A stretch of 64,000 nt of DNA from Candidatus Sericytochromatia bacterium (GTDB lineage: Bacteria; Cyanobacteriota; Sericytochromatia; S15B-MN24; UBA4093): assembly GCA_036676495.1 (NCBI GenBank), contig JAKFCT010000038.1, forward strand, positions 8,342 through 72,341, read 5' to 3'. The notes under the pieces are model-generated. The model made no database searches. It saw only the letters and a program-made list of their open reading frames with translations, and was not told the DNA's origin. The first letter of the stretch is position 1. Each line of letters begins with the position of its first letter. Below, one piece after another: positions 1-64,000 of this stretch. A program made the translations under genes and the position numbers.

Positions 1-210
1 GACGTCGAGGACATCCCCTCCGCGCAGCTTCAGGCTCGGCTTGGCGCTCTTGCCGTTCACCTGCACCAGGCCCTCCGAGATGAGGTCCTGCAGGCGCGAG
101 CGCGAGACGCCTTCCAGCTGGGCGCAGAGATACTGATCCAGGCGTTCCCCCTTGGCTTCCGGCGGAACGATCAGGGTTTGGGAGGAGTCTTCCTCCAGGG
201 CTTCTGCCAT
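1..210 (-). CDS. rluD: RluA-family 23S rRNA pseudouridine synthase, N-terminal S4 domain (partial, runs off the window start)
   Basis: Manual translation from ATG at 210: MAEALEEDSSQTLIVPPEAKGERLDQYLCAQLEGVSRSRLQDLISEGLVQVNGKSAKPSLKLRGGDVLDV, the typical RLD..L....SRS....LI..G.V.VNG pattern of RluD/RluC. Confidence 0.75.
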   Translation of the reverse strand, partial: MAEALEEDSSQTLIVPPEAKGERLDQYLCAQLEGVSRSRLQDLISEGLVQVNGKSAKPSLKLRGGDVLDV

Positions 211-225
211 CGGTCGTTATCCATG

Positions 226-257
226 AAAAAGGCGCGGGGCCCCGAAGGGCCCCGCGT
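226..257 (-). terminator. Rho-independent terminator after rne
   Basis: 10-bp stem CGCGGGGCCC/GGGCCCCGCG with a TTCG loop on the minus strand, followed by TTTTT. Confidence 0.8.
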
Positions 258-264
258 CAGGTCG

Positions 265-2676
265 TTACTCGGTGACGGGAGTCTTCCGAGTCCGGGTGGA
301 GGTCCGGGTGGACCGCCGGCGCGCCGGGGTCGCGGGAGCCTCTTCCGCCGCGGGAGCGGCCTCGACCGGCTCGGGCTGCGGGGCTTCCGCCGGCTCCGCG
401 GCCTTGGCGGTCTTCGGGGCCGCCTTGGTCGCCGGGGTCCGGGTGGAGGTCCGGCGACGAGCCGGCGCCCGGCGCTTGGGCTCGGCGGGGGCTTCCTCAG
501 CCTCCGGGGCCGCGACCTCTGCCTCGACGGTCTCCGCTTCGGCGGTCACGGCAGGCGTCAGCTCCTGAGGAGCCAGCTCCTGCGGAGCCCGTTCCTCGGC
601 AGCGGGTTCGACCGCGGCCGGGGCGGCTGCGGGGATCTCCGCGGCCTCTTCGGCGGCGACCAGCAGGCCGGGCGCCACCTCGACGAGGCGGGTCCGGGGG
701 CGCTGGGGAACGCGCGTCCGACCTTCGCGACGGCGCACCGTCGTGGCCGCTTCCGCGACCTCGGCCGGAGCCGCCGGCACGGGTGCCGGAGCCACGGGAG
801 CCACAGGCGCGGGGGCCTCGACCCGGGGAGCCGGAGCCGGCTCGAAAGCACGCTCCTCACGAGCGGGACGCGCTTCGCGGGCCGGACGCTCCCGGCGGCG
901 ATGACGCTGGCGCTCCTCGCGGCCTTCGCGCGCTTCCCGCGCCACCGGCTCGGGAGTCGGCAGTTCCTCGAGCTCCTCGAGCATCGCGAACTCCTCGGGC
1001 TCGGGCAGCTCGCGCACCGGCAGTTCCTCACGAACCGGGCGCTCTTCGCGGAAGGGGCGCGCTTCGCGGGCCGGGCGCTCCCGGCGCTCGCGGCGACCCT
1101 CACGGCCGAAGCGCTCGCGGGGAGCCGCTTCGCGGGCAGCCGGAACCTCGGGAGCCTCTTCGAGTTCGAAGGGCTCGATCATCAGGCCCTCTTCCTCGAA
1201 CTCCTCCTCGGTGGTCGTGGCCTCTTCCACGATCAGCCCCGTCTCCGGAGCCTCCTCGCGGGGTCCCCGACCGCGACGGCGGCGGCGGCGGCGGCGGCCC
1301 CGCCGCTCCTCGGCTTCCTCGGTCGTGGTGACGGGCTCTTCAAGGCCCACGTTCTCGATGATGGGCTCCTCGACGAGCTCCTCGACCAGGATCTCGGGCT
1401 GCTCCTCGACGGTCTCGGGCTTGAGCTCGGGGAGGGGAAGGCGGATCTCGAAGGGCGTGACCTCGTTGCGCACGCGACCGAGTCCCGAGCATTCCGGGCA
1501 GCGGTGGGTGAGCTGCTCGAGGATGCTCTGGCCCTGACGGCGACGCGAGAGTTCGAGCAGGCCGTGCTCCGAGAAGGCCGAGGTGATCTGCGGGCGGGAC
1601 TTGTCCGGGGCCAGGGCCTCGTTGAAGTGGGCGATCACCTTCTGGCGGTCGGCGGCGTAGTCCATGGAGATGAAGTCGACGATGACGATCCCGCCGATGT
1701 CGCGCAGGCGAATCTGGCGGGCGATCTCGACGGCGGCCTCGAGGTTGGTGCGCAGCACCGTCTCGTTGAGGCTCTTCGAGGACGTGAGCTTGCCGGAGTT
1801 GACGTCGATGACCGTGAGGGCCTCGGTGGCCTCGATGACGATCGACCCGCCCGACGGCAGGCGCACCGTCGGCTTGAGGGCGTTCTCGAACTCCATGGGG
1901 ATCCGGTACTGCTGGAGCAAGGGGGTCCGGCCGCGGTAGACCTGGAGGTTGCGGACCATCTCGGGCATCCAGCCCTGAAGAATGCTCTTGGCGCGCTGGT
2001 AGGAGGCTTCCGAATCGAAGACCACGCGCTCGGTGTCCGCGGTGAGGCGATCGCGCAGCACGCGGGTCAGGAGGTCCTGGTCCCGGTAAAGGAGCGCGGG
2101 CGGCTGGCTCATCTGGGCCTGGTGGAGGATGTCGGTCCAGCGCTCCAGGAGTTCCTGGATGTCGCGCTTGAGCTCGGCCTCGGTGGCGCCGGCGGCCTCG
2201 GTGCGGACGATCAGGCCGTGGCCGGGGTCCTTGAGCTCGGAGGCGATCGCCCGCAGCCGGTCGCGCTCCTTGCCGTCGGTGATCATGCGCGAGAGGCAGA
2301 CCCGGTTGTCATGGGGCACGAAAACCAAAAACCGACCGGGAATCGAGAGGCGCCCCGTGAGGCGGGCTCCCTTGGTACCGGTCGGTGCCTTGGCAATCTG
2401 GACGACGAGCTTCTCGCCGGGCTTGACGGTCGGGGTCTTCGCCTTGCGCTTGGGACCCTGCACTTGCGGAAGATCCGCCAGGTGGATGAACCCGTTCTTG
2501 TCGTGGCCGATGTTGACGAATGCGGCTTCGATAGCGGGGACGACCGATTCGACGCGTCCGAGGATGATGTCGCCGACCAGCTGGTCGCCTTGACGCATCA
2601 CGAACTCGACGGCGCGGCCGTTCTCGAAGACGACGGCCAGGTCGTCAGCCTCGCTGAATACGATTTCTCTCTTCAC
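265..2676 (-). CDS. rne: Ribonuclease E (Rne/Rng family) with a long disordered C-terminal half
   Basis: S1 region (AAFVNIGHDKNGFIH), KGARLTGRLSIPGRFLV, catalytic IDVNSG and GGIVIVDFISM, Zn-link CPECSG; about 390 aa Glu/Arg/Pro/Ala-rich tail. Confidence 0.93.
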   Translation of the reverse strand: MKREIVFSEADDLAVVFENGRAVEFVMRQGDQLVGDIILGRVESVVPAIEAAFVNIGHDKNGFIHLADLPQVQGPKRKAKTPTVKPGEKLVVQIAKAPTGTKGARLTGRLSIPGRFLVFVPHDNRVCLSRMITDGKERDRLRAIASELKDPGHGLIVRTEAAGATEAELKRDIQELLERWTDILHQAQMSQPPALLYRDQDLLTRVLRDRLTADTERVVFDSEASYQRAKSILQGWMPEMVRNLQVYRGRTPLLQQYRIPMEFENALKPTVRLPSGGSIVIEATEALTVIDVNSGKLTSSKSLNETVLRTNLEAAVEIARQIRLRDIGGIVIVDFISMDYAADRQKVIAHFNEALAPDKSRPQITSAFSEHGLLELSRRRQGQSILEQLTHRCPECSGLGRVRNEVTPFEIRLPLPELKPETVEEQPEILVEELVEEPIIENVGLEEPVTTTEEAEERRGRRRRRRRRGRGPREEAPETGLIVEEATTTEEEFEEEGLMIEPFELEEAPEVPAAREAAPRERFGREGRRERRERPAREARPFREERPVREELPVRELPEPEEFAMLEELEELPTPEPVAREAREGREERQRHRRRERPAREARPAREERAFEPAPAPRVEAPAPVAPVAPAPVPAAPAEVAEAATTVRRREGRTRVPQRPRTRLVEVAPGLLVAAEEAAEIPAAAPAAVEPAAEERAPQELAPQELTPAVTAEAETVEAEVAAPEAEEAPAEPKRRAPARRRTSTRTPATKAAPKTAKAAEPAEAPQPEPVEAAPAAEEAPATPARRRSTRTSTRTRKTPVTE

Positions 2677-2909
2677 AAAGACTTCCTATGTGTCGCTGTG
2701 AGCAAGGGCCGGAGAGGGGGGGAACCCTCCAGGAACGACCCATGCCAAAAGGGGGGACGGGGCCGGCGCTCGACCCGACCGTTCATCGGCCCATCGATCC
2801 CAGCTGGGTCTCGATTCTGGGGCCCGCGACGGGCCGGGGAGCAAGGGAAAAACTTTGCCTCCATCGTAACAAAGTGCTTAACCTGGGTCAAGCTCCCCGG
2901 GTCTCCACC

Positions 2910-2938
2910 TTGCCAAGGCCCGCGCGCGCGCCTATCAT
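2910..2938 (+). promoter_or_regulatory. Sigma70-type promoter for ruvC-ruvA, probably leaderless
   Basis: TTGCCA (2910-2915), 17-nt spacer, TATCAT (2933-2938), ATG 6 nt downstream. Confidence 0.6.
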
Positions 2939-2944
2939 GAGGCC

Positions 2945-3463
2945 ATGCGCTTGCTCGGCATCGACCCAGGGACCGCCACCGTCGGCTACGGCGTCATCGA
3001 CGTCGACGGGGACTACCACTCCACCATGGTCGCCTTCGGAGTCATCAAAACCCCGCCCCACATGCCCATGGCCGAGCGCCTGCGCATCATCTACGACGAT
3101 GCCCGCGAGCTGCTGGCCCTCTACAAGCCCGGCGTCGTCGTCATCGAAAAACTCTTCGCCTTTCGCAACGTCACCAACGTCATCACCGTGGCCCAGGCCC
3201 GCGGCGTCCTGACCCTGGCGGCGCATCAGGCGGGCTGCAAGCTCGCCGAGTACACCCCAATGCAGGTCAAGCAAACCATCACCGGCTACGGCCGCGCCCA
3301 GAAGCTCGAAATCCAGGAGATGGTCCGCGACATGCTCGACCTCCCCTCCATCCCCCGCCCCGACGACGCCGCCGACGCCCTCGCCTTCGCCCTCACCCAC
3401 GTCCAGTTCCTGCAAGGCGGCGGCGCGCCCGACGAGGACGATCTCTCCCCGGAGCTCGCATGA
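2945..3463 (+). CDS. ruvC: Crossover junction endodeoxyribonuclease RuvC
   Basis: LGIDPG..GYGVI, VAQARGV, EYTPMQVKQTITGYGRAQK, PDDAADALA motifs. Confidence 0.97.
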   Translation: MRLLGIDPGTATVGYGVIDVDGDYHSTMVAFGVIKTPPHMPMAERLRIIYDDARELLALYKPGVVVIEKLFAFRNVTNVITVAQARGVLTLAAHQAGCKLAEYTPMQVKQTITGYGRAQKLEIQEMVRDMLDLPSIPRPDDAADALAFALTHVQFLQGGGAPDEDDLSPELA

Positions 3464-4065
3464 TCATCTCCCTGAAGGGCACGCTCGCCCACTTCGGAAA
3501 CGACTACGCCATCCTCGACGTACACGGAGTCGGCTACCAGGTCTTCCTCTCCGCCAGGCAGCTCCGCGACCTGCCCCCCGAAGGCCAGACCGTCACCCTC
3601 TACACCTACCTCGCCCACCGCGAGGACGCCATGCTGCTCTACGGCTTCCCCTCCCTCGAAGAACGCGAGCTCTTCCTCATGCTCACCTCCGTCTCCGGAG
3701 TGGGCACCAAGACCGCGCTGGGGATCCTCTCGGCCATGAGCGCCTCGGACGTGGTCACGGCGATCGCCACCGCCGACTCCAAGCGCCTCGCCAAGGCTCC
3801 CGGCATCGGCAAGAAGACCGCCGAACGCCTGATCCTCGAGCTCAAGGAGAAACTCACCGCCAAGCGCACTGCCTTCCGCGAAGGCCTCGGCGCCCATGCC
3901 CTCCCCGCCTCGGGCCTCAGCACGGAACTGCAGGAGGCCGAGCTCGCCCTGCTCTCCCTCGGCTACGATCCCGACGAGATTGCCACCGCCCTCGGCCGCA
4001 TCCCTCCGGGCGCCTCCATCGAAGACGCCATCCGGTCGGCCATCGAACGCCTGAGCGAAATCTAA
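3460..4065 (+). CDS. ruvA: Holliday junction branch migration protein RuvA
   Basis: DVHGVGYQV, REDAMLLYGF, VSGVGTKTAL, PGIGKKTAERLILELK; ATGA overlap with ruvC. Confidence 0.97.
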   Translation: MIISLKGTLAHFGNDYAILDVHGVGYQVFLSARQLRDLPPEGQTVTLYTYLAHREDAMLLYGFPSLEERELFLMLTSVSGVGTKTALGILSAMSASDVVTAIATADSKRLAKAPGIGKKTAERLILELKEKLTAKRTAFREGLGAHALPASGLSTELQEAELALLSLGYDPDEIATALGRIPPGASIEDAIRSAIERLSEI

Positions 4066-4169
4066 GCATGTGCTCCCGCGGACCAAGGCCCGCTTGGCTT
4101 CTTCGAAGCCGCTTCCTATGCCGCTCGGCAGCGGCAAGGAAGCCTTATTTAGCGGGCCAGGCCGCTTAG

Positions 4170-6134
4170 CTACGCCGCGGACGGCGGCTCCACCCGGCAT
4201 GCCGCCGGGACGCCGCGGGGCAGCCGGAACCAGAACGTGCTGCCCTTGCCCGGCTCGCTGCGCACCCCGATCTGTCCCCCATGGGCCTCGACTTGCGCCT
4301 TGCTGATGCTGAGTCCCAAGCCCGTTCCCGCCTTCATCCGGCTTCCGGCCTCCAATTGCGAGAAGCGCTTGAAGAGCTTGGGGACATCCTCCGGCGCGAT
4401 CCCGATCCCGGTGTCGCTGACCTCGCAGAGCACGCCGTCCCCATCCTCCTTCAGCCGAACCTCCACATGCCCCCCTTCGGGCGTGAACTTGAGGGAGTTG
4501 CCGATCAAGTTGGAGACCACCCGCTCGATGCGCTGCGGATCCAGCACCTGCATCACCGGGGCTTCCGGCATGGAGGCGTGAAGGTCCAGGTGGCGCTCCT
4601 CCGCCTGGGGGCGAAGGCTGTCGACGAGCTCCCGGATCCGCCCGGCCAGGTCCGTCTCCTCGCAGTGCAGCCGGAACGTGCCGGCGTCCAGGCGCGCGAC
4701 GTCCAGGAGATCGTTGACCATGCCCTCCAGCCGCTTGGAGCTCTTCGTGATCTGATCGACGAAGTCATGCTGCGTCGGAGTGAGCGGGCCCCCGAGCTCG
4801 TCCTCCAGGAACTCCGCGTAGCCCAGGATCGAGGTCAGGGGAGTGCGCAGGTCATGGGAGACGGCGTTGACGAAATCGCCCTTGAGCTTGTCGAGTTCCT
4901 TGAGTTTCTCGAACTGCTCGCGCAAGGTGGCCTCGAGACGTTTCCGCACGGTGATGTCGCGCGAGATCACCATGACCCCGATCAAGCTCCCGTCAGAGGC
5001 GTAGTAAGGGTACTTGGAGCTGTCGTAGACCCGATCCTCACCTCCCGGAGTGCGAACTTCGATCTCGTAACTCTGCGGGGCCTCCGAGGCGAGGACGGCC
5101 TGGTCGTTCTCCATGATCCGGCGCGCCGTGTCTGCCTCGAAGATCTCGACATCCCGCCGGCCGAGGATCTCCGGGACCGGCCGCCCCGCCATGCGTGCGA
5201 AGGCCGGGTTCGCCAGGAGGTAGCGCCCCTCGCGGTCCCGGATCATGATGAGGTCCGGCGAGGTCTCGATGAGGGTTCGCAGCGTGGCCTCGCGCTTGCT
5301 CAAGGAGGCCTCGACCTGCTCCAGCACTCCGGAGTGCCACCAGAGCAGGGAGGCGGTGACGACGACCATGCTCGTCACCATGAACCCGGTCACGAGGGGG
5401 GGATCGATTCCCCATGCCCGTCGCGCCCAGAGGCCCATCAGCCCCAGCAAGACCGGAGTGAGCAAAACCACGGGAAGCAGGCTCCTCAGAATCCGCCCGC
5501 CCAGACCCTCGCTGGAGAGCAAGGCCATGAACCCCCGTTCAGGGCGGGCTGCCAGCAGGCCCGAGGCCAGGATCAGGAACGCCAGGGCCGTGCTCAGGGC
5601 CATGGGATGGACCCCCGGCCCCAGGCGGGTGAAGGTGGCCACCTCGAAGAGGTAGCCGACGAGCGGAAAGAAGGCGAGAATGGCGGCGCCCAGTGCGAGG
5701 ACCTGCGACATCCGCTGAAGGCCGGGCGATCGGGCGCCCAGGGCGTACATGCTGGCGCCGAGCAGTAGCAAGCCCAGGGCCGTATTGGGCGCCACGGGGC
5801 CCAGCGGCTCGCTCGCAAGCACGAGCGGCGTGCCCCAGAACCCTCCGCCGAGCACGAGCCCGCCGATCACGACGGCCGCGACGACGGCCGCCCGCGCGGC
5901 GCGGAGGGCCCGCGGCGGAGGGGGATCCGCGCCTTGGAGCCCGAGCGCTCCCCCCAGCAGCAGGATGGCGACGGCGACCAGCGGATGCATCGCGTCCGCG
6001 GGCATGGAGCCGCCGCGTCCGGTCAGGACGGGCAGCCAGGTGAGGAGGACCAGGACGGCGAGCGCCGAGGCCCCGAGGCTCGCCGCACGGGCGTAGCGGC
6101 GAAGATACCGCAGCAGCTGCGGATGGCGTCGCAT
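4170..6134 (-). CDS. Membrane-bound PAS-domain sensor histidine kinase (orphan in this window)
   Basis: About 7 hydrophobic helices, PAS/PAC domain, H-box [13 protein letters not shown]-box [11 protein letters not shown] boxes DTGIGI and GTGLGLSI. Confidence 0.92.
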
Positions 6135-6269
6135 GAACCCCCGCCCCCTCCCGTTCGACTCCTCCTGCCCACGCCGGCACCGATCGGCCGAGACGCGCCG
6201 ATCCGGCGCCCTCCACCGGCAATTTACCGAAGTCGGGATCGGATCGCCAGGGAAGGCTCCCTGATGGGG

Positions 6270-7460
6270 CTAGAGTCCCAATTCGGAGACGATCTGCCCG
6301 GGATCCTCGGCCACGCGGCGGCGGTAGCACATGCGCTGCAGGATCTGGGGAAGGTCGCGGATCGGCTTGCCTTGCCGCAAGAGTTCGGCCAGGACCGCGT
6401 GGATCTCGCTGAGATCGTAGGATTCCCGGGCCAGCCGGACCACCGCCGGAGCCCGCAGCGAGACCTTTTCGAGCAGCAGGTCGACCTCGTCGTAGCTGAG
6501 GATCTGATGGGCATGGTCCTGGGCCACCGCCCGCAGGTGCTGGAGGATGACCGACTGGGGCAGAAGGAGCAAGCAGCCCATGGCGGCCGCCTGGGGCGCC
6601 ATGTCCTCGGGGACCCAGACGGCAGCCCGCCCGCTGAGGGGTTCCTGGGCCGCCAGGGCCCGGGCGTCGCGGCTCAGCTCCGCAGGCGGATCGAGCGCGA
6701 GCACGTAGCCGATGGCCAGGTGCCCACCCGCCACGGGGATACCGCGCACCAGGATCCGGTACTCGCCGGCCCCCAGGTTGAGGTTGTCGCGGAACTGGAC
6801 CCCCGGCAGGACGAAGCCGGTCTCCATGGCCAATTCGACCCGCATCTGGACGACCTGATCCATGAGGTAGCCGCCCGCGGTGGGCTCCACCAGGGTCACG
6901 ACGTCGATGCCGAACTCCACCGCCACCGGGGCCAGCCCCAAGAGATCGAAGACGTTCTCGGGGTTGCGCAGGGCGGGATCGATCGCGCCGACCTCCTCGC
7001 CGTGGGCGCGCGGCTCGGGTTCGGCGAAGATCATCGGGATCGGCAAGCGCGGGGCCAAGGTCTTCGGGATCTGAGCGACCAGGCCTCCGAGACGGCGCAG
7101 GCGGCCCATGTCGCCGGGCGGCAGGCCCGGGGGAGCTCCCTTGCGGCGGTAGGCGGCCTCGGCGAGCTGCTTCAGCTGATCGAACTGGTGAAGGGCCGCA
7201 TTGGCGTCGAAGCGCAGGCGATCGTCGTTGGCCAAAGCCGCCACGATCCGCTCCACTTCCTCCGGACATTCCGGCAGCATCCCGCTGGCGTTCGCCTGAG
7301 CGAGGAGGCCCTCGGCATGGCGCAGGACCTCCATGCCCGGGGTGACGGTCTGGATCAGGGTCTCGACGTAGCGAAGGGCCTCGGCGTCGTCCTTGAGGAC
7401 TTCGAGCTCTCCTTCCGCCGATCCTTTGCCCTCGATCACCGTGAACCGCTCGCGCGCCAT
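6270..7460 (-). CDS. Soluble protein carrying an FlhA-like (FHIPEP) cytoplasmic domain, no transmembrane region
   Basis: From PENVFDLLG onward it aligns by eye with this window's FlhA ([26 protein letters not shown] versus GLVLPPIRVRDNLQLKPKEYRINLRG); SD-like GAGGGG upstream of ATG. Confidence 0.8.
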
Positions 7461-7587
7461 GCTTCACCCCCTCTGAATCGGTTGCCGGGTCCACTATACC
7501 CCAACGAGCGAGCGGCCATTCAGGGGGGGACGGCCGCGGGCGGGGCGGTCCCGGATGGAACAGTCGTTCGACCCCGGGGCGTTCGGA

Positions 7588-7596
7588 TGGTACAAT
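7588..7596 (+). promoter_or_regulatory. Extended -10 promoter element for ruvB
   Basis: TGGTACAAT about 40 nt upstream of the start; SD AGAGGAG at 7621-7627. Confidence 0.5.
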
Positions 7597-7634
7597 GGCC
7601 CTGGAGATCCGCCCCGTTCCAGAGGAGACGTCCC

Positions 7635-8699
7635 TTGGCCATCGTTCCGTCCACGCCCGAGCCGCGGGAAGTGCTCTCGCCGGCGCAGAGCCCGGCAGAG
7701 TCCCAGCTCGAAGCCAGCCTCCGCCCGCAATCGCTGGAGGACTACACCGGGCAAGAAGCCCTCAAGGACGGCCTGAAGATCGCCATCGAGGCCGCCCGGC
7801 ACCGCCAGGAGCCGCTCGATCATGTGCTCTTCTACGGGCCCCCGGGCCTGGGGAAAACCACGCTGGCCGGGATCCTCGCCCATGAGATGGGCTCCCAGCT
7901 GCGGATCACCTCGGCGCCCGCCCTGGAGCGGCCGCGCGATCTGGCCGGCTTGCTCGTCGCCCTCAAGCCGGGCGACATCCTCTTCATCGACGAGATCCAC
8001 CGCCTCAACCGGCTGGCCGAGGAGATCCTCTATCCCGCCATGGAGGACTGCGCGCTCGACATCACCATCGGCAAGGGGCAGACCGCGCGGATCAAGCGCC
8101 TTCCCTTGAAGCGCTTCACGCTGGTGGGGGCCACCACGCGGGCCGGAAGCCTCTCGGCTCCCTTGCGCGATCGCTTCGGCCTGATTCAACGCCTCGAATT
8201 CTACCGGCCGCATGAGCTGGCGAGCATCCTGGTGCGCGCGGCGGGGATCCTGAAGGTCGACCTCAGCCCGGAAGGCGCCGAGGCGATCGCCAAGCGCTCC
8301 CGCGGCACCCCCCGCATCGCCAACCGCCTCCTCAAGCGCGTCCGCGACTTCGCCCAGGTGCGCGCCAACGGGCAAGTGACCGCCGAAGTGGCGGAAGAGG
8401 CGCTCGGCCAGCTTCACATCGACGCCCTCGGGCTGGACCCCACCGACCGCCGGCTGCTGGAACTCGTGATCACCCAGTTCGACGGGGGACCGGTCGGGAT
8501 CGAAACCCTGGCCACCGCGCTTTCCGAGGACGTCTCCACCCTCGAGGACGTGGTCGAACCCTACCTCCTGCAGGCGGGCCTGTGGCGCCGTACCCCGCGC
8601 GGGCGCACGGTCACGCCCCAAGCCTACCGACATCTCGGCCTGACGCCGCCTCAGCAATCCCTCGCGCTGCCGCTGAGCATGCTGAACGAAAGCAACTGA
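7635..8699 (+). CDS. ruvB: Holliday junction branch migration helicase RuvB
   Basis: [12 protein letters not shown], Walker [39 protein letters not shown]; TTG start at 7635 chosen from the SD (the ORF-track extension back to 5934 is spurious). Confidence 0.96.
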
Positions 8700-8718
8700 C
8701 GGAAAGCGAACGATCGAT

Positions 8719-8724
8719 TATAAT
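8719..8724 (+). promoter_or_regulatory. -10 element for ilvE
   Basis: Perfect TATAAT in the ruvB-ilvE gap, about 125 nt before the ATG. Confidence 0.5.
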
Positions 8725-8849
8725 GGGTGTATCGGGGCGACCAACCTAGCTCCCGAGCATCTTGGATCGCCAGAAAGCCCCGCCTGGGCTGGTCCCAACG
8801 GTGTGACCCCACGGCGCTGACCGCAGCGACCGGAGAGAAAGGTAGCGAC

Positions 8850-9812
8850 ATGGCGCAACAGCTCGCCTACTTCCAGGGGGACTTCGTCCCGCTCGAAGAA
8901 GCCAATATCAATATCCTCACCCACGCTTTCAACTACGGAACCGGATGCTTCGAAGGCATCCGCGCCTACTGGAACGAGCAGAAGGAAGAGCTTTTCGTCC
9001 TTCACCTCGAAGCCCATTTCCGCCGTCTGGAGCGCTCCGCCAAGATCCTCCACGCGAAGCTTCCCCACTCGGTCGAAGAGCTCTGCGCGATCACCATGGA
9101 GCTGATCCGCCGCTGCGGGTACCGCCAGGACATCTACCTCCGGCCGACCCTCTACAAGGCCGATCACGTCATGGGCGTCAAGCTGCACAACCTCACCGAC
9201 GAGCTCTGCATCTACGTGATCCCCATGGGCACCTACGTCGACATCGATCGCCCCCTCAAGGTCGGAGTCTCCTCCTGGCGCCGGATCAACGATAACCAGA
9301 TCCCCGCCCGGGCCAAGATCGTCGGAGCCTACGTCAACTCGGCGTTCGCCAAGACCGAGGCCAACCTCAACGGCTTCGACGAGGCCATCTTCCTCAACGA
9401 GCAAGGCCACGTCTGCGAAGGCTCCGCCGAGAACCTCTTCATGGTGCGCAACGGCGCCCTGATCACCCCCGGCGAGAACGAGGACATCCTCGAAGGCATC
9501 ACCCGCGCCTCCGTCATCGAGCTGGCCCAGAAGGAACTCGGCCTCGAGACCGTCATGCGCGCCATCGATCGCTCGGAGATCTACGTCTGCGACGAGATCT
9601 TCCTCTGCGGCACCGGCGCCCAGATCGCCTGGGTCAACGAGGCAGATCATCGCCCGATCGGCACCGGCAAGATGGGCCCCATCACCGCTCAGCTGCGCGA
9701 CCTCTACTTCCGCGCCGTGCGCGGAGATCTGCCCCAGTACATGCACTGGCTGGACGCCGCCTACGGCTCCAACGGCGCGGCCAAGGCCGACCGCGAGGCA
9801 AGCCTCACCTAG
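8850..9812 (+). CDS. ilvE: Branched-chain amino acid aminotransferase
   Basis: HAFNYGTGCFEGIRAY, PLP lysine in ARAKIVGAYVNS, EGSAENLF, ILEGITR, GTGAQI; ATG at 8850 after GAAAGG. Confidence 0.95.
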   Translation: MAQQLAYFQGDFVPLEEANINILTHAFNYGTGCFEGIRAYWNEQKEELFVLHLEAHFRRLERSAKILHAKLPHSVEELCAITMELIRRCGYRQDIYLRPTLYKADHVMGVKLHNLTDELCIYVIPMGTYVDIDRPLKVGVSSWRRINDNQIPARAKIVGAYVNSAFAKTEANLNGFDEAIFLNEQGHVCEGSAENLFMVRNGALITPGENEDILEGITRASVIELAQKELGLETVMRAIDRSEIYVCDEIFLCGTGAQIAWVNEADHRPIGTGKMGPITAQLRDLYFRAVRGDLPQYMHWLDAAYGSNGAAKADREASLT

Positions 9813-9850
9813 CGCCCGCCGCACCGACGTGCGCGAAGTCCCATGATCAC

Positions 9851-9881
9851 GAGGTCCCCGCTGTCGCGGGGACCTCTTTTT
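9851..9881 (+). terminator. Rho-independent terminator after ilvE
   Basis: GAGGTCCCCGC-tgtc-GCGGGGACCTC followed by TTTTT. Confidence 0.85.
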
Positions 9882-9978
9882 AATGCCCACCCCGCCCCTT
9901 GCATGGAGCCGCCGATCCCGCGCCGCAGGCTTTACCCAAAGATCCCGATCTCTTAAGCCAGACTTAAGTCTCAGGACG

Positions 9979-10005
9979 CAAGATCCCCTCCCGAGCCCCC
10001 GATAA
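9979..10005 (+). promoter_or_regulatory. Possible sigma28 (FliA)-type promoter
   Basis: CAAG-N15-CCCGATAA compared with consensus TAAA-N15-GCCGATAA. Confidence 0.35.
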
Positions 10006-10062
10006 ATAACCTAAGCCAAGGGATTAACACCTAGTGAAAAGCTCGGTTCGGAAAGGAAGTAG

Positions 10063-11427
10063 GTGATCAAGGTGAAAGCACGTCGCACGTTCGGAATCGT
10101 TGCGTTGGCGCTGGCCGCATCCTTCCTCGCCGGCTGCGGCAGGCCCTACACCAGCCCCGATCCCTACCAGGGCGGGACCGGTGGTTCTGGCTTCCCCCAG
10201 ACTCCTCAGCTTCCTTCGGGAACCGTCGTGGGTCGCGTGGTCGACTCCCGCACCGGTCTGGGAGTCCCCGACGTCGAGGTCTCGGTGCTGGGCGTGGTGC
10301 CCGCCCGGTCGACCCGTACCAACGGATCGGGCGACTTCACCCTGAACCAGGTTCCCGCCAACAAGGTCAAGCTTTCCCTCTTCAAGCAGGGTTACACCTA
10401 CCTCGCCTCCTACGGCGACGTGGTCGTGGACGTCCTCGCCGGCACCACCGTGACCTCCCCCGAGATCAAGATCGCCCACCAGATGGATGCGGTGCCCAAC
10501 TCCTTCGTGATGAGCTTCGGCAACCTCAACCGTCCCCGCGGCCTCACCATCGACGACACCAACGGCTTCATGCACGTCGTCACCTACGAGTCCTACCCCG
10601 TCAACTCCACCATCAACCTGCCCTGGCTGCGGGTCTGGGGCGTCCGCAAGTTCAACCTCAACGGCGGCCTCCAGAACAAGTTCGGCGGCAACCTCTTCAT
10701 CAACGACCTCGACGATCCCCAGGGCATCTCGGTCGATAAGGGCGGCAACCTCTTCATCGCCGATCCCGGCAAGGGTTCGAAGCCCATCCGCCAGTACGAC
10801 CTCAACGGCAAGTACGTTCCTCAGGCCGCTAACACCAACGAGTTCGCCGGGGTCGACAAGCCCTACGACATCTCGGTGATGCGGACCGGCATGTTCGGAG
10901 TCTCCTCGGCCGGCAACAACCAGGTCAAGTTCTTCGCCCAGGACCGTGCCACCCCCGCCGTGAACCCCAACAACGGCCAGCTGAAGCTGGAGAGCAGCTT
11001 CTCGACCGGCCTGCGCGGCATCGCCGTCGACGGCAACGACAACGTCTACGTGATCGACGCCAACGCCGGAGCCGGCAAGGTCATCCAGAAGTTCGACGCC
11101 TACGGTCGCCTGGTGATGTACTTCGGTTACACCAGCACCAGCCGCGCCGGTGGCCACTTCTCGAACCCCACCGACCTGGCCATCGACAACCGCAACGGCG
11201 AAATCTACGTGGTCGACGCCGGCAACAACCGGATCCAGCGCTTCAACCACGACGGCTCGTTCCTCTCGGAGTTCGGAGCGATGGGCCAGGCGAACGGCAA
11301 GTTCAACTCGCCGCACTCGATCGCCATCGACAAGGAAGGCTTCATCTACGTCTCGGACACCAACAACAACCGCGTCCAGAAGTTCGCCCCCTCGCGGATG
11401 CAGCAGGTCGGTCAGAGCAACTTCTAA
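10063..11427 (+). CDS. Lipoprotein with carboxypeptidase-regulatory-like domain and NHL-repeat beta-propeller
   Basis: Lipobox LAGC; GTVVGRVVDSRTG..V.V...T.TNGSGDFTL..VP; repeated P.GI.VD..GN.YV.D..NNRVQKF NHL units. Confidence 0.85.
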   Translation: MIKVKARRTFGIVALALAASFLAGCGRPYTSPDPYQGGTGGSGFPQTPQLPSGTVVGRVVDSRTGLGVPDVEVSVLGVVPARSTRTNGSGDFTLNQVPANKVKLSLFKQGYTYLASYGDVVVDVLAGTTVTSPEIKIAHQMDAVPNSFVMSFGNLNRPRGLTIDDTNGFMHVVTYESYPVNSTINLPWLRVWGVRKFNLNGGLQNKFGGNLFINDLDDPQGISVDKGGNLFIADPGKGSKPIRQYDLNGKYVPQAANTNEFAGVDKPYDISVMRTGMFGVSSAGNNQVKFFAQDRATPAVNPNNGQLKLESSFSTGLRGIAVDGNDNVYVIDANAGAGKVIQKFDAYGRLVMYFGYTSTSRAGGHFSNPTDLAIDNRNGEIYVVDAGNNRIQRFNHDGSFLSEFGAMGQANGKFNSPHSIAIDKEGFIYVSDTNNNRVQKFAPSRMQQVGQSNF

Positions 11428-11433
11428 AACCCG

Positions 11434-11478
11434 AAACCAAGAGGAAGGCCCCCATCTCGGGGGCCTTCCTCTTGGTTT
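11434..11478. terminator. Bidirectional terminator between convergent genes
   Basis: Long inverted repeat AAACCAAGAGGAAGGCCCCC-atctc-GGGGGCCTTCCTCTTGGTTT. Confidence 0.8.
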
Positions 11479-11500
11479 GCCAGGGACATGAAACCGGAAA

Positions 11501-12544
11501 TCAAAGGGAACGGAGCGGCTCCACCGGGCGCCGCAACGCCTCCAGGCTCAAGCCCTCCTTGAGGGCCAGCAGCATCCCCGCGGCCTCCAGGTAGCTCGAC
11601 GCCAAGAGGGCCGGGATCCCGAGCATCTCGGGAGTCACCTTGCAAGCCGAGACCCCGGTCTTCACCGCAATCAGCGGGATGGAGCGCTCGGCAGCCGCCA
11701 GCATCGGAATGCCCCCGCAGGCCTCCCACGGAGCCACGATGGCCGCCACGTCGCCGATCACCCGATCGTCCCGGGTCGCCTCGGCGACGGTCACGTAGCG
11801 CGGAGCCCGCGCCAGCCCCTCCAGGATGCATGGCAGAAACGTCAGCCCGATGGTCTCGGCGGCGACCCGCGGATCCACGAGCCCCTCCTCCTCGAACGGC
11901 TCGTAGGGGGCATGGGCGCACGGCACCATGAGCGCATCGACCAAAAGATGCGAGAGGACGGCCTCGAGGCCACCGATCGGATCGGGGCCGGATCCCCGGG
12001 AGTAGGCCTCGGCCCGATCGGGAGGAACCTCGGGCATGCGCGCGACCAGGGCGATCGCCTCGGCCCCCTTTCGCACGGCCTTCCGGGCCGCGTCCAGCAG
12101 GACCTCGGGGTTCGCGATCTCTCCATGGGTCGCCCCGAACTCCCCGCCGGTGAGCCGGAGATCGAGGCGCTCATCGGTGGGCACCCAGCCGATCAGATCC
12201 GTCCCGGCCACGGTTCGCGTGGCGTTGGCCGCATTGGTGATCCGGATCATGGCCTGCGGATCGTCGGCGACGGCCCGATCGATCACCATGGCGATCCGGT
12301 TGGATCGGACGGGGCGGAGGGCCCAGTGGCCCATGGCGAAGCGATCGAGCGCATGGCCCTCGATGTAGAGCACGTTCGGGCGGGCACGGTACATGACCGC
12401 CGCGTTGACGGCATTGGGATGGGTGAGCAAGAGGTCGCACGCCGAAGCCAGCACGTTGGTGGCCGGGGTGGCGTCGCCCGCATACCCGCCGACCTCGCAG
12501 CCGATGCCGGTGGGGACGATCTGGAGCGCGATGAAGGGCTTCAC
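11501..12544 (-). CDS. DUF3326 family protein
   Basis: IVPTGIGCEVGGYAGDA, THPNAVNAA, YIEGHALDRFA, DPIGGLEAVLSHL, PCAHAP, DPRVAAE.IG.TFLPCIL.GL match the cyanobacterial/plastid DUF3326 family as I recall it. Confidence 0.85.
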   Translation of the reverse strand: MKPFIALQIVPTGIGCEVGGYAGDATPATNVLASACDLLLTHPNAVNAAVMYRARPNVLYIEGHALDRFAMGHWALRPVRSNRIAMVIDRAVADDPQAMIRITNAANATRTVAGTDLIGWVPTDERLDLRLTGGEFGATHGEIANPEVLLDAARKAVRKGAEAIALVARMPEVPPDRAEAYSRGSGPDPIGGLEAVLSHLLVDALMVPCAHAPYEPFEEEGLVDPRVAAETIGLTFLPCILEGLARAPRYVTVAEATRDDRVIGDVAAIVAPWEACGGIPMLAAAERSIPLIAVKTGVSACKVTPEMLGIPALLASSYLEAAGMLLALKEGLSLEALRRPVEPLRSL

Positions 12545-12705
12545 CGGATCACGGCCCCTTCCACCAGGAAGCGCCCGTCCTGGCAGGCGGTGATGGCCCA
12601 GCGCAGCGGACGGCCGTCAAGGGCTTCGGCGAGGTGACGTTCGAGTTCGGAGGCCCGGAACCCGCTCGATGGAGCGGGAATCCAGAGGGCGAAGGCCTGG
12701 ATCAC
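12541..12705 (-). CDS. Small hypothetical protein (PLRWAIT motif)
   Basis: GTG at 12705 after GAGAGG; stop overlaps the DUF3326 start; PLRWAIT..VEG.V resembles a small conserved cyanobacterial protein (from memory, unverified). Confidence 0.55.
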   Translation of the reverse strand: MIQAFALWIPAPSSGFRASELERHLAEALDGRPLRWAITACQDGRFLVEGAVIR

Positions 12706-12715
12706 GCTCGGCCTC

Positions 12716-13201
12716 TCAGGCGTCGCGTCGGGGGCGCGACTCGGCGAGCTCCCCGCCATGCTCGGCCAGCTCGTCCTCCGAGAAGAGGGTCGTGGGGTCG
12801 AGAAGGATGACCAGGCGATTGCCGACCTTCGCCAGGCCCGAGATCGCCATCGAGCGCTCCCGCAGGGCGTCGGAAGGAGGATCGATCCGATCGGCCGAGA
12901 GCGTCAGCACCTGATGAACGCCATCGACCTTCAGGCCGAAAGGCTCGCCCTGGGTCTCCGCCACCAGGATGCAGTCTTGCTCGTCGTGATGGGACTTGCT
13001 CTGAAGCTTGAAGAGGAGGCGCAGGTCGAAGACCGGCAAGATCTCCCCGCGCAGGTTGATCAGGCCCACGACGTGCTTGGCCGCGTTCGGCAAGGTCGTC
13101 GTGGGGACTAGGCCGAGGATCTCCCGGGCCTGCACCAGGGGGAGGCCGTATTCCTCGGCCCCCAGATAGAACGTCAGGATTTGAAGCGCGTCATGAGCCA
13201 T
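12716..13201 (-). CDS. cheW: Chemotaxis coupling protein CheW
   Basis: FYLGAEEYGL, GLINLRGEILPVFDL, GLKVDGV, LVILLDP. Confidence 0.93.
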   Translation of the reverse strand: MAHDALQILTFYLGAEEYGLPLVQAREILGLVPTTTLPNAAKHVVGLINLRGEILPVFDLRLLFKLQSKSHHDEQDCILVAETQGEPFGLKVDGVHQVLTLSADRIDPPSDALRERSMAISGLAKVGNRLVILLDPTTLFSEDELAEHGGELAESRPRRDA

Positions 13202-13997
13202 GCGATGCCATCTTCGATCGGTTGCGGGGTTTCTTGCCGCCGTCTTCCACCCCGAGGTAGCGGTTCAGTTGGGTCCGGAGGCGCAGGGCGGCCTGGGTGT
13301 GAAGCTGGCAGACCCGGGACTCCGAGACCCCCATGACGGCCCCGATCTCCTTCAAGGTGAGGCCTTCGTGGTAGTAAAGGGAGAGCAAGAGACGCTCTCG
13401 CTCGGGAAGCGCGTCGATGGCCTGCGACATCTGATCGACGAACTCCGACTCCTCCAGCTGGGCCACGGGGCCCGGCTTGTCATCGACCTGGGTATCGAGC
13501 CATGTGACGCTCTGGCCGTCGTCGCCGACCTGGACCAGTTCGTCCAGGGAGAGAAACGGGGAGGTCGCTTCCCCCTGGATGGAGTGAAGCTCCATCAGGG
13601 TGAGGCCCATGGCCGCCGCGAGCTCTTCCTCGGAGGGCGCCCGGGAGAGCTGGGCTTCGAGCTGGGAGATGGCCGTGGAGAGCTCGCGCGCCCGGGAGCG
13701 CACGGAACGCGGCACCCAGTCCTGGCTGCGCAGCTCATCGATGATCGCCCCGCGAATGCGGGTGATGGCGAAGGTTTCGAACTTCACCCCCCGCTCGAGG
13801 CTGAAGCGCTCGATGGCATGGATCAAGCCGATCACGCCGTAGCCGTAGAGATCGTCCTGGTCGACCGTCGCCGGAAGGGTGACGGCCATGCGCCCGACCA
13901 CGTAGCGCACCAGCGGCGCATACTGAAGAATCAGCTGCTCGCGCGCGGAGGCGTCCTGGGTGGTCTTGAACTTTTGCCAGAGCTCGTTGACGGCCAT
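13191..13997 (-). CDS. fliA: RNA polymerase sigma factor FliA/WhiG (sigma28)
   Basis: REQLILQYAPLV, FETFAITRIRGAIIDELRSQDWVPRSVR, LTLKEIGAVMGVSESRVCQLH; ATG at 13997. Confidence 0.95.
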   Translation of the reverse strand: MAVNELWQKFKTTQDASAREQLILQYAPLVRYVVGRMAVTLPATVDQDDLYGYGVIGLIHAIERFSLERGVKFETFAITRIRGAIIDELRSQDWVPRSVRSRARELSTAISQLEAQLSRAPSEEELAAAMGLTLMELHSIQGEATSPFLSLDELVQVGDDGQSVTWLDTQVDDKPGPVAQLEESEFVDQMSQAIDALPERERLLLSLYYHEGLTLKEIGAVMGVSESRVCQLHTQAALRLRTQLNRYLGVEDGGKKPRNRSKMASHGS

Positions 13998-14003
13998 GCT
14001 TCT

Positions 14004-14009
14004 ATTGTA
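14004..14009 (-). promoter_or_regulatory. -10 element directly upstream of fliA (leaderless arrangement)
   Basis: Minus strand reads GGG-TACAAT-AGAAGC-ATG with no SD. Confidence 0.45.
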
Positions 14010-14080
14010 CCCGCTAGGCTGCATCTATCGCGACTCCGTGCCGCTCGAAAGGGCCTTTCGGCCGGCGCTCCGAGCCGGGC

Positions 14081-14389
14081 TCAGTCGTCCCGAACCATCT
14101 GCTGCACCACCCGGGCCGCCTTCTGGTAGTCGAGGGGCGTGAACTCCTCGGCCGGAGCCGCCTCGTTGAGGGTGAAGTCGACCATGCGCCCCTTGACGGG
14201 CGGAGCCGTCCGGGTCCCCGCGGTCGCGAGCAAGGCGTCGAAGCCCAAGCCCACCACGGCGCCGACCAGCAGGCCGATGCTGACGCGCAGAATGAAGGCT
14301 CCCTCCGAAACGTCGGCGAAGAGGGCCACGAAGGCGGTGGCGAAGCCGCAGAGTACCGCCAGGACCAGGGTCCAACTGCGCCCGTTCAT
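14081..14389 (-). CDS. Small two-TM hypothetical membrane protein
   Basis: Two hydrophobic helices, then a KGRMVDFTL..EEFTPLDY tail; ATGA overlap with cheD. Confidence 0.7.
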   Translation of the reverse strand: MNGRSWTLVLAVLCGFATAFVALFADVSEGAFILRVSIGLLVGAVVGLGFDALLATAGTRTAPPVKGRMVDFTLNEAAPAEEFTPLDYQKAARVVQQMVRDD

Positions 14390-14874
14390 TCGAGGACCTC
14401 TTCAGGCCCCAGGCGGCGGCGAATGAAGAAGCGATCGGTCGCGACCTCGAAGCGGACGGAGCGCCCCTGGGTGCCCCCGACATCCGAAGCCAGGAGGGGA
14501 ATCCGAGACGCGGCCAGGGCCTGCGTCACCGCCGCGATGTTGCGCTCCCCGACGCTGAGGCTCGGGCCGGCCTTGAACATCTGGGCCCCGCCGGCCATCT
14601 TGGCGACCAGGGAGGAAGGCTTCGCTCCCCGGGAGACCAGCTCCGTGATCAGGCGCGGGACGGCGGTGTCGGCGAACTTGCCCGGAGCGTCGGCCGCGGC
14701 GCCCTGAGCGCTATCCGGCAGGAGGACATGGGCCATGCCGGCCAGGCGGCTCTTGGGCTGATAGATGACCAGCGCGATGCAAGAGCCGAGTCCCGGCACG
14801 ACGAAAGACGTCTGAGGGGTCTCCGAGAGGCGGATTTCCGACATTCCCACGTGGGCGAGCGTCCCCGTGGTCAC
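14386..14874 (-). CDS. cheD: Chemoreceptor glutamine deamidase CheD
   Basis: GLGSCIAL, GMAHVLLP, KFADTA, AKMAGGAQMF, SDVGGTQGR. Confidence 0.95.
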   Translation of the reverse strand: MTTGTLAHVGMSEIRLSETPQTSFVVPGLGSCIALVIYQPKSRLAGMAHVLLPDSAQGAAADAPGKFADTAVPRLITELVSRGAKPSSLVAKMAGGAQMFKAGPSLSVGERNIAAVTQALAASRIPLLASDVGGTQGRSVRFEVATDRFFIRRRLGPEEVLE

Positions 14875-15491
14875 CGGCCCATCATCCCCATGCCCTGCAA
14901 GAGGGTCTCCAGCGAATCCGGCGTGGGCAACATGAACATGTACCCCTTCAGCGGGCCCCCGTTCTCCGCCGAGAACTCGGTCTCCAGGGCCAGGACCCGA
15001 TCGGAGGCGACGGCCAGCTCGGCGACCACCGCGTCGAGCACCGCGCCCACCATGTCCGAGGCCAGGTGCGGAACCGAGACCTGCATCTCCAGCTTGGTCA
15101 GGCCGCCCAGGGCCACCAGGTAGCTTGCCGTGAGGACGTTACCAACTTCTCCCAGGATGGAGGTGCCCATCTCGTCGATCTCGGGGGTCTTGCCCAGGGG
15201 GTAGCCCATGACCAGGTCGACCAGCAGCGTGGCGTGATCGTAGGGCAAGAGGAAGAGCATGTGGCCGTTGACCTGGCCTTCGATCTGGAGGTAGATCGCC
15301 CAGACGAGCGTGTCGGGCCCTCCGACCATGATGTTGACCTGGGTCAAGGGCATGACGGAGGCCTTGGGCACCGCCATGAGGATGCGCTGCCGCAAGAGCT
15401 TGGAGAGGGCGGTCGCCGCATGCCCAGCCCCGATGTTGCCGGCCTCGCGAAGCGCGTCCAGCTGCAGCGTACTGAGGGCCGTGATGTCCAT
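14871..15491 (-). CDS. cheC: CheY-P phosphatase CheC
   Basis: DALREAGNIGAGHAATALS and a second site SILGEVGNVL. Confidence 0.93.
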   Translation of the reverse strand: MDITALSTLQLDALREAGNIGAGHAATALSKLLRQRILMAVPKASVMPLTQVNIMVGGPDTLVWAIYLQIEGQVNGHMLFLLPYDHATLLVDLVMGYPLGKTPEIDEMGTSILGEVGNVLTASYLVALGGLTKLEMQVSVPHLASDMVGAVLDAVVAELAVASDRVLALETEFSAENGGPLKGYMFMLPTPDSLETLLQGMGMMGR

Positions 15492-15499
15492 GTGGCCTC

Positions 15500-17554
15500 C
15501 TAAACCAGCGTGGCCGCGTCCAGGATAAGCGCCAAGCGCCCATCTCCGAGGATCGCAGCCCCGCTCAGGTGATTCAATTTCCCCACTAGCCGGCTAATGG
15601 GCTTGATGACAACTTCTTGCTGCCCTAGCAATTTATCTACCACCAAGCCCGCCTTTTTACTCCCGATCCGGACCACGACCACGGCTTCTTCCGCCGTCGA
15701 GGGGGCTGCGTTCAGCCCCAAGGCCTGGTCCAAACGGATCAAGGACAGCGATTGCCCGCGCAGGACGACCATCTCGGAGTCTTGCACCCGCTGCACGGAC
15801 AGTTCCGCGAGATCGATGGCCTCCTCGATGAACGAGAGCGGGAGCGCGAGGATGGCCTCCCCCACCTCGACCAGCATCGCCTGGATGATGGCCAGCGTCA
15901 GCGGCAGCATGACGGTCACGGTCGAGCCGGCCCCCAGGGTGGAGTCGACATCGACGGCCCCCCCGAGACTCAGGACCTTGCTCTTCACCGCATCCATACC
16001 CACCCCGCGCCCGGAGATGGCATTGGCGGTCTCGCGGGTCGAGAAGCCGGGAGCGAAAAGCAGATCGTAGGCTTGCTTCTCGCTGAGGCGCGCGCCCTCC
16101 TCCTCGGTGAGGAGTCCCTTGGAGACGGCGCTGGCGATCACCCGCTCCGGGTCGATGCCGCGGCCGTCGTCGGAGACCTCGATGATGACGTGGTTGCCTT
16201 CATGGCGAGCCGAGAGGCGGACCGTCGCGGTCAGCGGCTTGCCGGAGGCCGCGCGATCCGCCGGGTCCTCGATGCCATGATCGATCGCGTTGCGCAGCAA
16301 GTGAACCAGCGGCTCGCCAATCTCGTCGATGACGAGGCGATCGAGCTCGGTATCCTGGCCCTCGATCTGGAGGTGGACGTCCTTGCCGAGCTCCCGCGAG
16401 AGGTCCCGGATCATGCGGGGAAAACGGTTGAAGACGCGCTCGACGGGAGTCATGCGCAGCTTCATGGCGACGTTCTGAAGCTCGGAGATCACCGATCCGA
16501 TGTGCCGGATGGTCTCGGAGAGCTCGGGAACCTTTCCGCCGTTCTCGACCAGGCGGTTTCGATCGATCACCAGCTCGCCGACCAGGTTGACCAGCCGATC
16601 GAGGCGATCGGTGGGAACGCGGACCGTCTGATTGGTCTTGGGGGCAGGCGCCTCGGGAGCCTTCGCCTCTGGCTCCGGGGACGGTTTGGCGATCGCCGGC
16701 CGCCCCGCCGGGGACGGTTGCGGCGCCTGGGGCTGGGGGGCCTGCGGCTCGGGAGCCTGAGCTACAGGAACCTGCAACTCCAAGGCGGGAGTCGCGACGG
16801 CCGGGGCTTCGGGCGGCAGCTCGAGCACCTCGCAGACCTCGACGCTCTCGATTTCCGAAACGTCCAGGACCCGCTCCTTGAGCTTCGAGGCGTCCTCCTG
16901 GCTGACCACCACGAGCGCGAAGTCCTGGTCGAAGCGCTCCTCTTCGAGCTCCGGCACCGACGGAGACGCCTTGATGATCTCGCCGGCCTGCTCGAGCGCG
17001 GTGAGCACCATGTAGGCGCGAACGCCCTTCAACAAGCAGCCACCCTCGAGGCGCACCTTCACCCAGTAGGCCCTGAAGCCCTTGGCCTTGGCCTCTTCGA
17101 GCACGGTTCGCTCGAACGAGTCGAACTCCGGCAAGGCCTGGCTCACGCTGTCAGAGGGCGTCTGGCGCTCCTCCGCGGGGAGCCCGGCGACGCGGGCCGT
17201 CAACGCCGGGTCGACCGTGTCGGGGCCTCCGGCGGCGACGGATTCGAGCGAGTGCGTCAGCGCGTCGACGCAGGCGAAAAGCAGGTCGATCACATCGCCG
17301 TCCAGCTGCAGCTGCTCGCTGCGCAGGGCATCGAGCACTCCTTCCATGGCATGCGTCAGCTCGGCGATCCCCTGGAAGCCCATGGTGGCGGACATGCCCT
17401 TCACGGTGTGCGCGGCCCGGAAGATCTCGTCGAGCACGGCGCGCGGGTGGTCCCCGACCTCGAGCAGGAGGATCTTCTCGTTGAGGGTGGCCAGGTTCTC
17501 CCGCGCTTCCTCGATGAAGAGGCTCAGGTACGGGGAGGGATCGATCGGGTTCAT
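15500..17554 (-). CDS. cheA: Chemotaxis histidine kinase CheA
   Basis: Hpt IFRAAHTVKGMS, P2 domain, dimerisation LVNLVGELVI, HLLRNAIDHGIE, SGRGVGMD, C-terminal CheW-like domain. Confidence 0.97.
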   Translation of the reverse strand: MNPIDPSPYLSLFIEEARENLATLNEKILLLEVGDHPRAVLDEIFRAAHTVKGMSATMGFQGIAELTHAMEGVLDALRSEQLQLDGDVIDLLFACVDALTHSLESVAAGGPDTVDPALTARVAGLPAEERQTPSDSVSQALPEFDSFERTVLEEAKAKGFRAYWVKVRLEGGCLLKGVRAYMVLTALEQAGEIIKASPSVPELEEERFDQDFALVVVSQEDASKLKERVLDVSEIESVEVCEVLELPPEAPAVATPALELQVPVAQAPEPQAPQPQAPQPSPAGRPAIAKPSPEPEAKAPEAPAPKTNQTVRVPTDRLDRLVNLVGELVIDRNRLVENGGKVPELSETIRHIGSVISELQNVAMKLRMTPVERVFNRFPRMIRDLSRELGKDVHLQIEGQDTELDRLVIDEIGEPLVHLLRNAIDHGIEDPADRAASGKPLTATVRLSARHEGNHVIIEVSDDGRGIDPERVIASAVSKGLLTEEEGARLSEKQAYDLLFAPGFSTRETANAISGRGVGMDAVKSKVLSLGGAVDVDSTLGAGSTVTVMLPLTLAIIQAMLVEVGEAILALPLSFIEEAIDLAELSVQRVQDSEMVVLRGQSLSLIRLDQALGLNAAPSTAEEAVVVVRIGSKKAGLVVDKLLGQQEVVIKPISRLVGKLNHLSGAAILGDGRLALILDAATLV

Positions 17555-17585
17555 GGAAGTCCTCCGCTCACGGCTGGTCCTCGGC

Positions 17586-18377
17586 TCATGGTTTCAGGTA
17601 AAAGAAGGGGCGTGGCTGCAGGAAGCCCATCTCTCGGAAATCGAGGATTCGCTCGGTTCCCCCGATGAACAGCATGCCGCCAGGCTCCAGCCCCTGGTAG
17701 AAGGCACGATAGAGCTTGTCCTTGCTCTCCTGGGTGAAGTAGATGACCACGTTTCGGCAGAGGATCAGGTGGCAGCCCGAAAGCGGCGGATCCTCCAGGA
17801 GGTTCTGGGAGCGGTAGGAGAGGTGGCGCAAGAGCTCCGGGCGTAGCCGCACGCTGCCGGCCTCAGCGCCCCGCACCTCGACGGGAGTGAAGTAGGCCTC
17901 CAGGTCGCGGGGCGAGAGGTTCTTGGTCTCGTAGGCATGGTAGAGGCCCTCGCTGGCGCGCTCCAGGATGCCGCGGTCGATGTCGGTCCCGATCAGCTCG
18001 ACCCGGTCGAGGGCCTTGAGGCGATCGAGCAGGATGGCGACCGAGGAGAGCTCGGCACCCGACGAGCAGCCGGCACTCCAGATGCGCAGGCGATCGAAGC
18101 GGGAGAGCAGCTCGGGCAGGATGAGGCGTTCGAGTTCCTCGAACTTCTCGGGGTTGCGGAAGAACTCCGAGACGTTGATGGTCAGGCCGTCGATGAACTC
18201 CTGCAGACGGTTGGGATCGGCGCTCAGGAGATCGTAATAGGCGTCCAAGGAGTCGAGCTTCGCCCGGGCCATCATCGAGCGGATGCGGCGCTCCATCTGC
18301 CGGGGCTTGTACTGATCCAGATCCAGCTTCACCCATGGCGCCATGCGGCGTTTGAACTGAAGAAACTCGTCTTGCAC
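17586..18377 (-). CDS. cheR: Chemotaxis methyltransferase CheR
   Basis: LTINVSEFFRNP, IWSAGCSSG, LILCRNVVIYF, LFIGGTE. Confidence 0.95.
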   Translation of the reverse strand: MQDEFLQFKRRMAPWVKLDLDQYKPRQMERRIRSMMARAKLDSLDAYYDLLSADPNRLQEFIDGLTINVSEFFRNPEKFEELERLILPELLSRFDRLRIWSAGCSSGAELSSVAILLDRLKALDRVELIGTDIDRGILERASEGLYHAYETKNLSPRDLEAYFTPVEVRGAEAGSVRLRPELLRHLSYRSQNLLEDPPLSGCHLILCRNVVIYFTQESKDKLYRAFYQGLEPGGMLFIGGTERILDFREMGFLQPRPFFYLKP

Positions 18378-19031
18378 TCAGCGCACCCGATGCTTCAAGC
18401 GAATGACCTCTTCCCGGTGCTTGTTGAAGACGAACTTCACCAGGCGATCGCGATCGCGCTCGGCGATCGGATAGAACTCCACCGCCACGTGCCAGCGCCC
18501 GCTCTGGCGGCGCTCGGCGGGCGTCGCCCGCACGATCCGGCCCGTGATCTCCATGAGGCCGTAGGTCTCCATGGAGAGATGCACCCGGATGACCGTGCCC
18601 GCAGGGAACTCCTCGTTGAGCAGCAGCAGGCACCCCCCGCCGGAGAGATCCTGAAGGAGCCCCTGGCGCAGGCGGGTGAACTTGCCGTCTCGGGCGACCT
18701 GATAATCCATGGGCATGGTCATCGCCACCCGGAGGTGCTCACGGCGCTGGATCCGCTGGATCTGTTCCGGTTCGGGGAAGCCGAGGTCGATCCGCATGGA
18801 GATGGTGGCCTGCACGGGGCAGTCCAGCGTCCAGATGGCGTTGCCGCGCGGGAAGGTGACCCTGAGGTGCTTGCCGACGGGAATCGGCTTGCCGTCCTGC
18901 ATGGGACGGAAAAGGGCAAAGCCCTTGGGGCCGACCTCGAGGATCCGGCTCGAGAGTCGCGCCGTAGCATCGCCCGACTCCAAGAGGATGTCGACAATCT
19001 GGCCGGGGTTGAGTTCAGGCGTCACGACCAC
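18378..19031 (-). CDS. Flagellar brake protein (YcgR/PilZ c-di-GMP receptor)
   Basis: QRREHLR (RxxxR) and DLSGGG (DxSxxG) PilZ motifs with a YcgR-like N-terminal domain. Confidence 0.9.
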   Translation of the reverse strand: MVVTPELNPGQIVDILLESGDATARLSSRILEVGPKGFALFRPMQDGKPIPVGKHLRVTFPRGNAIWTLDCPVQATISMRIDLGFPEPEQIQRIQRREHLRVAMTMPMDYQVARDGKFTRLRQGLLQDLSGGGCLLLLNEEFPAGTVIRVHLSMETYGLMEITGRIVRATPAERRQSGRWHVAVEFYPIAERDRDRLVKFVFNKHREEVIRLKHRVR

Positions 19032-19043
19032 TTCCCCCCATGC

Positions 19044-21137
19044 CTAGAGCGTGATGACGCCCAGGGAGCGCACGTCCAACGAAGGTGGAATCACCTCATT
19101 GTAGGCCATGACCGTCAAGTTGGGTAGTTTACGCTCGATCAGGCGCCTGAATACCAGGCGGACCTTGGAGGAGCACAGAACCACCGGCTGGTGCCCCTGT
19201 GCCATGAGGCGCTCGACGACTTCAGCGGCGTTGCGAACCAGCTTGCCCGCCGCTCCGGGCTCCAGGGCGACGAAGGCGCCCTGCTCGGTGTGTTGGATGG
19301 CGTTGCCGAGGATCATCTCGAGGTTGGGGTCGAGCGTGATGACCGGCAACGAGCCGTCCGGAGCGAGCACGGACTTGCAGATGGATCGCGCCAGCGCCTG
19401 GCGCGTGTGCTCGGTCAGCGTGTCGAGATCCTTGGTGAGGCGCGCATGGGTCGCGAGCGCCTCCATGACGGGCAGCAGGTCGCGGATGGAGACCCGCTCG
19501 GCCAGGAGGTTCTGCAGCACCCGCTGCACGTCTCCGATGCCGAGGAGATCCGGGACGAGTTCGCTCACGACCGCCGGCGACTCTTCCTTGAGGTTGTCCA
19601 GCAAGGCCTGGGTGTCCTGACGGGTGAGGATGTCGGGGGCATGCGCCTTGATCACCTCGGTGAGGTGCGTGGCGATGACCGAGGAGACGTCGAAGACGGT
19701 GTAGCCCGCCATCTCCGCGCGCTCCTTCTGATCCTCGGTGATCCAGACGGCAGGCAAACCGAAGACCGGCTCGGTGGTGGGGATTCCCTCGATCTCCTCG
19801 ATGGCCATGCCCACGTTCATCGCCATGTAGTGCTCGATGTGGACCTCTCCGCGCGCGATCTCGACCCCGCGCAGGTTGATCCGGTACTCCTTGGGCTTCA
19901 GCTGCAGGTTGTCGCGGACGCGGATCGGCGGCAGGACCAGGCCCAGCTTGAGCGCCGTCTGGCGGCGGATCATGGTGACCCGCTCCAGGAGGTCTCCGCC
20001 CTGGGAGGCGTCGACGAGGGGGATCAGGCGGTAGCCGATCTCCAGCTCCATCGGGTCGACCTTCAAGAGGCTCATGACGTTCTCGGGGCCCTTGGGAGTG
20101 GTATCCGGCGTCCCGGCAGCCGACTGCGCCGCCGCCGCGGCCCTCGTAGCCGCCTCCTTCTGGGTGCGCTGGAGCACGAAGGCCAGGGCCCCGACTCCGC
20201 ATCCCACGATCATGAAGGGGAGGGTCGGGAGGCCCGGGATCACCGAGAGCCCCACCAGCATGGCCGAGGCGATCATGAGGGGCTTGGGGTTGGAGATGAC
20301 CTGCTTGGAGATGGCGGAGCCGAGGTTGTCGTCGGAGGCCGCCCGGCTGACCATGATGCCGGTGCCGGTCGAGATCAGCAGCGCCGGGATCTGGGTGACC
20401 AGGCCGTCGCCGATGGTGAGGAGCGTGTAGGTCGTCAGCGCCTGCGAGATCTCGATGCCGCGCTGGAAGACTCCGATCAGGATGCCCGCGACGATGTTGA
20501 TGGCCGTGATGATCAGGCCCGCCACCGCGTCGCCCTTCACGAACTTCGAGGCGCCGTCCATGGTGCCGTAGAAGTCCGACTCGCGCTGGATCTTCTTGCG
20601 CCGCTCCTTGGCCTGCTCCTCGTTGATGAGACCGGCGTTGAGGTCGGCGTCGATCGCCATCTGCTTACCGGGCATGGCGTCCAGGGTGAAGCGGGCGGCG
20701 ACCTCGGAGATGCGGCCCGCGCCGTTGGTGATGACCATGAACTGGATCACGATCAGGATCAGGAAGATGATGACGCCGACCACGTAGTTGCCCTGAACCA
20801 CGAAGTTGCCGAAGGCCTCGACGACGTGCCCCGCATCTCCCTCGCTGAGGATGAGGCGGGTGGTCGAGACGTTGAGCGCCAATCGGAACAGCGTCAGGAT
20901 CAGCAGCAGCGACGGGAAGGTGTTGAACTCCACCGGCTCCATGACGTAGAGGGTGATGAGCAGCATCAGCAGCGAGCCCGTGATGTTGACCACCAGGAGC
21001 ACGTCCAGCAGGCCCGCCGGGATGGGGATGATGAGCATCAGCACCACCGCCACCATCATGACGGCGAGCACCATGTCGCTCTGCTTGAGGAGGCGGGTCA
21101 GCGCGGATTCGGCCTGGGGCACGGTCTGGGTTGCCAA
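19044..21137 (-). CDS. flhA: Flagellar export protein FlhA
   Basis: FRLALNVSTTRLIL, EVAARFTLDAMPGKQMAIDADL, FYGTMDGASKFVKGDA. Confidence 0.98.
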   Translation of the reverse strand: MATQTVPQAESALTRLLKQSDMVLAVMMVAVVLMLIIPIPAGLLDVLLVVNITGSLLMLLITLYVMEPVEFNTFPSLLLILTLFRLALNVSTTRLILSEGDAGHVVEAFGNFVVQGNYVVGVIIFLILIVIQFMVITNGAGRISEVAARFTLDAMPGKQMAIDADLNAGLINEEQAKERRKKIQRESDFYGTMDGASKFVKGDAVAGLIITAINIVAGILIGVFQRGIEISQALTTYTLLTIGDGLVTQIPALLISTGTGIMVSRAASDDNLGSAISKQVISNPKPLMIASAMLVGLSVIPGLPTLPFMIVGCGVGALAFVLQRTQKEAATRAAAAAQSAAGTPDTTPKGPENVMSLLKVDPMELEIGYRLIPLVDASQGGDLLERVTMIRRQTALKLGLVLPPIRVRDNLQLKPKEYRINLRGVEIARGEVHIEHYMAMNVGMAIEEIEGIPTTEPVFGLPAVWITEDQKERAEMAGYTVFDVSSVIATHLTEVIKAHAPDILTRQDTQALLDNLKEESPAVVSELVPDLLGIGDVQRVLQNLLAERVSIRDLLPVMEALATHARLTKDLDTLTEHTRQALARSICKSVLAPDGSLPVITLDPNLEMILGNAIQHTEQGAFVALEPGAAGKLVRNAAEVVERLMAQGHQPVVLCSSKVRLVFRRLIERKLPNLTVMAYNEVIPPSLDVRSLGVITL

Positions 21138-21140
21138 AGC

Positions 21141-22202
21141 TTACGCCCCCACCTTTCGATTCGCGCGCTGGACGGCGACCAGGATCTCGGCCACCGCCGC
21201 GTAGAGCTCGGGGGGAATCTCGTCCCCCACTTCGACTTGTTTATAGAGGGCCTGCGCGATGGGCTTGTTCTCGATCATGGGCACTCCGGCCTCCTGGGCC
21301 ACCTCGCGAATGCGCTTGGCGACCAGGTCGGTCCCCTTGGCCAGCACCACCGGAACCTCCATGGCGTCGCGCTCGTACTTGACCGCCACGGCGAAGTGCG
21401 TGGGGTTGGTGATGACCACCGACGCCTTGGGAACCTCGCTCATCATGCGCTGCTGGGCCATCTTGCGCTGACGCTTCTTGATCTCGCTCTTGACCTCGGG
21501 GGAGCCTTCGGCCTGCTTCCACTCGTCCTTGACCTCCTGCTTGGTCATCTTGAGGCCCTTCTCCCATTCGAAGCGCTGGTAGGCGTAATCGACCAGGCCG
21601 AGGATGACCAGGGCCAGCATGACGCGCCAGGCGATGCTCCAGGCGGTGGTTCCGAGCAGGGTGCCCAGGCCCAAAAGGCCCGTGCCGTAGGCCGTGGCGA
21701 GCTCGACGTAGCGATCGCTGATCACCCCGTAACAGATCCAGCCGATCAAGGCGATCTTGGCCATGCCCTTGATCGCCTCGACCGTCGAGCGCAACGAGAA
21801 GAGGCGCTTGAGACCGTTGATCGGATTGAGCTTCTCCAGCTTCGGCTTGATCGTCTCGAAGGTCACGAGGTTGCCCACCTGGGCGTAGTTCACGGCAATG
21901 CCCACGATCAGCAAGGAGAGCAGAATGGGCGCCAGCGCGACGCCGACGGAGCTCGCGATCTGGGCGGCCAGCAGCGTGAGGAGGTCGAGGGTGAGGTCCT
22001 GCTGAGGGAAGTGAGCGAGACGCTCGGTCATCATGTTTCTCAGGAGGGCGGCGATAGGCGGCCAGTTGAAGTAAAGCAAGACGCTCGCGGTCAAGAGCAC
22101 CGCGGCGTTGTTCATGTCCGAGCTCTTCGCGATGTTGCCCTTCTTGCGGGCATCCGAAATGCGCTTGGGTGTGGGTTTCTCGGTCTTCGAGGGATCCGCC
22201 AA
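21141..22202 (-). CDS. flhB: Flagellar export switch protein FlhB
   Basis: KTEKPTPKR..ARKKG, KMTKQEVKDE, NPTH autocleavage motif. Confidence 0.97.
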   Translation of the reverse strand: MADPSKTEKPTPKRISDARKKGNIAKSSDMNNAAVLLTASVLLYFNWPPIAALLRNMMTERLAHFPQQDLTLDLLTLLAAQIASSVGVALAPILLSLLIVGIAVNYAQVGNLVTFETIKPKLEKLNPINGLKRLFSLRSTVEAIKGMAKIALIGWICYGVISDRYVELATAYGTGLLGLGTLLGTTAWSIAWRVMLALVILGLVDYAYQRFEWEKGLKMTKQEVKDEWKQAEGSPEVKSEIKKRQRKMAQQRMMSEVPKASVVITNPTHFAVAVKYERDAMEVPVVLAKGTDLVAKRIREVAQEAGVPMIENKPIAQALYKQVEVGDEIPPELYAAVAEILVAVQRANRKVGA

Positions 22203-22213
22203 GCCTTACCTCC

Positions 22214-22993
22214 TCACCGGAACATGCCCAACAGGCTGGGGCCGAACCGGTCGAAAACAACCCTGAGATACCCCCCCAACAGGGGAAGCGTGGCCGCGAG
22301 CGTCACGAGCCCCAGCATGATCTTGACCGGAAAGCCCGCGACGAAGACGTTCATCTGCGGCATGATCCGGCTCATGATGGCCAGCGCCAGTTCCGCGAGC
22401 ATCAAAACGCCGATCACCGGCAGCATGAGGGTCAAGGCCACGTCGAAGATCCCCGTAGTCGCCATGAGAACGTGCTCTATTATACCCCCCGATAGCCCGA
22501 ATCCGCCCAAGGGGACCGCTTGAAAGGACTTCCAGACCCCCAAAAGCAGCCAGTGATGGCCGTTCATGGCCAAGAACGTGACCGTGGCCAGCTGGACGAA
22601 GAGCACGCCGAGCTGAGAGGTCTGGTTGCGGGTGTTGGGGTCGAGCATCATGCTCATGCCGAGGCCCATCTGCATGGCGATCATGTGGCCGGCCAGCTGG
22701 ATGCCATGGAAGAGACACGAGGCCACGAAGCCCATGGTGACCCCGATGGCGAGCTCCGAGACCAGGGCGAAGGTCACGTCCAGCGGGCCCTCCATCGCGG
22801 GGGCCGACCAGTCGAGCGCGCTGGGAAAAACCAGGGCCGCCAGCAGGACGGCGAGACCGACCCGGAACCGGACCGGCACGACGGCATTGCCGAAGACCGG
22901 CGCGATCAGGAAGATGCCTGAGAAGCGGGTGAGCACCAGGAGGAAAATCGCGAGGCCGTTCGGGGACAGGCCCAGAAGCGCGGCGAGATCCAT
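22214..22993 (-). CDS. fliR: Flagellar export protein FliR
   Basis: LTRFSGIF..APVF, QMGLG, RIMPQMNVFVAGFPVK. Confidence 0.95.
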   Translation of the reverse strand: MDLAALLGLSPNGLAIFLLVLTRFSGIFLIAPVFGNAVVPVRFRVGLAVLLAALVFPSALDWSAPAMEGPLDVTFALVSELAIGVTMGFVASCLFHGIQLAGHMIAMQMGLGMSMMLDPNTRNQTSQLGVLFVQLATVTFLAMNGHHWLLLGVWKSFQAVPLGGFGLSGGIIEHVLMATTGIFDVALTLMLPVIGVLMLAELALAIMSRIMPQMNVFVAGFPVKIMLGLVTLAATLPLLGGYLRVVFDRFGPSLLGMFR

Positions 22994-23001
22994 CCCGCAC
23001 C

Positions 23002-23271
23002 CTAATGCGCGTAGCGGGGGAGCTCGATCAGGATCGCCCGCATGAAGTCGAGCATGGTCCCCACCATCCAGGGTCCCAGCAAGAAGAGCACCAGCGCGCT
23101 GGCCACGATCTTGGGAATGAAGGTCAGCGTGGCCTCGTTGATCTGGGTCACCGCCTGGAAGATCGAGATCAGGAGGCCCACCACCAGGCTCACGGCGAGG
23201 ACCGGTCCGGCGACGATGGCCATCAAGCCGAGGGCGCGCTGGGCGAGTTCGAAGAAGACGGTCTCGTTCAT
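23002..23271 (-). CDS. fliQ: Flagellar export protein FliQ
   Basis: GLLISIFQAVTQINEATLTFIPK. Confidence 0.96.
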   Translation of the reverse strand: MNETVFFELAQRALGLMAIVAGPVLAVSLVVGLLISIFQAVTQINEATLTFIPKIVASALVLFLLGPWMVGTMLDFMRAILIELPRYAH

Positions 23272-23272
23272 C

Positions 23273-24001
23273 TTACTGGAAGCTCGAAACCAGGGCGCGG
23301 CTCAAGAGATGCCAGCCGTCGACCAGGACGAAGAGGATCAGCTTGAAGGGCAGCGAGATCATGATCGGAGGCAGCATCATCATGCCCATGGACATCAGGA
23401 TGCTGGCGACCACCATGTCGATCACCAGGAACGGCAGGTAGATGACGAAACCGATCTGGAAGGCGGTCTTGAGCTCCGAGATGATGAAGGCCGGGATCAG
23501 GACGTGGGTCGGGATGTCGTCGGGGCGGCGGGGCCGCTCCATCTTGGCCATGGAGACGAAGAGCGCGAGGTCCTTCTGACGGGTCTGCTTGAACATGAAC
23601 TTGCGCAGCGGGCCCTGGGCCCGGTCGAGGGCGACCTGCTGCGTGATGGCTCCCTGCGCGTAGGGCTGCAAGGCCGTCTGGTTGATGTCTCCGATCACCG
23701 GGGCCATGACGAAGAAGGTCAGGAAGAGCGCAAGCCCGACGATCACCTGGTTGGGCGGCATCATCTGGGTCCCGATGGCCTGGCGGACGAAGGAGAGGAC
23801 GATGACGATGCGGGTGAAGCTCGTCATGAGCATGAGGATCGCCGGCGCCAGGGTGAGCACCGTGAGCATGGCGAGGATCTGGAGGCTCGCCGCGACGTCC
23901 TGGGGTCGGTCCGTGAGCGGGATCTGGGGGACCTGAAGCTGGGCGTGGGCGGCTCCGGCGCTCAGGAGGAGAAGGGCGATCGCCCCAAGTACCTGCCTCA
24001 C
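23273..24001 (-). CDS. fliP: Flagellar export protein FliP
   Basis: MTSFTRIVIVLS, PPNQVIVGLALFLT, PAFIISELKTAFQIGF, LPFKLILFVLVDGW. Confidence 0.97.
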   Translation of the reverse strand: MRQVLGAIALLLLSAGAAHAQLQVPQIPLTDRPQDVAASLQILAMLTVLTLAPAILMLMTSFTRIVIVLSFVRQAIGTQMMPPNQVIVGLALFLTFFVMAPVIGDINQTALQPYAQGAITQQVALDRAQGPLRKFMFKQTRQKDLALFVSMAKMERPRRPDDIPTHVLIPAFIISELKTAFQIGFVIYLPFLVIDMVVASILMSMGMMMLPPIMISLPFKLILFVLVDGWHLLSRALVSSFQ

Positions 24002-24558
24002 GCGCGCTCCCCCTTCTTTCGGATCATCACCTGGCGCAAGGTCGCATCCACCAGCGCATCGAAGCCCTCTTGCTCGGTTTCGGCCTGGGCGAGGTGCGCC
24101 TCGAAGGCTTCCTTACCTTGCTCCGGGGAGAGCTCTCCCAGGGGCACGAGCATGTCCTTGCCGTTGGATCCGACGACCCAGACCCGGTCTCCGACCGAGA
24201 CCAGATGGACCGTCTGGGCGCCGCGCAAATGGGTCGAGCCCAGGGCCCGGACCCGGAGGCCCGTCGAACCGGACGTGCCGACGCCGCCCGCGAGGGCGGG
24301 ACCGCCCATGCGCTTGTAGACCCAGAAGACGCCATAGATCAGGCCGATGACTCCCCCGAACTTGACCAGGAAGCCCAAGGCGTTTCCGGCCGAAGACGGG
24401 CGCTCCGTGGCGGGATCCTGGTACTCGGGGAGAAAGAAGGTGTCGCCGCTCGCGACGTCCGAGGAGTCGGGAAGCGAGGGTTCGGATGCGGTCTGGGCGA
24501 AGCTCGGAGAAACCCCGAGCGTGAGCAGCAGCGCGAGGAGGAGCAGGCTCCCGCGCAC
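23998..24558 (-). CDS. fliO: Flagellar biosynthesis protein FliO/FliZ
   Basis: Signal-like N-terminus, one TM helix, beta domain LRVRALGSTHL..VHLVSVGDRVWVVG; sits between cheY and fliP; GTG at 24558. Confidence 0.8.
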   Translation of the reverse strand: MRGSLLLLALLLTLGVSPSFAQTASEPSLPDSSDVASGDTFFLPEYQDPATERPSSAGNALGFLVKFGGVIGLIYGVFWVYKRMGGPALAGGVGTSGSTGLRVRALGSTHLRGAQTVHLVSVGDRVWVVGSNGKDMLVPLGELSPEQGKEAFEAHLAQAETEQEGFDALVDATLRQVMIRKKGERA

Positions 24559-24559
24559 G

Positions 24560-24922
24560 CTATTTGAGCGCTTTGTTGACGGCGTCGATGACGCGCTCCG
24601 CATCGAAGGGCTTGACGATGAAATCCTTGGCACCCGATTGAATGGCCTCCAGCACCATGGCCTGCTGGCCCATCGCCGAGCAGACGATGATCCGAGCGTC
24701 CGGATCGAACTCCCGAATCTTCTTGATGGCCGTGATGCCGTCCATGTCCGGCATCGTGATGTCCATCGTGACGAGGTTGACCTTGATCTTCTTGTAGAGG
24801 TCGACGGCATCCGCCCCATTGGCCGCCTCGGCAACCACCGAGAAGCCGTTCTGGGTGAGGATATCCTTCAACATGAGGCGCATGAAGGCCGCATCATCGA
24901 CCACTAGAATGTTCTTGGTCAA
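24560..24922 (-). CDS. cheY: Chemotaxis response regulator CheY
   Basis: ILVVDDAAFMR, MDITMPDMDG, SAMGQQ, DFIVKPF. Confidence 0.95.
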   Translation of the reverse strand: MTKNILVVDDAAFMRLMLKDILTQNGFSVVAEAANGADAVDLYKKIKVNLVTMDITMPDMDGITAIKKIREFDPDARIIVCSAMGQQAMVLEAIQSGAKDFIVKPFDAERVIDAVNKALK

Positions 24923-24934
24923 GAGTTCCTCTCT

Positions 24935-26071
24935 TTAGGCACGGAACGAGCTGAAACGCTCGGCAGGGCTGACGATGTCCGTGACCCGCACGCCGAAGTT
25001 CTCGTCGATGACGACGACCTCCCCACGGGCAATCAATTTTCCGTTGACGAGCAAGTCTACTGGCTCGCCTGCGAGTTTGTCAAGCTCAACCACAGAGCCC
25101 TTCCCCAGCTCCAGGACGTCCCGGATCTGCATGCGGGTGCGCCCGAGCTCGACGGTCACCTTGAGGGGCACGTCCAGGATCAGGTCCAAGCCGCTCTGGG
25201 TCGCCGAAGCGGCGGCCGGGGCCAAGGGAGCGAACTGCACGGTCTGGGCTGCGGGCTGCGGAGCCATCGTCTTGGCGACGGCGGGCATGGCGGCCGCGGG
25301 CGCTGCGACGGGCGCAGCAGGAGCCATCGGCTGCGCCACGGGAGCCGGCGCTTGGACCGGGGCCGGCGCGGGCGCCGGAGCAGGAGCCGTCGTGCTCTGC
25401 GGCTGGTTGGCGGCAGGCGCGGGAGGCGCCGGCTGAACCGTCTTCTCCGCCTGCTGCGGAGCGTCTCCCTGGCCTCCGGAGACCTGGGAGGCCAGACTCT
25501 CCGCCCCCATGCCGGAGTACACCTGGATCAAGTAGGACTCGACCAGACCCTCGATGCTCAGCCGATAGGTGAGCGCCACCAGGACACCCTCATCGAACGA
25601 GGCCCCGAGCGTCAGGTCATCCGGGTGGTCCACCACCTGGGCCTGGGGAGGCGAGATCTCGAACTTCTTGCCGTAGGTCGTGCTCATGGCGTTGGCGGCC
25701 ATGCCCATCATCTGGTTGATGGCCTCGGAGATGGCCGAGAGCTGGAGATCGTCGATGACCGTGGACGGAGGCTGGCCCTCGCCCCCCATCATCAGATCCG
25801 TGATGATGGCGGTGTCCGCCTGGGTCAGCATGAAGTACATCTCGAAGCTCGTGCCGAAGCGGCAAGGAACCTCGATGGCCACCGCCGGATCCTTGAGCAC
25901 TCCTCCCAGCTCCGCGACGGAGAGGACGGAGACCTCCGGCTGGGTGATGCTCACCTGCTTGTTCAACAGGATGGACAGGGTCGAGGCCCCGGCCGTCAGT
26001 GCAACCGACCCACTTTCGACGAGGGCTTGCCCCATCTCAGGGGGCAACGCGCCACCCGGCTCGATCATCAT
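24935..26071 (-). CDS. fliY: Flagellar motor switch phosphatase FliY (CheC-like plus FliN domain)
   Basis: [12 protein letters not shown] CheC-like site, Pro/Ala linker, FliN domain [27 protein letters not shown]. Confidence 0.92.
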
Positions 26072-27096
26072 TCCTCCCCTTCCTTGTCATCCAAGACTTC
26101 ACTGATCTGGATGGCCATCTTGTTTCTAACCGTTCCCGGACGCCCCGTGAACTTGCGCCGCTCGCCGACCAGAACGGCGAGGTCGTCTCCCACTGAGGCA
26201 TCCAGGGTGAGCACATCTCCGACTGTCAAGGATAGCACGTCCTCCACGGAAACGACGCTCTCTCCCAAGACCACCTGAACGGGCACCTGGGTGGCGACCA
26301 CCCGATCCTTGAGGCCCACGCGGTGGGACTCGCTCTGCGATTGCCGGGCCGTCGCGAACATCGCCTGGGCCGAGATCTTGCCCATGATGGGCTCGAGCAT
26401 GATGTAAGGGATGCAGAGCGAGAGAGGGCCCGTATTCTCGCCGAACTTCGCCTCGAACGTGATCAGCACGATCGGATCGGAAGGCGGCACGATCTGGATG
26501 AAGCGCGGGTTCATCTCCAGGGTCTCGAGCTTGGGCGAGAAGTTGATGACGTTCTGCCAGGCCTCGGAGAGCGCGCTCAGAATGCGCAAGGTGACGCTGG
26601 AGATGAGCGTCCGCTCGATGTCGGTGAGGTCCCGGCGAATCCGGGTCACCCGCCCCGGTCCGCCCAGCATGCGGTCGATGATGGCGGAGGTCAGGTCGAT
26701 GTTCACCTCGAAGAGCGCCGTGCCGACCAGGGGCTCCATCGAGAAGACGTTGAGGATGGTCGGCGAGGGCAGCGAGCGGGAGTACTCGTCGAAGGTCAAC
26801 TGCTCGACCGAGACCACCTCCACCTGCACCAGCATCCGGAGCTGGCCCGAGAGCGTGGTGCTCAGGATCCGCGCGAAGGCCTCGTGGATCATCGAGAGCG
26901 TGCGGATATGATCCTTCGAGAACTTGTTCTGGCGCTTGAAGTCGTAGACCTTGATCGTCCGCTTGACGCTCTCTTCCTCGGGCATCGTCGCGAGCGGCGA
27001 GGCGCTCGAAGAGGCCGGCTTGTCAGGCGCAAGCTCACCGCTCGAAAGAGCGGCGAGCAGCAGGTCGATTTCGGATTGTGAGAGGATCTCGGCCAA
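26068..27096 (-). CDS. fliM: Flagellar motor switch protein FliM
   Basis: [33 protein letters not shown]. Confidence 0.96.
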
Positions 27097-27125
27097 CGGC
27101 CACCTCGCTTACTGGTAAAAGACGC

Positions 27126-27680
27126 TTACTGGATAACGAAGTCGGTGAAGTAGACGTCCATCACGGTCTTGCCGGGGACCCGCTGGTTGAGGGCGGCCTT
27201 GAGTTCTTCCTTGAGGGTGTTGCGGCCCCCGGGAGCGTTGATCGCGGCCACCGTCTGGCGGGCCAGCGTCGTGATGATGGCATCCTTGTACAGGGGCTCG
27301 TACGGAGCCATCTCCGCCTTGATCGCCGCCGAGGCATCGGCCCCGCCGCCATGGTCCCCCGAGCCGCCCTTGCCCGAGGCGTGCTTGTCGTCGCCGGCCA
27401 CGCCCATCTGCAGCACCACGCTCGTCTTCAAGTAGCGCCGGCCCGGATCGGAGAGGTTGACGATGAACTCGCCCACCGGATAAACCGGCCCCATGACAGG
27501 TTCCTTCGGGTCGGCCTTCTCGCCCTCGACCTCCTGGATATGCTTCTCCACGATGATCTGCTGGGGCATGGCGAGGCGGATCGCGACAAACGAACTGACG
27601 CCCGAAATTACGGCGATGACGACCGCCAAGACGACCAGCTTGATGTTCAAGCCGTTTCCGCCCGGTTGATTATTGGCCAT
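27126..27680 (-). CDS. fliL: Flagellar basal-body protein FliL
   Basis: N-terminal TM helix, EFIVNLSD..RRYLK, VYFTDFVIQ. Confidence 0.93.
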   Translation of the reverse strand: MANNQPGGNGLNIKLVVLAVVIAVISGVSSFVAIRLAMPQQIIVEKHIQEVEGEKADPKEPVMGPVYPVGEFIVNLSDPGRRYLKTSVVLQMGVAGDDKHASGKGGSGDHGGGADASAAIKAEMAPYEPLYKDAIITTLARQTVAAINAPGGRNTLKEELKAALNQRVPGKTVMDVYFTDFVIQ

Positions 27681-28476
27681 GGGATCTGGGAGCCTCCTGA
27701 TGCGTCGAAACCTTCGCGCCTTGCGGTTCCTGGCCGGTCAATGCCGAGCGCAGGACCACGATGTCAACCCTCCGGTTGAGCGCGCGATTGGCTTCCGTGG
27801 TGTTTCGAACCCGTGGGTAGTATTCCCCGTACCCTGCCGCCGATAACCGCGACGGGGGGAAATCATGGCGTTCCACCAGGAACCGGACCAGCGTGGTGGC
27901 ACGCACGGCCGACAGCTCCCAGTTGGAAGGATAGCGCCACGTGCGGATCGGGGTGTTATCGGTATGCCCCTCGATCCTCACGTAATGCGGATCCGCCTTG
28001 AGCACCCGAGCCACCCGATCCATGACCGGAACGATCTCGGGCCGCAACGCGGCCTCGCCCTGCGCGAAGAAGGCCGTGTTGGAGATCGAGACCACCAGGC
28101 CCCGCTGCTCCATCCGCGTGGTAATTTCCTGCTCCAGGCCCTCCTCCCGGGCCAAGGTATCGATCTGCTTCTCAAGCTGCGTCAGCGACAGCTGCTCCGC
28201 CTGCATGAACGGCATGGGCACCACCGTGTCGTTCTCGCCGCCGTCTCCGATGACGTGCGGGGTCTTCCCCGCCCCCTCGATGGGAACGTAGCGGATCGAC
28301 GTCTGGAGCGATTTCTTGAGCTCCTCGTACTTGGCCTTGTCCACCTGACTCAAGGCGTACATGATCACGAAGAAGACCAGGAGCAGCGTGATGAGATCGG
28401 CATAGGTGATGAGCCAGCGCTCCGAAGCGCCGTGCCCGCCGCCTTGATGGCGCCCCCTCCGCCGCGACCCCGCCAT
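27670..28476 (-). CDS. motB: Flagellar motor protein MotB
   Basis: WLITYADLITLLLVFF, OmpA-like IEGHTDN, SNWELS..RA, NRRVDI. Confidence 0.96.
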   Translation of the reverse strand: MAGSRRRGRHQGGGHGASERWLITYADLITLLLVFFVIMYALSQVDKAKYEELKKSLQTSIRYVPIEGAGKTPHVIGDGGENDTVVPMPFMQAEQLSLTQLEKQIDTLAREEGLEQEITTRMEQRGLVVSISNTAFFAQGEAALRPEIVPVMDRVARVLKADPHYVRIEGHTDNTPIRTWRYPSNWELSAVRATTLVRFLVERHDFPPSRLSAAGYGEYYPRVRNTTEANRALNRRVDIVVLRSALTGQEPQGAKVSTHQEAPRSHGQ

Positions 28477-28478
28477 GG

Positions 28479-29261
28479 CTACCTGACGGCCTCTTCGGCC
28501 TGCAAGCCACCGCGAAGCTTCGGAGCCAGGAAGCCCTTGAGCTTGTCTTCCACGATCTGCGGATTCTCACCCGCCTGGATGGCCAGGATTCCCGTCACCA
28601 TCATCTCGCGAGCCAGGATCTCCTCTTCGGAGCGGCGCTTCAGCTTGGTGGCCAGGGGAAGCCAAAGCAAGTTGGCGGTCCAGACCCCGTAAAGGGTGGC
28701 CACGAAGGCGACGGCGATCGCCGAGCCCAGCTTCGACGGCTCGCTCAGGTTGCCCAGCACGTGAATCAGCCCCATGACCGTCCCGATGATGCCCATGGTC
28801 GGAGCGTAGCCCCCCATCGCCTCCAGGATCCCGAAGGAAGCCGCGTGCCGGCTCGCGATGAAGGTCAACTCCGTCTCCAGCAGCTCCCGAACCGTGTGGG
28901 CGTCGATCCCGTCGGCGACCATCTGCAGCCCCTTGCGAAGGAACTCGTCATCCGCTCCGGCGAGCTCCGACTCCAGGGCCAGCAGGCCCTCGCGCCGCGC
29001 CTTGTCCGCATAGGTCGAGAGCTGGGGAATCAAGGCCGCCGGATCATAAGGGTTCTTCTGGAACGTCAAGGCGATGATCCGCGGCAGGTTGAGCACGTCC
29101 TTCAAGGGGAAGGAGATGAACGTCGCCCCGAGGGTGCCGCCCACCACGATCAGAAACGCGGTGAGCTGCCAAAGGCTCGAGAGGTGGCCCCCCTCCAGGG
29201 AGTTGGCCACGAACATCACTCCCCAGCCCACGAGCAAGCCAATCAGCGTTGCGAGTTCCAT
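28479..29261 (-). CDS. motA: Flagellar motor protein MotA
   Basis: IVVGGTLGA, ARREGLLALE, APTMGIIGTVMGL, AFVATLYG, IQAGENP. Confidence 0.96.
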   Translation of the reverse strand: MELATLIGLLVGWGVMFVANSLEGGHLSSLWQLTAFLIVVGGTLGATFISFPLKDVLNLPRIIALTFQKNPYDPAALIPQLSTYADKARREGLLALESELAGADDEFLRKGLQMVADGIDAHTVRELLETELTFIASRHAASFGILEAMGGYAPTMGIIGTVMGLIHVLGNLSEPSKLGSAIAVAFVATLYGVWTANLLWLPLATKLKRRSEEEILAREMMVTGILAIQAGENPQIVEDKLKGFLAPKLRGGLQAEEAVR

Positions 29262-29264
29262 GCG

Positions 29265-29480
29265 CTAGTCCCTTCCCCCGTCGGTCACGTTCCGGACTCC
29301 CGGATGGCAGCGCCGCCGGTAAGCCTCGATTCGCTCGAGAAGCTCGTCGATCGACTCCTTGACCACGAAGCGATGCTCGTTGGTCAGGGTCACGATGGTA
29401 TCGGGCCGCTCCTCGATGGTCTCGATCAGATCGGCGTTGAGCACCAACTCCGAACCATTCAGCCGGGTCACCTTGATCAC
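29265..29480 (-). CDS. flbD: Flagellar protein FlbD (SwrD family)
   Basis: MIKVTRLNG..LNADLIETIEERPDTIVTL..FVVKES. Confidence 0.92.
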   Translation of the reverse strand: MIKVTRLNGSELVLNADLIETIEERPDTIVTLTNEHRFVVKESIDELLERIEAYRRRCHPGVRNVTDGGRD

Positions 29481-29782
29481 GGTTTGCCCCCCTTGTCCTT
29501 TGCCGCGCCGCGGGCGCTGTCCACCCGCCGGACCCAGACCAGGACCTCGGCCACCACCGGGTACAACTCGGCGGGAATCTGCTCTCCCAGGTCCAGCGCC
29601 GCCAGCGCCGAGACCAGGCCCGGATTCTCCTGGATCGCGACGCCGGCCTCGCGGGCCGTCTCCACGATCCGCTCCGCGACCCGGCCGGAACCCTTGGCGA
29701 CGACCTCCGGGGCCTCGTCCGCTCCGTCGTCGTAGCGAAGGGCGACCGCCTTCTTCGGAGGCTTCGCGTCACTCATAGCCAT
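29477..29782 (-). CDS. Stand-alone FlhB C-terminal-like protein (EscU/YscU/HrcU family, FlhX/YlqH type)
   Basis: KAVALRY..APEVVAKG.G.VAERI..IPAELYPVVAEVL, parallel to the post-NPTH part of FlhB. Confidence 0.9.
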   Translation of the reverse strand: MAMSDAKPPKKAVALRYDDGADEAPEVVAKGSGRVAERIVETAREAGVAIQENPGLVSALAALDLGEQIPAELYPVVAEVLVWVRRVDSARGAAKDKGGKP

Positions 29783-31359
29783 ACATCCACCTGGCGCAGG
29801 GCGTCGATCGACGCAGCCGGCGCCTTGGGCTGGACATGCTTGACCCCGAGGGCGTTCACATGAAGGCCCGTCGCCTCCAAGGCCTCCTGCAACTCCGGCA
29901 AGTGCTGGCGAAGCGCCTCGGCGATCGCCTGATCTTCAACGGCGACCTGACAGTTTAGCTGCTTTCGTCCCAAAAGTAAATCGACCCGGACGCGCTGTAG
30001 ATGAGTGGTATCCAGGGTCACGACCACCCGCGTCTCCTCCGGATTGCCACCCTTGCGCCCCTTCCCTTCCTTGGCCTGGTACTGGACCCGGATCTCCCCG
30101 GATCCGCCGTTCCACCAGAGGGGCATCGCCACGGAGCGATCCGCCGCGGCATGCTGGGGATCGATCGCAGCCGCGTTCACCACTTGCCCGAAGCGGACCT
30201 CGGCCAGCGCCTCGCGTATCGGCTCTCCGCCGTCCCCGCTGCGGACCGCCCGCTCCAGAACCGCGGTCAGCGCCTCCTGGATCTTCACGAGCGGCTCGGC
30301 AAGAGGCCGGCCTGCTACCGCGGAGCGTGCCGCTTCCGCCTGAGGCGCCGCCCCTTGCCGGGGGGAGGCTTCCGGGCGTTCCGCCGGGGCTTTCGGGGTC
30401 TCGGCCCTTGGGGTCTCGGCCCTCTGGGTCTCGGCCTTTTGGGTCTCGGCCAGCGAGGCGGCGTTGCCGGCCTCCGGGAGCGTCACAGCGGGCTTGAGCG
30501 CGGCGGCCTCCGGCGCGAGCAAGGCCCGCGCGATCCGAGCCTCCGGCGGAGTGAAGGCTCTGGCGAGCTTGAGCAGATGCTCCGCGGTCTCGGCGGCATC
30601 CCCTTCCGGCAAGGCCAGATCCATGAGGGCTTGAGCGGCGGGAGTGGACGGTTCGGGGATCCGGCGGGCGATCGCCGCCAGCCGCTCCCCCGGCGTCGAA
30701 TTCGCTTGCATGCGACCCGAGACCCAGTCGACCGCCTCCTCCGTGACCGGAAGCCCCTTGGACACCAGAAACGCCGCCGCCTCCATGACCTTGACCGGCA
30801 CGGGCAGCTTGGCCGCCGACGCGGCCGCCGGTGTCGCCGCGGGCGTGGCAGAGCGCGAGCCCGCCGGATCGGTCTCTTGCGATCGCGCCGCGAGGCGGTT
30901 CAGGGCATCGCCAAGCTGCGTCATCGCCTCCCGGCTCACGGTCCCCGCATGGCGCAGCAGCGCCCGCGCCATGGCCTGGTGCTTGGGATCTGTCGGCAAG
31001 CTCATTTCTTGCAACTGAGCCGCCAGGCGCTCGGGCTTCAGGGGAGCGGCCGGTTCGTGGCGAATCTCGGCGATCCTCAAGCGCAGCGGGTCGCTGCTGC
31101 CCTCGGGCCGGGGCTCGACCACGGCCGTGAAGACGTCTCCGGCCCGCAAGGGAGCCTCGGTGCGGACCTTGGCCGATCCGAGGTCGAGGAAGTCGAGCAG
31201 GGCCGTCTGGTTGAGGACCTGAAGGACCCTGGCTTCGACCTTGCCGGCCTGGATGAGGGCCTTGAGCAAATCCCCCTCGATCTTCCCTGCGCCCCCGGTG
31301 GGGAGGGCGACGACGGTGCCCGGTGTCGGGACCCGCAGGTTGGGATCGAGGGGGATCAT
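29773..31359 (-). CDS. Second FliK-like protein (hook-length-control C-terminal-like domain)
   Basis: Long Ala/Pro-rich body and C-terminal VVVTLDTTHLQRVRVDL..LQEALEATGL..VDVWL; directly upstream of the FlhB-C-like gene. Confidence 0.7.
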   Translation of the reverse strand: MIPLDPNLRVPTPGTVVALPTGGAGKIEGDLLKALIQAGKVEARVLQVLNQTALLDFLDLGSAKVRTEAPLRAGDVFTAVVEPRPEGSSDPLRLRIAEIRHEPAAPLKPERLAAQLQEMSLPTDPKHQAMARALLRHAGTVSREAMTQLGDALNRLAARSQETDPAGSRSATPAATPAAASAAKLPVPVKVMEAAAFLVSKGLPVTEEAVDWVSGRMQANSTPGERLAAIARRIPEPSTPAAQALMDLALPEGDAAETAEHLLKLARAFTPPEARIARALLAPEAAALKPAVTLPEAGNAASLAETQKAETQRAETPRAETPKAPAERPEASPRQGAAPQAEAARSAVAGRPLAEPLVKIQEALTAVLERAVRSGDGGEPIREALAEVRFGQVVNAAAIDPQHAAADRSVAMPLWWNGGSGEIRVQYQAKEGKGRKGGNPEETRVVVTLDTTHLQRVRVDLLLGRKQLNCQVAVEDQAIAEALRQHLPELQEALEATGLHVNALGVKHVQPKAPAASIDALRQVDVWL

Positions 31360-31390
31360 GCTGGCCTACCTTTTGCGATTGCCGCAGGCG

Positions 31391-33064
31391 CTAGCGCTTG
31401 AGGCTCATCAACTCCTGGAGGACTTCGTCCGAGGTCGAGATGATCCGGGAGTTCGACTGGAAGCCGCGCTGGGCGACGATCAGGTCCGAGAAGGTCTGCG
31501 CCAGGTCCACGTTGGAACCTTCGAGGGCCCCGGACTGCAGGGTGCCCCGGCCGCCGACCCCGGCGATGCCGATCTGGGCCTCGCCCGAGTTGTTGCTCTG
31601 GACGTAGACGTTGTCACCTGCCGAGGCCATACCGGCCGGGTTGGTGAAGTTGGCGACGGCCACCTGGCCCAGGGTGCGGGTCCGGCCGTTGGTGAAGGTG
31701 CCGGTCACCGTGCCCGAGCTGTCGAGGGAAACGCCCGAGAGCTCGCCCGCCGAGTAGCCGTTCTGGTCGGCCAGGACCGCCGAATCGGGGTTGGCGAACT
31801 GGGTGAAGCCGAGGGCCTGGCCCACCTGGCCCACATCGATCTTCATGGTCATGGACCGCGCGCCGAGATCCGGGTTGAGCGTGAGGTCCTGAATCGAGTT
31901 CGAGCTCAGGATGCCCCGATCGTCAAAGGTGATCTTGCCGGTGAGGTACAAGGGGGACTTCTCGGTGTAACCGCCGTTGTGCTCGAAGCGCGCGGTCCAC
32001 TCGGTGGTCGAGAGGCGCGTGAAGACCATGGTGCCGCTGCGCTCGTTGCCCAGCGAGTCGAACATCTTGGTCGAGATGGCGACCTCGTTGATGTCCATGG
32101 CCACCGTGCCGGTCGGCGAGGTGGTGGCCGAGGCGGTCTGGGTCATCAGCGCCGGATTCAGCTTAAACTCGAGGGGCACGGATGCGGTGGTCGCGGGCAC
32201 CCGAGTGAGGGCCACGTTATCGATGGTCGAGTTCGTGGCGTCAAAGGCCCCCGTGGTGGGATTGAAGCGGAGGGTTCCAAGAGGGGCGGAGGGAGCGAAG
32301 TCGACGAGCGGCGTGACGCCGTCACGGGCCGTGCCGGGGAAGACCGATTGCATGGTGACGTCCCAGGTATCGGCCGCCGTCTTGTTGTAAACGATTTGCC
32401 CCTGGCTCGGCTTACCGTCCGACCCAATGAACTCCAGGATCGGGCCGTTGACGGTGGTACCCACGGGATCGGCCGACGAGAGGTTGCCGGTCACCGCGTA
32501 GCCGGGGATCTTGCCGTCCGAGCTCATGTTGCCGCCGAAGACCAGGACATCCGTAGCCTTGGGGGGGATCGACGTGCTCTTGGGAACCGTGATGGGCTCG
32601 GGAGGCCGCGAGGTGACGACCGTGGGCACGCCGTTCACTTCCTGAGCGTTCCAGCCCATGACCCGGAAGCCGTTGGAGGTCTTGACCAGGTTGCCCTGCT
32701 TGTCGAAGTCGAACTGGCCGTCGCGGGTGTAGACGTTCTGGATGCCGTTGTTGAGGACGAAGAAGCCCTCGCCGCTGATGGCCAGGTCCGTGGGCTTGCC
32801 GGTGATCTGAAGGGCGCCCTGGCTCATCTGGAGGTCGATCGAGCCGACGGTCATGCCGAGGCCGACCTGGGAGGGGTTGGTGCCGCCCAGGTTACCCGAA
32901 GGAGCGGCGCCGCCGCGCATGGTCTGCGAGAACTGGTTCTGGAAGTTGACCCGCTGGCTCTTGTAGCCGACGGTGTTGACGTTGGCGATGTTGTTGCCCA
33001 GGACGTCGATGCGCACCTGGTGGTTACGCATGCCGGAAACGCCCGAGTTCATGGCACGAAGCAT
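31391..33064 (-). CDS. flgE: Flagellar hook protein FlgE
   Basis: MLRAMNSGVSG..DVLGNNIANVNTVGYK, DLAISGEGFF, LEGSNVDLA..QRGFQSNSR; ATG at 33064 after GAGGAGG. Confidence 0.95.
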   Translation of the reverse strand: MLRAMNSGVSGMRNHQVRIDVLGNNIANVNTVGYKSQRVNFQNQFSQTMRGGAAPSGNLGGTNPSQVGLGMTVGSIDLQMSQGALQITGKPTDLAISGEGFFVLNNGIQNVYTRDGQFDFDKQGNLVKTSNGFRVMGWNAQEVNGVPTVVTSRPPEPITVPKSTSIPPKATDVLVFGGNMSSDGKIPGYAVTGNLSSADPVGTTVNGPILEFIGSDGKPSQGQIVYNKTAADTWDVTMQSVFPGTARDGVTPLVDFAPSAPLGTLRFNPTTGAFDATNSTIDNVALTRVPATTASVPLEFKLNPALMTQTASATTSPTGTVAMDINEVAISTKMFDSLGNERSGTMVFTRLSTTEWTARFEHNGGYTEKSPLYLTGKITFDDRGILSSNSIQDLTLNPDLGARSMTMKIDVGQVGQALGFTQFANPDSAVLADQNGYSAGELSGVSLDSSGTVTGTFTNGRTRTLGQVAVANFTNPAGMASAGDNVYVQSNNSGEAQIGIAGVGGRGTLQSGALEGSNVDLAQTFSDLIVAQRGFQSNSRIISTSDEVLQELMSLKR

Positions 33065-33164
33065 GAATCCTCCTCGAAAGTGAGGCGGGCCTGGACCAGT
33101 CGGGTCCAGGGCGGGCTCTCCCGAGAAGGGTCCGAGCCTTGCCGCCAGTGAAGCCGTAAACCGT

Positions 33165-33548
33165 TTAGACGATGACCGCCGAATCGATGTTGGTGAAGAC
33201 GTTCTCCTTGAGGCTAGCCCCATCGACCGCCGTGATGACCGTCCGGTTCTTGACCGAGACGATGACCGCGAGGTCTTCCATCAGCACGAGCGACTCCTTC
33301 GCGCCCTTGCTCGCCGCACGATCCACGGCTTCCGTCAGCTTGGCCATGCGCGCCTCGTTGAGCTCGATGCCCCGGCTCTTCAGCCGGGCCTGCGCATGGG
33401 CCGAGATCTTGATCTCCCGGGTCTTCGCGTCGAAGAAGTCCCCGAAGGCGGGACCGGTAGTTCGGGCGACCGAGGTTCCTGGCTTGGGTCCGGTCGGCCC
33501 GACCGGACCGATGGGCCCCGGCGGAAAACCAATGCCTTCAAGCGTCAT
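33165..33548 (-). CDS. Flagellar operon protein (TIGR02530 / Flagellar_put)
   Basis: SAHAQARLKSRGI, KGAKESLVL, VSVKNRTVITAVD, NVFTNIDSAVI; lies between flgD and flgE. Confidence 0.9.
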   Translation of the reverse strand: MTLEGIGFPPGPIGPVGPTGPKPGTSVARTTGPAFGDFFDAKTREIKISAHAQARLKSRGIELNEARMAKLTEAVDRAASKGAKESLVLMEDLAVIVSVKNRTVITAVDGASLKENVFTNIDSAVIV

Positions 33549-33550
33549 GG

Positions 33551-33994
33551 TTATCCCTCCTGCTTACCATCATCGGCAGGCTTGCCCTCGGCTTGAGGGG
33601 CAGCGACCTGCTGAATCGCCTCGAGATCGTAAGCCTTGCCCCCCACCATCACCTTGATCTCGCCTTCGATCCGGCGGACTTCGTCCACGGTGCCGGCGAA
33701 GTGCTCGTCTTCGGTGCGGATGGCCACCGTCTTGCCAAGCAAGGACGACGCCTGGGTGAGCTGGTTGAAATCGGACATCGCCGCGAAGCTCTTGTTGAGC
33801 CCGCGCATCTCTTCGAGGGCGTTGAACTGCGCCATCTGCGCGATGAACTCCTTGTCCTCCATGGGGTTCATGGGGTCCTGGTAGCGCAGCTGTGCGACCA
33901 GCAGCTTCAGGAAGTCGGCCTGGCCGAGATTCTGCTGTTTGCTGGCGGAGGGGGTCTCGAAGCCGGACCCATTGGATACGGAATTGGTCTGCAT
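33551..33994 (-). CDS. flgD: Flagellar hook capping protein FlgD
   Basis: LGQADFLKLLVAQLRYQDPMNPM..FIAQMAQF. Confidence 0.95.
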   Translation of the reverse strand: MQTNSVSNGSGFETPSASKQQNLGQADFLKLLVAQLRYQDPMNPMEDKEFIAQMAQFNALEEMRGLNKSFAAMSDFNQLTQASSLLGKTVAIRTEDEHFAGTVDEVRRIEGEIKVMVGGKAYDLEAIQQVAAPQAEGKPADDGKQEG

Positions 33995-34051
33995 GATGCT
34001 TCCTCGCTAAGCGATCCCCGCCCCCGGCCTGGGGGCGGGACCGCAAGATAA

Positions 34052-35476
34052 TCAGGCCTGCGCGTCGAAGCCGGAATTGGCGATCGCCTCGGCGACCGGC
34101 AATTCCTCGGTCTCGCCCGCAGACCAGGCCTCCCAGCCCAGTTGCGCGGAGTGACCCGAGCTCTGCTGGCCGGAGGGATCCCGCTGGGGCTCCTGACCGA
34201 ATGCCTGACGACCGAACTCGAACCCGGCGGCGGCTTGCTGGTCGCGCGGACCCTGGTTGTTCACGCTCACCTCCAGGCGATCGATCTTGATCCCCTGATC
34301 CGCCAGGGTCGTCCGTAGCGCGGCGAGCTGGTTCTCGACCAGATCCCGCACTCCGGCATGCTCGACCCGGATGACCGCGCTCACCGCGCCTTGGTGGGCC
34401 TGCACCCGCACTTCCATGCGGCCGAGATGCTCGGGAGTGAGCTGGAGCCTCAGCTCCGACGGGCGATCGGGAGTCTTCTGCGCCTGGACGAAGGTCTGCG
34501 TGATCGCTTCCTTCACCGGCAAGGGCTCCGCCTTGACAGCTTGGGTCTCGGACCTGACGACCGACGGGCCGGAGACCGGAGTTCCGGCCGCCGCCCTGAC
34601 GGGCTCAGCGATCTCCCAGGGCTTCACCGCCCCGGTTTCTGGCGCAGCCTCGTCGATGACCGCGGCGGTCACCTCGTCGAGGCTGGCCGGCATCGGGCGG
34701 GATTCGGCGCGTGCCGGGGCGGGGGTCGTCTCGGTGCGAGGAGCACCGTCCAACGATTCCCTCAGGGACGTCAGCCCTTTCACGGCATGCAAACCATCCA
34801 GCGAACTCGGGACGGACGGGCGCGCGACCGGCTTGACCGGCAACGCGGCCTTGGCGGCTTCGGGGGCTTCGGGGGCCTCGGCCTCCTCGGCTTCCTCGGC
34901 AGGCACGACCGGTTCCTCGGTCTTGGAAACCGCTTCCTGCTTGCCCTGCGGTGCCACCGTCTTGACGAGCGCCGCAGCGACCACCGGATCGTCTGCCAGG
35001 GCGACCTCTTCGGTACCGGTCGCCACCACGGCGGTCGCCGGCGTCGGAAGCGCCTCGTCCGCTCCGGAAGCGTCAGGTCCAGCAGGCATCGCCACGGGAG
35101 CCTCCGGCACGGGAACCGACGCGGTCATGACCGCATAGCTCGCCAGTTCGGAGACGGGGGCCGGCGGAACGGCAGCCGGCATGGCCGAAGCCTGCTCGGC
35201 GGGATTTCCCTCGGGGTTCTCGGCCGTCGCGTCCTTGGTCGGCTGCTCGCCCTTCGGCGAGGCCTCCGCGGAGGCTTCGGGGGGGACCTCAGGCGCGTCC
35301 TGAGGCTTGGTCTCGGCCACTCCCTTGGATGTCGATCCGGGCTTGGCCTCTGCACGGTTCAGCCGCTCTTCGAAGGAAGGACCTTCCTTGCGGCCTCCCG
35401 CACGAGGCATCTCGCGGGGCGCGTATCGCGTATCCGGGGCGGGAGCGGCCATGGCCACCATGGGATTGGGGGACAT
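34052..35476 (-). CDS. fliK: Flagellar hook-length control protein FliK
   Basis: Disordered N-terminus; C-terminal LRLQLTPEHLGRMEVRV..LRTTLADQGI; upstream of flgD. Confidence 0.9.
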   Translation of the reverse strand: MSPNPMVAMAAPAPDTRYAPREMPRAGGRKEGPSFEERLNRAEAKPGSTSKGVAETKPQDAPEVPPEASAEASPKGEQPTKDATAENPEGNPAEQASAMPAAVPPAPVSELASYAVMTASVPVPEAPVAMPAGPDASGADEALPTPATAVVATGTEEVALADDPVVAAALVKTVAPQGKQEAVSKTEEPVVPAEEAEEAEAPEAPEAAKAALPVKPVARPSVPSSLDGLHAVKGLTSLRESLDGAPRTETTPAPARAESRPMPASLDEVTAAVIDEAAPETGAVKPWEIAEPVRAAAGTPVSGPSVVRSETQAVKAEPLPVKEAITQTFVQAQKTPDRPSELRLQLTPEHLGRMEVRVQAHQGAVSAVIRVEHAGVRDLVENQLAALRTTLADQGIKIDRLEVSVNNQGPRDQQAAAGFEFGRQAFGQEPQRDPSGQQSSGHSAQLGWEAWSAGETEELPVAEAIANSGFDAQA

Positions 35477-35516
35477 GGATTCCTCCTTGCTAGGCGCTTT
35501 GCTGCGCCTTCCCTGA

Positions 35517-35543
35517 TCATCGACCGGGATCGGAGGAAGTTTA
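35517..35543 (-). promoter_or_regulatory. Sigma28-type promoter upstream of fliK
   Basis: Minus strand TAAA-cttcctccgatcccg (15 nt)-GTCGATGA, about 40 nt before the fliK ATG. Confidence 0.55.
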
Positions 35544-35565
35544 GAGCGAATTCTCGAGGAAGCGC

Positions 35566-35844
35566 CTACCGGGCTCGGACCTGAACGGTCTCGCGGCGCA
35601 GAACGCCCGCGGCGTCGAACTCCCGGATCATGGCCTGGGTCGCCCGCTCGGGATCGGCGGGCTCCCCCTCCGCGTCCACGAGCAGCCGGACCACCCGGAC
35701 GATCGGAACGATCTCGTCCGCATCTTCGGGGCGCGCGACCATGACCCCCTCGCGCAGGTAGACCTCGCGGTTGGCCGGCGGGACCTCCGCGACGGGAAGA
35801 CGCTGGATCACCGTGTTGGTGTTGCCGTCGACGAACTCGATCAT
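35566..35844 (-). CDS. Small acidic hypothetical protein (candidate partner/immunity of the upstream peptidase)
   Basis: ATG at 35844, 1 nt after the upstream TAG; high-GC3 codon usage. Confidence 0.7.
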   Translation of the reverse strand: MIEFVDGNTNTVIQRLPVAEVPPANREVYLREGVMVARPEDADEIVPIVRVVRLLVDAEGEPADPERATQAMIREFDAAGVLRRETVQVRAR

Positions 35845-35845
35845 G

Positions 35846-36886
35846 CTAGCCAACCTTCGGCCGCGCCGCCTGGCGCCCCCCGACCTTGAACTTGGCGTCG
35901 AATTCGCGCTGGTAGATGGCCTCCAGGATCCGGGCCCGGTTCGGATACTTCTCCTGGAACGCCTTCAGGGCCTCGGGCGTCCGCCGGGCCTCCTGGTAGT
36001 AGCGCCAAGCCTCCGCGAAGTCCTCGTTGGGGTTGTTGGAGCCGTACGTCGAAATCTGGTTGCCGTCCGCCTTGAGGGCCTCTTCCCAGCCCGGCGGGAT
36101 CATCTCCGCGTGCCGGGTCCGGCTCGTCGAGTAGCCCGCGCCGAAAAGATGCGCCATCTCGTGGTTGAACGTACCCTCGATGAGGTTGTACGGGTTCTCG
36201 TCAAGGTTCCAGAAGGTGATGTTCCCGCCGCCCGCCGTGGCCGCCGAGGAAAAGGTATCCCGTCCGTAGATCTTCGCCCAGTAGGCGTCTTCGGGGTTCG
36301 CCACGGTCTCGAGCTGGATCGACTTGAGGGCCGGCCGCAGATGCGCCGGCACCTCCGCGTAGTACGCGATGACCTTGGCCAGTTGTTCCTTGGGGTCGAG
36401 GCCCTTGGCCACTCCCACGTCGAAGGACAGCCCTTCGATCGTCAGGCGGAACTGCTCACGGTCCGCCGCATCAGCATTCGCCTTCGAGGCCTCCGGGCGG
36501 GCAATCCTCACGACGACCGGCTCGCCGACCTGACGCGGGAAGGCCGTGATCTGCCCGGCGATCGCCTTGGAGACGGCCTCTTCCTGGGCCAGCACCGCCG
36601 GGGACTTTCCAGCGAACGGCCGCCGGGCGGGCTTCGGCTCCGGCGTCACCTCGGGGGTCGTGGTCGTCTTCGCCTGACGCGCCTTCTCCGCGATCTCGGA
36701 AAGCTCTTTCTTGGGTTCGGTCGGGAAGCTCAAGTCCAGACGATCCAGGCGGATCAGATCCGGCGGGAGGCCCTGATCGGCGACATGCTTCGCGAGAGTG
36801 GCGTCGAAACTCGGCTCAAGGCGGTTCTTCCCCAGAAGAGTCGCCGAGAGATCGATATTGGTAGAGGCCTGGCTTCGTATGGACAC
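35846..36886 (-). CDS. Putative zinc metallopeptidase (zincin) with disordered N-terminus
   Basis: HEMAH (HExxH) followed by ISTYGSNNPNEDFAEA and KYPNRARIL; SD AGAGGA before GTG. Confidence 0.78.
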   Translation of the reverse strand: MSIRSQASTNIDLSATLLGKNRLEPSFDATLAKHVADQGLPPDLIRLDRLDLSFPTEPKKELSEIAEKARQAKTTTTPEVTPEPKPARRPFAGKSPAVLAQEEAVSKAIAGQITAFPRQVGEPVVVRIARPEASKANADAADREQFRLTIEGLSFDVGVAKGLDPKEQLAKVIAYYAEVPAHLRPALKSIQLETVANPEDAYWAKIYGRDTFSSAATAGGGNITFWNLDENPYNLIEGTFNHEMAHLFGAGYSTSRTRHAEMIPPGWEEALKADGNQISTYGSNNPNEDFAEAWRYYQEARRTPEALKAFQEKYPNRARILEAIYQREFDAKFKVGGRQAARPKVG

Positions 36887-36992
36887 GTTTGAATCCTCTG
36901 GGTCGCCGCTGCATGGAGGTTATACCCTGCTTGCCGGCGTTTCGTGCTTAGAAACGTGAGGCCCGTTTCATTTCGTGGGAGCCCCGCGGGCG

Positions 36993-37439
36993 CTAGGTCT
37001 TCCGCACGTGCCGGAGGGTGGCGATCTCGTCGAGATCCTTGGCCTCGATCCGGTCCGCCGCCTTCAGGTACTCGGCCTTGGCTTGATCCTTCAATTGGTC
37101 GAGAACCTGCTTGGCCCGCGCCGCCGCGATCAGGGCCGCACGACGCTGGTCGACGACGCCCTCGGCCTGGGAGATGCGCTGTATCTGCTCCCGGATGGCC
37201 GCCGTCAGGCCCATGGAATATGTCTGGAACCACTGGATCGCCTGAACGTCCAACCGGCCTTCCTTCTGGAGAAGATGGTACTCGGCGAGCGCATTGGCCT
37301 CGAGAATGCGCAACTCGGTGAGCTTGTCCTTCTCGGCTCCGAGGGCGCCGATGGCCTCGGCCAGCTCGCGCCCGCGGGCCTCCTCGTCGCGCTGCCGCAT
37401 GTCGAGGACGGTCTGAAGGCGGAACGCGAAGGCCTTCAT
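36993..37439 (-). CDS. fliJ: Flagellar export protein FliJ
   Basis: FAFRLQTVLDMR, coiled coil, EAKDLDEIA; directly after fliI. Confidence 0.92.
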   Translation of the reverse strand: MKAFAFRLQTVLDMRQRDEEARGRELAEAIGALGAEKDKLTELRILEANALAEYHLLQKEGRLDVQAIQWFQTYSMGLTAAIREQIQRISQAEGVVDQRRAALIAAARAKQVLDQLKDQAKAEYLKAADRIEAKDLDEIATLRHVRKT

Positions 37440-37442
37440 GGC

Positions 37443-38756
37443 TTAGACCCCGAGGCCTTGCAGGGAGGCGATCGCCTCCGCGTAATCGACCCGCTCGTTC
37501 ACCGCCTGCTTCAGGAAGGCGTTGATCTTGGGGACCAGGGCGATCGCCCGGTCGATCTGAGGGTTGGAGCCCGGCTGGTAGGCTCCGATGTTGACCAGAT
37601 CCCGGGCCTCCCGGTAGACCGCGAGCATCTCGCGCAGGCCGCCGGCGGCTTGCAGGTGCTCGGGGGGGACGATCTCGGTCATGACGCGCGAAACCGAGCC
37701 CAGGACGTCGATGGCCGGGTAGTGGTTCTGAGCGGCGAGATCGCGCGAGAGGACGATATGCCCGTCGAGGATGCCTCGGACCGTGTCGGAGATGGGCTCG
37801 TTGGTGTCGTCGCCTTCGACCAGGACGGTGTAGAGGGCGGTGATGGCCCCCTGTTCGGCGGTTCCGGCGCGCTCCAGGAGCTTGGGGAGCATGGCGAAGA
37901 CCGAGGGGGTGTAGCCCTTGGTCGCAGGCGGCTCCCCGATGGCCAGGCCCACCTCGCGCTGGGCCATGGCGAAGCGGGTGACCGAATCCATCATGAGGAT
38001 GACGTTGGCGCCCTGGTCGCGGAAGTGCTCGGCGATCGCCGTGGCCACGAAGGCTCCCTTGAGGCGCTGCAGCGCGGGTTGATCGGAGGTGGCGACCACC
38101 ACCACCGAGCGCGCCAACCCTTCCTCGCCCAGGTCCCGCTCCAGGAACTCCCGGACCTCGCGGCCACGCTCCCCGATCAGCGCGATCACGTTGAGATCCG
38201 CCTGGGCCTCGCGCGCGATCATCCCCAAGAGCGTGCTCTTGCCGACTCCGGAGCCAGCGAAGATGCCGAGCCGCTGCCCCTGACCGCAGGTCAGGAGGGC
38301 ATCCATGGCGCGCACGCCCATCGGCAAGGGCTCGGTGATGCGCTGGCGGGTCAAGGGATTGGGAGGAGGAGCTTCGAGCGGAGCGCGGCGGGCATGGACG
38401 ATGGGCCCCTTGCCGTCGATGGGGTTGCCCAGGCCATCCAGGACGCGGCCGAGCAGTTCGGAGCCGACGGGGACATAGAGCTGGCGGCCGGTGGCCACGA
38501 CGGGGCTTCCGGGCTTGATCCCCTCCATGGTCCCCAGGGGCATCAAGAGCAGGCGATCCTCGCGGAAACCGACCACCTCGGCGGGCACCACGCGCCCCGC
38601 GCCGCACTCGATGTGCGCCAGCTCGCCGAGACTGGCCGGAGGGCCGAAGGACTCGACCACCAGGCCGATGACCTGTGCCACCTTGCCCTCATGGCGCAGC
38701 GGCCGGCAGGCGCGCGCGCGCTCCAGCGCGGAGGAGAGGTCTAAACGGGTTTCCAT
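37443..38756 (-). CDS. fliI: Flagellum-specific ATPase FliI
   Basis: GIFAGSGVGKST, LIGERGREV, MDSVTRFA, GEPPATKGY, DGHIVLSR. Confidence 0.97.
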   Translation of the reverse strand: METRLDLSSALERARACRPLRHEGKVAQVIGLVVESFGPPASLGELAHIECGAGRVVPAEVVGFREDRLLLMPLGTMEGIKPGSPVVATGRQLYVPVGSELLGRVLDGLGNPIDGKGPIVHARRAPLEAPPPNPLTRQRITEPLPMGVRAMDALLTCGQGQRLGIFAGSGVGKSTLLGMIAREAQADLNVIALIGERGREVREFLERDLGEEGLARSVVVVATSDQPALQRLKGAFVATAIAEHFRDQGANVILMMDSVTRFAMAQREVGLAIGEPPATKGYTPSVFAMLPKLLERAGTAEQGAITALYTVLVEGDDTNEPISDTVRGILDGHIVLSRDLAAQNHYPAIDVLGSVSRVMTEIVPPEHLQAAGGLREMLAVYREARDLVNIGAYQPGSNPQIDRAIALVPKINAFLKQAVNERVDYAEAIASLQGLGV

Positions 38757-39508
38757 GCGGGCTCCGCAGCCGGGATGGTCACCTCGAGCGGCGCTTCCAG
38801 CTCGGAGACCAGCGGGGCGAGAACCGGATCCTCCTCAGGATCGGTCAAGAGCACGGAGGACGCGAGCTCCCGGAACTGGGTCGCGAACCGCCCGTCCACG
38901 CGTCCGGTCAGCGTCTCGACGATCACCCCTCCGAGGCCGATCGCCGGATCGGGCTTGATCTCGACGCCCGGCAGGTTCAGGTAGCCCGCGAGGCCCGAGG
39001 CATCGGCGGGATGCACCCGAATGCGGACGATCGCCGCATCTCCGAGGTGTTCGAGGGTCCCGTGAATCAGGGAGACGAGCATCCCGCGGTCCCGCGCTTC
39101 CCGGTGAAGGATGCGCTCAGCCGTGAGGAGAGCGAGCCGGATGACGTCGTCCTCCGACTCCTGCAGCCAGGCCTTGCGGCTGGCGACCAGGGCGCGAGTC
39201 TCCGCGACGAGGGCCTGAACCTGATCTTGCCACTGGCTGCGCCCCTCGGCATCGCCCTGAGCGAGGCCCATCTGGTAGCCTTCCTGGCGAGCGGCCTCGC
39301 GGATGCGCTCGGCCTCGGCATGGGCGCTTGCCAGCACGCGCTCCGCTTCGGCCTGCGCCTCGGCGAGCAGGGCCCCGAGATCGACCTCGGGCTCCACGGC
39401 GAGAGTATCGGGCTCCTCGAGGACGGCGGGAACCACCTCGGTGTCCTGCGGAGTCGGGAGCACCCACTTGCCGTCGCGCAGCTGCGCGCCCTTGAGGATG
39501 CGACCCAT
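38741..39508 (-). CDS. fliH: Flagellar assembly protein FliH
   Basis: GxxxG repeats (EGYQMGLAQG), IRVHPAD, GGVIVET..GRVDG. Confidence 0.92.
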   Translation of the reverse strand: MGRILKGAQLRDGKWVLPTPQDTEVVPAVLEEPDTLAVEPEVDLGALLAEAQAEAERVLASAHAEAERIREAARQEGYQMGLAQGDAEGRSQWQDQVQALVAETRALVASRKAWLQESEDDVIRLALLTAERILHREARDRGMLVSLIHGTLEHLGDAAIVRIRVHPADASGLAGYLNLPGVEIKPDPAIGLGGVIVETLTGRVDGRFATQFRELASSVLLTDPEEDPVLAPLVSELEAPLEVTIPAAEPAWKPV

Positions 39509-39511
39509 GGC

Positions 39512-40522
39512 CTACCCGACCAATTCGTCGCCCGAGCCGCGGGAAACGATGATCTCGCCCTTCTCCTCGAGGGAGCGGATGGTGGCCACGATCTTCTGCT
39601 GGACTTCTTCGACGTCGCGGACGCGCACCGGCCCCATGAACTCGATCTCGTCGCGGACGATCTTGCCCATGCGCTCGGACATGTTCTTGAAGATCCGGGT
39701 CCGGACGTCGTCGTTGGAGCCCTTGAGGGCGATCGCCAGCTCCTTGGTGTCCACGTCGCGGAGGATGCGCTGAATCGACCGGTCGTCGAGCACCACGATA
39801 TCCTCGAAGACGAACATGAGCTTCTTGATTTCCTCGGCGAGATCCGGGTTCTGCTCCTCGAGGGATTCCAGGATGGTCTTCTCGGTCCCGCGGTCGACCC
39901 GGTTGAGCACGTCGACCAGGGCCTTGAGGCCGCCGGCGTTGGTGAAGTCCTGATTCATGACCGCCGAGAACTTCCGCTCCAGCACCTTCTCGACCTCGCG
40001 CAGCACGGCGGGAGTCGTCCGGTCCATCTGGGCGATTCGGGTCGCCACTTCGGTCTGCAAGTCGGAGGGCAGGCCCGAGATCACCATGGCCGCCTGCTCG
40101 GCCTTCATGTAGGCCAGGATCAGGGCGATGGTCTGGGGATGCTCGTTCTGGATGAAGTTGAGGATCTGCGAGGCGTCCGCCTGGCGGATGAACTCGAAGG
40201 GCAGGGTGGTCAGCGACTCGCTGAGGCGCTGCAGGATCTCCTCGGCCTTGTCCGGACCGAGCGCCTTCGACAGGAGCTCGCGGGCGAAGTTCACGCCGCC
40301 GGTGGAGATGTACTGGTTGGCCTGGAGCGTGTGGTAGAACTCCTCGAGCAGCTCCTCGGAGGCCTCGTTGGAGAGCTTGCCGAGGTTGGCGATCTCGAGC
40401 GTGAGAGTCTCGACCTCCTCGGTATCTCCCAGGGCCTTGAGGATCATGCTGGCGGTGTCGGGGCCGAGCGCCACCAACAAGGCCGCCGCTTTCTGCTTGC
40501 CGGAAAGATTCTTCACCTTCAT
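39512..40522 (-). CDS. fliG: Flagellar motor switch protein FliG
   Basis: QKAAALL, EHPQTIALIL, MFVFED, GPVRVRDVEE. Confidence 0.97.
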   Translation of the reverse strand: MKVKNLSGKQKAAALLVALGPDTASMILKALGDTEEVETLTLEIANLGKLSNEASEELLEEFYHTLQANQYISTGGVNFARELLSKALGPDKAEEILQRLSESLTTLPFEFIRQADASQILNFIQNEHPQTIALILAYMKAEQAAMVISGLPSDLQTEVATRIAQMDRTTPAVLREVEKVLERKFSAVMNQDFTNAGGLKALVDVLNRVDRGTEKTILESLEEQNPDLAEEIKKLMFVFEDIVVLDDRSIQRILRDVDTKELAIALKGSNDDVRTRIFKNMSERMGKIVRDEIEFMGPVRVRDVEEVQQKIVATIRSLEEKGEIIVSRGSGDELVG

Positions 40523-40525
40523 GGG

Positions 40526-42112
40526 CTATTCGTCCTCCAGCATCCAGGAGCGCACGAGACGGGCCACCTCGTCGGGCTGGCTCTTGATGACCTTGGAGAT
40601 CTCGCGCTGGAGGTGGGTCTTGCGGTCCTCTTCGCCGATCTGACCGATTTCCGCCAGGTCCTGCTTGACGGTCGACTCGAGGGTCAAGGGGGCGAGATCG
40701 GGCAGCTCCTCTTCCTGCGGCTTGCCCCGCAGGCCGCGCCGCAAGAGGATCAAGGCCACGATGCCCAGGATGAGGGCGGCCGCCACCTTGAGGTAGAACT
40801 GGGTCTGCTCCTGCTGCTCCGCCTTGGCGAAGGCCTCTTCCTGGGCCTTGGCCACGGTGTCGTTGAACTTGAGGGCCGAGACCACGACGGTATCCCCGCG
40901 CAGCTCGTTGACGCCGGCCGCCGCGGAGATCATCTGGCGCAGGTCGGCGATTTGCTCCTCTTCGAGCTCGCCGTTCACGGCCACGGCCACCGAGAGGCGC
41001 TTCAGCTCCGCGGGAGGCTTGATCTTGCGCTGGACCGACTTGTTGACCTCGTAGTTGCGGGTGTGGTCGAGCTTCTCGTAGGCGCCAGGTCCCGCGGCCG
41101 TCGAGGAAGAGGCCTCGTAGGTCGGGATGTTGGTGGCGGTGCCGGGCACGCCTCCGCTCTGGCCCTGGGTGCCGTCCCAGCGCTCATGGAACTCCCGCTC
41201 GGAGCGCAGGATGCCCGAACGCGTCCCGTCCGCGGCGGTGACGACCGGCTCGAAGGTCTCCTGGTTGGTCTCGAGCTGGCTGAAGTCCATCTCGGCCACC
41301 ACGTTGACCACCGCGCCGTTGGGGCCGAGGACCCGGTCGAGCATGCCCTGGAGGTTCTTGCGGATGCCCAGCTCGGTCTGGCGCTTCAGCTCCAGCTGCT
41401 TGAGGCTCTGCTCGGGAGAAAGGGGATTGTCCTGGCCGAGGGCCAGCTCGTCGGAGTAGTTGCGGCCGTTGACGTCGGTGATGACGACGTTGGAGGGCGT
41501 GAGGCCCTTCACGGACTTGGAGACCAGGTGAACGATGGTCTTGGCCTGCTCGGGGGAGAACTTCGAGGTGGGGTAGAGCTTGAGGACGACGGCGGCGGTC
41601 GGGCTCTCGGCGGTATCCGTGAAGAGGTCGGGCTCGGGAATCACGAGGTGGACCCGCGCCTGCTCGACGCCGTCCATGGTGGAGATGGTGCGCGACAGTT
41701 CGCCCTGCAGGGCCCGCTGGTAGTTGAGCTTCTGGACGGCCTCGGTCATGCCGAAGGTGTTCTTGTCGAAGATCTCGAAGCCCACCTCGCCGCCAAGCGG
41801 CAGGCCCTGGGCCGCCATCTGGAGCCGCAGCTCGTGCACCTGGCTGCGGGGGACCATGATGGACTTGCCGCCCGCGGCGATCTCGTAGGGGACCTGGGCG
41901 TCCTTGAGCTTCTGGACGATCTGGCCCGCGTCGGCCTCGGTGACGTTGGTGTAAAGCGGAGCCCACTCGGGGGAGCGCGCCCAGACGAGCAGCAGCACGA
42001 TGGCCGCGATGGACACCGCGGACACCGCCCCGAAGAGGATTTGTTGGGTTCGGCTCAAGCCGGACCAAATCCGGCCGATATCAGATTGTAGCTGGCGCAG
42101 GAACTCGTTCAT
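40526..42112 (-). CDS. fliF: Flagellar M-ring protein FliF
   Basis: Two TM helices, GFEIFDK..YQRALQGELSRTI, ARVHL, RLSVAVAVNG. Confidence 0.96.
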   Translation of the reverse strand: MNEFLRQLQSDIGRIWSGLSRTQQILFGAVSAVSIAAIVLLLVWARSPEWAPLYTNVTEADAGQIVQKLKDAQVPYEIAAGGKSIMVPRSQVHELRLQMAAQGLPLGGEVGFEIFDKNTFGMTEAVQKLNYQRALQGELSRTISTMDGVEQARVHLVIPEPDLFTDTAESPTAAVVLKLYPTSKFSPEQAKTIVHLVSKSVKGLTPSNVVITDVNGRNYSDELALGQDNPLSPEQSLKQLELKRQTELGIRKNLQGMLDRVLGPNGAVVNVVAEMDFSQLETNQETFEPVVTAADGTRSGILRSEREFHERWDGTQGQSGGVPGTATNIPTYEASSSTAAGPGAYEKLDHTRNYEVNKSVQRKIKPPAELKRLSVAVAVNGELEEEQIADLRQMISAAAGVNELRGDTVVVSALKFNDTVAKAQEEAFAKAEQQEQTQFYLKVAAALILGIVALILLRRGLRGKPQEEELPDLAPLTLESTVKQDLAEIGQIGEEDRKTHLQREISKVIKSQPDEVARLVRSWMLEDE

Positions 42113-42414
42113 CGAACCCTTATCACAGTACCGTCATCCCCGAGACCGCCCTCATGGATTCTCCTGAGCAAGCCGTCCTTGGCTGCTGTAGCCGGTTGTC
42201 GCCGGCGGACCGCCGGAGGGCCGCGTCGTGATGCCCCCGGGGAGCCCTTCCTTCCGGCCAACCCCTCACGCTCTCTTCACCTTGGAAGCATAACACGGTT
42301 TGGGGCACGGCCAAAGCCTAGCTTAGCACAACGAAAGGAACCTCCGCTCCTATTAATGAGCGGATATTCGTCCGCTCTTGCTCGGGAAACGAGCTTGAAG
42401 CGCGGCCGCAGCGG

Positions 42415-42912
42415 CTATACCTGCATCCTCATGACTTCTTGGTAGGATTCCACCAATTTATTTCGAATCTGCATGGTGAGGTTCACCGCCACCGAGGCCT
42501 TCTCGGCGGCGATCATCACGTCGTGAAGCTCCACGTCCTTGCCCATGGCCAGATCGCGCTGCTTGGAGTCGGAGGTCTGGGCGAGCTGGTTGACAGAGCC
42601 CAGGTAATTGCCGATCGACTCGAAGACCGGCTCGATGCCGAGCCCCGTACGGGCGGCCCGCGGACCCATCACGCTCTCGGCTTGCGTACCGGCGTCCGGA
42701 CCCAGTCTGGGGGCTGCCAGGCTCTGGGCGGGAGGCACGATCGCCGAGGGCTGGCCGCTCGGAGCGAGCGGCACGGTGGCCGCCGGGCCTTGCGCCTCGG
42801 AGCGCGAGTCGAAGATCGCCCCGAAGTCCGGGCGCGGGATCCCGGGAAGGGGGATGCCGGGAACGCCGGGAAGCGGGGCGCCCATGGGGCCGATGGGGGG
42901 CAGAAAGGGCAT
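42415..42912 (-). CDS. fliE: Flagellar hook-basal body protein FliE with Pro-rich N-terminal extension
   Basis: C-terminal ELHDVMIAAEKAS..QIRNKLVESYQEVMRMQV. Confidence 0.92.
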   Translation of the reverse strand: MPFLPPIGPMGAPLPGVPGIPLPGIPRPDFGAIFDSRSEAQGPAATVPLAPSGQPSAIVPPAQSLAAPRLGPDAGTQAESVMGPRAARTGLGIEPVFESIGNYLGSVNQLAQTSDSKQRDLAMGKDVELHDVMIAAEKASVAVNLTMQIRNKLVESYQEVMRMQV

Positions 42913-42913
42913 G

Positions 42914-43321
42914 TTAGATCTCCAGGGCCTTGTTGGCGGCGGCCTTCAGCGACTGAATGACGGTGACGTTCGCCTCGTAGGAGCGGGTGGCCGAGATCAT
43001 GTCGGTCATCTCCGTGACGGGGTTGACGTTGGGATAGGCCACGTAGCCCTCCGCGTTGGCGTCCGGGTGCGCGGGATCGTGGACCAGGCGGAAGGGAGAC
43101 TCGTCCTCGATCACTCCCGAGACGCGGACTCCGTGGGTCGGGATTCCGGTCGGGCGCTCGGAGGGGCGCGACTCGAAGACCACCATCTCGCGGCGGTAGG
43201 CCTCCCCCTTGTCGGTCCGGGTGGTATTGGCGTTCGCCAGGTTGGAGGAGATCACGTCCATGCGCAGGCGCTGGGCGGTGAGCGCCGAGGCGGCGGTATT
43301 GAGCGCGTCGAAAAGTCCCAT
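42914..43321 (-). CDS. flgC: Flagellar basal-body rod protein FlgC
   Basis: AQRLRMDVISSNLANANTTR, DPAHPDA..GYV.YPNVN, RSYEAN. Confidence 0.97.
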   Translation of the reverse strand: MGLFDALNTAASALTAQRLRMDVISSNLANANTTRTDKGEAYRREMVVFESRPSERPTGIPTHGVRVSGVIEDESPFRLVHDPAHPDANAEGYVAYPNVNPVTEMTDMISATRSYEANVTVIQSLKAAANKALEI

Positions 43322-43345
43322 CGTCTACTCCCTGCCAAAAAGCGG

Positions 43346-43756
43346 CTATGAGCCGCGGATCACGTCCTTGAGGCCCGTCATCTTCCGCTTCATCAGATCG
43401 GCGACGGCGCTGTAGGTGAGGCTGGTCTGCGCGAGGCGCGTCATCTCGACGTCGATGTCCACGTTGTTGCCGTCGTTGCGCAGCGTGGAGTCCTCGGCAC
43501 GGCGCAGCTCGGGGCGGAACTGCGAAAGCCCCTGGGGGCCGAGGCTGAGGTGGCCGGCATGGGTCAAGGCCAGCGGAGCCCCGCGCCCGCCTTCGACCGC
43601 CGCTTGAAGCTGGGCCTCGTAGGAGACCTCGAAGCGTTTGTAGTGAGGGGTGTCGGCGTTGGCGACGTTTTCGGCGAGAGCGCGCTGACGCTGACCGAGG
43701 CCGGTCAAGCCGGCATGGAGCACGTCGGTGGTTCCACCGAAAAGCTTGTCCAGCAC
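43346..43756 (-). CDS. flgB: Flagellar basal-body rod protein FlgB
   Basis: RQRALAENVANADTPHYK, RNDGNNVDIDVEM; -10-like TATAGT upstream near 43796-43801. Confidence 0.96.
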   Translation of the reverse strand: MLDKLFGGTTDVLHAGLTGLGQRQRALAENVANADTPHYKRFEVSYEAQLQAAVEGGRGAPLALTHAGHLSLGPQGLSQFRPELRRAEDSTLRNDGNNVDIDVEMTRLAQTSLTYSAVADLMKRKMTGLKDVIRGS

Positions 43757-43818
43757 GCGTTCTCTCCTCCTGAAAAGCCCCGCGGGGGCCGCCTCACTAT
43801 ACCCCTGACGGGGCGCTT

Positions 43819-44538
43819 CTAATCGTTATCGGCGCAGCCGGCCGGATCTGAAGGGCTGGCAGTCGTCCCTTCTTCGCGCGAGCGTGCGATCTCGAGGACC
43901 CGCTCGACCACTTGTTCGCGCGTCAGCGTGTCCGTGTCGACGCGAACGGCGTCCGGTGCTTCCTTCAGGGGGCTCACCGCGCGGTTGGAGTCGTAGGCGT
44001 CCCGGCGGGCGATCTCGTCGGCGAGCTCGGGCAAGTCGACCGCGTGACCCTTGGCCTCCAGGTCCTTGGCCCGGCGGCGCGCCCTCTCCATGGGGGAAGC
44101 GACGAGGAAGATCTTGACCGGGGCCTGGGGGAAGACCACGGTGCCGATGTCACGGCCCTCGGCGACCACTCCGCCGTCCTTGCCGAGTTCGCGCTGGCGG
44201 TCGACCAGGACCTCCCGGACGCCGGGATGAGCGGAGACCTGGGAGACGTTCCGGGTGACCTGGGGGTCGCGGATGGCCTCGGTGACGTCCTGGCCGTCGA
44301 TGAGGACGCGGTCCCCGGTTTCCGAGGGAAGCAGGACGATCTCGGCTTCGCGCGCGAGGCGGGTCAAGGCGTCGGCGTCGTCGAGGGGGAGGCCCTCCTG
44401 CATGGCCTTCCAGGTGACGGCGCGGTACATGGCTCCGGTGTCGAGGAAGAGGAGGCCGAGGCGGCGGGCGACCGCCTTGGCGACGGTGCTCTTGCCGGCC
44501 CCGGCGGGGCCGTCGATGGCGACGATGAGGCGGCTCAC
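43819..44538 (-). CDS. cmk: Cytidylate kinase
   Basis: AIDGPAGAGKST, DTGAMYRA, EGRDIGTVVFP, RRD..DS.RAVSPL; GTG start overlaps the panC TGA. Confidence 0.96.
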   Translation of the reverse strand: MSRLIVAIDGPAGAGKSTVAKAVARRLGLLFLDTGAMYRAVTWKAMQEGLPLDDADALTRLAREAEIVLLPSETGDRVLIDGQDVTEAIRDPQVTRNVSQVSAHPGVREVLVDRQRELGKDGGVVAEGRDIGTVVFPQAPVKIFLVASPMERARRRAKDLEAKGHAVDLPELADEIARRDAYDSNRAVSPLKEAPDAVRVDTDTLTREQVVERVLEIARSREEGTTASPSDPAGCADND

Positions 44539-45419
44539 AGGGAAGCTCCTTCCAAGAGGCTGGCGAGTCCTCGGTCCGGCGAGTCCGGGGCGAGGAGGGC
44601 ATTGTCGATGAGGCGGGTCTTGCCCAGCTTGGCGGCGATCGCCATGACGGCGGGGGCCGCGAGGGCGGAGACGGGGTGGAGGGTGTCGGCGTCGCGCAGG
44701 TCGAGGTACTCGAGTGCGAGTCCGGAGAGCTCCGGGCGGGCGGCGGCCAGCAGGCGATCGGCCGAGCGTTCTCCCGCCAGGTAGGCGCGCATGGCCTGAG
44801 CGAGGGCGCGGGAGAGGGCGCGGGCGCGGAGGCGCTCGTCGGGGGCGAGGTAGGCGTTGCGCGAGCTCAAGGCGAGGCCGTCGGGCTCGCGGACGATGGG
44901 GACGCGGACGACTTCGACGGGCAGGGCGAGGTCCGAGACCATCTGGGCGATCACGCGCCACTGCTGGAAGTCCTTCTGGCCGAAGAAGGCGGCGTCGGGG
45001 CGAACGAGGCCGAAGAGGCGGGCGACGACGGTGGTGACGCCGGCGAAGTGGCCGGGCCGGGATTGGCCGCAGAGGGGGTCGGTGAGGCCCGCGACCGAGA
45101 CTTCGGTGCGGAAGCCGGGGGGGTAGACGACCTCGGGCGTGGGGGTGAAGAGCAGGTCGACGCCTTCCTGTTCGCAGAGGGCCTGGTCGCGCGCGAGGTC
45201 GCGGGGGTAGCGATCGAGGTCTTCGTTGGGGCCGAACTGCTTGGGGTTGACGAAGATCGAGACGACGACGCGGTCCGAGGCGTGTCGGGCGCGTCGGATG
45301 AGGCTGGCGTGACCCTCGTGGAGGAAGCCCATGGTGGGGACGAAGCCGACGCGGGCGTCGCCTTGGCGGAGGCGAGCTAGGGAATCGCGGAGCTCGGCAT
45401 GGGAGGAGACCCGGATCAC
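44535..45419 (-). CDS. panC: Pantoate--beta-alanine ligase
   Basis: GFVPTMGFLHEGH, SIFVNPKQF, RPGHFAGV, FGQKDFQQ, GLALSSRN, RLIDN; GTG at 45419 after GAAAGGAG. Confidence 0.97.
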   Translation of the reverse strand: MIRVSSHAELRDSLARLRQGDARVGFVPTMGFLHEGHASLIRRARHASDRVVVSIFVNPKQFGPNEDLDRYPRDLARDQALCEQEGVDLLFTPTPEVVYPPGFRTEVSVAGLTDPLCGQSRPGHFAGVTTVVARLFGLVRPDAAFFGQKDFQQWRVIAQMVSDLALPVEVVRVPIVREPDGLALSSRNAYLAPDERLRARALSRALAQAMRAYLAGERSADRLLAAARPELSGLALEYLDLRDADTLHPVSALAAPAVMAIAAKLGKTRLIDNALLAPDSPDRGLASLLEGASL

Positions 45420-45751
45420 AGGAGCGCTCCTTTCGGTCGGAATCAGGCGCAGGGCGGGCCATACGCGCGGGATCCATTCTAGCACAGCGGCGACCGTGGG
45501 TCGCGCGGCGGCTCATGAACCTTGTCGATCGGGGCCATGCCGATGCCGGGGGGTCCGGGTAGGATCGGGGGGCATGGGGTTCGATCACTCCAGCGTCAAC
45601 GCCATCAATGGGGATGGAACCTGGCTCCGGATGACGCCACGCAAGGGCCGAGCGCCCATTTTTCCCCGGAGAGGCCGGGGGAGCGCCGAACCGGGCCCGT
45701 CGGGTTCGACGGGTTCGCCGAGGTGTTCCGAGCGTAAGGAGCGACGCCGCG

Positions 45752-46285
45752 ATGAGACCCTTGGACTTCGATCTACTGGGTTGTCCCGTGACCGATGTGG
45801 AGACTGGCGAGGTGGTCGGGCGGGTCAAGGTGGTGGTGCAGTCCCCGACGCCGGGTCGGATTGCGCAGCTGGCGTTGGAGCGGCTGACGGATGGCTGGGC
45901 GCGGGAGGCCATGGGGGCGACTCCGGTGATGGGCGAGCCGCTTTACGATGGGCGCGGGGCGCTGTTGGGGTGGGCGGTCGGGATGGCCGAGAGCCTGCCG
46001 GGCGGGGGGATGAGGCGGCTGGGGGAGGCCGGGTCCTTCGCGGGCGGGACGCGGTTCCTGCTGGTGCGGGAGCAAGCGGAGGGGGAGGGAGCCGTGATCG
46101 ACGGTCACGATCTTGGCGAGGGCGACTCCGCCCATGGAGACTACATGGTCGGCCAGACGGCGGCATGCACCCTGATCGATCCGCAGGGCCAGACCGTGAT
46201 CCGCCAAGGCGAGGTGATCACGGCGGACGTGCTGGAGCGGGCGCGTCGGCTGGGGCTGCTGCACCGGCTGGAAGCGACCTTCTAA
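45752..46285 (+). CDS. PRC-barrel-like hypothetical protein
   Basis: LLGCPVTDVETGEVVGRV PRC-barrel-like start; C-terminal VIRQGEVITADVLERARRLGLL; SD AAGGAG. Confidence 0.6.
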   Translation: MRPLDFDLLGCPVTDVETGEVVGRVKVVVQSPTPGRIAQLALERLTDGWAREAMGATPVMGEPLYDGRGALLGWAVGMAESLPGGGMRRLGEAGSFAGGTRFLLVREQAEGEGAVIDGHDLGEGDSAHGDYMVGQTAACTLIDPQGQTVIRQGEVITADVLERARRLGLLHRLEATF

Positions 46286-46287
46286 GC

Positions 46288-46315
46288 GAAAGGGGCGCCC
46301 GTGGGCGCCCCTTCG
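46288..46315. terminator. Hairpin between convergent genes (likely bidirectional terminator)
   Basis: AAGGGGCGCCC-gt-GGGCGCCCCTT. Confidence 0.65.
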
Positions 46316-46317
46316 AG

Positions 46318-47751
46318 TTACTTGAGCTTCTGGCCGAGAACCGAGTGCCGGACTCCGTAGAGGAAGTAGACTCCGATGCCGATGGCCATCCAGATGAGGA
46401 AGCGCTGGATGGTGACATGGGGCAGGGAAATCATCAGGTAGCCGCAGCTGAGCACGGTGCCGATGGCGACCACCGGGATGAAGGGGATCCGGAAGCCCCG
46501 CTTCCATTCCGGACGGGTGAAGCGCAGGACCCAGGCGCCGATGGCCACGCAGACGAAGGCGAAGAGGGTGCCGATGTTGGCGAGCTCCGCCACCGAGGAG
46601 ATCGGGGTGAGGCCGGCCAGCACCGCCACGGCCACGCCGGTGAGGAGGGTGGTCAGGTGCGGGGTGCCGAAGCGCGGATGAACCGCCGTGAAGACCTTGG
46701 GCATGAGCCCGTCGCGCGCCATGGCGAAGAAGATCCGCGGCATGCCCATCAGCATGACCACCAGCACCGAGGTGATGCCGGCCACCGCGCCGACGCTCAA
46801 CAGCGCCGCCGCCCAGCCCTTGCCGATGTACTCGAGGGCGTAAGCCAACGGAGCCGCGTTGTTCACCAGCTCCGGGTAGAGGCGCTGGGGGATGATGCCC
46901 GTGAAGATGGCGCCGACCGCCACGTAGAAGGCCGTGCAGATGGCGAGCGAGGCCAGGATGCCGATGGGCAGGTCGCGCTGGGGGTTCTTGGTCTCTTCGG
47001 CGGCGTTGGAGACGGCGTCGAAGCCGATGAAGGCGAAGAAGATCGTCGCCGCCCCGGTCATGACCCCGCCGAAGCCGTTGGGGAGGAAGGGGTCCCAGTT
47101 GCCCGGGTTGATATGCCCCAGCGTGATGGCGATGAACATCAAGAGCACCGCCACCTTGACGAAGACGAAGAGGGTGTTGGTGTTGACCGACTCGCGGATG
47201 CCACGGACCAAGACCAAGGTGACGCCCAGGGCGATCAGGATGGCGGGGATGTTCATGACGGCCCCCGGCGCCGTGCCCGGGGCGTTGACCCACATGGCCG
47301 GCAAGTCGAGGCCGATGTTATGGAGGATCTTGACGAAGTAGCCTGACCATCCGATCGCCACCGCCGCGGTGGCCACGACGTACTCGAGGATCAGGACCCA
47401 GCCGATCACCCAGGCGATGAACTCTCCGAAGGCGGTGTAGGCGTAGGTGTACGCCGAGCCCGACGCCGGGATCATGGAGGCGACCTCGGCGTAAGCCAGG
47501 GCCGCGAAGGCGCAGGCGAGGCCCGCGAAGAGGAAGCTCAGGATGATGCCCGGCCCCGCGTACTTGGCGGCGGCGGCCCCCGTGATGACGAAGATGCCGG
47601 TTCCGATGATGGCTCCCACTCCCAGGGACGTCAGGTCAAGGGCCCCCAGGACCTTCTTGAGGCCCGAATCTTCTGCGCCGGGAAGGGGTTTGCGAACCAT
47701 GAGCCTGGCAAGCAAGCCAGCTCGGGAGCGTTCGTCGGTCACGGTGCTCAC
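46318..47751 (-). CDS. APC-family amino acid permease (cationic amino acid transporter type)
   Basis: GVGAIIGTGIF, GSAYTYAY, FFAFIGFDAV..AEETKNPQRDLP, MARDGL; about 12 TM helices. Confidence 0.93.
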   Translation of the reverse strand: MSTVTDERSRAGLLARLMVRKPLPGAEDSGLKKVLGALDLTSLGVGAIIGTGIFVITGAAAAKYAGPGIILSFLFAGLACAFAALAYAEVASMIPASGSAYTYAYTAFGEFIAWVIGWVLILEYVVATAAVAIGWSGYFVKILHNIGLDLPAMWVNAPGTAPGAVMNIPAILIALGVTLVLVRGIRESVNTNTLFVFVKVAVLLMFIAITLGHINPGNWDPFLPNGFGGVMTGAATIFFAFIGFDAVSNAAEETKNPQRDLPIGILASLAICTAFYVAVGAIFTGIIPQRLYPELVNNAAPLAYALEYIGKGWAAALLSVGAVAGITSVLVVMLMGMPRIFFAMARDGLMPKVFTAVHPRFGTPHLTTLLTGVAVAVLAGLTPISSVAELANIGTLFAFVCVAIGAWVLRFTRPEWKRGFRIPFIPVVAIGTVLSCGYLMISLPHVTIQRFLIWMAIGIGVYFLYGVRHSVLGQKLK

Positions 47752-47962
47752 GCATGTCTCCTCTATCGTTGGGGAAGCGTTCAGTCAAGCAATATCCTAA
47801 CGTTAAACCCGCTTATGAAGCAACCCACCGAAGCCCCCTGTCCGTTTCGCCGAAGGCAGGCGAGGCTTTCCGCCGTAGACTCTTGCTCGTCACCCACGGC
47901 TTGCTGGCCCGGCGCGCATGCGAGCGGGAAGCAGCCCTTCGACGGGCAGGGGAGGGACGGCC

Positions 47963-48718
47963 ATGCGCGGGACCTGGGGGCTGGGCATTGCCTTGGGCAT
48001 CGTCCTGGCGCTACAACTGCCGGCTTGGGGCACGCTCGGAATGCGTGCGAGCGAGCTCGAGCTCCGCTACGCCTGGGAGGCGGGCCCGGAGGGGACCCGG
48101 CTCTACCAGCTGGGTTCGGCGATCTTCAGCCCGATCCTCTCGGAGGGACGGATGGTGGGGGCGATCGCCGAGCTTCCCGCCGACGCCGGCAAGGCCGGCA
48201 TCATGGCCCTGCTCGCGGCGATGACCCCCGGCTTGCGCCAGGAGCCCGCCGTCGAGCGAGGCAGCCTCGACGCCGACACCTGGAAACGCGTGACCCCCGA
48301 CTACCTGGCCATGGCGATGCACGAAAACGGCAAGCTCTTCGTGCTCGTCCAGCAGCTCGAACCCCAGGACGAGCCCCGGGGGGGCGAGCTCGAACCGCCC
48401 CCCGAAGCCACGGTCGAGGACCCGTACTACCGGGCGCAAAACGACCTCGACATCCTCCGCATGGCCCTCGAATCCTACCGGGCCCGCCATTACTTCCGCT
48501 ACCCCGAGGTCCGTAACGTCGACGAGCTGATCCGGGCGTTGAAGCGCGCGGAGGTCCTTCCCGAGGAGTTCCAGCTCCAGGCGCCGCTCACCGAGTTCGG
48601 CGTCTGGCGAACCGGCTACCGGATCACCGTGCGGGCGGGCGGACGTCCCCTCACGATCCGAGAGCCGGAGCGCTACGATCCCTTCTGGGTCTTCTGGCAG
48701 ATCCGACCCTTCCCTTAG
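47963..48718 (+). CDS. Exported hypothetical protein
   Basis: ATG at 47963 after GGAGGG, signal peptide ending LPAWG, normal codon usage. Confidence 0.65.
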   Translation: MRGTWGLGIALGIVLALQLPAWGTLGMRASELELRYAWEAGPEGTRLYQLGSAIFSPILSEGRMVGAIAELPADAGKAGIMALLAAMTPGLRQEPAVERGSLDADTWKRVTPDYLAMAMHENGKLFVLVQQLEPQDEPRGGELEPPPEATVEDPYYRAQNDLDILRMALESYRARHYFRYPEVRNVDELIRALKRAEVLPEEFQLQAPLTEFGVWRTGYRITVRAGGRPLTIREPERYDPFWVFWQIRPFP

Positions 48719-48796
48719 TGAGTCGCGTAGTTTCTCCCCTGCCTCCATGGCGGATGAAGACCTACCATGGGCTCGCTCGTCTGAGGGAGGTTTGGC

Positions 48797-49678
48797 ATGA
48801 GGGAGCCCTACTGCCTGGTGACCGGTGCGACTTCGGGCATTGGCATGGCGATCGCCATCAGCCTGGGACGCCAAGGAGCCCACGTGGGCATCGTCGCCCG
48901 CACGGCCCAGCGCGGCCGGATCGCGCAGAAGCTCATCGAAGACGCCACGGGACGGCCCGTTTCCGTCTTCGTGGGAGACCTCTCGTCCCAGGCCTCCGTC
49001 CGCATGCTCGCCTCCTCGGTGCTCGGTACATGGGATCGCCTCGACGTGCTCATCCACAACGCCGGCACGTACGCGACGAAGCGGCAGCTCACGCCGGACG
49101 GCCTGGAGCGGACCTTCGCGGTCAATTATCTTTCCCGCTTCCTGCTGACCCAGCTCTTGCTCGAGCGCCTCGAGGCCAGCGCCCCGGCCCGGATCATCCA
49201 CGTGGCCGGCGCCTACCACGCCAAGGGCAGCATCCGCTTCGACGATCTTCAATTCGAGCGGGACTACGACGGCATGCGCGCCAACAACCAGAGCAAGCTC
49301 GCCGACATCCTTTTCACCTATGAGCTGGCCCGCCGCCTGGAAGGCAGCGGCGTCACGGTGAACGCCCTTCACCCCGGAGCGGTCGCCACCGATCTCGTGC
49401 TCACTGATCCGGACTTCCCCCGCTGGCAGAAGGCCCTCTACCGGCTTTGCCGGCCCTTCATGAAGACGCCCCGGCAAGGAGCGGAGACGCCGGTTCACCT
49501 GGCCCTCTCTCCCGAGGTGGCCGGAGTCACCGGGCGTTACTTCATCAACAAACAAGCGGTCCCCTCAGCCCCGGCCACCTACGACCGCGAGCTGGCCCGT
49601 CGGCTCTGGGACGTCAGCGCCGCACTATGCGGGCTTGCGGCCGAGGCCCGGCCCGCGGCGCTCAGCCCCGTGTCTTGA
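48797..49678 (+). CDS. Short-chain dehydrogenase/reductase (retinol dehydrogenase-like)
   Basis: TGATSGIG, HNAG, FAVNYLS, NALHPGAV; the catalytic YxxxK appears as NNQSK (Tyr replaced by Asn). Confidence 0.9.
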   Translation: MREPYCLVTGATSGIGMAIAISLGRQGAHVGIVARTAQRGRIAQKLIEDATGRPVSVFVGDLSSQASVRMLASSVLGTWDRLDVLIHNAGTYATKRQLTPDGLERTFAVNYLSRFLLTQLLLERLEASAPARIIHVAGAYHAKGSIRFDDLQFERDYDGMRANNQSKLADILFTYELARRLEGSGVTVNALHPGAVATDLVLTDPDFPRWQKALYRLCRPFMKTPRQGAETPVHLALSPEVAGVTGRYFINKQAVPSAPATYDRELARRLWDVSAALCGLAAEARPAALSPVS

Positions 49679-50201
49679 GGCCCTCGAGCAGGCTCTTCAG
49701 CGATTCGAGCAAGCGTAGATCCGCTTCGAGGTGCTCCCGGCCGTTGGCGAACATCAAGCGGGCGTAGGCAGGAAGGTAAGGGGCCTTCAGCTCCTCGCCA
49801 GCGTTCCAGCGGGCGATTTCCTGCACGAGCGCCGAGATCTGAGCCTCGACCCCCGGCAGGATCTCCTCGGGAGGCAGGGCCTCGAGGAAGGTCATGGCCG
49901 TGTAGAGCCCGGTGGGAAAAGCCTTGGGGGGCAAGGTCCAGGTCTCGCGCAGCAGGCGCCTGAACTCGACCTGACCCGCCTCGGTGATGGCATAGGTGGC
50001 CTTCTGGCGAAAGCCCGTCTGTTCGGTCGCATGGACTTCGAGCAAGCCCTCGGCGGTCATCTTCTTGAGCGCATGGTAGATGGACCCGGGTAGGACGTCC
50101 GCCCAGACGTCGGCACGGCTCACCTCGAGGGCCTTCTGGATCTCGTAGCCATGCATGGGGGACTTGCTGAGAAGCCCCAGGACCATCAACCGCGTGCTCA
50201 C
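49662..50201 (-). CDS. PadR-family transcriptional regulator
   Basis: VLGLL..PMHGYEI, PGSIYHALKKM..EGL, YAITEAG. Confidence 0.92.
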   Translation of the reverse strand: MSTRLMVLGLLSKSPMHGYEIQKALEVSRADVWADVLPGSIYHALKKMTAEGLLEVHATEQTGFRQKATYAITEAGQVEFRRLLRETWTLPPKAFPTGLYTAMTFLEALPPEEILPGVEAQISALVQEIARWNAGEELKAPYLPAYARLMFANGREHLEADLRLLESLKSLLEGLKTRG

Positions 50202-50212
50202 GCTAGCCCCTC

Positions 50213-50899
50213 CTAGGAAACCGAAACCACTGGCAGCTCAGTCATCTCGCCCACGCGGCTGAACCGGAAGACGCAAAGCGAGCCGCCTTCGCCCAGCGTC
50301 TCGGGGCGATCGAAGCGGAATCCCAGTTTAGACGGATTGATGGCATCCGACCAGTTGTTGTCCTTCTGGCAGAACAAGGGCATCAGCTCTAGAGCTCCGT
50401 TGGCGACAAAGAAGGAGTGGTAGAAGCATGTCCGGATCACCATGGAGTAGGCCGCTTCGTCATCCTGGAGCACGTCGCGCTCGAAGGCCTTGCCGTAGTA
50501 AGCCGCCTGCTTGGACTTGGAGATCGTGACCATGAAGCGGAAGGGATCCCGCGTGACCAGCGGCATGAGGCTCATCATCCCCTCGGAGCCCTTCTTGCCC
50601 GTGTCCAGGAAAGGCCCTCTGAGCATCTCCTGGGCGATCGCCTCATCCTGGGTCGCATCGGAAAGCACCCGGTAGCTTGCCAATAGCACGCACGTGAGGA
50701 AGAGGTGCGAGGCGGAAGCCTTGTCGACCACCATGCCGCGATTCGCGTCGATCAGCGCTTGCGCCTGGGCTTCGATCCTCCCGTAGAGCGCCGCGGAACG
50801 CCCCGGCAGGCTGCGCTCGATCTCGAGCTTCAAGCGCTTCGCATACCCTTTCAGGAAAAGCCGGTCCATCCAGTTCTGCTTCGAGAGATTCAACGCCAT
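50213..50899 (-). CDS. L-2-amino-thiazoline-4-carboxylic acid hydrolase-like (ATC hydrolase family) protein
   Basis: C.YHSFF..G..EL...FC..D and RPETLGEGGSLCVFRF cysteine pattern; ATG at 50899 after AAGGAGG. Confidence 0.75.
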   Translation of the reverse strand: MALNLSKQNWMDRLFLKGYAKRLKLEIERSLPGRSAALYGRIEAQAQALIDANRGMVVDKASASHLFLTCVLLASYRVLSDATQDEAIAQEMLRGPFLDTGKKGSEGMMSLMPLVTRDPFRFMVTISKSKQAAYYGKAFERDVLQDDEAAYSMVIRTCFYHSFFVANGALELMPLFCQKDNNWSDAINPSKLGFRFDRPETLGEGGSLCVFRFSRVGEMTELPVVSVS

Positions 50900-50921
50900 C
50901 CTCAGACCCTCCTTCGATTCA

Positions 50922-50968
50922 ATACTCAACTTTGATTATACAATATTGTATAGCTACCCTATCGTCAA
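50922..50968 (-). promoter_or_regulatory. AT-rich promoter/operator of the ATC-hydrolase-padR unit
   Basis: Minus-strand TTGACG (50963-50968) and TATAAT (50935-50940); perfect palindrome TATACAATATTGTATA (50937-50952); imperfect palindrome TACTCAACTTTGATTA. Confidence 0.55.
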
Positions 50969-50998
50969 GCCCCCGCGTCGGAGGGACGCGGGGGCTTG
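50965..50998 (-). terminator. Hairpin downstream of the DUF2339 gene
   Basis: CAAGCCCCCGCGTC-ggagg-GACGCGGGGGCTTG; weak U-tract. Confidence 0.55.
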
Positions 50999-51021
50999 GC
51001 GATGGCTGAGAAGGGAGGTGG

Positions 51022-53079
51022 TTAGTTCGGATCCCGCTGGAGCCCATACCGGCTGTAGAGCCAGGAGATCCCGATGAGGACGATCCCCAGACCGCCGAAG
51101 GAGAGGATGCGCAGGGGAGTGTCGAGCGAGGAGAGGTCGAAGAGGAAGACCTTGAGGGCCGTCACGCCGAGCACGCCAAGCGCCAGCAACCGGAACCAGC
51201 GGCTCTTCTGGCGGACGCCGTAGGCGAGCAGCCCCGCTCCCGAAACCGTCCACCAGAGGGAGATGCCGAGCTGGGCGGGACGCTCCCAGTTCGGGATGGC
51301 CGAGTGCTGGAAGGCCGAGAAGGTCTCGAGCGTGAGGACCCAGATTCCGAGCAAGGCGGCGGCGGGCGGCACGAAGGCGAGCAGCCTCCCCTCCGACTCG
51401 GGAAGCCGGTGACGGGTCGCCGCCATGAGCAGCAGCGCCGCGATGACGACGCCATACGCCGCGAAGCGCAGGTTGAGGACGGGCCTCAACTCCCCCCACG
51501 GCCCGGTGAGGATCACCCCTCCGAGCGCCAGGGCGAGGAGTGAAACGCTCGCGAGCCGCAGAGCCGGCACATCCAGTCGAAGGCCAAGCCTCTGGCCTGC
51601 CGTCGCGACCAGGGCCCAGAGGCTGAACGCGACGAGCCAGGGCTCACGGGCATGGTTCCAGGGACCGAGCGCGAAGAGCTGGTGGGCGATCAAGGCGGCG
51701 AGCCCCAGCATCCCCAGCCAGGAATAGGTGGCGATCGCCCAACCGGCGGGTTTCCAGCGCGCGGACCAGTAGACCAGCCACCCTGCGGCAAGCACGCCCA
51801 GCGCCAGCGACATGCCGCGTTCGATCCCCTCGAACGGCACGGGACTCGGCAAGAAGACCCCGACGAGCGTCACGGCGTAAAGAAAGAAGACCGCCTGGCC
51901 CGAACGGCGAAACAACGGGCTGCCGAAACGAATGCCGATGGCCTCCAGGAGGGCGGCCTCGGCAGCCCAGGCGGCGGCCAACCAGCCCGCCTCGAGCTGG
52001 ATCGGAGCGGCGAGGGTCAGGAAGAATAACCCCAGCCCCGTGCAGACGTTCCGGAACGCCAGATCGGACGGAGCCAGGCGGGACGCCCCCCAGGAGACGC
52101 CTCCGAAAAAGACGGCCAGCGCCACGGGAAAAAGCGCTCGGAAGGCTCCCAGGGGCTCCGGGACGAGGGCGTAACCGGCCAGAGCGTAAAGCAGCGCGGC
52201 CAGGCACGGCAAGAAGAGATCCTCGGCGGGCGTCGGCTCCCGGCGCCTCAGGCTGTATACGCACGAGGCCCCGAAGAACTGGGCGAAGTAAAGGGTCACG
52301 AAGGCGAACGTCACGCCGTGAAGCGACTCCAGGCGACCTGCGAACAGCATGGCCAGGAGGAGCAGGATCGTGCCCACGAAGCTCAAGCCGACAGGCAGCT
52401 TCCAGTGCTTGAAGAGCGCGGTGGCGACGATACCGGTGTTGAGGACGGCGATGTAAAGCATGAGCGGAACCGGATCGAAGCGCCCTCCGAGCACCAGGGG
52501 AGTCATGAAGCCCCCCAGGGTGGCCAGCGAGATCAAGCTCACGGCCCCCAGGCGCACGGCCAGGACGGCCCCGACCAGGGTGGTGGCGATCATCATCGCG
52601 AAGGCAGCCTCCCCTCCGAAGACGGCGCTGCGCTGGAAGCCGGCCCAGGTATTGAGGTAGAGGATGGCGAGCCCGGCTCCCATGAGGCCGACGCCGAACC
52701 AGCCCTGCGCGCGCGTCCGGGTGAAGGCGCCCAAGGCCATCACGCCGGCGCCGAGCAGGAATCCCGCCACGGTTCGACCGGAGGGTCCGAGGAACTGCCA
52801 GGCATAGGCCAGGAAGAAGGCGACGGCGAGGAAGAGCGCGGCCGAGCCGACCCACAAGGCGCCCTGGCCCCCGATGAGCGCCTCCCAGTCGAGGCGGGGC
52901 AGTCCGGGCCGCGGGAGGCGGACCATGGGCCGGAGCGGCGCGGCGGGCTCCGGCTCGGTCGGAAGGTTCCCAGGGGCCTCCAGGCGATCGAGTCGTTGGG
53001 ACAAGGACGCGACGGCCCGCTCCAGGCGTTCGAGGCGCGCCTCGAGGGTGGAATCCGAGGGTTCCGAGGATGCCGTCAC
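51022..53079 (-). CDS. DUF2339-family polytopic membrane protein
   Basis: N-terminal LEARLERLE coil, WEALIGGQGALWVG, many TM helices, C-terminal KVFLFDLSSL..RILSFGGLG. Confidence 0.85.
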   Translation of the reverse strand: MTASSEPSDSTLEARLERLERAVASLSQRLDRLEAPGNLPTEPEPAAPLRPMVRLPRPGLPRLDWEALIGGQGALWVGSAALFLAVAFFLAYAWQFLGPSGRTVAGFLLGAGVMALGAFTRTRAQGWFGVGLMGAGLAILYLNTWAGFQRSAVFGGEAAFAMMIATTLVGAVLAVRLGAVSLISLATLGGFMTPLVLGGRFDPVPLMLYIAVLNTGIVATALFKHWKLPVGLSFVGTILLLLAMLFAGRLESLHGVTFAFVTLYFAQFFGASCVYSLRRREPTPAEDLFLPCLAALLYALAGYALVPEPLGAFRALFPVALAVFFGGVSWGASRLAPSDLAFRNVCTGLGLFFLTLAAPIQLEAGWLAAAWAAEAALLEAIGIRFGSPLFRRSGQAVFFLYAVTLVGVFLPSPVPFEGIERGMSLALGVLAAGWLVYWSARWKPAGWAIATYSWLGMLGLAALIAHQLFALGPWNHAREPWLVAFSLWALVATAGQRLGLRLDVPALRLASVSLLALALGGVILTGPWGELRPVLNLRFAAYGVVIAALLLMAATRHRLPESEGRLLAFVPPAAALLGIWVLTLETFSAFQHSAIPNWERPAQLGISLWWTVSGAGLLAYGVRQKSRWFRLLALGVLGVTALKVFLFDLSSLDTPLRILSFGGLGIVLIGISWLYSRYGLQRDPN

Positions 53080-53134
53080 GTCATGTCCTTTCGCGGGAGG
53101 GAAGTGAGCAAGCGTTTTGTACCCGGAATAGTTG

Positions 53135-53172
53135 AAAGGCTGACGCCGGCTCCTTCCGGAACCGGCGTCAGC
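53135..53172 (-). terminator. Probable terminator after the phosphomannomutase gene
   Basis: GCTGACGCCGG..CCGGCGTCAGC stem followed by CTTT on the minus strand. Confidence 0.55.
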
Positions 53173-53191
53173 GTTCGAGAGTACTTCGGAG

Positions 53192-54559
53192 TTAGTGCTG
53201 GTGAGCGGGCTGCGGGGCGCCCTTGCGGATGATCCCCAGCAGTTCGTCGCGCAGCTTCTCCATCTCCTCGCGGGTCTTGCCCTCGCAGTTGAGGCGCAGG
53301 AGAGGCTCGGTGTTGCTCTTGCGGATGTTGAACCACCAGGTGTCGCCGAAGACGCTGAGGCCGTCGAGCGTGATCACCTTGCCCTTGCTGCCGTAGCGCT
53401 CCTGGATCTCGGCCATGATGGCGTCGGGATCGGCGACGGTCGAGTTGATCTCGCCCGAGACGTGGTAGCGCTTGGTCTCCTGCATGGCCTCGGCCAGGCT
53501 CTGCTTGGCGTCGGTGAGCTGCTTCAGCAGGACCAGGACCGTGAGGTTGCCCGAGTCGAAGTAGGCGTCATGGTGGCGGAAGTAGTAGTGGCCGGAAACC
53601 TCGCCGCCGAACTCGGCGCCCAGCTCGCGCATGGCGGTCTTGGCGAAGGCGTGGCCGACCTTGACCATCTCGGCGCGGCCGCCGCCCTGGGCGACGACGT
53701 CCCGGACGTAGTTCGAGCAGCGGACGTCGTAGGTGATGATGGCGCCGGGATGCTTCTTGAGGATGGGCTTGGCCATCAGGCCGAGGATGAAGTCGCCGTC
53801 GCAGAACTCGCCGTTGCCGTCCACGAAGAAGGCACGGTCGCAGTCGCCGTCCAGGCCGATGCCGAGGTCGGCGCCGATCTCCTTGACCTTGGCGACGAGA
53901 TCCCGGCGGTTCTCCTCCAGGAGGGGGTTGGCCTCATGGTTGGGGAAGTTGCCGTCCGGCTCGAAGAAGAGCTCGGTGACCTCGACCTTGGAGCCCGCCA
54001 TGAGCTTGGGCATGATCATGCCGCCCATGCCGTTGCCGGCGTCGATGACGACCTTGATCGGAGCGAGCTCCGAAGGCTTCACGAAGGAGTGCATGAACGC
54101 CACGAAAGCATCCAGGACGTTCTTCTCCTCGACCTTGCCGGGCGTCGCCGCGACCGTGCCGATCGTGCCGGCGCGGATCAGGTCCTCGATGTCGCTGAGG
54201 CCGGAGTCGAGGCCCATGGGGATGGCCTTGGCCCGGGTGAACTTGAAGCCGTTGTACTGGCCGGGGTTATGCGACGCGGTCACCACGATGCCGCCGTCCG
54301 CTCCGGAGTCGATGACGGCGAAGTAGAGCATGTCGGTGGAGGCCATGCCGATGGAGATGACGTCACAGCCCGCCTCCGTCAGTCCGCGGATGAGCTCCTT
54401 GGAGAGGGGCACGGACGAGGGGCGCATATCCCAGCCCACGACGACCCGCTTGGCGCCCGTGTAGGCGACGTACGCCCGCCCGAGCTTGTAGGCGAGGTCC
54501 TCGGTCACGTCCTGGCCGTAGATGCCGCGCACGTCGTAGGCTTTGAATGGAGCTGCCAT
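53192..54559 (-). CDS. Phosphomannomutase/phosphoglucomutase
   Basis: FKAYDVRG, TASHNP phosphoserine motif, DGDCDR metal loop, GGEVSGH, RKSNTEP; ATG at 54559. Confidence 0.94.
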   Translation of the reverse strand: MAAPFKAYDVRGIYGQDVTEDLAYKLGRAYVAYTGAKRVVVGWDMRPSSVPLSKELIRGLTEAGCDVISIGMASTDMLYFAVIDSGADGGIVVTASHNPGQYNGFKFTRAKAIPMGLDSGLSDIEDLIRAGTIGTVAATPGKVEEKNVLDAFVAFMHSFVKPSELAPIKVVIDAGNGMGGMIMPKLMAGSKVEVTELFFEPDGNFPNHEANPLLEENRRDLVAKVKEIGADLGIGLDGDCDRAFFVDGNGEFCDGDFILGLMAKPILKKHPGAIITYDVRCSNYVRDVVAQGGGRAEMVKVGHAFAKTAMRELGAEFGGEVSGHYYFRHHDAYFDSGNLTVLVLLKQLTDAKQSLAEAMQETKRYHVSGEINSTVADPDAIMAEIQERYGSKGKVITLDGLSVFGDTWWFNIRKSNTEPLLRLNCEGKTREEMEKLRDELLGIIRKGAPQPAHQH

Positions 54560-54646
54560 ATCTACCTCTTCCTCTTTTGATGGGACCGGAGGCTCGCCCT
54601 CCGGCAACGATGCTTACTGTATTCTACCGGGAGATGCGGGGTTGCA

Positions 54647-55435
54647 TCAAAGCTTGCCGAGCAAGCCCTTGAGATCCAAGCGGCCCTGCACGGACACGGA
54701 GTCCGAGGCCAGGACGACATCGAAGAGACTGAAGCCGACCCCCTGCGGCAAGGTCAGCTTGGCCAGGTCGAGCACGGGCTCCTTCAGGGCCGGAGCGAGC
54801 AGCGCGGGGTCGACCGGCCCTCCCATCATGCTCGCCTGCGGCTCGGCGATGAAGAGCCGGCTGGGCGGAGCCACCACCGGGCGCCCCGAGACCTGGAAGG
54901 GGAAGCTCACCCCCGAGTTGAGCATGACCACGCCCGTGACCTGAAGGCGTCCCTCCTGGACATCGACGTCCTGGGGAACGATATCGACCTTCTGGGTGAT
55001 GGACATGCCGGGGAAGACGCTGAGCTGGACGGGCAAGCCCTTGAGCTGGCGGGTGACGATCGGCTGCTGGATCAGCGTGTCGAGGCCGGCCTCGGAGAAC
55101 GTGATCGAGGCGATCGCCCCCGTGGGCTTCGCCAGGTCCACTTCCCGCGCCCAGAGCAGCCGCCCCGTGTTGAGGGCGATCGCCTCGGACCGCAGCGAGA
55201 AGTCCGCCACCGGGATCCCCTCGACCTTGAAGCCCTTGGCGTCGATCCGCAATTGATCGACCTCACCCTGCGCCACCCGGAAGGGGGGATCCGTGATCAC
55301 CTTGACGTCGAGCGACTCGAAGGGGCCGTAGCGCTGCTTCAACTCGTCCTTGAGCCGGTCCTGGGCAAAGGGGGCCACGGAGGACCCCAAGGCGTAAACG
55401 ATGAGCAGAAGCAGTGCGGTGATGAAGCCGACCAT
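54647..55435 (-). CDS. DUF2993 / LmeA-like phospholipid-binding protein
   Basis: N-terminal TM anchor, GEVDQLRIDA, ITFSEAGL, beta-rich tubular pattern; family call by resemblance. Confidence 0.65.
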   Translation of the reverse strand: MVGFITALLLLIVYALGSSVAPFAQDRLKDELKQRYGPFESLDVKVITDPPFRVAQGEVDQLRIDAKGFKVEGIPVADFSLRSEAIALNTGRLLWAREVDLAKPTGAIASITFSEAGLDTLIQQPIVTRQLKGLPVQLSVFPGMSITQKVDIVPQDVDVQEGRLQVTGVVMLNSGVSFPFQVSGRPVVAPPSRLFIAEPQASMMGGPVDPALLAPALKEPVLDLAKLTLPQGVGFSLFDVVLASDSVSVQGRLDLKGLLGKL

Positions 55436-55438
55436 GAT

Positions 55439-57235
55439 CTAGAAGGTTCCTCCCACTCCCGCCGACAAGCCCTGCTGGATCTGCCGGCCCGAGGCATCGT
55501 AAAGCATTCCCAGGAAGCCCTGGTAGTAGAGGCCCGCGCTCAGCGTGCCGCTGCCCATCGGCATGATCTCGTATTCGACTCCGGCCTGGTAGCCGAGCCC
55601 CCCGCGCAGCCCCATCGCGGAGCCCGCGCTCAGGCTGTAGCTCTGGATGATCACGGGGTAAAGCTGAGCATCCACCGAGACCCGATACCGGGGGGCGGGA
55701 CGCAGGGCGAAGGTGCCCGCAGGCCCCAGCCCGAAGCTGAACTTGCTGGTGGTCTGGTAGGTCGTGCCCCCGCCGTTCACCATGCGAACCAGGGTTCCGA
55801 GCCCCGCTCCCGCTTCCCAGTTGGGGCCCTTCATCGGCAAGCGATAGTAGCCCTCGCCCCGCAGGGTGAGGTCGAGCAAGCTGGAGTTGTCGATGGCGAT
55901 GGGGCCGGCAGCCGAGACATGAGCCGAGCCTCCCCAATCCCCCAGCCAAAGCTGTCCCCCGGCCCCGAGGCTGCCGATGAAGCTGCCGCTCAGGTCCATG
56001 GATTCCCCCGGCTCGATCATGTCGGGGCTGGAGGGAAGCCCCTCCAGGTAGACCAGCATGAGGTTGTAGCCCGCGCGGTAACGGGTGTCCAGCAAGGACG
56101 TCGGCTTGGCCGGTTCCACGCTCGGGCGCGGCTCCGGCGTGGGCGTTCGGCCCGGTCGGGGGGTCGGCCTGCGCGTCGGCTCCGGAGTCGGAGTCGGAGT
56201 CGGTTTCGGGGCCGGAGTGGCGGTCGGTGCGGGAGTCGGCGCAGGCGTGGGCGTCGCGGCCGGCGTGGGGACCGGCGTCGGGCTCGCCACGACCAGCGGC
56301 GGCGTCGCCGAAGGAGCCGGCGTGGGAACGGCCGACGCGACCGGCTTGGGAGTCGGTAGCCATGCCGGCCAGCCGTCACCCGCATCCGCACTCGCCTTGG
56401 GGCTGGGAGTCGGAACCGGCGTCTTGACCGGAGCGGGAGTCTTGAGCGGAGTCGGCGTCGCCACCGGGGTCGGAGTCGCCACCGGGGTCGGGGTCCGCAC
56501 GGGCGCCGGAGTGCGAACGGGAACCGGAGTCGGAGCGGGGGTCCGCGCCGGAGCCGGCGTGGGATCCGGCGTGTCATCGACCAGATCCCGCATGGCGTCT
56601 TCCAGGTTCGGATCCAGGAGGGGCGCCGCTTTCACCAGCATGGCGAGCGCATCGAAGCGGGTCAGGGGATCGTTCGGGCGAAACGCGAGCCGACGCGGAT
56701 TGTCCAGGAACTGCCAGACGTTGGCCGCCCGGTGCAACAGTTGACCCGTCGTGCCTCCCATCGGCACGTCCGCGAAGCTCACCATGCCGCCCGCGCGCCG
56801 CGGCGGAGGGGGGGCCGACCGGTAACTCAGAAGCCTATCCAGGGATTCGACGAACTCCAGGCGCTTGACCCGCTGCATGCCCTCGAAGCGCCCACCGCCT
56901 CGTCCGGAGAGCAGGTTGAGGCTGGTCACCCGCGTGACCGCCTGCATGGCGGGATGGCCTGGCGGCACGTCCGGCCACGCGATGATGTTGAAGGGCATGT
57001 CCCGGGGATCCAGGAGGCCGTTGAGGACTTCCGCCGCGTCGTAACGGGTCAGCGGCAGGGTGCCTCCGTACTCGGAGGTGCTGGCAGCCGGGAGAATCCG
57101 GCGCTCGGAGAGCAGCTCGGCGGCACCGGCGAGCGGATGATTCCCCAGATCGGCGAACCGCGTCTCGGCGCCGGCGCTCATGCTCGGAAGGGCGATCGCC
57201 ACTCCCAGTAGAACGCCCCATCCCAACCGTCTCAT
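55439..57235 (-). CDS. S-layer homology domain protein with Pro/Thr linker and probable C-terminal outer-membrane beta-barrel
   Basis: Signal peptide; three SLH-like repeats (FADL..HP, WPDVPPGHPA, FADVP..FRPNDPLTR); (TP/AP)n linker; amphipathic beta-strands ending in terminal Phe (GVGGTF). Confidence 0.75.
   Translation of the reverse strand: MRRLGWGVLLGVAIALPSMSAGAETRFADLGNHPLAGAAELLSERRILPAASTSEYGGTLPLTRYDAAEVLNGLLDPRDMPFNIIAWPDVPPGHPAMQAVTRVTSLNLLSGRGGGRFEGMQRVKRLEFVESLDRLLSYRSAPPPPRRAGGMVSFADVPMGGTTGQLLHRAANVWQFLDNPRRLAFRPNDPLTRFDALAMLVKAAPLLDPNLEDAMRDLVDDTPDPTPAPARTPAPTPVPVRTPAPVRTPTPVATPTPVATPTPLKTPAPVKTPVPTPSPKASADAGDGWPAWLPTPKPVASAVPTPAPSATPPLVVASPTPVPTPAATPTPAPTPAPTATPAPKPTPTPTPEPTRRPTPRPGRTPTPEPRPSVEPAKPTSLLDTRYRAGYNLMLVYLEGLPSSPDMIEPGESMDLSGSFIGSLGAGGQLWLGDWGGSAHVSAAGPIAIDNSSLLDLTLRGEGYYRLPMKGPNWEAGAGLGTLVRMVNGGGTTYQTTSKFSFGLGPAGTFALRPAPRYRVSVDAQLYPVIIQSYSLSAGSAMGLRGGLGYQAGVEYEIMPMGSGTLSAGLYYQGFLGMLYDASGRQIQQGLSAGVGGTF
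56130..56575 (-). repeat. Low-complexity Pro/Thr/Ala coding repeats inside the SLH gene
   Basis: Imperfect 6- and 18-nt units such as GGAGTC x3 and GTCGCCACCGGGGTCGG x2, encoding PTPTP and VATPTP. Confidence 0.7.
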
Positions 57236-57263
57236 CCCCGTACTCCTTGTCCTCTTGTCCCCC

Positions 57264-57605
57264 CTACGCGAGCACCAGCTTGTTCCCAGGGACGAGGTCA
57301 TACCTGGAAATGGTTCCCACCGGCAACTCGAGCACCTGATAGGCCCCCTTGACCACCGGCGACAGGCGCCACGGCTTGAGTTCCGGGATCACCCTCACGA
57401 TCTCCATGGCCTTGGATAAGAATACCACGTCGATGGCGTAGCTCATCCCCAGCATGTGGACCGAGTTGCACGGCCGGATCAAGAGGCCGTGGCCCTCCGG
57501 CAGCTCCGTGGTCCCCAAGAGGCCCTTGGCACGGGTGAAGAAGTTATCCGCCATGCGCAAGTCCCGCACGACGACCTGATGATCCGAAAGGCGCTCGATC
57601 CGCAT
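57264..57605 (-). CDS. DUF192 family protein
   Basis: ADNFFTRAKGLLG, GLLIRPCNSVHMLGM..IDVVFL, VLELPVG. Confidence 0.88.
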   Translation of the reverse strand: MRIERLSDHQVVVRDLRMADNFFTRAKGLLGTTELPEGHGLLIRPCNSVHMLGMSYAIDVVFLSKAMEIVRVIPELKPWRLSPVVKGAYQVLELPVGTISRYDLVPGNKLVLA

Positions 57606-57636
57606 GGCTGACTCGCTCTCGTCCTTCCTGCCGGCG

Positions 57637-58536
57637 CTACTTGCCGAACATCAGCCCGATTGCCAACGGGCCGAAGATGATGATGAAGATGCACGGAAAG
57701 ATGAAGACCACCGTCGGGAACAGCAGCTTCAACGTCGCTTTCTGCGCCATCTCCTGAGCTTTTTGCCAGCGGGCCTCCCGCAGCATCTCGCTTTGCGTGC
57801 GCAGGGTCTTGGCGATACTCGTGCCCATGCTCTCGGCCTGGACCATGGCGATCGCCACCGAATTCAGCTCCTTGAGGCCCACCCGCTTGCCGAGATCCCG
57901 CAACGCCTCGTTGCGCGGGCGGCCCAGGCCGATTTCTTGAAGCGTGCGCGAGAGTTCCTCGCGAATCGGGTGCGGCTTGGTCAGCTCGACCACCTTCTGC
58001 ATGGCCGCCTGCAGCGAGAGGCCAGCCTCCACGCAGGTGGTCAGGAGATCCAGCGTCGTCGGCAGCATGCGCAAGATCGCCACCTGCCGCAGCTCCGTCT
58101 CCGTCTTGAGCCGGCTGGTCGGAAGGATATAGCCCAGGTAAACGGCCACGGCCGTCCCGGCGAGCACGGTCGGGCCCGCCAGCCCCAGGCCCATCCAGTT
58201 CACGAAGACCCAGAACACCGGCAGGATGACCGCCCAGATGATCTGGCGGCTGAAGAGCTGTGCGGGGCTGAGGTCGTAATGCCCCGCCGCCTGGAGGCGC
58301 CGCAGCATGGCCATTTCGCGCTCGGCGGTCAATCGCTTGACGGCATACGGCTTGAGCCGGGCTTCGAGCTTGCCGAAGAGGGTCTTCGGAGCCTCCGGCT
58401 CGGGAGCCTGGCGCCCGCGCGTCCGGACGTTCTTCTTGAGGCGCGCCTCGACTTGCCCGCGGCCCTTGGGCTTGGCGAAGGCCAGGACCCCGATGGTCAC
58501 GGCGGCGAGCAGGAGCAAAAAGACTAGAAAGAGCAT
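57637..58536 (-). CDS. tadC: Tad pilus platform protein TadC (T2SS F family)
   Basis: LPTTLDLL..CVEAGLSL, GTSIAKTLR, KLLFPTVVFIFP; ATG at 58536. Confidence 0.9.
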   Translation of the reverse strand: MLFLVFLLLLAAVTIGVLAFAKPKGRGQVEARLKKNVRTRGRQAPEPEAPKTLFGKLEARLKPYAVKRLTAEREMAMLRRLQAAGHYDLSPAQLFSRQIIWAVILPVFWVFVNWMGLGLAGPTVLAGTAVAVYLGYILPTSRLKTETELRQVAILRMLPTTLDLLTTCVEAGLSLQAAMQKVVELTKPHPIREELSRTLQEIGLGRPRNEALRDLGKRVGLKELNSVAIAMVQAESMGTSIAKTLRTQSEMLREARWQKAQEMAQKATLKLLFPTVVFIFPCIFIIIFGPLAIGLMFGK

Positions 58537-58543
58537 CTCGGCC

Positions 58544-59410
58544 TCAAACGTCGATCGTGACGATCCGCTTGATGAACAAGCCACCGATCGTCAGCAGCAC
58601 CGCCACCAGCGCAATCAAAGCCCAGCCCATCGGATGGGTGAACATCAGACCCATGCGCTCGGGAACGATGAGATAGAGCGCCACGTAGAGCCCCAGGGGC
58701 AGAATGGACATGACCAGGCCGCTCATCCGGCCCTGGGTGGTGAGCGCGCGAATCTGCCCGTGGATCTTCTTGCGCTCGCGCATCGTCCCGGCCAGGTTCT
58801 CGAGGATCTCGGCCAGGTTGCCGCCCGTCTGCCGCTGGATGATGACCGCCGAGGCGAAGATATCCAGGTCGTCGTCCTGGATCCGCGCGGCCCAGTTCCG
58901 CATCGCCTGATCCATCGCCACGCCCATCCTCAGCTCCTGGGCCACCTCGCCCACCTCGCTCGCCATGGGGTCCTGGAACTCCTCGATGACCAGCTCCAGG
59001 GCCTGCTGCACCGAGTGGCCCGCCTTCACGGCGTTGGCGATCACCCCCACCATGTCGGGAAGTTGCTCGGCGAAGTTCTTCACGTAGCGCTGCCACAGGA
59101 CATCCAGGTAGCGCCCGAACCCCCACCAGGTGAGCCCCGCGAAGAGGCCGCCCAGGAAGAGCCGGCCCAAGACGCCGTCTCCGAGCAGCAGACCGAGGAT
59201 CCCCGCCCCGAGGGTGGAGACTTTTTGCATGCGCTCGAAGTTCTCGTTGGAGAACGGGTTGCGGGTGCGGCGCAGCTGATGATCGAGCTTGCCGCGGTAG
59301 TCCTCGAAGAAGTCCGCGAGGCGATCGCCGTACTGCTGGAGCAGCATGTACGCCACGATGAGCGCCGCCGCCCCGAAGAGCCCTCCGACCAGGATCAGCC
59401 TGAGATCCAT
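58544..59410 (-). CDS. tadB: Tad pilus platform protein TadB (T2SS F family)
   Basis: FAEQLPD..NAVKAGHS, IQRQTGGNLAEIL, RALTTQGRMSG. Confidence 0.92.
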   Translation of the reverse strand: MDLRLILVGGLFGAAALIVAYMLLQQYGDRLADFFEDYRGKLDHQLRRTRNPFSNENFERMQKVSTLGAGILGLLLGDGVLGRLFLGGLFAGLTWWGFGRYLDVLWQRYVKNFAEQLPDMVGVIANAVKAGHSVQQALELVIEEFQDPMASEVGEVAQELRMGVAMDQAMRNWAARIQDDDLDIFASAVIIQRQTGGNLAEILENLAGTMRERKKIHGQIRALTTQGRMSGLVMSILPLGLYVALYLIVPERMGLMFTHPMGWALIALVAVLLTIGGLFIKRIVTIDV

Positions 59411-61576
59411 CTAGCGAATCCCCCCGGGCCCGAACTTGAGGCCCACCCGCTCGAACTGCTCGGCCGCATGCGGCATCAGCCCGGTGTAGCGGAAGTCCCC
59501 GACCACCTTGCCCTCCTCGTCCACGGTCTTCTGATCGAAGGTGAAGAGGTCCTGCATGACGATCAGCTCGCTCTCCATGCCGATCACCTCGGAGATGCGG
59601 GTCACCTTGCGCGAGCCGTCCTTGAGGCGCGAGACCTGCACGATCAGGTTGATGGCCGCCGCGATCTGCTCGCGGATGGCGCGCATCGGGAGGTCCACTC
59701 CCGCCATCAGGACCATGGTCTCCAGGCGGGCCAGCGCATCGCGGGGCGAGTTGGCATGTCCCGTCGCCAGGCTCCCGTCATGGCCCGTGTTCATGGCCTG
59801 CAGCATGTCGAGCGCTTCGCCTCCGCGGACCTCACCCACGATGATCCGGTCGGGGCGCATGCGCAGGGAGTTGCGGACCAGGTCCCGGATATGAATCGCG
59901 CCCTGGCCCTCCAGGTTGGGAGGCCGGCTCTCCAGGCTGATCACGTGCTCCTGGTGGAGCTGGAGCTCGGCTGCGTCCTCGATGGTCACAATCCGCTCGT
60001 CGGGAGGGATGAAGCCCGACATGACGTTGAGCAAGGTGGTCTTGCCCGAGCCGGTGCCTCCCGAGATGAAGACGTTGAGCTTGGCCAGGACCGCGCAGCG
60101 CACGAAATGCGCCATCTCCTCGGTCAAGGCCCCGAAGCGCATCAGGTCGTCCACCGTCAGACGCCGCTCGGGGAACTTACGAATGGTCACTGTCGAGCCG
60201 ATCAGCGACAGGGGCGGGATGATCACGTTGACGCGGGAGCCGTCCGGCAAGCGCGCGTCGCACATCGGGCTCGACTCGTCGACCCGGCGGCCCAACGGCG
60301 CCACGATCCGGTCGATCACGACCCGCAGCTGCTTCTCGTCGGTGAAGGTATCCGGGATCAAGGTCAGCTTGCCGGCGCGCTCCACGTAGATCTTGGAGGG
60401 GCCGTTGACCATGATTTCAGTCACGGCCGGATCCGCGAGGTAACGCTCCAGGGGCCCCAGGCCCACCGCCTCGTTGGCGATGTCGGTGATCAGCGCCTCG
60501 CGCTCCGTGCGCGAGCTGATCGGCAGGTCGTCCATCGCTTCGAGGATGCCCGCCACCACGTCGACCACCTGCTCGCGGATCTCGCCCTTCCGGCGCGGAT
60601 CCATGAGCACCTCGAGGCTCATGTTGAAGCGCTTCAGCTCCTCGACCAGCTCCTTGTGGACTTCCCGCTTCAGTTCGGCGATCCGCTCGGCCTGCGCCGG
60701 CGTGTGGCGCATCGGCACCAGGGCCGTCACCGTGGTGGTCGGAGCCATGGGCGCCGGGGCCTGCGGCGGATGCCCCGCCGGGTTGGCGGGACTCGGGGCC
60801 GGGGCGGCCGGAGTGGCCAAGAGGCCGCGCAACGCGCCCCCCAGGTCCACCGGCGGCTGCGCCAAGGCCTTGGCCCCCAGCTGGGCGATCGCCGCCACCG
60901 CCGGATGCTGAGGCTGAGCGCTCGCCAGCGGCAAGCCGCGGTTCACCGAGGCCATCAGGGCCGGGTGGTACGGAATCTGCGCGACGATCGGCCGGCCGAG
61001 ATGCTCGGCGATGTCCTGGGTCGTCACGTCCTCCGTGACCCCCGTGCGGTTGACCAGGAGGTGAATCCGCTCCGGCGCCACCCGCAAGCTGCGGGCATGA
61101 TCGAGCCATGCCTTGGTCGCCCCCAGCGCGTTGACGTCGGGAGTCACCACCACGACCAGCGCGGACGCCAGGTCCAACAGGGCCCGCGCCGATTCCGAGG
61201 CGAGCGACGGAAAGGCCGTGTCGACCACGATCTGGTCATGCTCCTTGGCGAGCGCCGCGAACAAGCCCGCGAGCTCGCGCGGCGTGGGGGTGAAGGCCTC
61301 GGTGGCCGGCGGAGCCGCCAACAGGTCCAGGCCGGAGTCATGGGAGGCGATCGCCTCCACCAGCGGTTTCTCGCCCCGGATGACCTCTCCCCAGTGCCCC
61401 GGAGGCGGCTCCAGGTCCAGGTAGGAGGCGAGGCTTCCACCCGCCAGCCAGTCGAGATCCAGCAACAGCGGCGGCCGCTTGGCCTTGCGCGCCATCAGGA
61501 GCGCGAGGTTAGCCGCTACGATCGAGCGCCCTTGCCCTCCCTTGGCTGCAAAGCAAACGGTGATCCGCGAACTCAT
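59411..61576 (-). CDS. cpaF: Fused CpaE/TadZ-like MinD-type domain and CpaF/TadA pilus assembly ATPase
   Basis: N-terminal [34 protein letters not shown]; Pro/Ala linker; C-terminal [40 protein letters not shown]. Confidence 0.9.
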
Positions 61577-62613
61577 TTGGTTTCTTTGCCGTAGTTGGCC
61601 TCGGGCTGGGCCTGCCCATTGGTCACCAGGGTGGGCGTGAGGATGAAGACCAGCTCGTTACGCGACTTGGTCGTGCGGCGGGACTTGAAGAACTCCCCCA
61701 GGATCGGGATATCCCCCAGAAGCGGGAACTTGTCGATCTGCTCCACTTCCTGATCGTTGAGCAAGCCCGACATGACCATGGACTCGCCGCTGCGAACCTG
61801 CATGAAGGTCTCGGTCCAGCGGGTCCGGATGCCCGGGACGTTCAGGTCGCCCACCTTGACGCCCGCCGCCTGATCCAAGCTCGAGACCTCGGGCCGGACC
61901 TTGAGGACGATGTTGTCGATGCCCTCGACCGTCGGCGCCACGTCCAGCTTCACGCCGAACTCCTTCCAGAGGATGTTGACGTTGTTCTGGGTCACCAGGG
62001 GAATCGGGATCTCGCCGCCCGCCAGGAAGCTCGCGGAGGCTCCGTTGGTGGTGAGCAGGGTCGGCTGCGCCAGGATCCGCGCCTTCTGGTTCTGAAGAAG
62101 CAGGTTCACCTGCGCCTCGAAGAACGATTGACGCAGGGGCAGCCCCAGCCGGAACGGCATGTTGGGAGGCGCTTCCGAGAACTTCAAGGCATCGTTCCAG
62201 TCGACCCCCAGCTGGCCGAGGTCCGAGCGGGTCACGTCGAGCACCCGGATCCGGACGGCGACCGTCTCGGGGCGGCGGCTCGCCAGCACCTCGACGTTGT
62301 AGTTGAGCACGGGCGGCTGGAAGCCGTTGACCGGGGTCGGCCAGACCAGGATGTTCGTGAAGCCTGGGCTCTTGGCCTCCAGGAGGATCTCGCGGGTCGA
62401 AATGGCCTTGGCCTCGACGATCTTGCCGTCACCGACGGCAATCCGCGTCACGCCTCCCGGCACGTTGAAGATCGTCACCTGGCTCAGGCGCAAGATCACG
62501 TCCGGGGCGATCGCCTGGGCCGGCGCGGCCACCGTGCCCAGGAAGAGGGCGAACGCGACGAGCGCGAGGCTGAACGAGCGAAGGATCGACGGGAGGCTGC
62601 CGGGGCTAATCAC
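61573..62613 (-). CDS. cpaC: Tad secretin CpaC/RcpA (compact)
   Basis: Signal peptide, pilus-formation N-domain (RIAVGDGKI), secretin core ASFLAGGEIP, EFGVKL, KFPLLGDIPILGEFFKS, ELVFILTP. Confidence 0.88.
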   Translation of the reverse strand: MISPGSLPSILRSFSLALVAFALFLGTVAAPAQAIAPDVILRLSQVTIFNVPGGVTRIAVGDGKIVEAKAISTREILLEAKSPGFTNILVWPTPVNGFQPPVLNYNVEVLASRRPETVAVRIRVLDVTRSDLGQLGVDWNDALKFSEAPPNMPFRLGLPLRQSFFEAQVNLLLQNQKARILAQPTLLTTNGASASFLAGGEIPIPLVTQNNVNILWKEFGVKLDVAPTVEGIDNIVLKVRPEVSSLDQAAGVKVGDLNVPGIRTRWTETFMQVRSGESMVMSGLLNDQEVEQIDKFPLLGDIPILGEFFKSRRTTKSRNELVFILTPTLVTNGQAQPEANYGKETK

Positions 62614-62640
62614 GCTGAACTCCTTAAATCACCGCGGGGG

Positions 62641-63684
62641 CTAGTTTCCTGTCCCCAGGATGTGAACTTGCGGCAGCTGCGGTTGCGGCTTGGGCTGAAC
62701 GGGTTTCGGCTGAGGCTTCGGCTTGGGCTGGACGGGTCTCGGCTGAGGCCGTTGCACCGGCTTCGGCTGCTGGACGACGGGCTTCACCACCGGAGCCGCC
62801 TTGGGAATGGTTCCCAGCACGTAGCGCGCGAGATCCGCCTCGGCCACTTCCGGCGGGGTGACGGATTCGTCGCCGGGAGCCCGCAGGCTCATGCTCAGGT
62901 TGCCCTGCTGCTTGAGCGCGGCGAGCAAGGCCACCTTCTCGGCGGGCACCGCGAGGGTGACGAGTTCGCCGTAACGCGACGCGCTCGCCTCGGTCTCCCC
63001 ATCCTCATTCCGGGCCGCAGCCTGGTTGGAGAACTGGTTGCCGACCGACATGACGCGCGCCTTCTGGACCACCTTGGTGGAGAGATAGCCGCTGGGCGTC
63101 TGGATGGTGGCCGTCAGGTCCACCTTGTCGTCGGGCTTGACGAGGGCGATGTCGTTGGCGCCGTCGGGCACGAAGAGGAAGCCGCGCTCGTTGGGCTTGA
63201 GCTTGGGCGCCACGCCCGTGATTGCGCTCGCGGCGCTCAGGCGCTTGGCGTGAAGCACCTCGCCCTTCACGACGGGGGCCATGGTCACCTTCCCGATGAC
63301 GTCCTTCTCCTCGCTCAGCGCGCCTTCCGGCAAGAGGGCCTTGGGGAACTTCTTGAGTTCGACCATCGAATCGTCGATCTGGCGGCGGGCCGGGATATCC
63401 TCGGTCGGCACGTAGACCTCGACCTTGGTCCCCCCATCGAGGATGCCCTCGGAGAGATCCCCCAGGTAGGAGACGGCGATCAGGCTCGCGACGGCGGCGA
63501 TGCCCAGGGCGGTGAAAAGCAGCTTGCGATTGACGTCGAGGCCGCCGATGCCCGATTTAGCGGAGTCTTCCGCCGGGCGGCGCGATTTGCCACGCCCCTT
63601 CTTGGAAGCAGGGGCACGGCGCGGCTTGGCGGGGGCGTCCTCTCCGGACGTCCGCTCCCGCAGCTTGTTACGAAGGTTATCCAA
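62641..63684 (-). CDS. cpaB: Flp pilus assembly protein CpaB/RcpC
   Basis: TM anchor, SAF domain (DIPARRQI..VIGK..KGEVL), VKPDDKVDL, VTLAV, LSMSLR; TTG at 63684 after GAGGA. Confidence 0.88.
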   Translation of the reverse strand: MDNLRNKLRERTSGEDAPAKPRRAPASKKGRGKSRRPAEDSAKSGIGGLDVNRKLLFTALGIAAVASLIAVSYLGDLSEGILDGGTKVEVYVPTEDIPARRQIDDSMVELKKFPKALLPEGALSEEKDVIGKVTMAPVVKGEVLHAKRLSAASAITGVAPKLKPNERGFLFVPDGANDIALVKPDDKVDLTATIQTPSGYLSTKVVQKARVMSVGNQFSNQAAARNEDGETEASASRYGELVTLAVPAEKVALLAALKQQGNLSMSLRAPGDESVTPPEVAEADLARYVLGTIPKAAPVVKPVVQQPKPVQRPQPRPVQPKPKPQPKPVQPKPQPQLPQVHILGTGN

Positions 63685-63878
63685 GACGAATCCTCGACTG
63701 CGCTCGATCAACGCTCTGGGGAGTCCAGCGCCTGCGCGCTAGGCTACACGCCTATCTTACCCGCAGCAAGGGCGTCCGTCACAGGGGAGCGAAAGACGTA
63801 GCGAGGCGCGAGACCTGGGGTGTCCACCCGCGACGTGTGCCCATGATGCGTTCGGAAGGCCGGCCTGCGACTCCGGCC

Positions 63879-64000
63879 TTAGCGCCAGTCCATGGAGAGG
63901 CCGTTGTAGGGGAAGCGGGGCTTGTTCTCGGTGGTGTTGATCTGGAAGCTCGGGATGGGCGCGGTGAAGTCCTGCCACATCCGCGGGAACTCGGAGGTCG
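63879..64000 (-). CDS. 3' end of an unidentified CDS running off the window end
   Basis: Minus frame TSEFPRMWQDFTAPIPSFQINTTENKPRFPYNGLSMDWR-stop with strongly GC3-biased codons. Confidence 0.55.
   Translation of the reverse strand, partial: TSEFPRMWQDFTAPIPSFQINTTENKPRFPYNGLSMDWR

Follow-up and report, generated by a model that had tools for sequence, protein, structure and literature searches.

Q396, a soluble FlhA cytoplasmic-domain paralog with a lineage-specific N-terminal domain in a Candidatus Sericytochromatia genome

The window analysed here, a stretch of 64,000 nucleotides from a Candidatus Sericytochromatia MAG, encodes a 396-aa protein (named Q396) that carries the end of the linker and subdomains D1–D3 of the FlhA cytoplasmic domain (FlhA-C) behind an unrelated helical N-terminal domain, and has neither a membrane domain nor D4. 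The gene is under purifying selection in both of its halves. Sequence identity and tree position indicate descent from the lineage of one of two full-length FlhA proteins of the same genome, and we tentatively propose for Q396 an accessory or regulatory role exercised through contact with FlhA-type rings.

Identification of Q396

The open reading frame that an earlier, sequence-only reading had picked out was present on the minus strand (Table 1), with a GC3 of 0.88 and a codon-position GC pattern equal to that of the real genes of the genome. Pfam FHIPEP (PF00771) matched residues 163–391 at profile positions 317–545 of 657 only (E 7.4e-43), and no membrane segment was found, in agreement with the first description of the product as a soluble, truncated paralog of the FlhA cytoplasmic domain. 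Q396 exceeded the Pfam FHIPEP domain cut-off (147 versus 29) and passed no other FHIPEP, FlhA or SctV cut-off, falling below those of the NCBIfam FlhA equivalog TIGR01398 (142.1 bits versus 772.1) and of the SctV model (54.5 versus 692). Its top sequence match in the PDB was the cytoplasmic domain of B. subtilis FlhA (3mix, E 4e-33). No family of the PADLOC-DB defence models was assigned to Q396 or to three other soluble paralogs.

By BLASTP, Q396 was 33% identical over 230 residues to the FlhA encoded in the window (158–386 aligned to FlhA 342–570, E 9e-34), and the alignment contained PENVMSLLK, RDNLQLKPKEYRINLRG and SIRDLLPVMEAL. The likeness to this protein noticed at first was therefore real, but the nearest full-length relative was another one, the FlhA of contig C45 (“type A”, 704 aa; 43% identity over 228 residues, E 4e-55); the window FlhA (“type B”) is the more distant of the two. 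The Q396 gene lies 11.6 kb from the window flhA, close to the distance of about 12 kb first given.

Table 1 Features of the Q396 locus and protein, and types of soluble FlhA-C paralog
Feature	Residues or length	Window position	Strand	Basis
ruvA, left border of the insertion		3460..4065	(+)	
Membrane PAS histidine kinase gene, downstream of the Q396 gene	654 aa	4170..6134	(-)	
Q396 CDS, soluble FlhA-C paralog (stop codon included)	396 aa	6270..7460	(-)	
Q396 D3, end at E. coli position 579	321–396	6273..6500	(-)	alignment, Foldseek
Q396 D1, second part (position 490 = Q)	301–320	6501..6560	(-)	alignment
Q396 D2, dimple positions altered (456 E, 459 S)	251–300	6561..6710	(-)	alignment
Q396 D1, first part	178–250	6711..6929	(-)	alignment
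Q396 equivalent of linker C-terminal part (E. coli 347–361), NPENV motif	157–177	6930..6992	(-)	alignment
Q396 connector, Pro/Ala-rich, low-confidence	129–160	6981..7076	(-)	pLDDT 32–40
Q396 lineage-specific helical domain	25–128	7077..7388	(-)	AF2 model
Q396 N-terminus, predicted disordered, 21/23 invariant among three genomes	1–23	7392..7460	(-)	pLDDT <50 and alignment
TATAGT, -10-like hexamer, 32 nt upstream of the Q396 ATG		7493..7498	(-)	sequence reading
ruvB (start codon not fixed), right border, divergent from the Q396 gene		7596..8699	(+)	
FlhA “type B”, in a large fla/che-like operon	697 aa	19044..21137	(-)	
Stand-alone FlhB C-terminal-domain ORF	101 aa	29477-29782	(-)	
Paralog type, D1–D3 only	298–303 aa			
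Paralog type, another N-terminus and D1–D3	430–485 aa			
Paralog type of contig C47	482–490 aa			
Paralog type, ~200-aa N-domain and D1–D4	584–635 aa			
Paralog type, D1–D4, gene immediately behind that of a third membrane FlhA-like protein, a shorter one	364–475 aa			
Paralog type, D1–D4	369–405 aa			

Domain organisation and predicted structure

Q396 was aligned to E. coli FlhA, equal in length to the Salmonella protein on which the published numbering is based, with subdomain limits taken from PMC5916509. This alignment, which the sequence-only reading had put forward as a check, mapped the end of the linker and D1–D3, and no D4 (Table 1). In Salmonella FlhA, D3 ends at residue 583 and D4 comprises residues 584–682 (PMC5916509); the Q396 chain ended at E. 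coli position 579, so that D4 is absent, as had been proposed, and D3 is short by about four residues. All six columns invariant in the C-domain of 46 full-length FlhAs (up to position 480 of type A FlhA) were kept, as were R391, G399, P403, D409 and W465 (E. coli numbering), which are structural invariants.

The hydropathy profile of Q396 had a single peak, at residues 170–191, which corresponds to the first strand of D1. Residues 1–160 contained no hydrophobic segment and the N-terminal polytopic membrane domain was absent, whereas full-length FlhAs showed multiple hydrophobic segments across residues 8–324; the lack of a transmembrane region claimed earlier was thus upheld. An AlphaFold2 (AF2) model built with 75 sequences had pLDDT values of 90–96 over residues 201–380. 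When compared by Foldseek with solved FlhA-C structures, it matched 6ch1 (E 1.2e-17, rmsd 2–3 Å over ~220 columns) and further 3a5i, 7amy and SctV structures. By sequence and predicted fold, D1, D2 and D3 with the FlhA-C fold are present in Q396.

The N-terminal domain

In the AF2 model, helices were predicted at residues 25–59, 67–78, 80–106 and 115–128, with pLDDT values of 75–84 over residues 31–100 and below 50 over residues 1–23 and 120–160. A separate model of the N-terminal domain (3 sequences) had a mean pLDDT of 54.8. Mean column identity over the first 130 residues was 94%, the disordered first 23 included. A word-indexed search with residues 1–135 returned the 13 ortholog clusters only (proteins of 217–693 aa) and no match among proteins of 30–216 aa. 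In hhalign comparisons with the N-terminal regions of the remaining paralog types no probability reached 1%, and a feature search of the ESM Atlas with this domain gave no usable match. DUF6247, the sole Pfam match of this domain at E values up to 1, was rejected as chance (E 0.29). The sequence-only reading had described about 160 unrelated N-terminal residues; orthologs alone matched, which bears this out, and the matchless domain comprises residues 1–135.

Orthologs and selection

Twelve other 90%-identity clusters were orthologous to Q396 (83–90% identity, 396 aa, one of 400 aa), and the architecture was identical in 13/13 clusters. The frame was intact in three genomes and ten additional metagenome clusters; among the 47 genomes of the class, full-length orthologs of this type occurred in three, all of one genus. 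The same two-domain architecture, which the sequence-only reading had suggested looking for in related genomes, is thus present there.

dN/dS was estimated by the Nei-Gojobori method for three pairs, formed by the Q396 genome and two further genomes of the genus. The values were 0.108, 0.167 and 0.172 at dS 0.63–0.75, with 0.065–0.179 for codons 1–160 and 0.139–0.171 for the FlhA-C part. The gene is therefore under purifying selection in both halves, and a pseudogene, which the earlier reading had also thought improbable from the intact frame, is ruled out. Identity among the orthologs was lowest in D2 (73%, versus 85–86% in D1 and D3).

The ruvA–ruvB locus

The Q396 gene was located outside any flagellar operon, with ruvA, ruvB and a kinase gene as neighbours. 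The gene order in its genus was ruvC, ruvA, kinase, paralog, ruvB, aminotransferase. In a sister genus (G012) ruvC-ruvA-ruvB were contiguous, in another genus (G010) a LysM-M23 peptidase gene lay between ruvA and ruvB, and no positional orthologs of Q396 were found elsewhere in the family. The ruvA–ruvB interval thus differs between genera, indicating that the Q396 and kinase genes are a genus-specific insertion at a variable site. Between two genomes, identity was 92.5% for RuvA, 93% for RuvB, 89% for Q396 and 62% for the kinase.

The kinase gene begins 135 nt past the Q396 stop codon on the same strand, and a terminator scan of positions 5900–7800 detected none, leaving the gap between the two genes without a terminator-like site. 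The family of this kinase has at least 57 kinase matches in the genome. Upstream of Q396, the -10-like TATAGT reported by the sequence-only reading was found at 7498–7493 of the minus strand, followed by a Shine-Dalgarno-like purine run (GAGGGGG) before the ATG, but a scan of positions 5900–7800 with the sigma-70-type consensus called no promoter on that strand.

A segmental duplication of a block comprising type A flhA, an unknown gene and a kinase gene was considered as the origin of the locus and rejected, since the protein of 463 aa encoded next to type A FlhA had no similarity and the C45 kinase ranked only 34th of at least 57 kinase matches, at 41% identity.

Two flagellar export sets

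FHIPEP matches occurred at four places in the genome: type B FlhA, type A FlhA, Q396 and, on contig C47, another soluble paralog (484 aa). The long window operon encodes FliE, FliF, FliG, FliH, FliI, two FliK-like proteins, FlgE, FliL, FliM and FliN/Y, and also MotA, MotB, FliP, FliR, FlhB, FlhA, a PilZ protein, a sigma factor, CheR, CheA and CheC. On contig C45 are a FliK-like gene, two FlgF/G-type rod genes, genes for FlgA, FlgH, FlgI and a sigma factor, and further those for two short rod-family proteins, FliE, type A FlhA, the 463-aa unknown protein and a PAS kinase; its FliF has a C-terminal FliG-middle-like domain. With two matches each for FliP, FlhB and the T3SS ATPase genome-wide, besides the two FlhAs, the genome encodes two export sets.

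Soluble FlhA-C paralogs and phylogeny

FHIPEP matches were found in 44 of the 47 class genomes, with a maximum of seven per genome; up to five soluble copies occurred in one genome next to two full FlhAs. Paralogs were classed from the open frames of 40 further extracted loci (Table 1). The 484 and 588 types have a common N-domain (hhalign 98.9%). All genomes with a soluble paralog also had a full-length FlhA. In one family (f4), eight of the 47 class genomes had both FlhAs, and seven of these eight showed just those two matches, indicating that soluble paralogs are not required for the machines. In database annotation these proteins appear as plain “flagellar biosynthesis protein FlhA”, which hides the soluble paralogs.

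Across the phylum, FHIPEP matches were detected in 78 of 121 genomes. A low-GC family of the sister class had matches in 40/40 genomes, two or more in 37 of them, and 40 genomes of 18 other families of the phylum had none. Of five second-copy loci from the sister class, four encoded soluble proteins of 490–493 aa with D1–D4 and one a 595-aa protein with hydrophobic segments. Metagenomic fusions of FlhA-C to beta-helix and HEAT repeats also exist.

A tree of the D1–D3 region (50 rows, careful IQ-TREE run, E. coli as outgroup) was computed, leaving out four long or partial rows (L056, L040, L051 and L052). Type B FlhAs were adjacent to the outgroup and all soluble paralogs fell on the type A side. 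Q396 and its orthologs formed a clade with support of 100/99 (UFBoot/SH-aLRT), which joined the clade of paralogs lacking D4 (298–303 and 430–485 aa) with moderate support (UFBoot 84, SH-aLRT 98) at a point where long branches meet. Independent characters agreed with this grouping, namely the missing D4 and the S/T in place of F459: like the other members, which have T at 459, Q396 has no membrane domain, ends in or just after D3, has S/T there and branches with them. The N-termini and C-terminal tails differ within the group. The 43% identity to type A FlhA and the position in the tree indicate that Q396 descends from the type A FlhA lineage.

Ring-contact and chaperone-binding residues

D456, F459 and T490 form the conserved hydrophobic dimple on which FlgN, FliS and FliT complexes dock, as reported in PMC8166844. 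In the Q396 orthologs, position 456 was E (13/13), 459 was S (8) or T (5), and 490 was Q (12) or H (1), whereas both full-length FlhAs of the genome kept F459. The decoy for chaperone–substrate complexes that the sequence-only reading had offered among its ideas is weakened by this change.

According to PMC5916509, the FlhA-C ring is formed mainly by D1–D3 and D3–D3 contacts, and the linker (347–361) binds a pocket of the neighbouring subunit (F400, L401, E508, Q511, L512 and R515) as well as a positive cluster (R388, R391, K392 and K393). The acceptor-pocket positions in Q396 were F, V, E, L, L and K. R391 was kept, and R388, K392 and K393 were kept neither in Q396 nor in type A FlhA; the NPENV linker motif was common to these two proteins. 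Identity between them was highest in D1 (53%), and lower in D2 (33%) and in D3 (35%), the main ring-forming subdomain, where type A and type B FlhA share 50%; with D3 so diverged, the ring competence of Q396 is not assured. A ring modulator, another idea of the sequence-only reading, may nevertheless fit a protein in which D1, the linker motif and, for the most part, the acceptor pocket are kept.

A complex of full-length Q396 with type A FlhA residues 335–704 was predicted with a score of 0.46 (runs 0.51, 0.46 and 0.44), against 0.00 for the best of three controls; contact agreement between runs was at least 88% and partner pLDDT at least 64, and the result was graded as weak support. In calibration, 58 of 80 solved complexes passed, as did 2 of 110 mismatched pairs; at scores of 0.60 or below the passes were only seven of those 80 and both mismatches, so that 0.46 lies in a range where a pass is more often wrong unless the pairing is likely beforehand. 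FlhA-C nonamers have already been solved, and the pass may therefore reflect likeness only.

Discussion

The retention of ring-contact parts together with the loss of the dimple aromatic makes a soluble accessory or regulatory subunit the most likely role of Q396. The protein is cytoplasmic, with its helical N-domain joined by a flexible connector to the linker end and D1–D3, and it lacks the membrane engine and the D4 lid. The parts of the lateral FlhA-C contact that it appears to keep are D1, D3, the C-terminal linker motif and the pocket that accepts the linker; its chaperone-binding dimple has lost the aromatic centre. Q396 would then contact FlhA-type cytoplasmic rings, or its own copies, through homotypic interfaces, and may adjust how rings assemble or how the type A flagellar export gate switches substrates, without itself docking chaperone–substrate complexes. 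The N-terminal domain could give a second, genus-specific contact, and co-location with the kinase may suggest regulated expression or a signalling link. This proposal, drawn from residue conservation and predicted structure, is a tentative one: the gene lies outside the flagellar operons, D3 has diverged and the positive cluster R388/K392/K393 is missing.

Several other roles were weighed against it. An intact D1–D2 fold would also suit a cytoplasmic decoy or alternative dock, whose D1–D2 cleft, permanently open for want of D4, would capture a flagellar chaperone, FliJ or an export substrate at a distance from the gate and so buffer clients or re-route them from one flagellar system to the other. 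A cell with two export systems faces a sorting problem, and loss of D4 removes the lid proposed to hold back chaperone binding (PMC5916509). Such a dock nevertheless seems unlikely, since its dimple is changed in every ortholog (E, S/T and Q/H at the three positions) when both real FlhAs keep F459, and since D2 is the least conserved subdomain. The neighbouring gene raises another possibility, that the FlhA-C-like module reports assembly of the export apparatus to the adjacent kinase, or that the kinase controls the module, by analogy with the dependence of Campylobacter FlgSR on the flagellar T3SS. The two genes lie 135 nt apart on one strand with no terminator-like site between them, and were inserted jointly between ruvA and ruvB in this genus alone. 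Yet the kinase is far less conserved than Q396 between two genomes (62% versus 89%) and is one of a family with at least 57 matches, the other paralogs lacking D4 are not beside kinases and no response regulator adjoins, all of which makes a signalling partnership improbable.

A similarly low probability attaches to a self-assembling ring or scaffold for a non-flagellar task, in which the oligomerising FlhA-C fold alone is used. The paralogs do lie scattered outside flagellar operons, with unrelated neighbours such as GIY-YIG-like genes, an SNF2 helicase and peptidases, they carry N-terminal domains of diverse, unrelated kinds, and fusions to beta-helix and HEAT repeats are seen in metagenomes; against this, every genome with a soluble paralog has a full-length FlhA as well (47 genomes), and the linker motif is common specifically with type A FlhA. 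Finally, truncation of both ends relative to FlhA might point to a decaying, functionless fragment of a duplicated flhA, but the selection analysis contradicts this (dN/dS 0.11–0.17 in both halves at dS 0.63–0.75), as do the constant length of 396 aa in 12 of 13 clusters and the 94% column identity of the N-terminal 130 residues, and we consider such decay scarcely credible.

Q396 resembles FlhA/SctV in the linker end, D1, D2 and D3, by sequence and predicted fold, but has no transmembrane engine or D4, carries E/S/Q in the dimple and has a new helical N-terminus of 135 residues. With the other soluble FlhA-C paralogs of Sericytochromatia and the sister class (~492 aa in the latter) it shares the membrane-free form and the type A side of the tree; its N-terminal domain, however, has no kinship with any of theirs, and its exact architecture is confined to one genus (3/47). 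Proteins consisting of the FlhB C-terminal domain are widespread and their function is not known; they too are free copies of the cytoplasmic domain of a gate protein beside a full-length one, although of a different fold and family. Recombinant Salmonella FlhA-C fragments (328–692, and 38K lacking 328–351) are likewise soluble and without a membrane domain, and are reported to be monomeric in solution and to form linker-dependent nonameric rings on surfaces (PMC5916509). They are the nearest experimental model for the possible behaviour of Q396, but were engineered and retain both D4 and an unaltered dimple, whereas Q396 is natural, lacks D4 and has an extra N-domain. In Salmonella FlhA, D4 is proposed to be a lid suppressing chaperone binding, and D4 truncations release FlgM prematurely (PMC5916509).

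A literature search found no description of natural soluble FlhA-C paralogs, and within the text covered the broad set of free copies appears previously undescribed. The order of flagellar protein export is set on the FlhA-C platform, which, to our knowledge, current models all treat as a homononamer tethered to the membrane engine. Natural, selected, membrane-free copies, some of them lidless and some with changed chaperone sites, would lend themselves to probing how rings assemble and what D4 and the linker contribute. As a long shot, the free copies might constitute a toolkit by which non-photosynthetic cyanobacteria build hybrid or separate cytoplasmic rings and so choose to which of two co-resident flagellar export gates substrates go, and at what time, with Q396, devoid of lid and dimple, as a kinase-coupled switch subunit blocking or re-shaping the type A ring; if true, this would be a new control layer of type III export, paralog exchange at the docking platform. 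Free FlhA-C copies could bring to light a regulatory principle of organisms that have two flagellar systems, and they set Sericytochromatia and its sister class apart as lineages whose flagellar export apparatus is unusually elaborated.

A second soluble paralog in the same genome and the ruvA-ruvB insertion site

The genome that encodes the 396-aa soluble FlhA cytoplasmic-domain (FlhA-C) paralog also houses a second one lacking subdomain D4, on contig C47 (see table below). In an hhalign comparison, its N-terminal domain of ~240 aa proved homologous (98.9%) to the N-domain carried by a sister family's D1-D4 paralogs of 584-635 aa. A divergent SNF2 helicase flanked the C47-type paralog both in this genome and in another one searched (G017), and a clostripain-family peptidase was an additional flank in the former. 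As for the 396-aa paralog, comparison with loci L072 and L073 identified the ruvA-ruvB gap (window 4066-7595) as a variable insertion site in the family of this genome: it was empty in one genus, contained a LysM-M23 peptidase in another, and was filled in the window by the histidine kinase and the FlhA-C paralog.

Features of the soluble FlhA-C proteins and flagellar gene sets
Feature	Location	Strand	Remark
Soluble D4-less FlhA-C paralog, 484 aa	C47, L020:3173-4627	-	
Long fla/che-like operon with type B FlhA	window 13191-42912		
71-aa ORF	window 29265-29480	-	adjoins the FlhB-C ORF
101-aa ORF, FlhB C-terminal domain alone	window 29477-29782	-	PF01312 positions 258-335, E 1.8e-20
FliK-like (Flg_hook) gene 1	window 29773-31359	-	same operon as flgE
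FliK-like (Flg_hook) gene 2	window 34052-35476	-	same operon as flgE
FlgA/FlgH/FlgI (P and L rings), rod genes, FliE, FliF, type A FlhA	C45, L019:1908-16734		
FliF, 627 aa	L019:10051-11934	+	type A cluster
Soluble FlhA-C proteins, ~492 aa	L075:2023-3501; L076:2228-3709; L077:2040-3518; L079:2000-3472		sister class

Two flagellar gene sets

Two flagellar gene sets were present in this genome, one on contig C45 and the other in the window, with two copies each of FliP, FlhB and the T3SS ATPase; most of the class's genomes encoded FlhA of both types. The type A cluster encodes a FliF-FliG-type fusion: the C-terminal segment of its FliF resembles the FliG middle domain (PF14841, E 8.6e-11). In the window, flgE was flanked on either side by a FliK-like gene within one operon. 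[quoted passage not shown]

On contig C48 (410-1384), the second T3SS ATPase gene and a histidine kinase gene converge, with 55 nt between the end of the former and the latter; the core of this kinase was 61% identical to the kinase adjoining the 396-aa paralog. Since there were 57 kinase matches in the genome, this arrangement may be due to chance.

Soluble FlhA-C proteins in other lineages

In genomes of family f2 within the class, a third membrane FlhA-like gene was present (loci L041, L044, L046, L048 and L053); it was shorter, encoding 578-649 aa, lacked part of the C-domain and had, directly 3′ of it, a gene for a soluble D1-D4 FlhA-C (364-475 aa). This pair has the appearance of an FlhA that has been split or remodelled.

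Low-GC genomes (~2 Mb) of the sister class encoded a single full-length FlhA and, outside the flagellar operons, a conserved soluble protein consisting of a ~150-aa N-domain and a complete FlhA-C; at least two matches were detected in 37 of the 40 genomes sampled. Further soluble architectures beyond the paralog's genus were seen among metagenome proteins (P0018, 895 aa; P0020, 589 aa): in one, HEAT repeats came after each of two FlhA-C modules arranged in tandem, and in another a complete FlhA-C was joined to a right-handed beta-helix domain.
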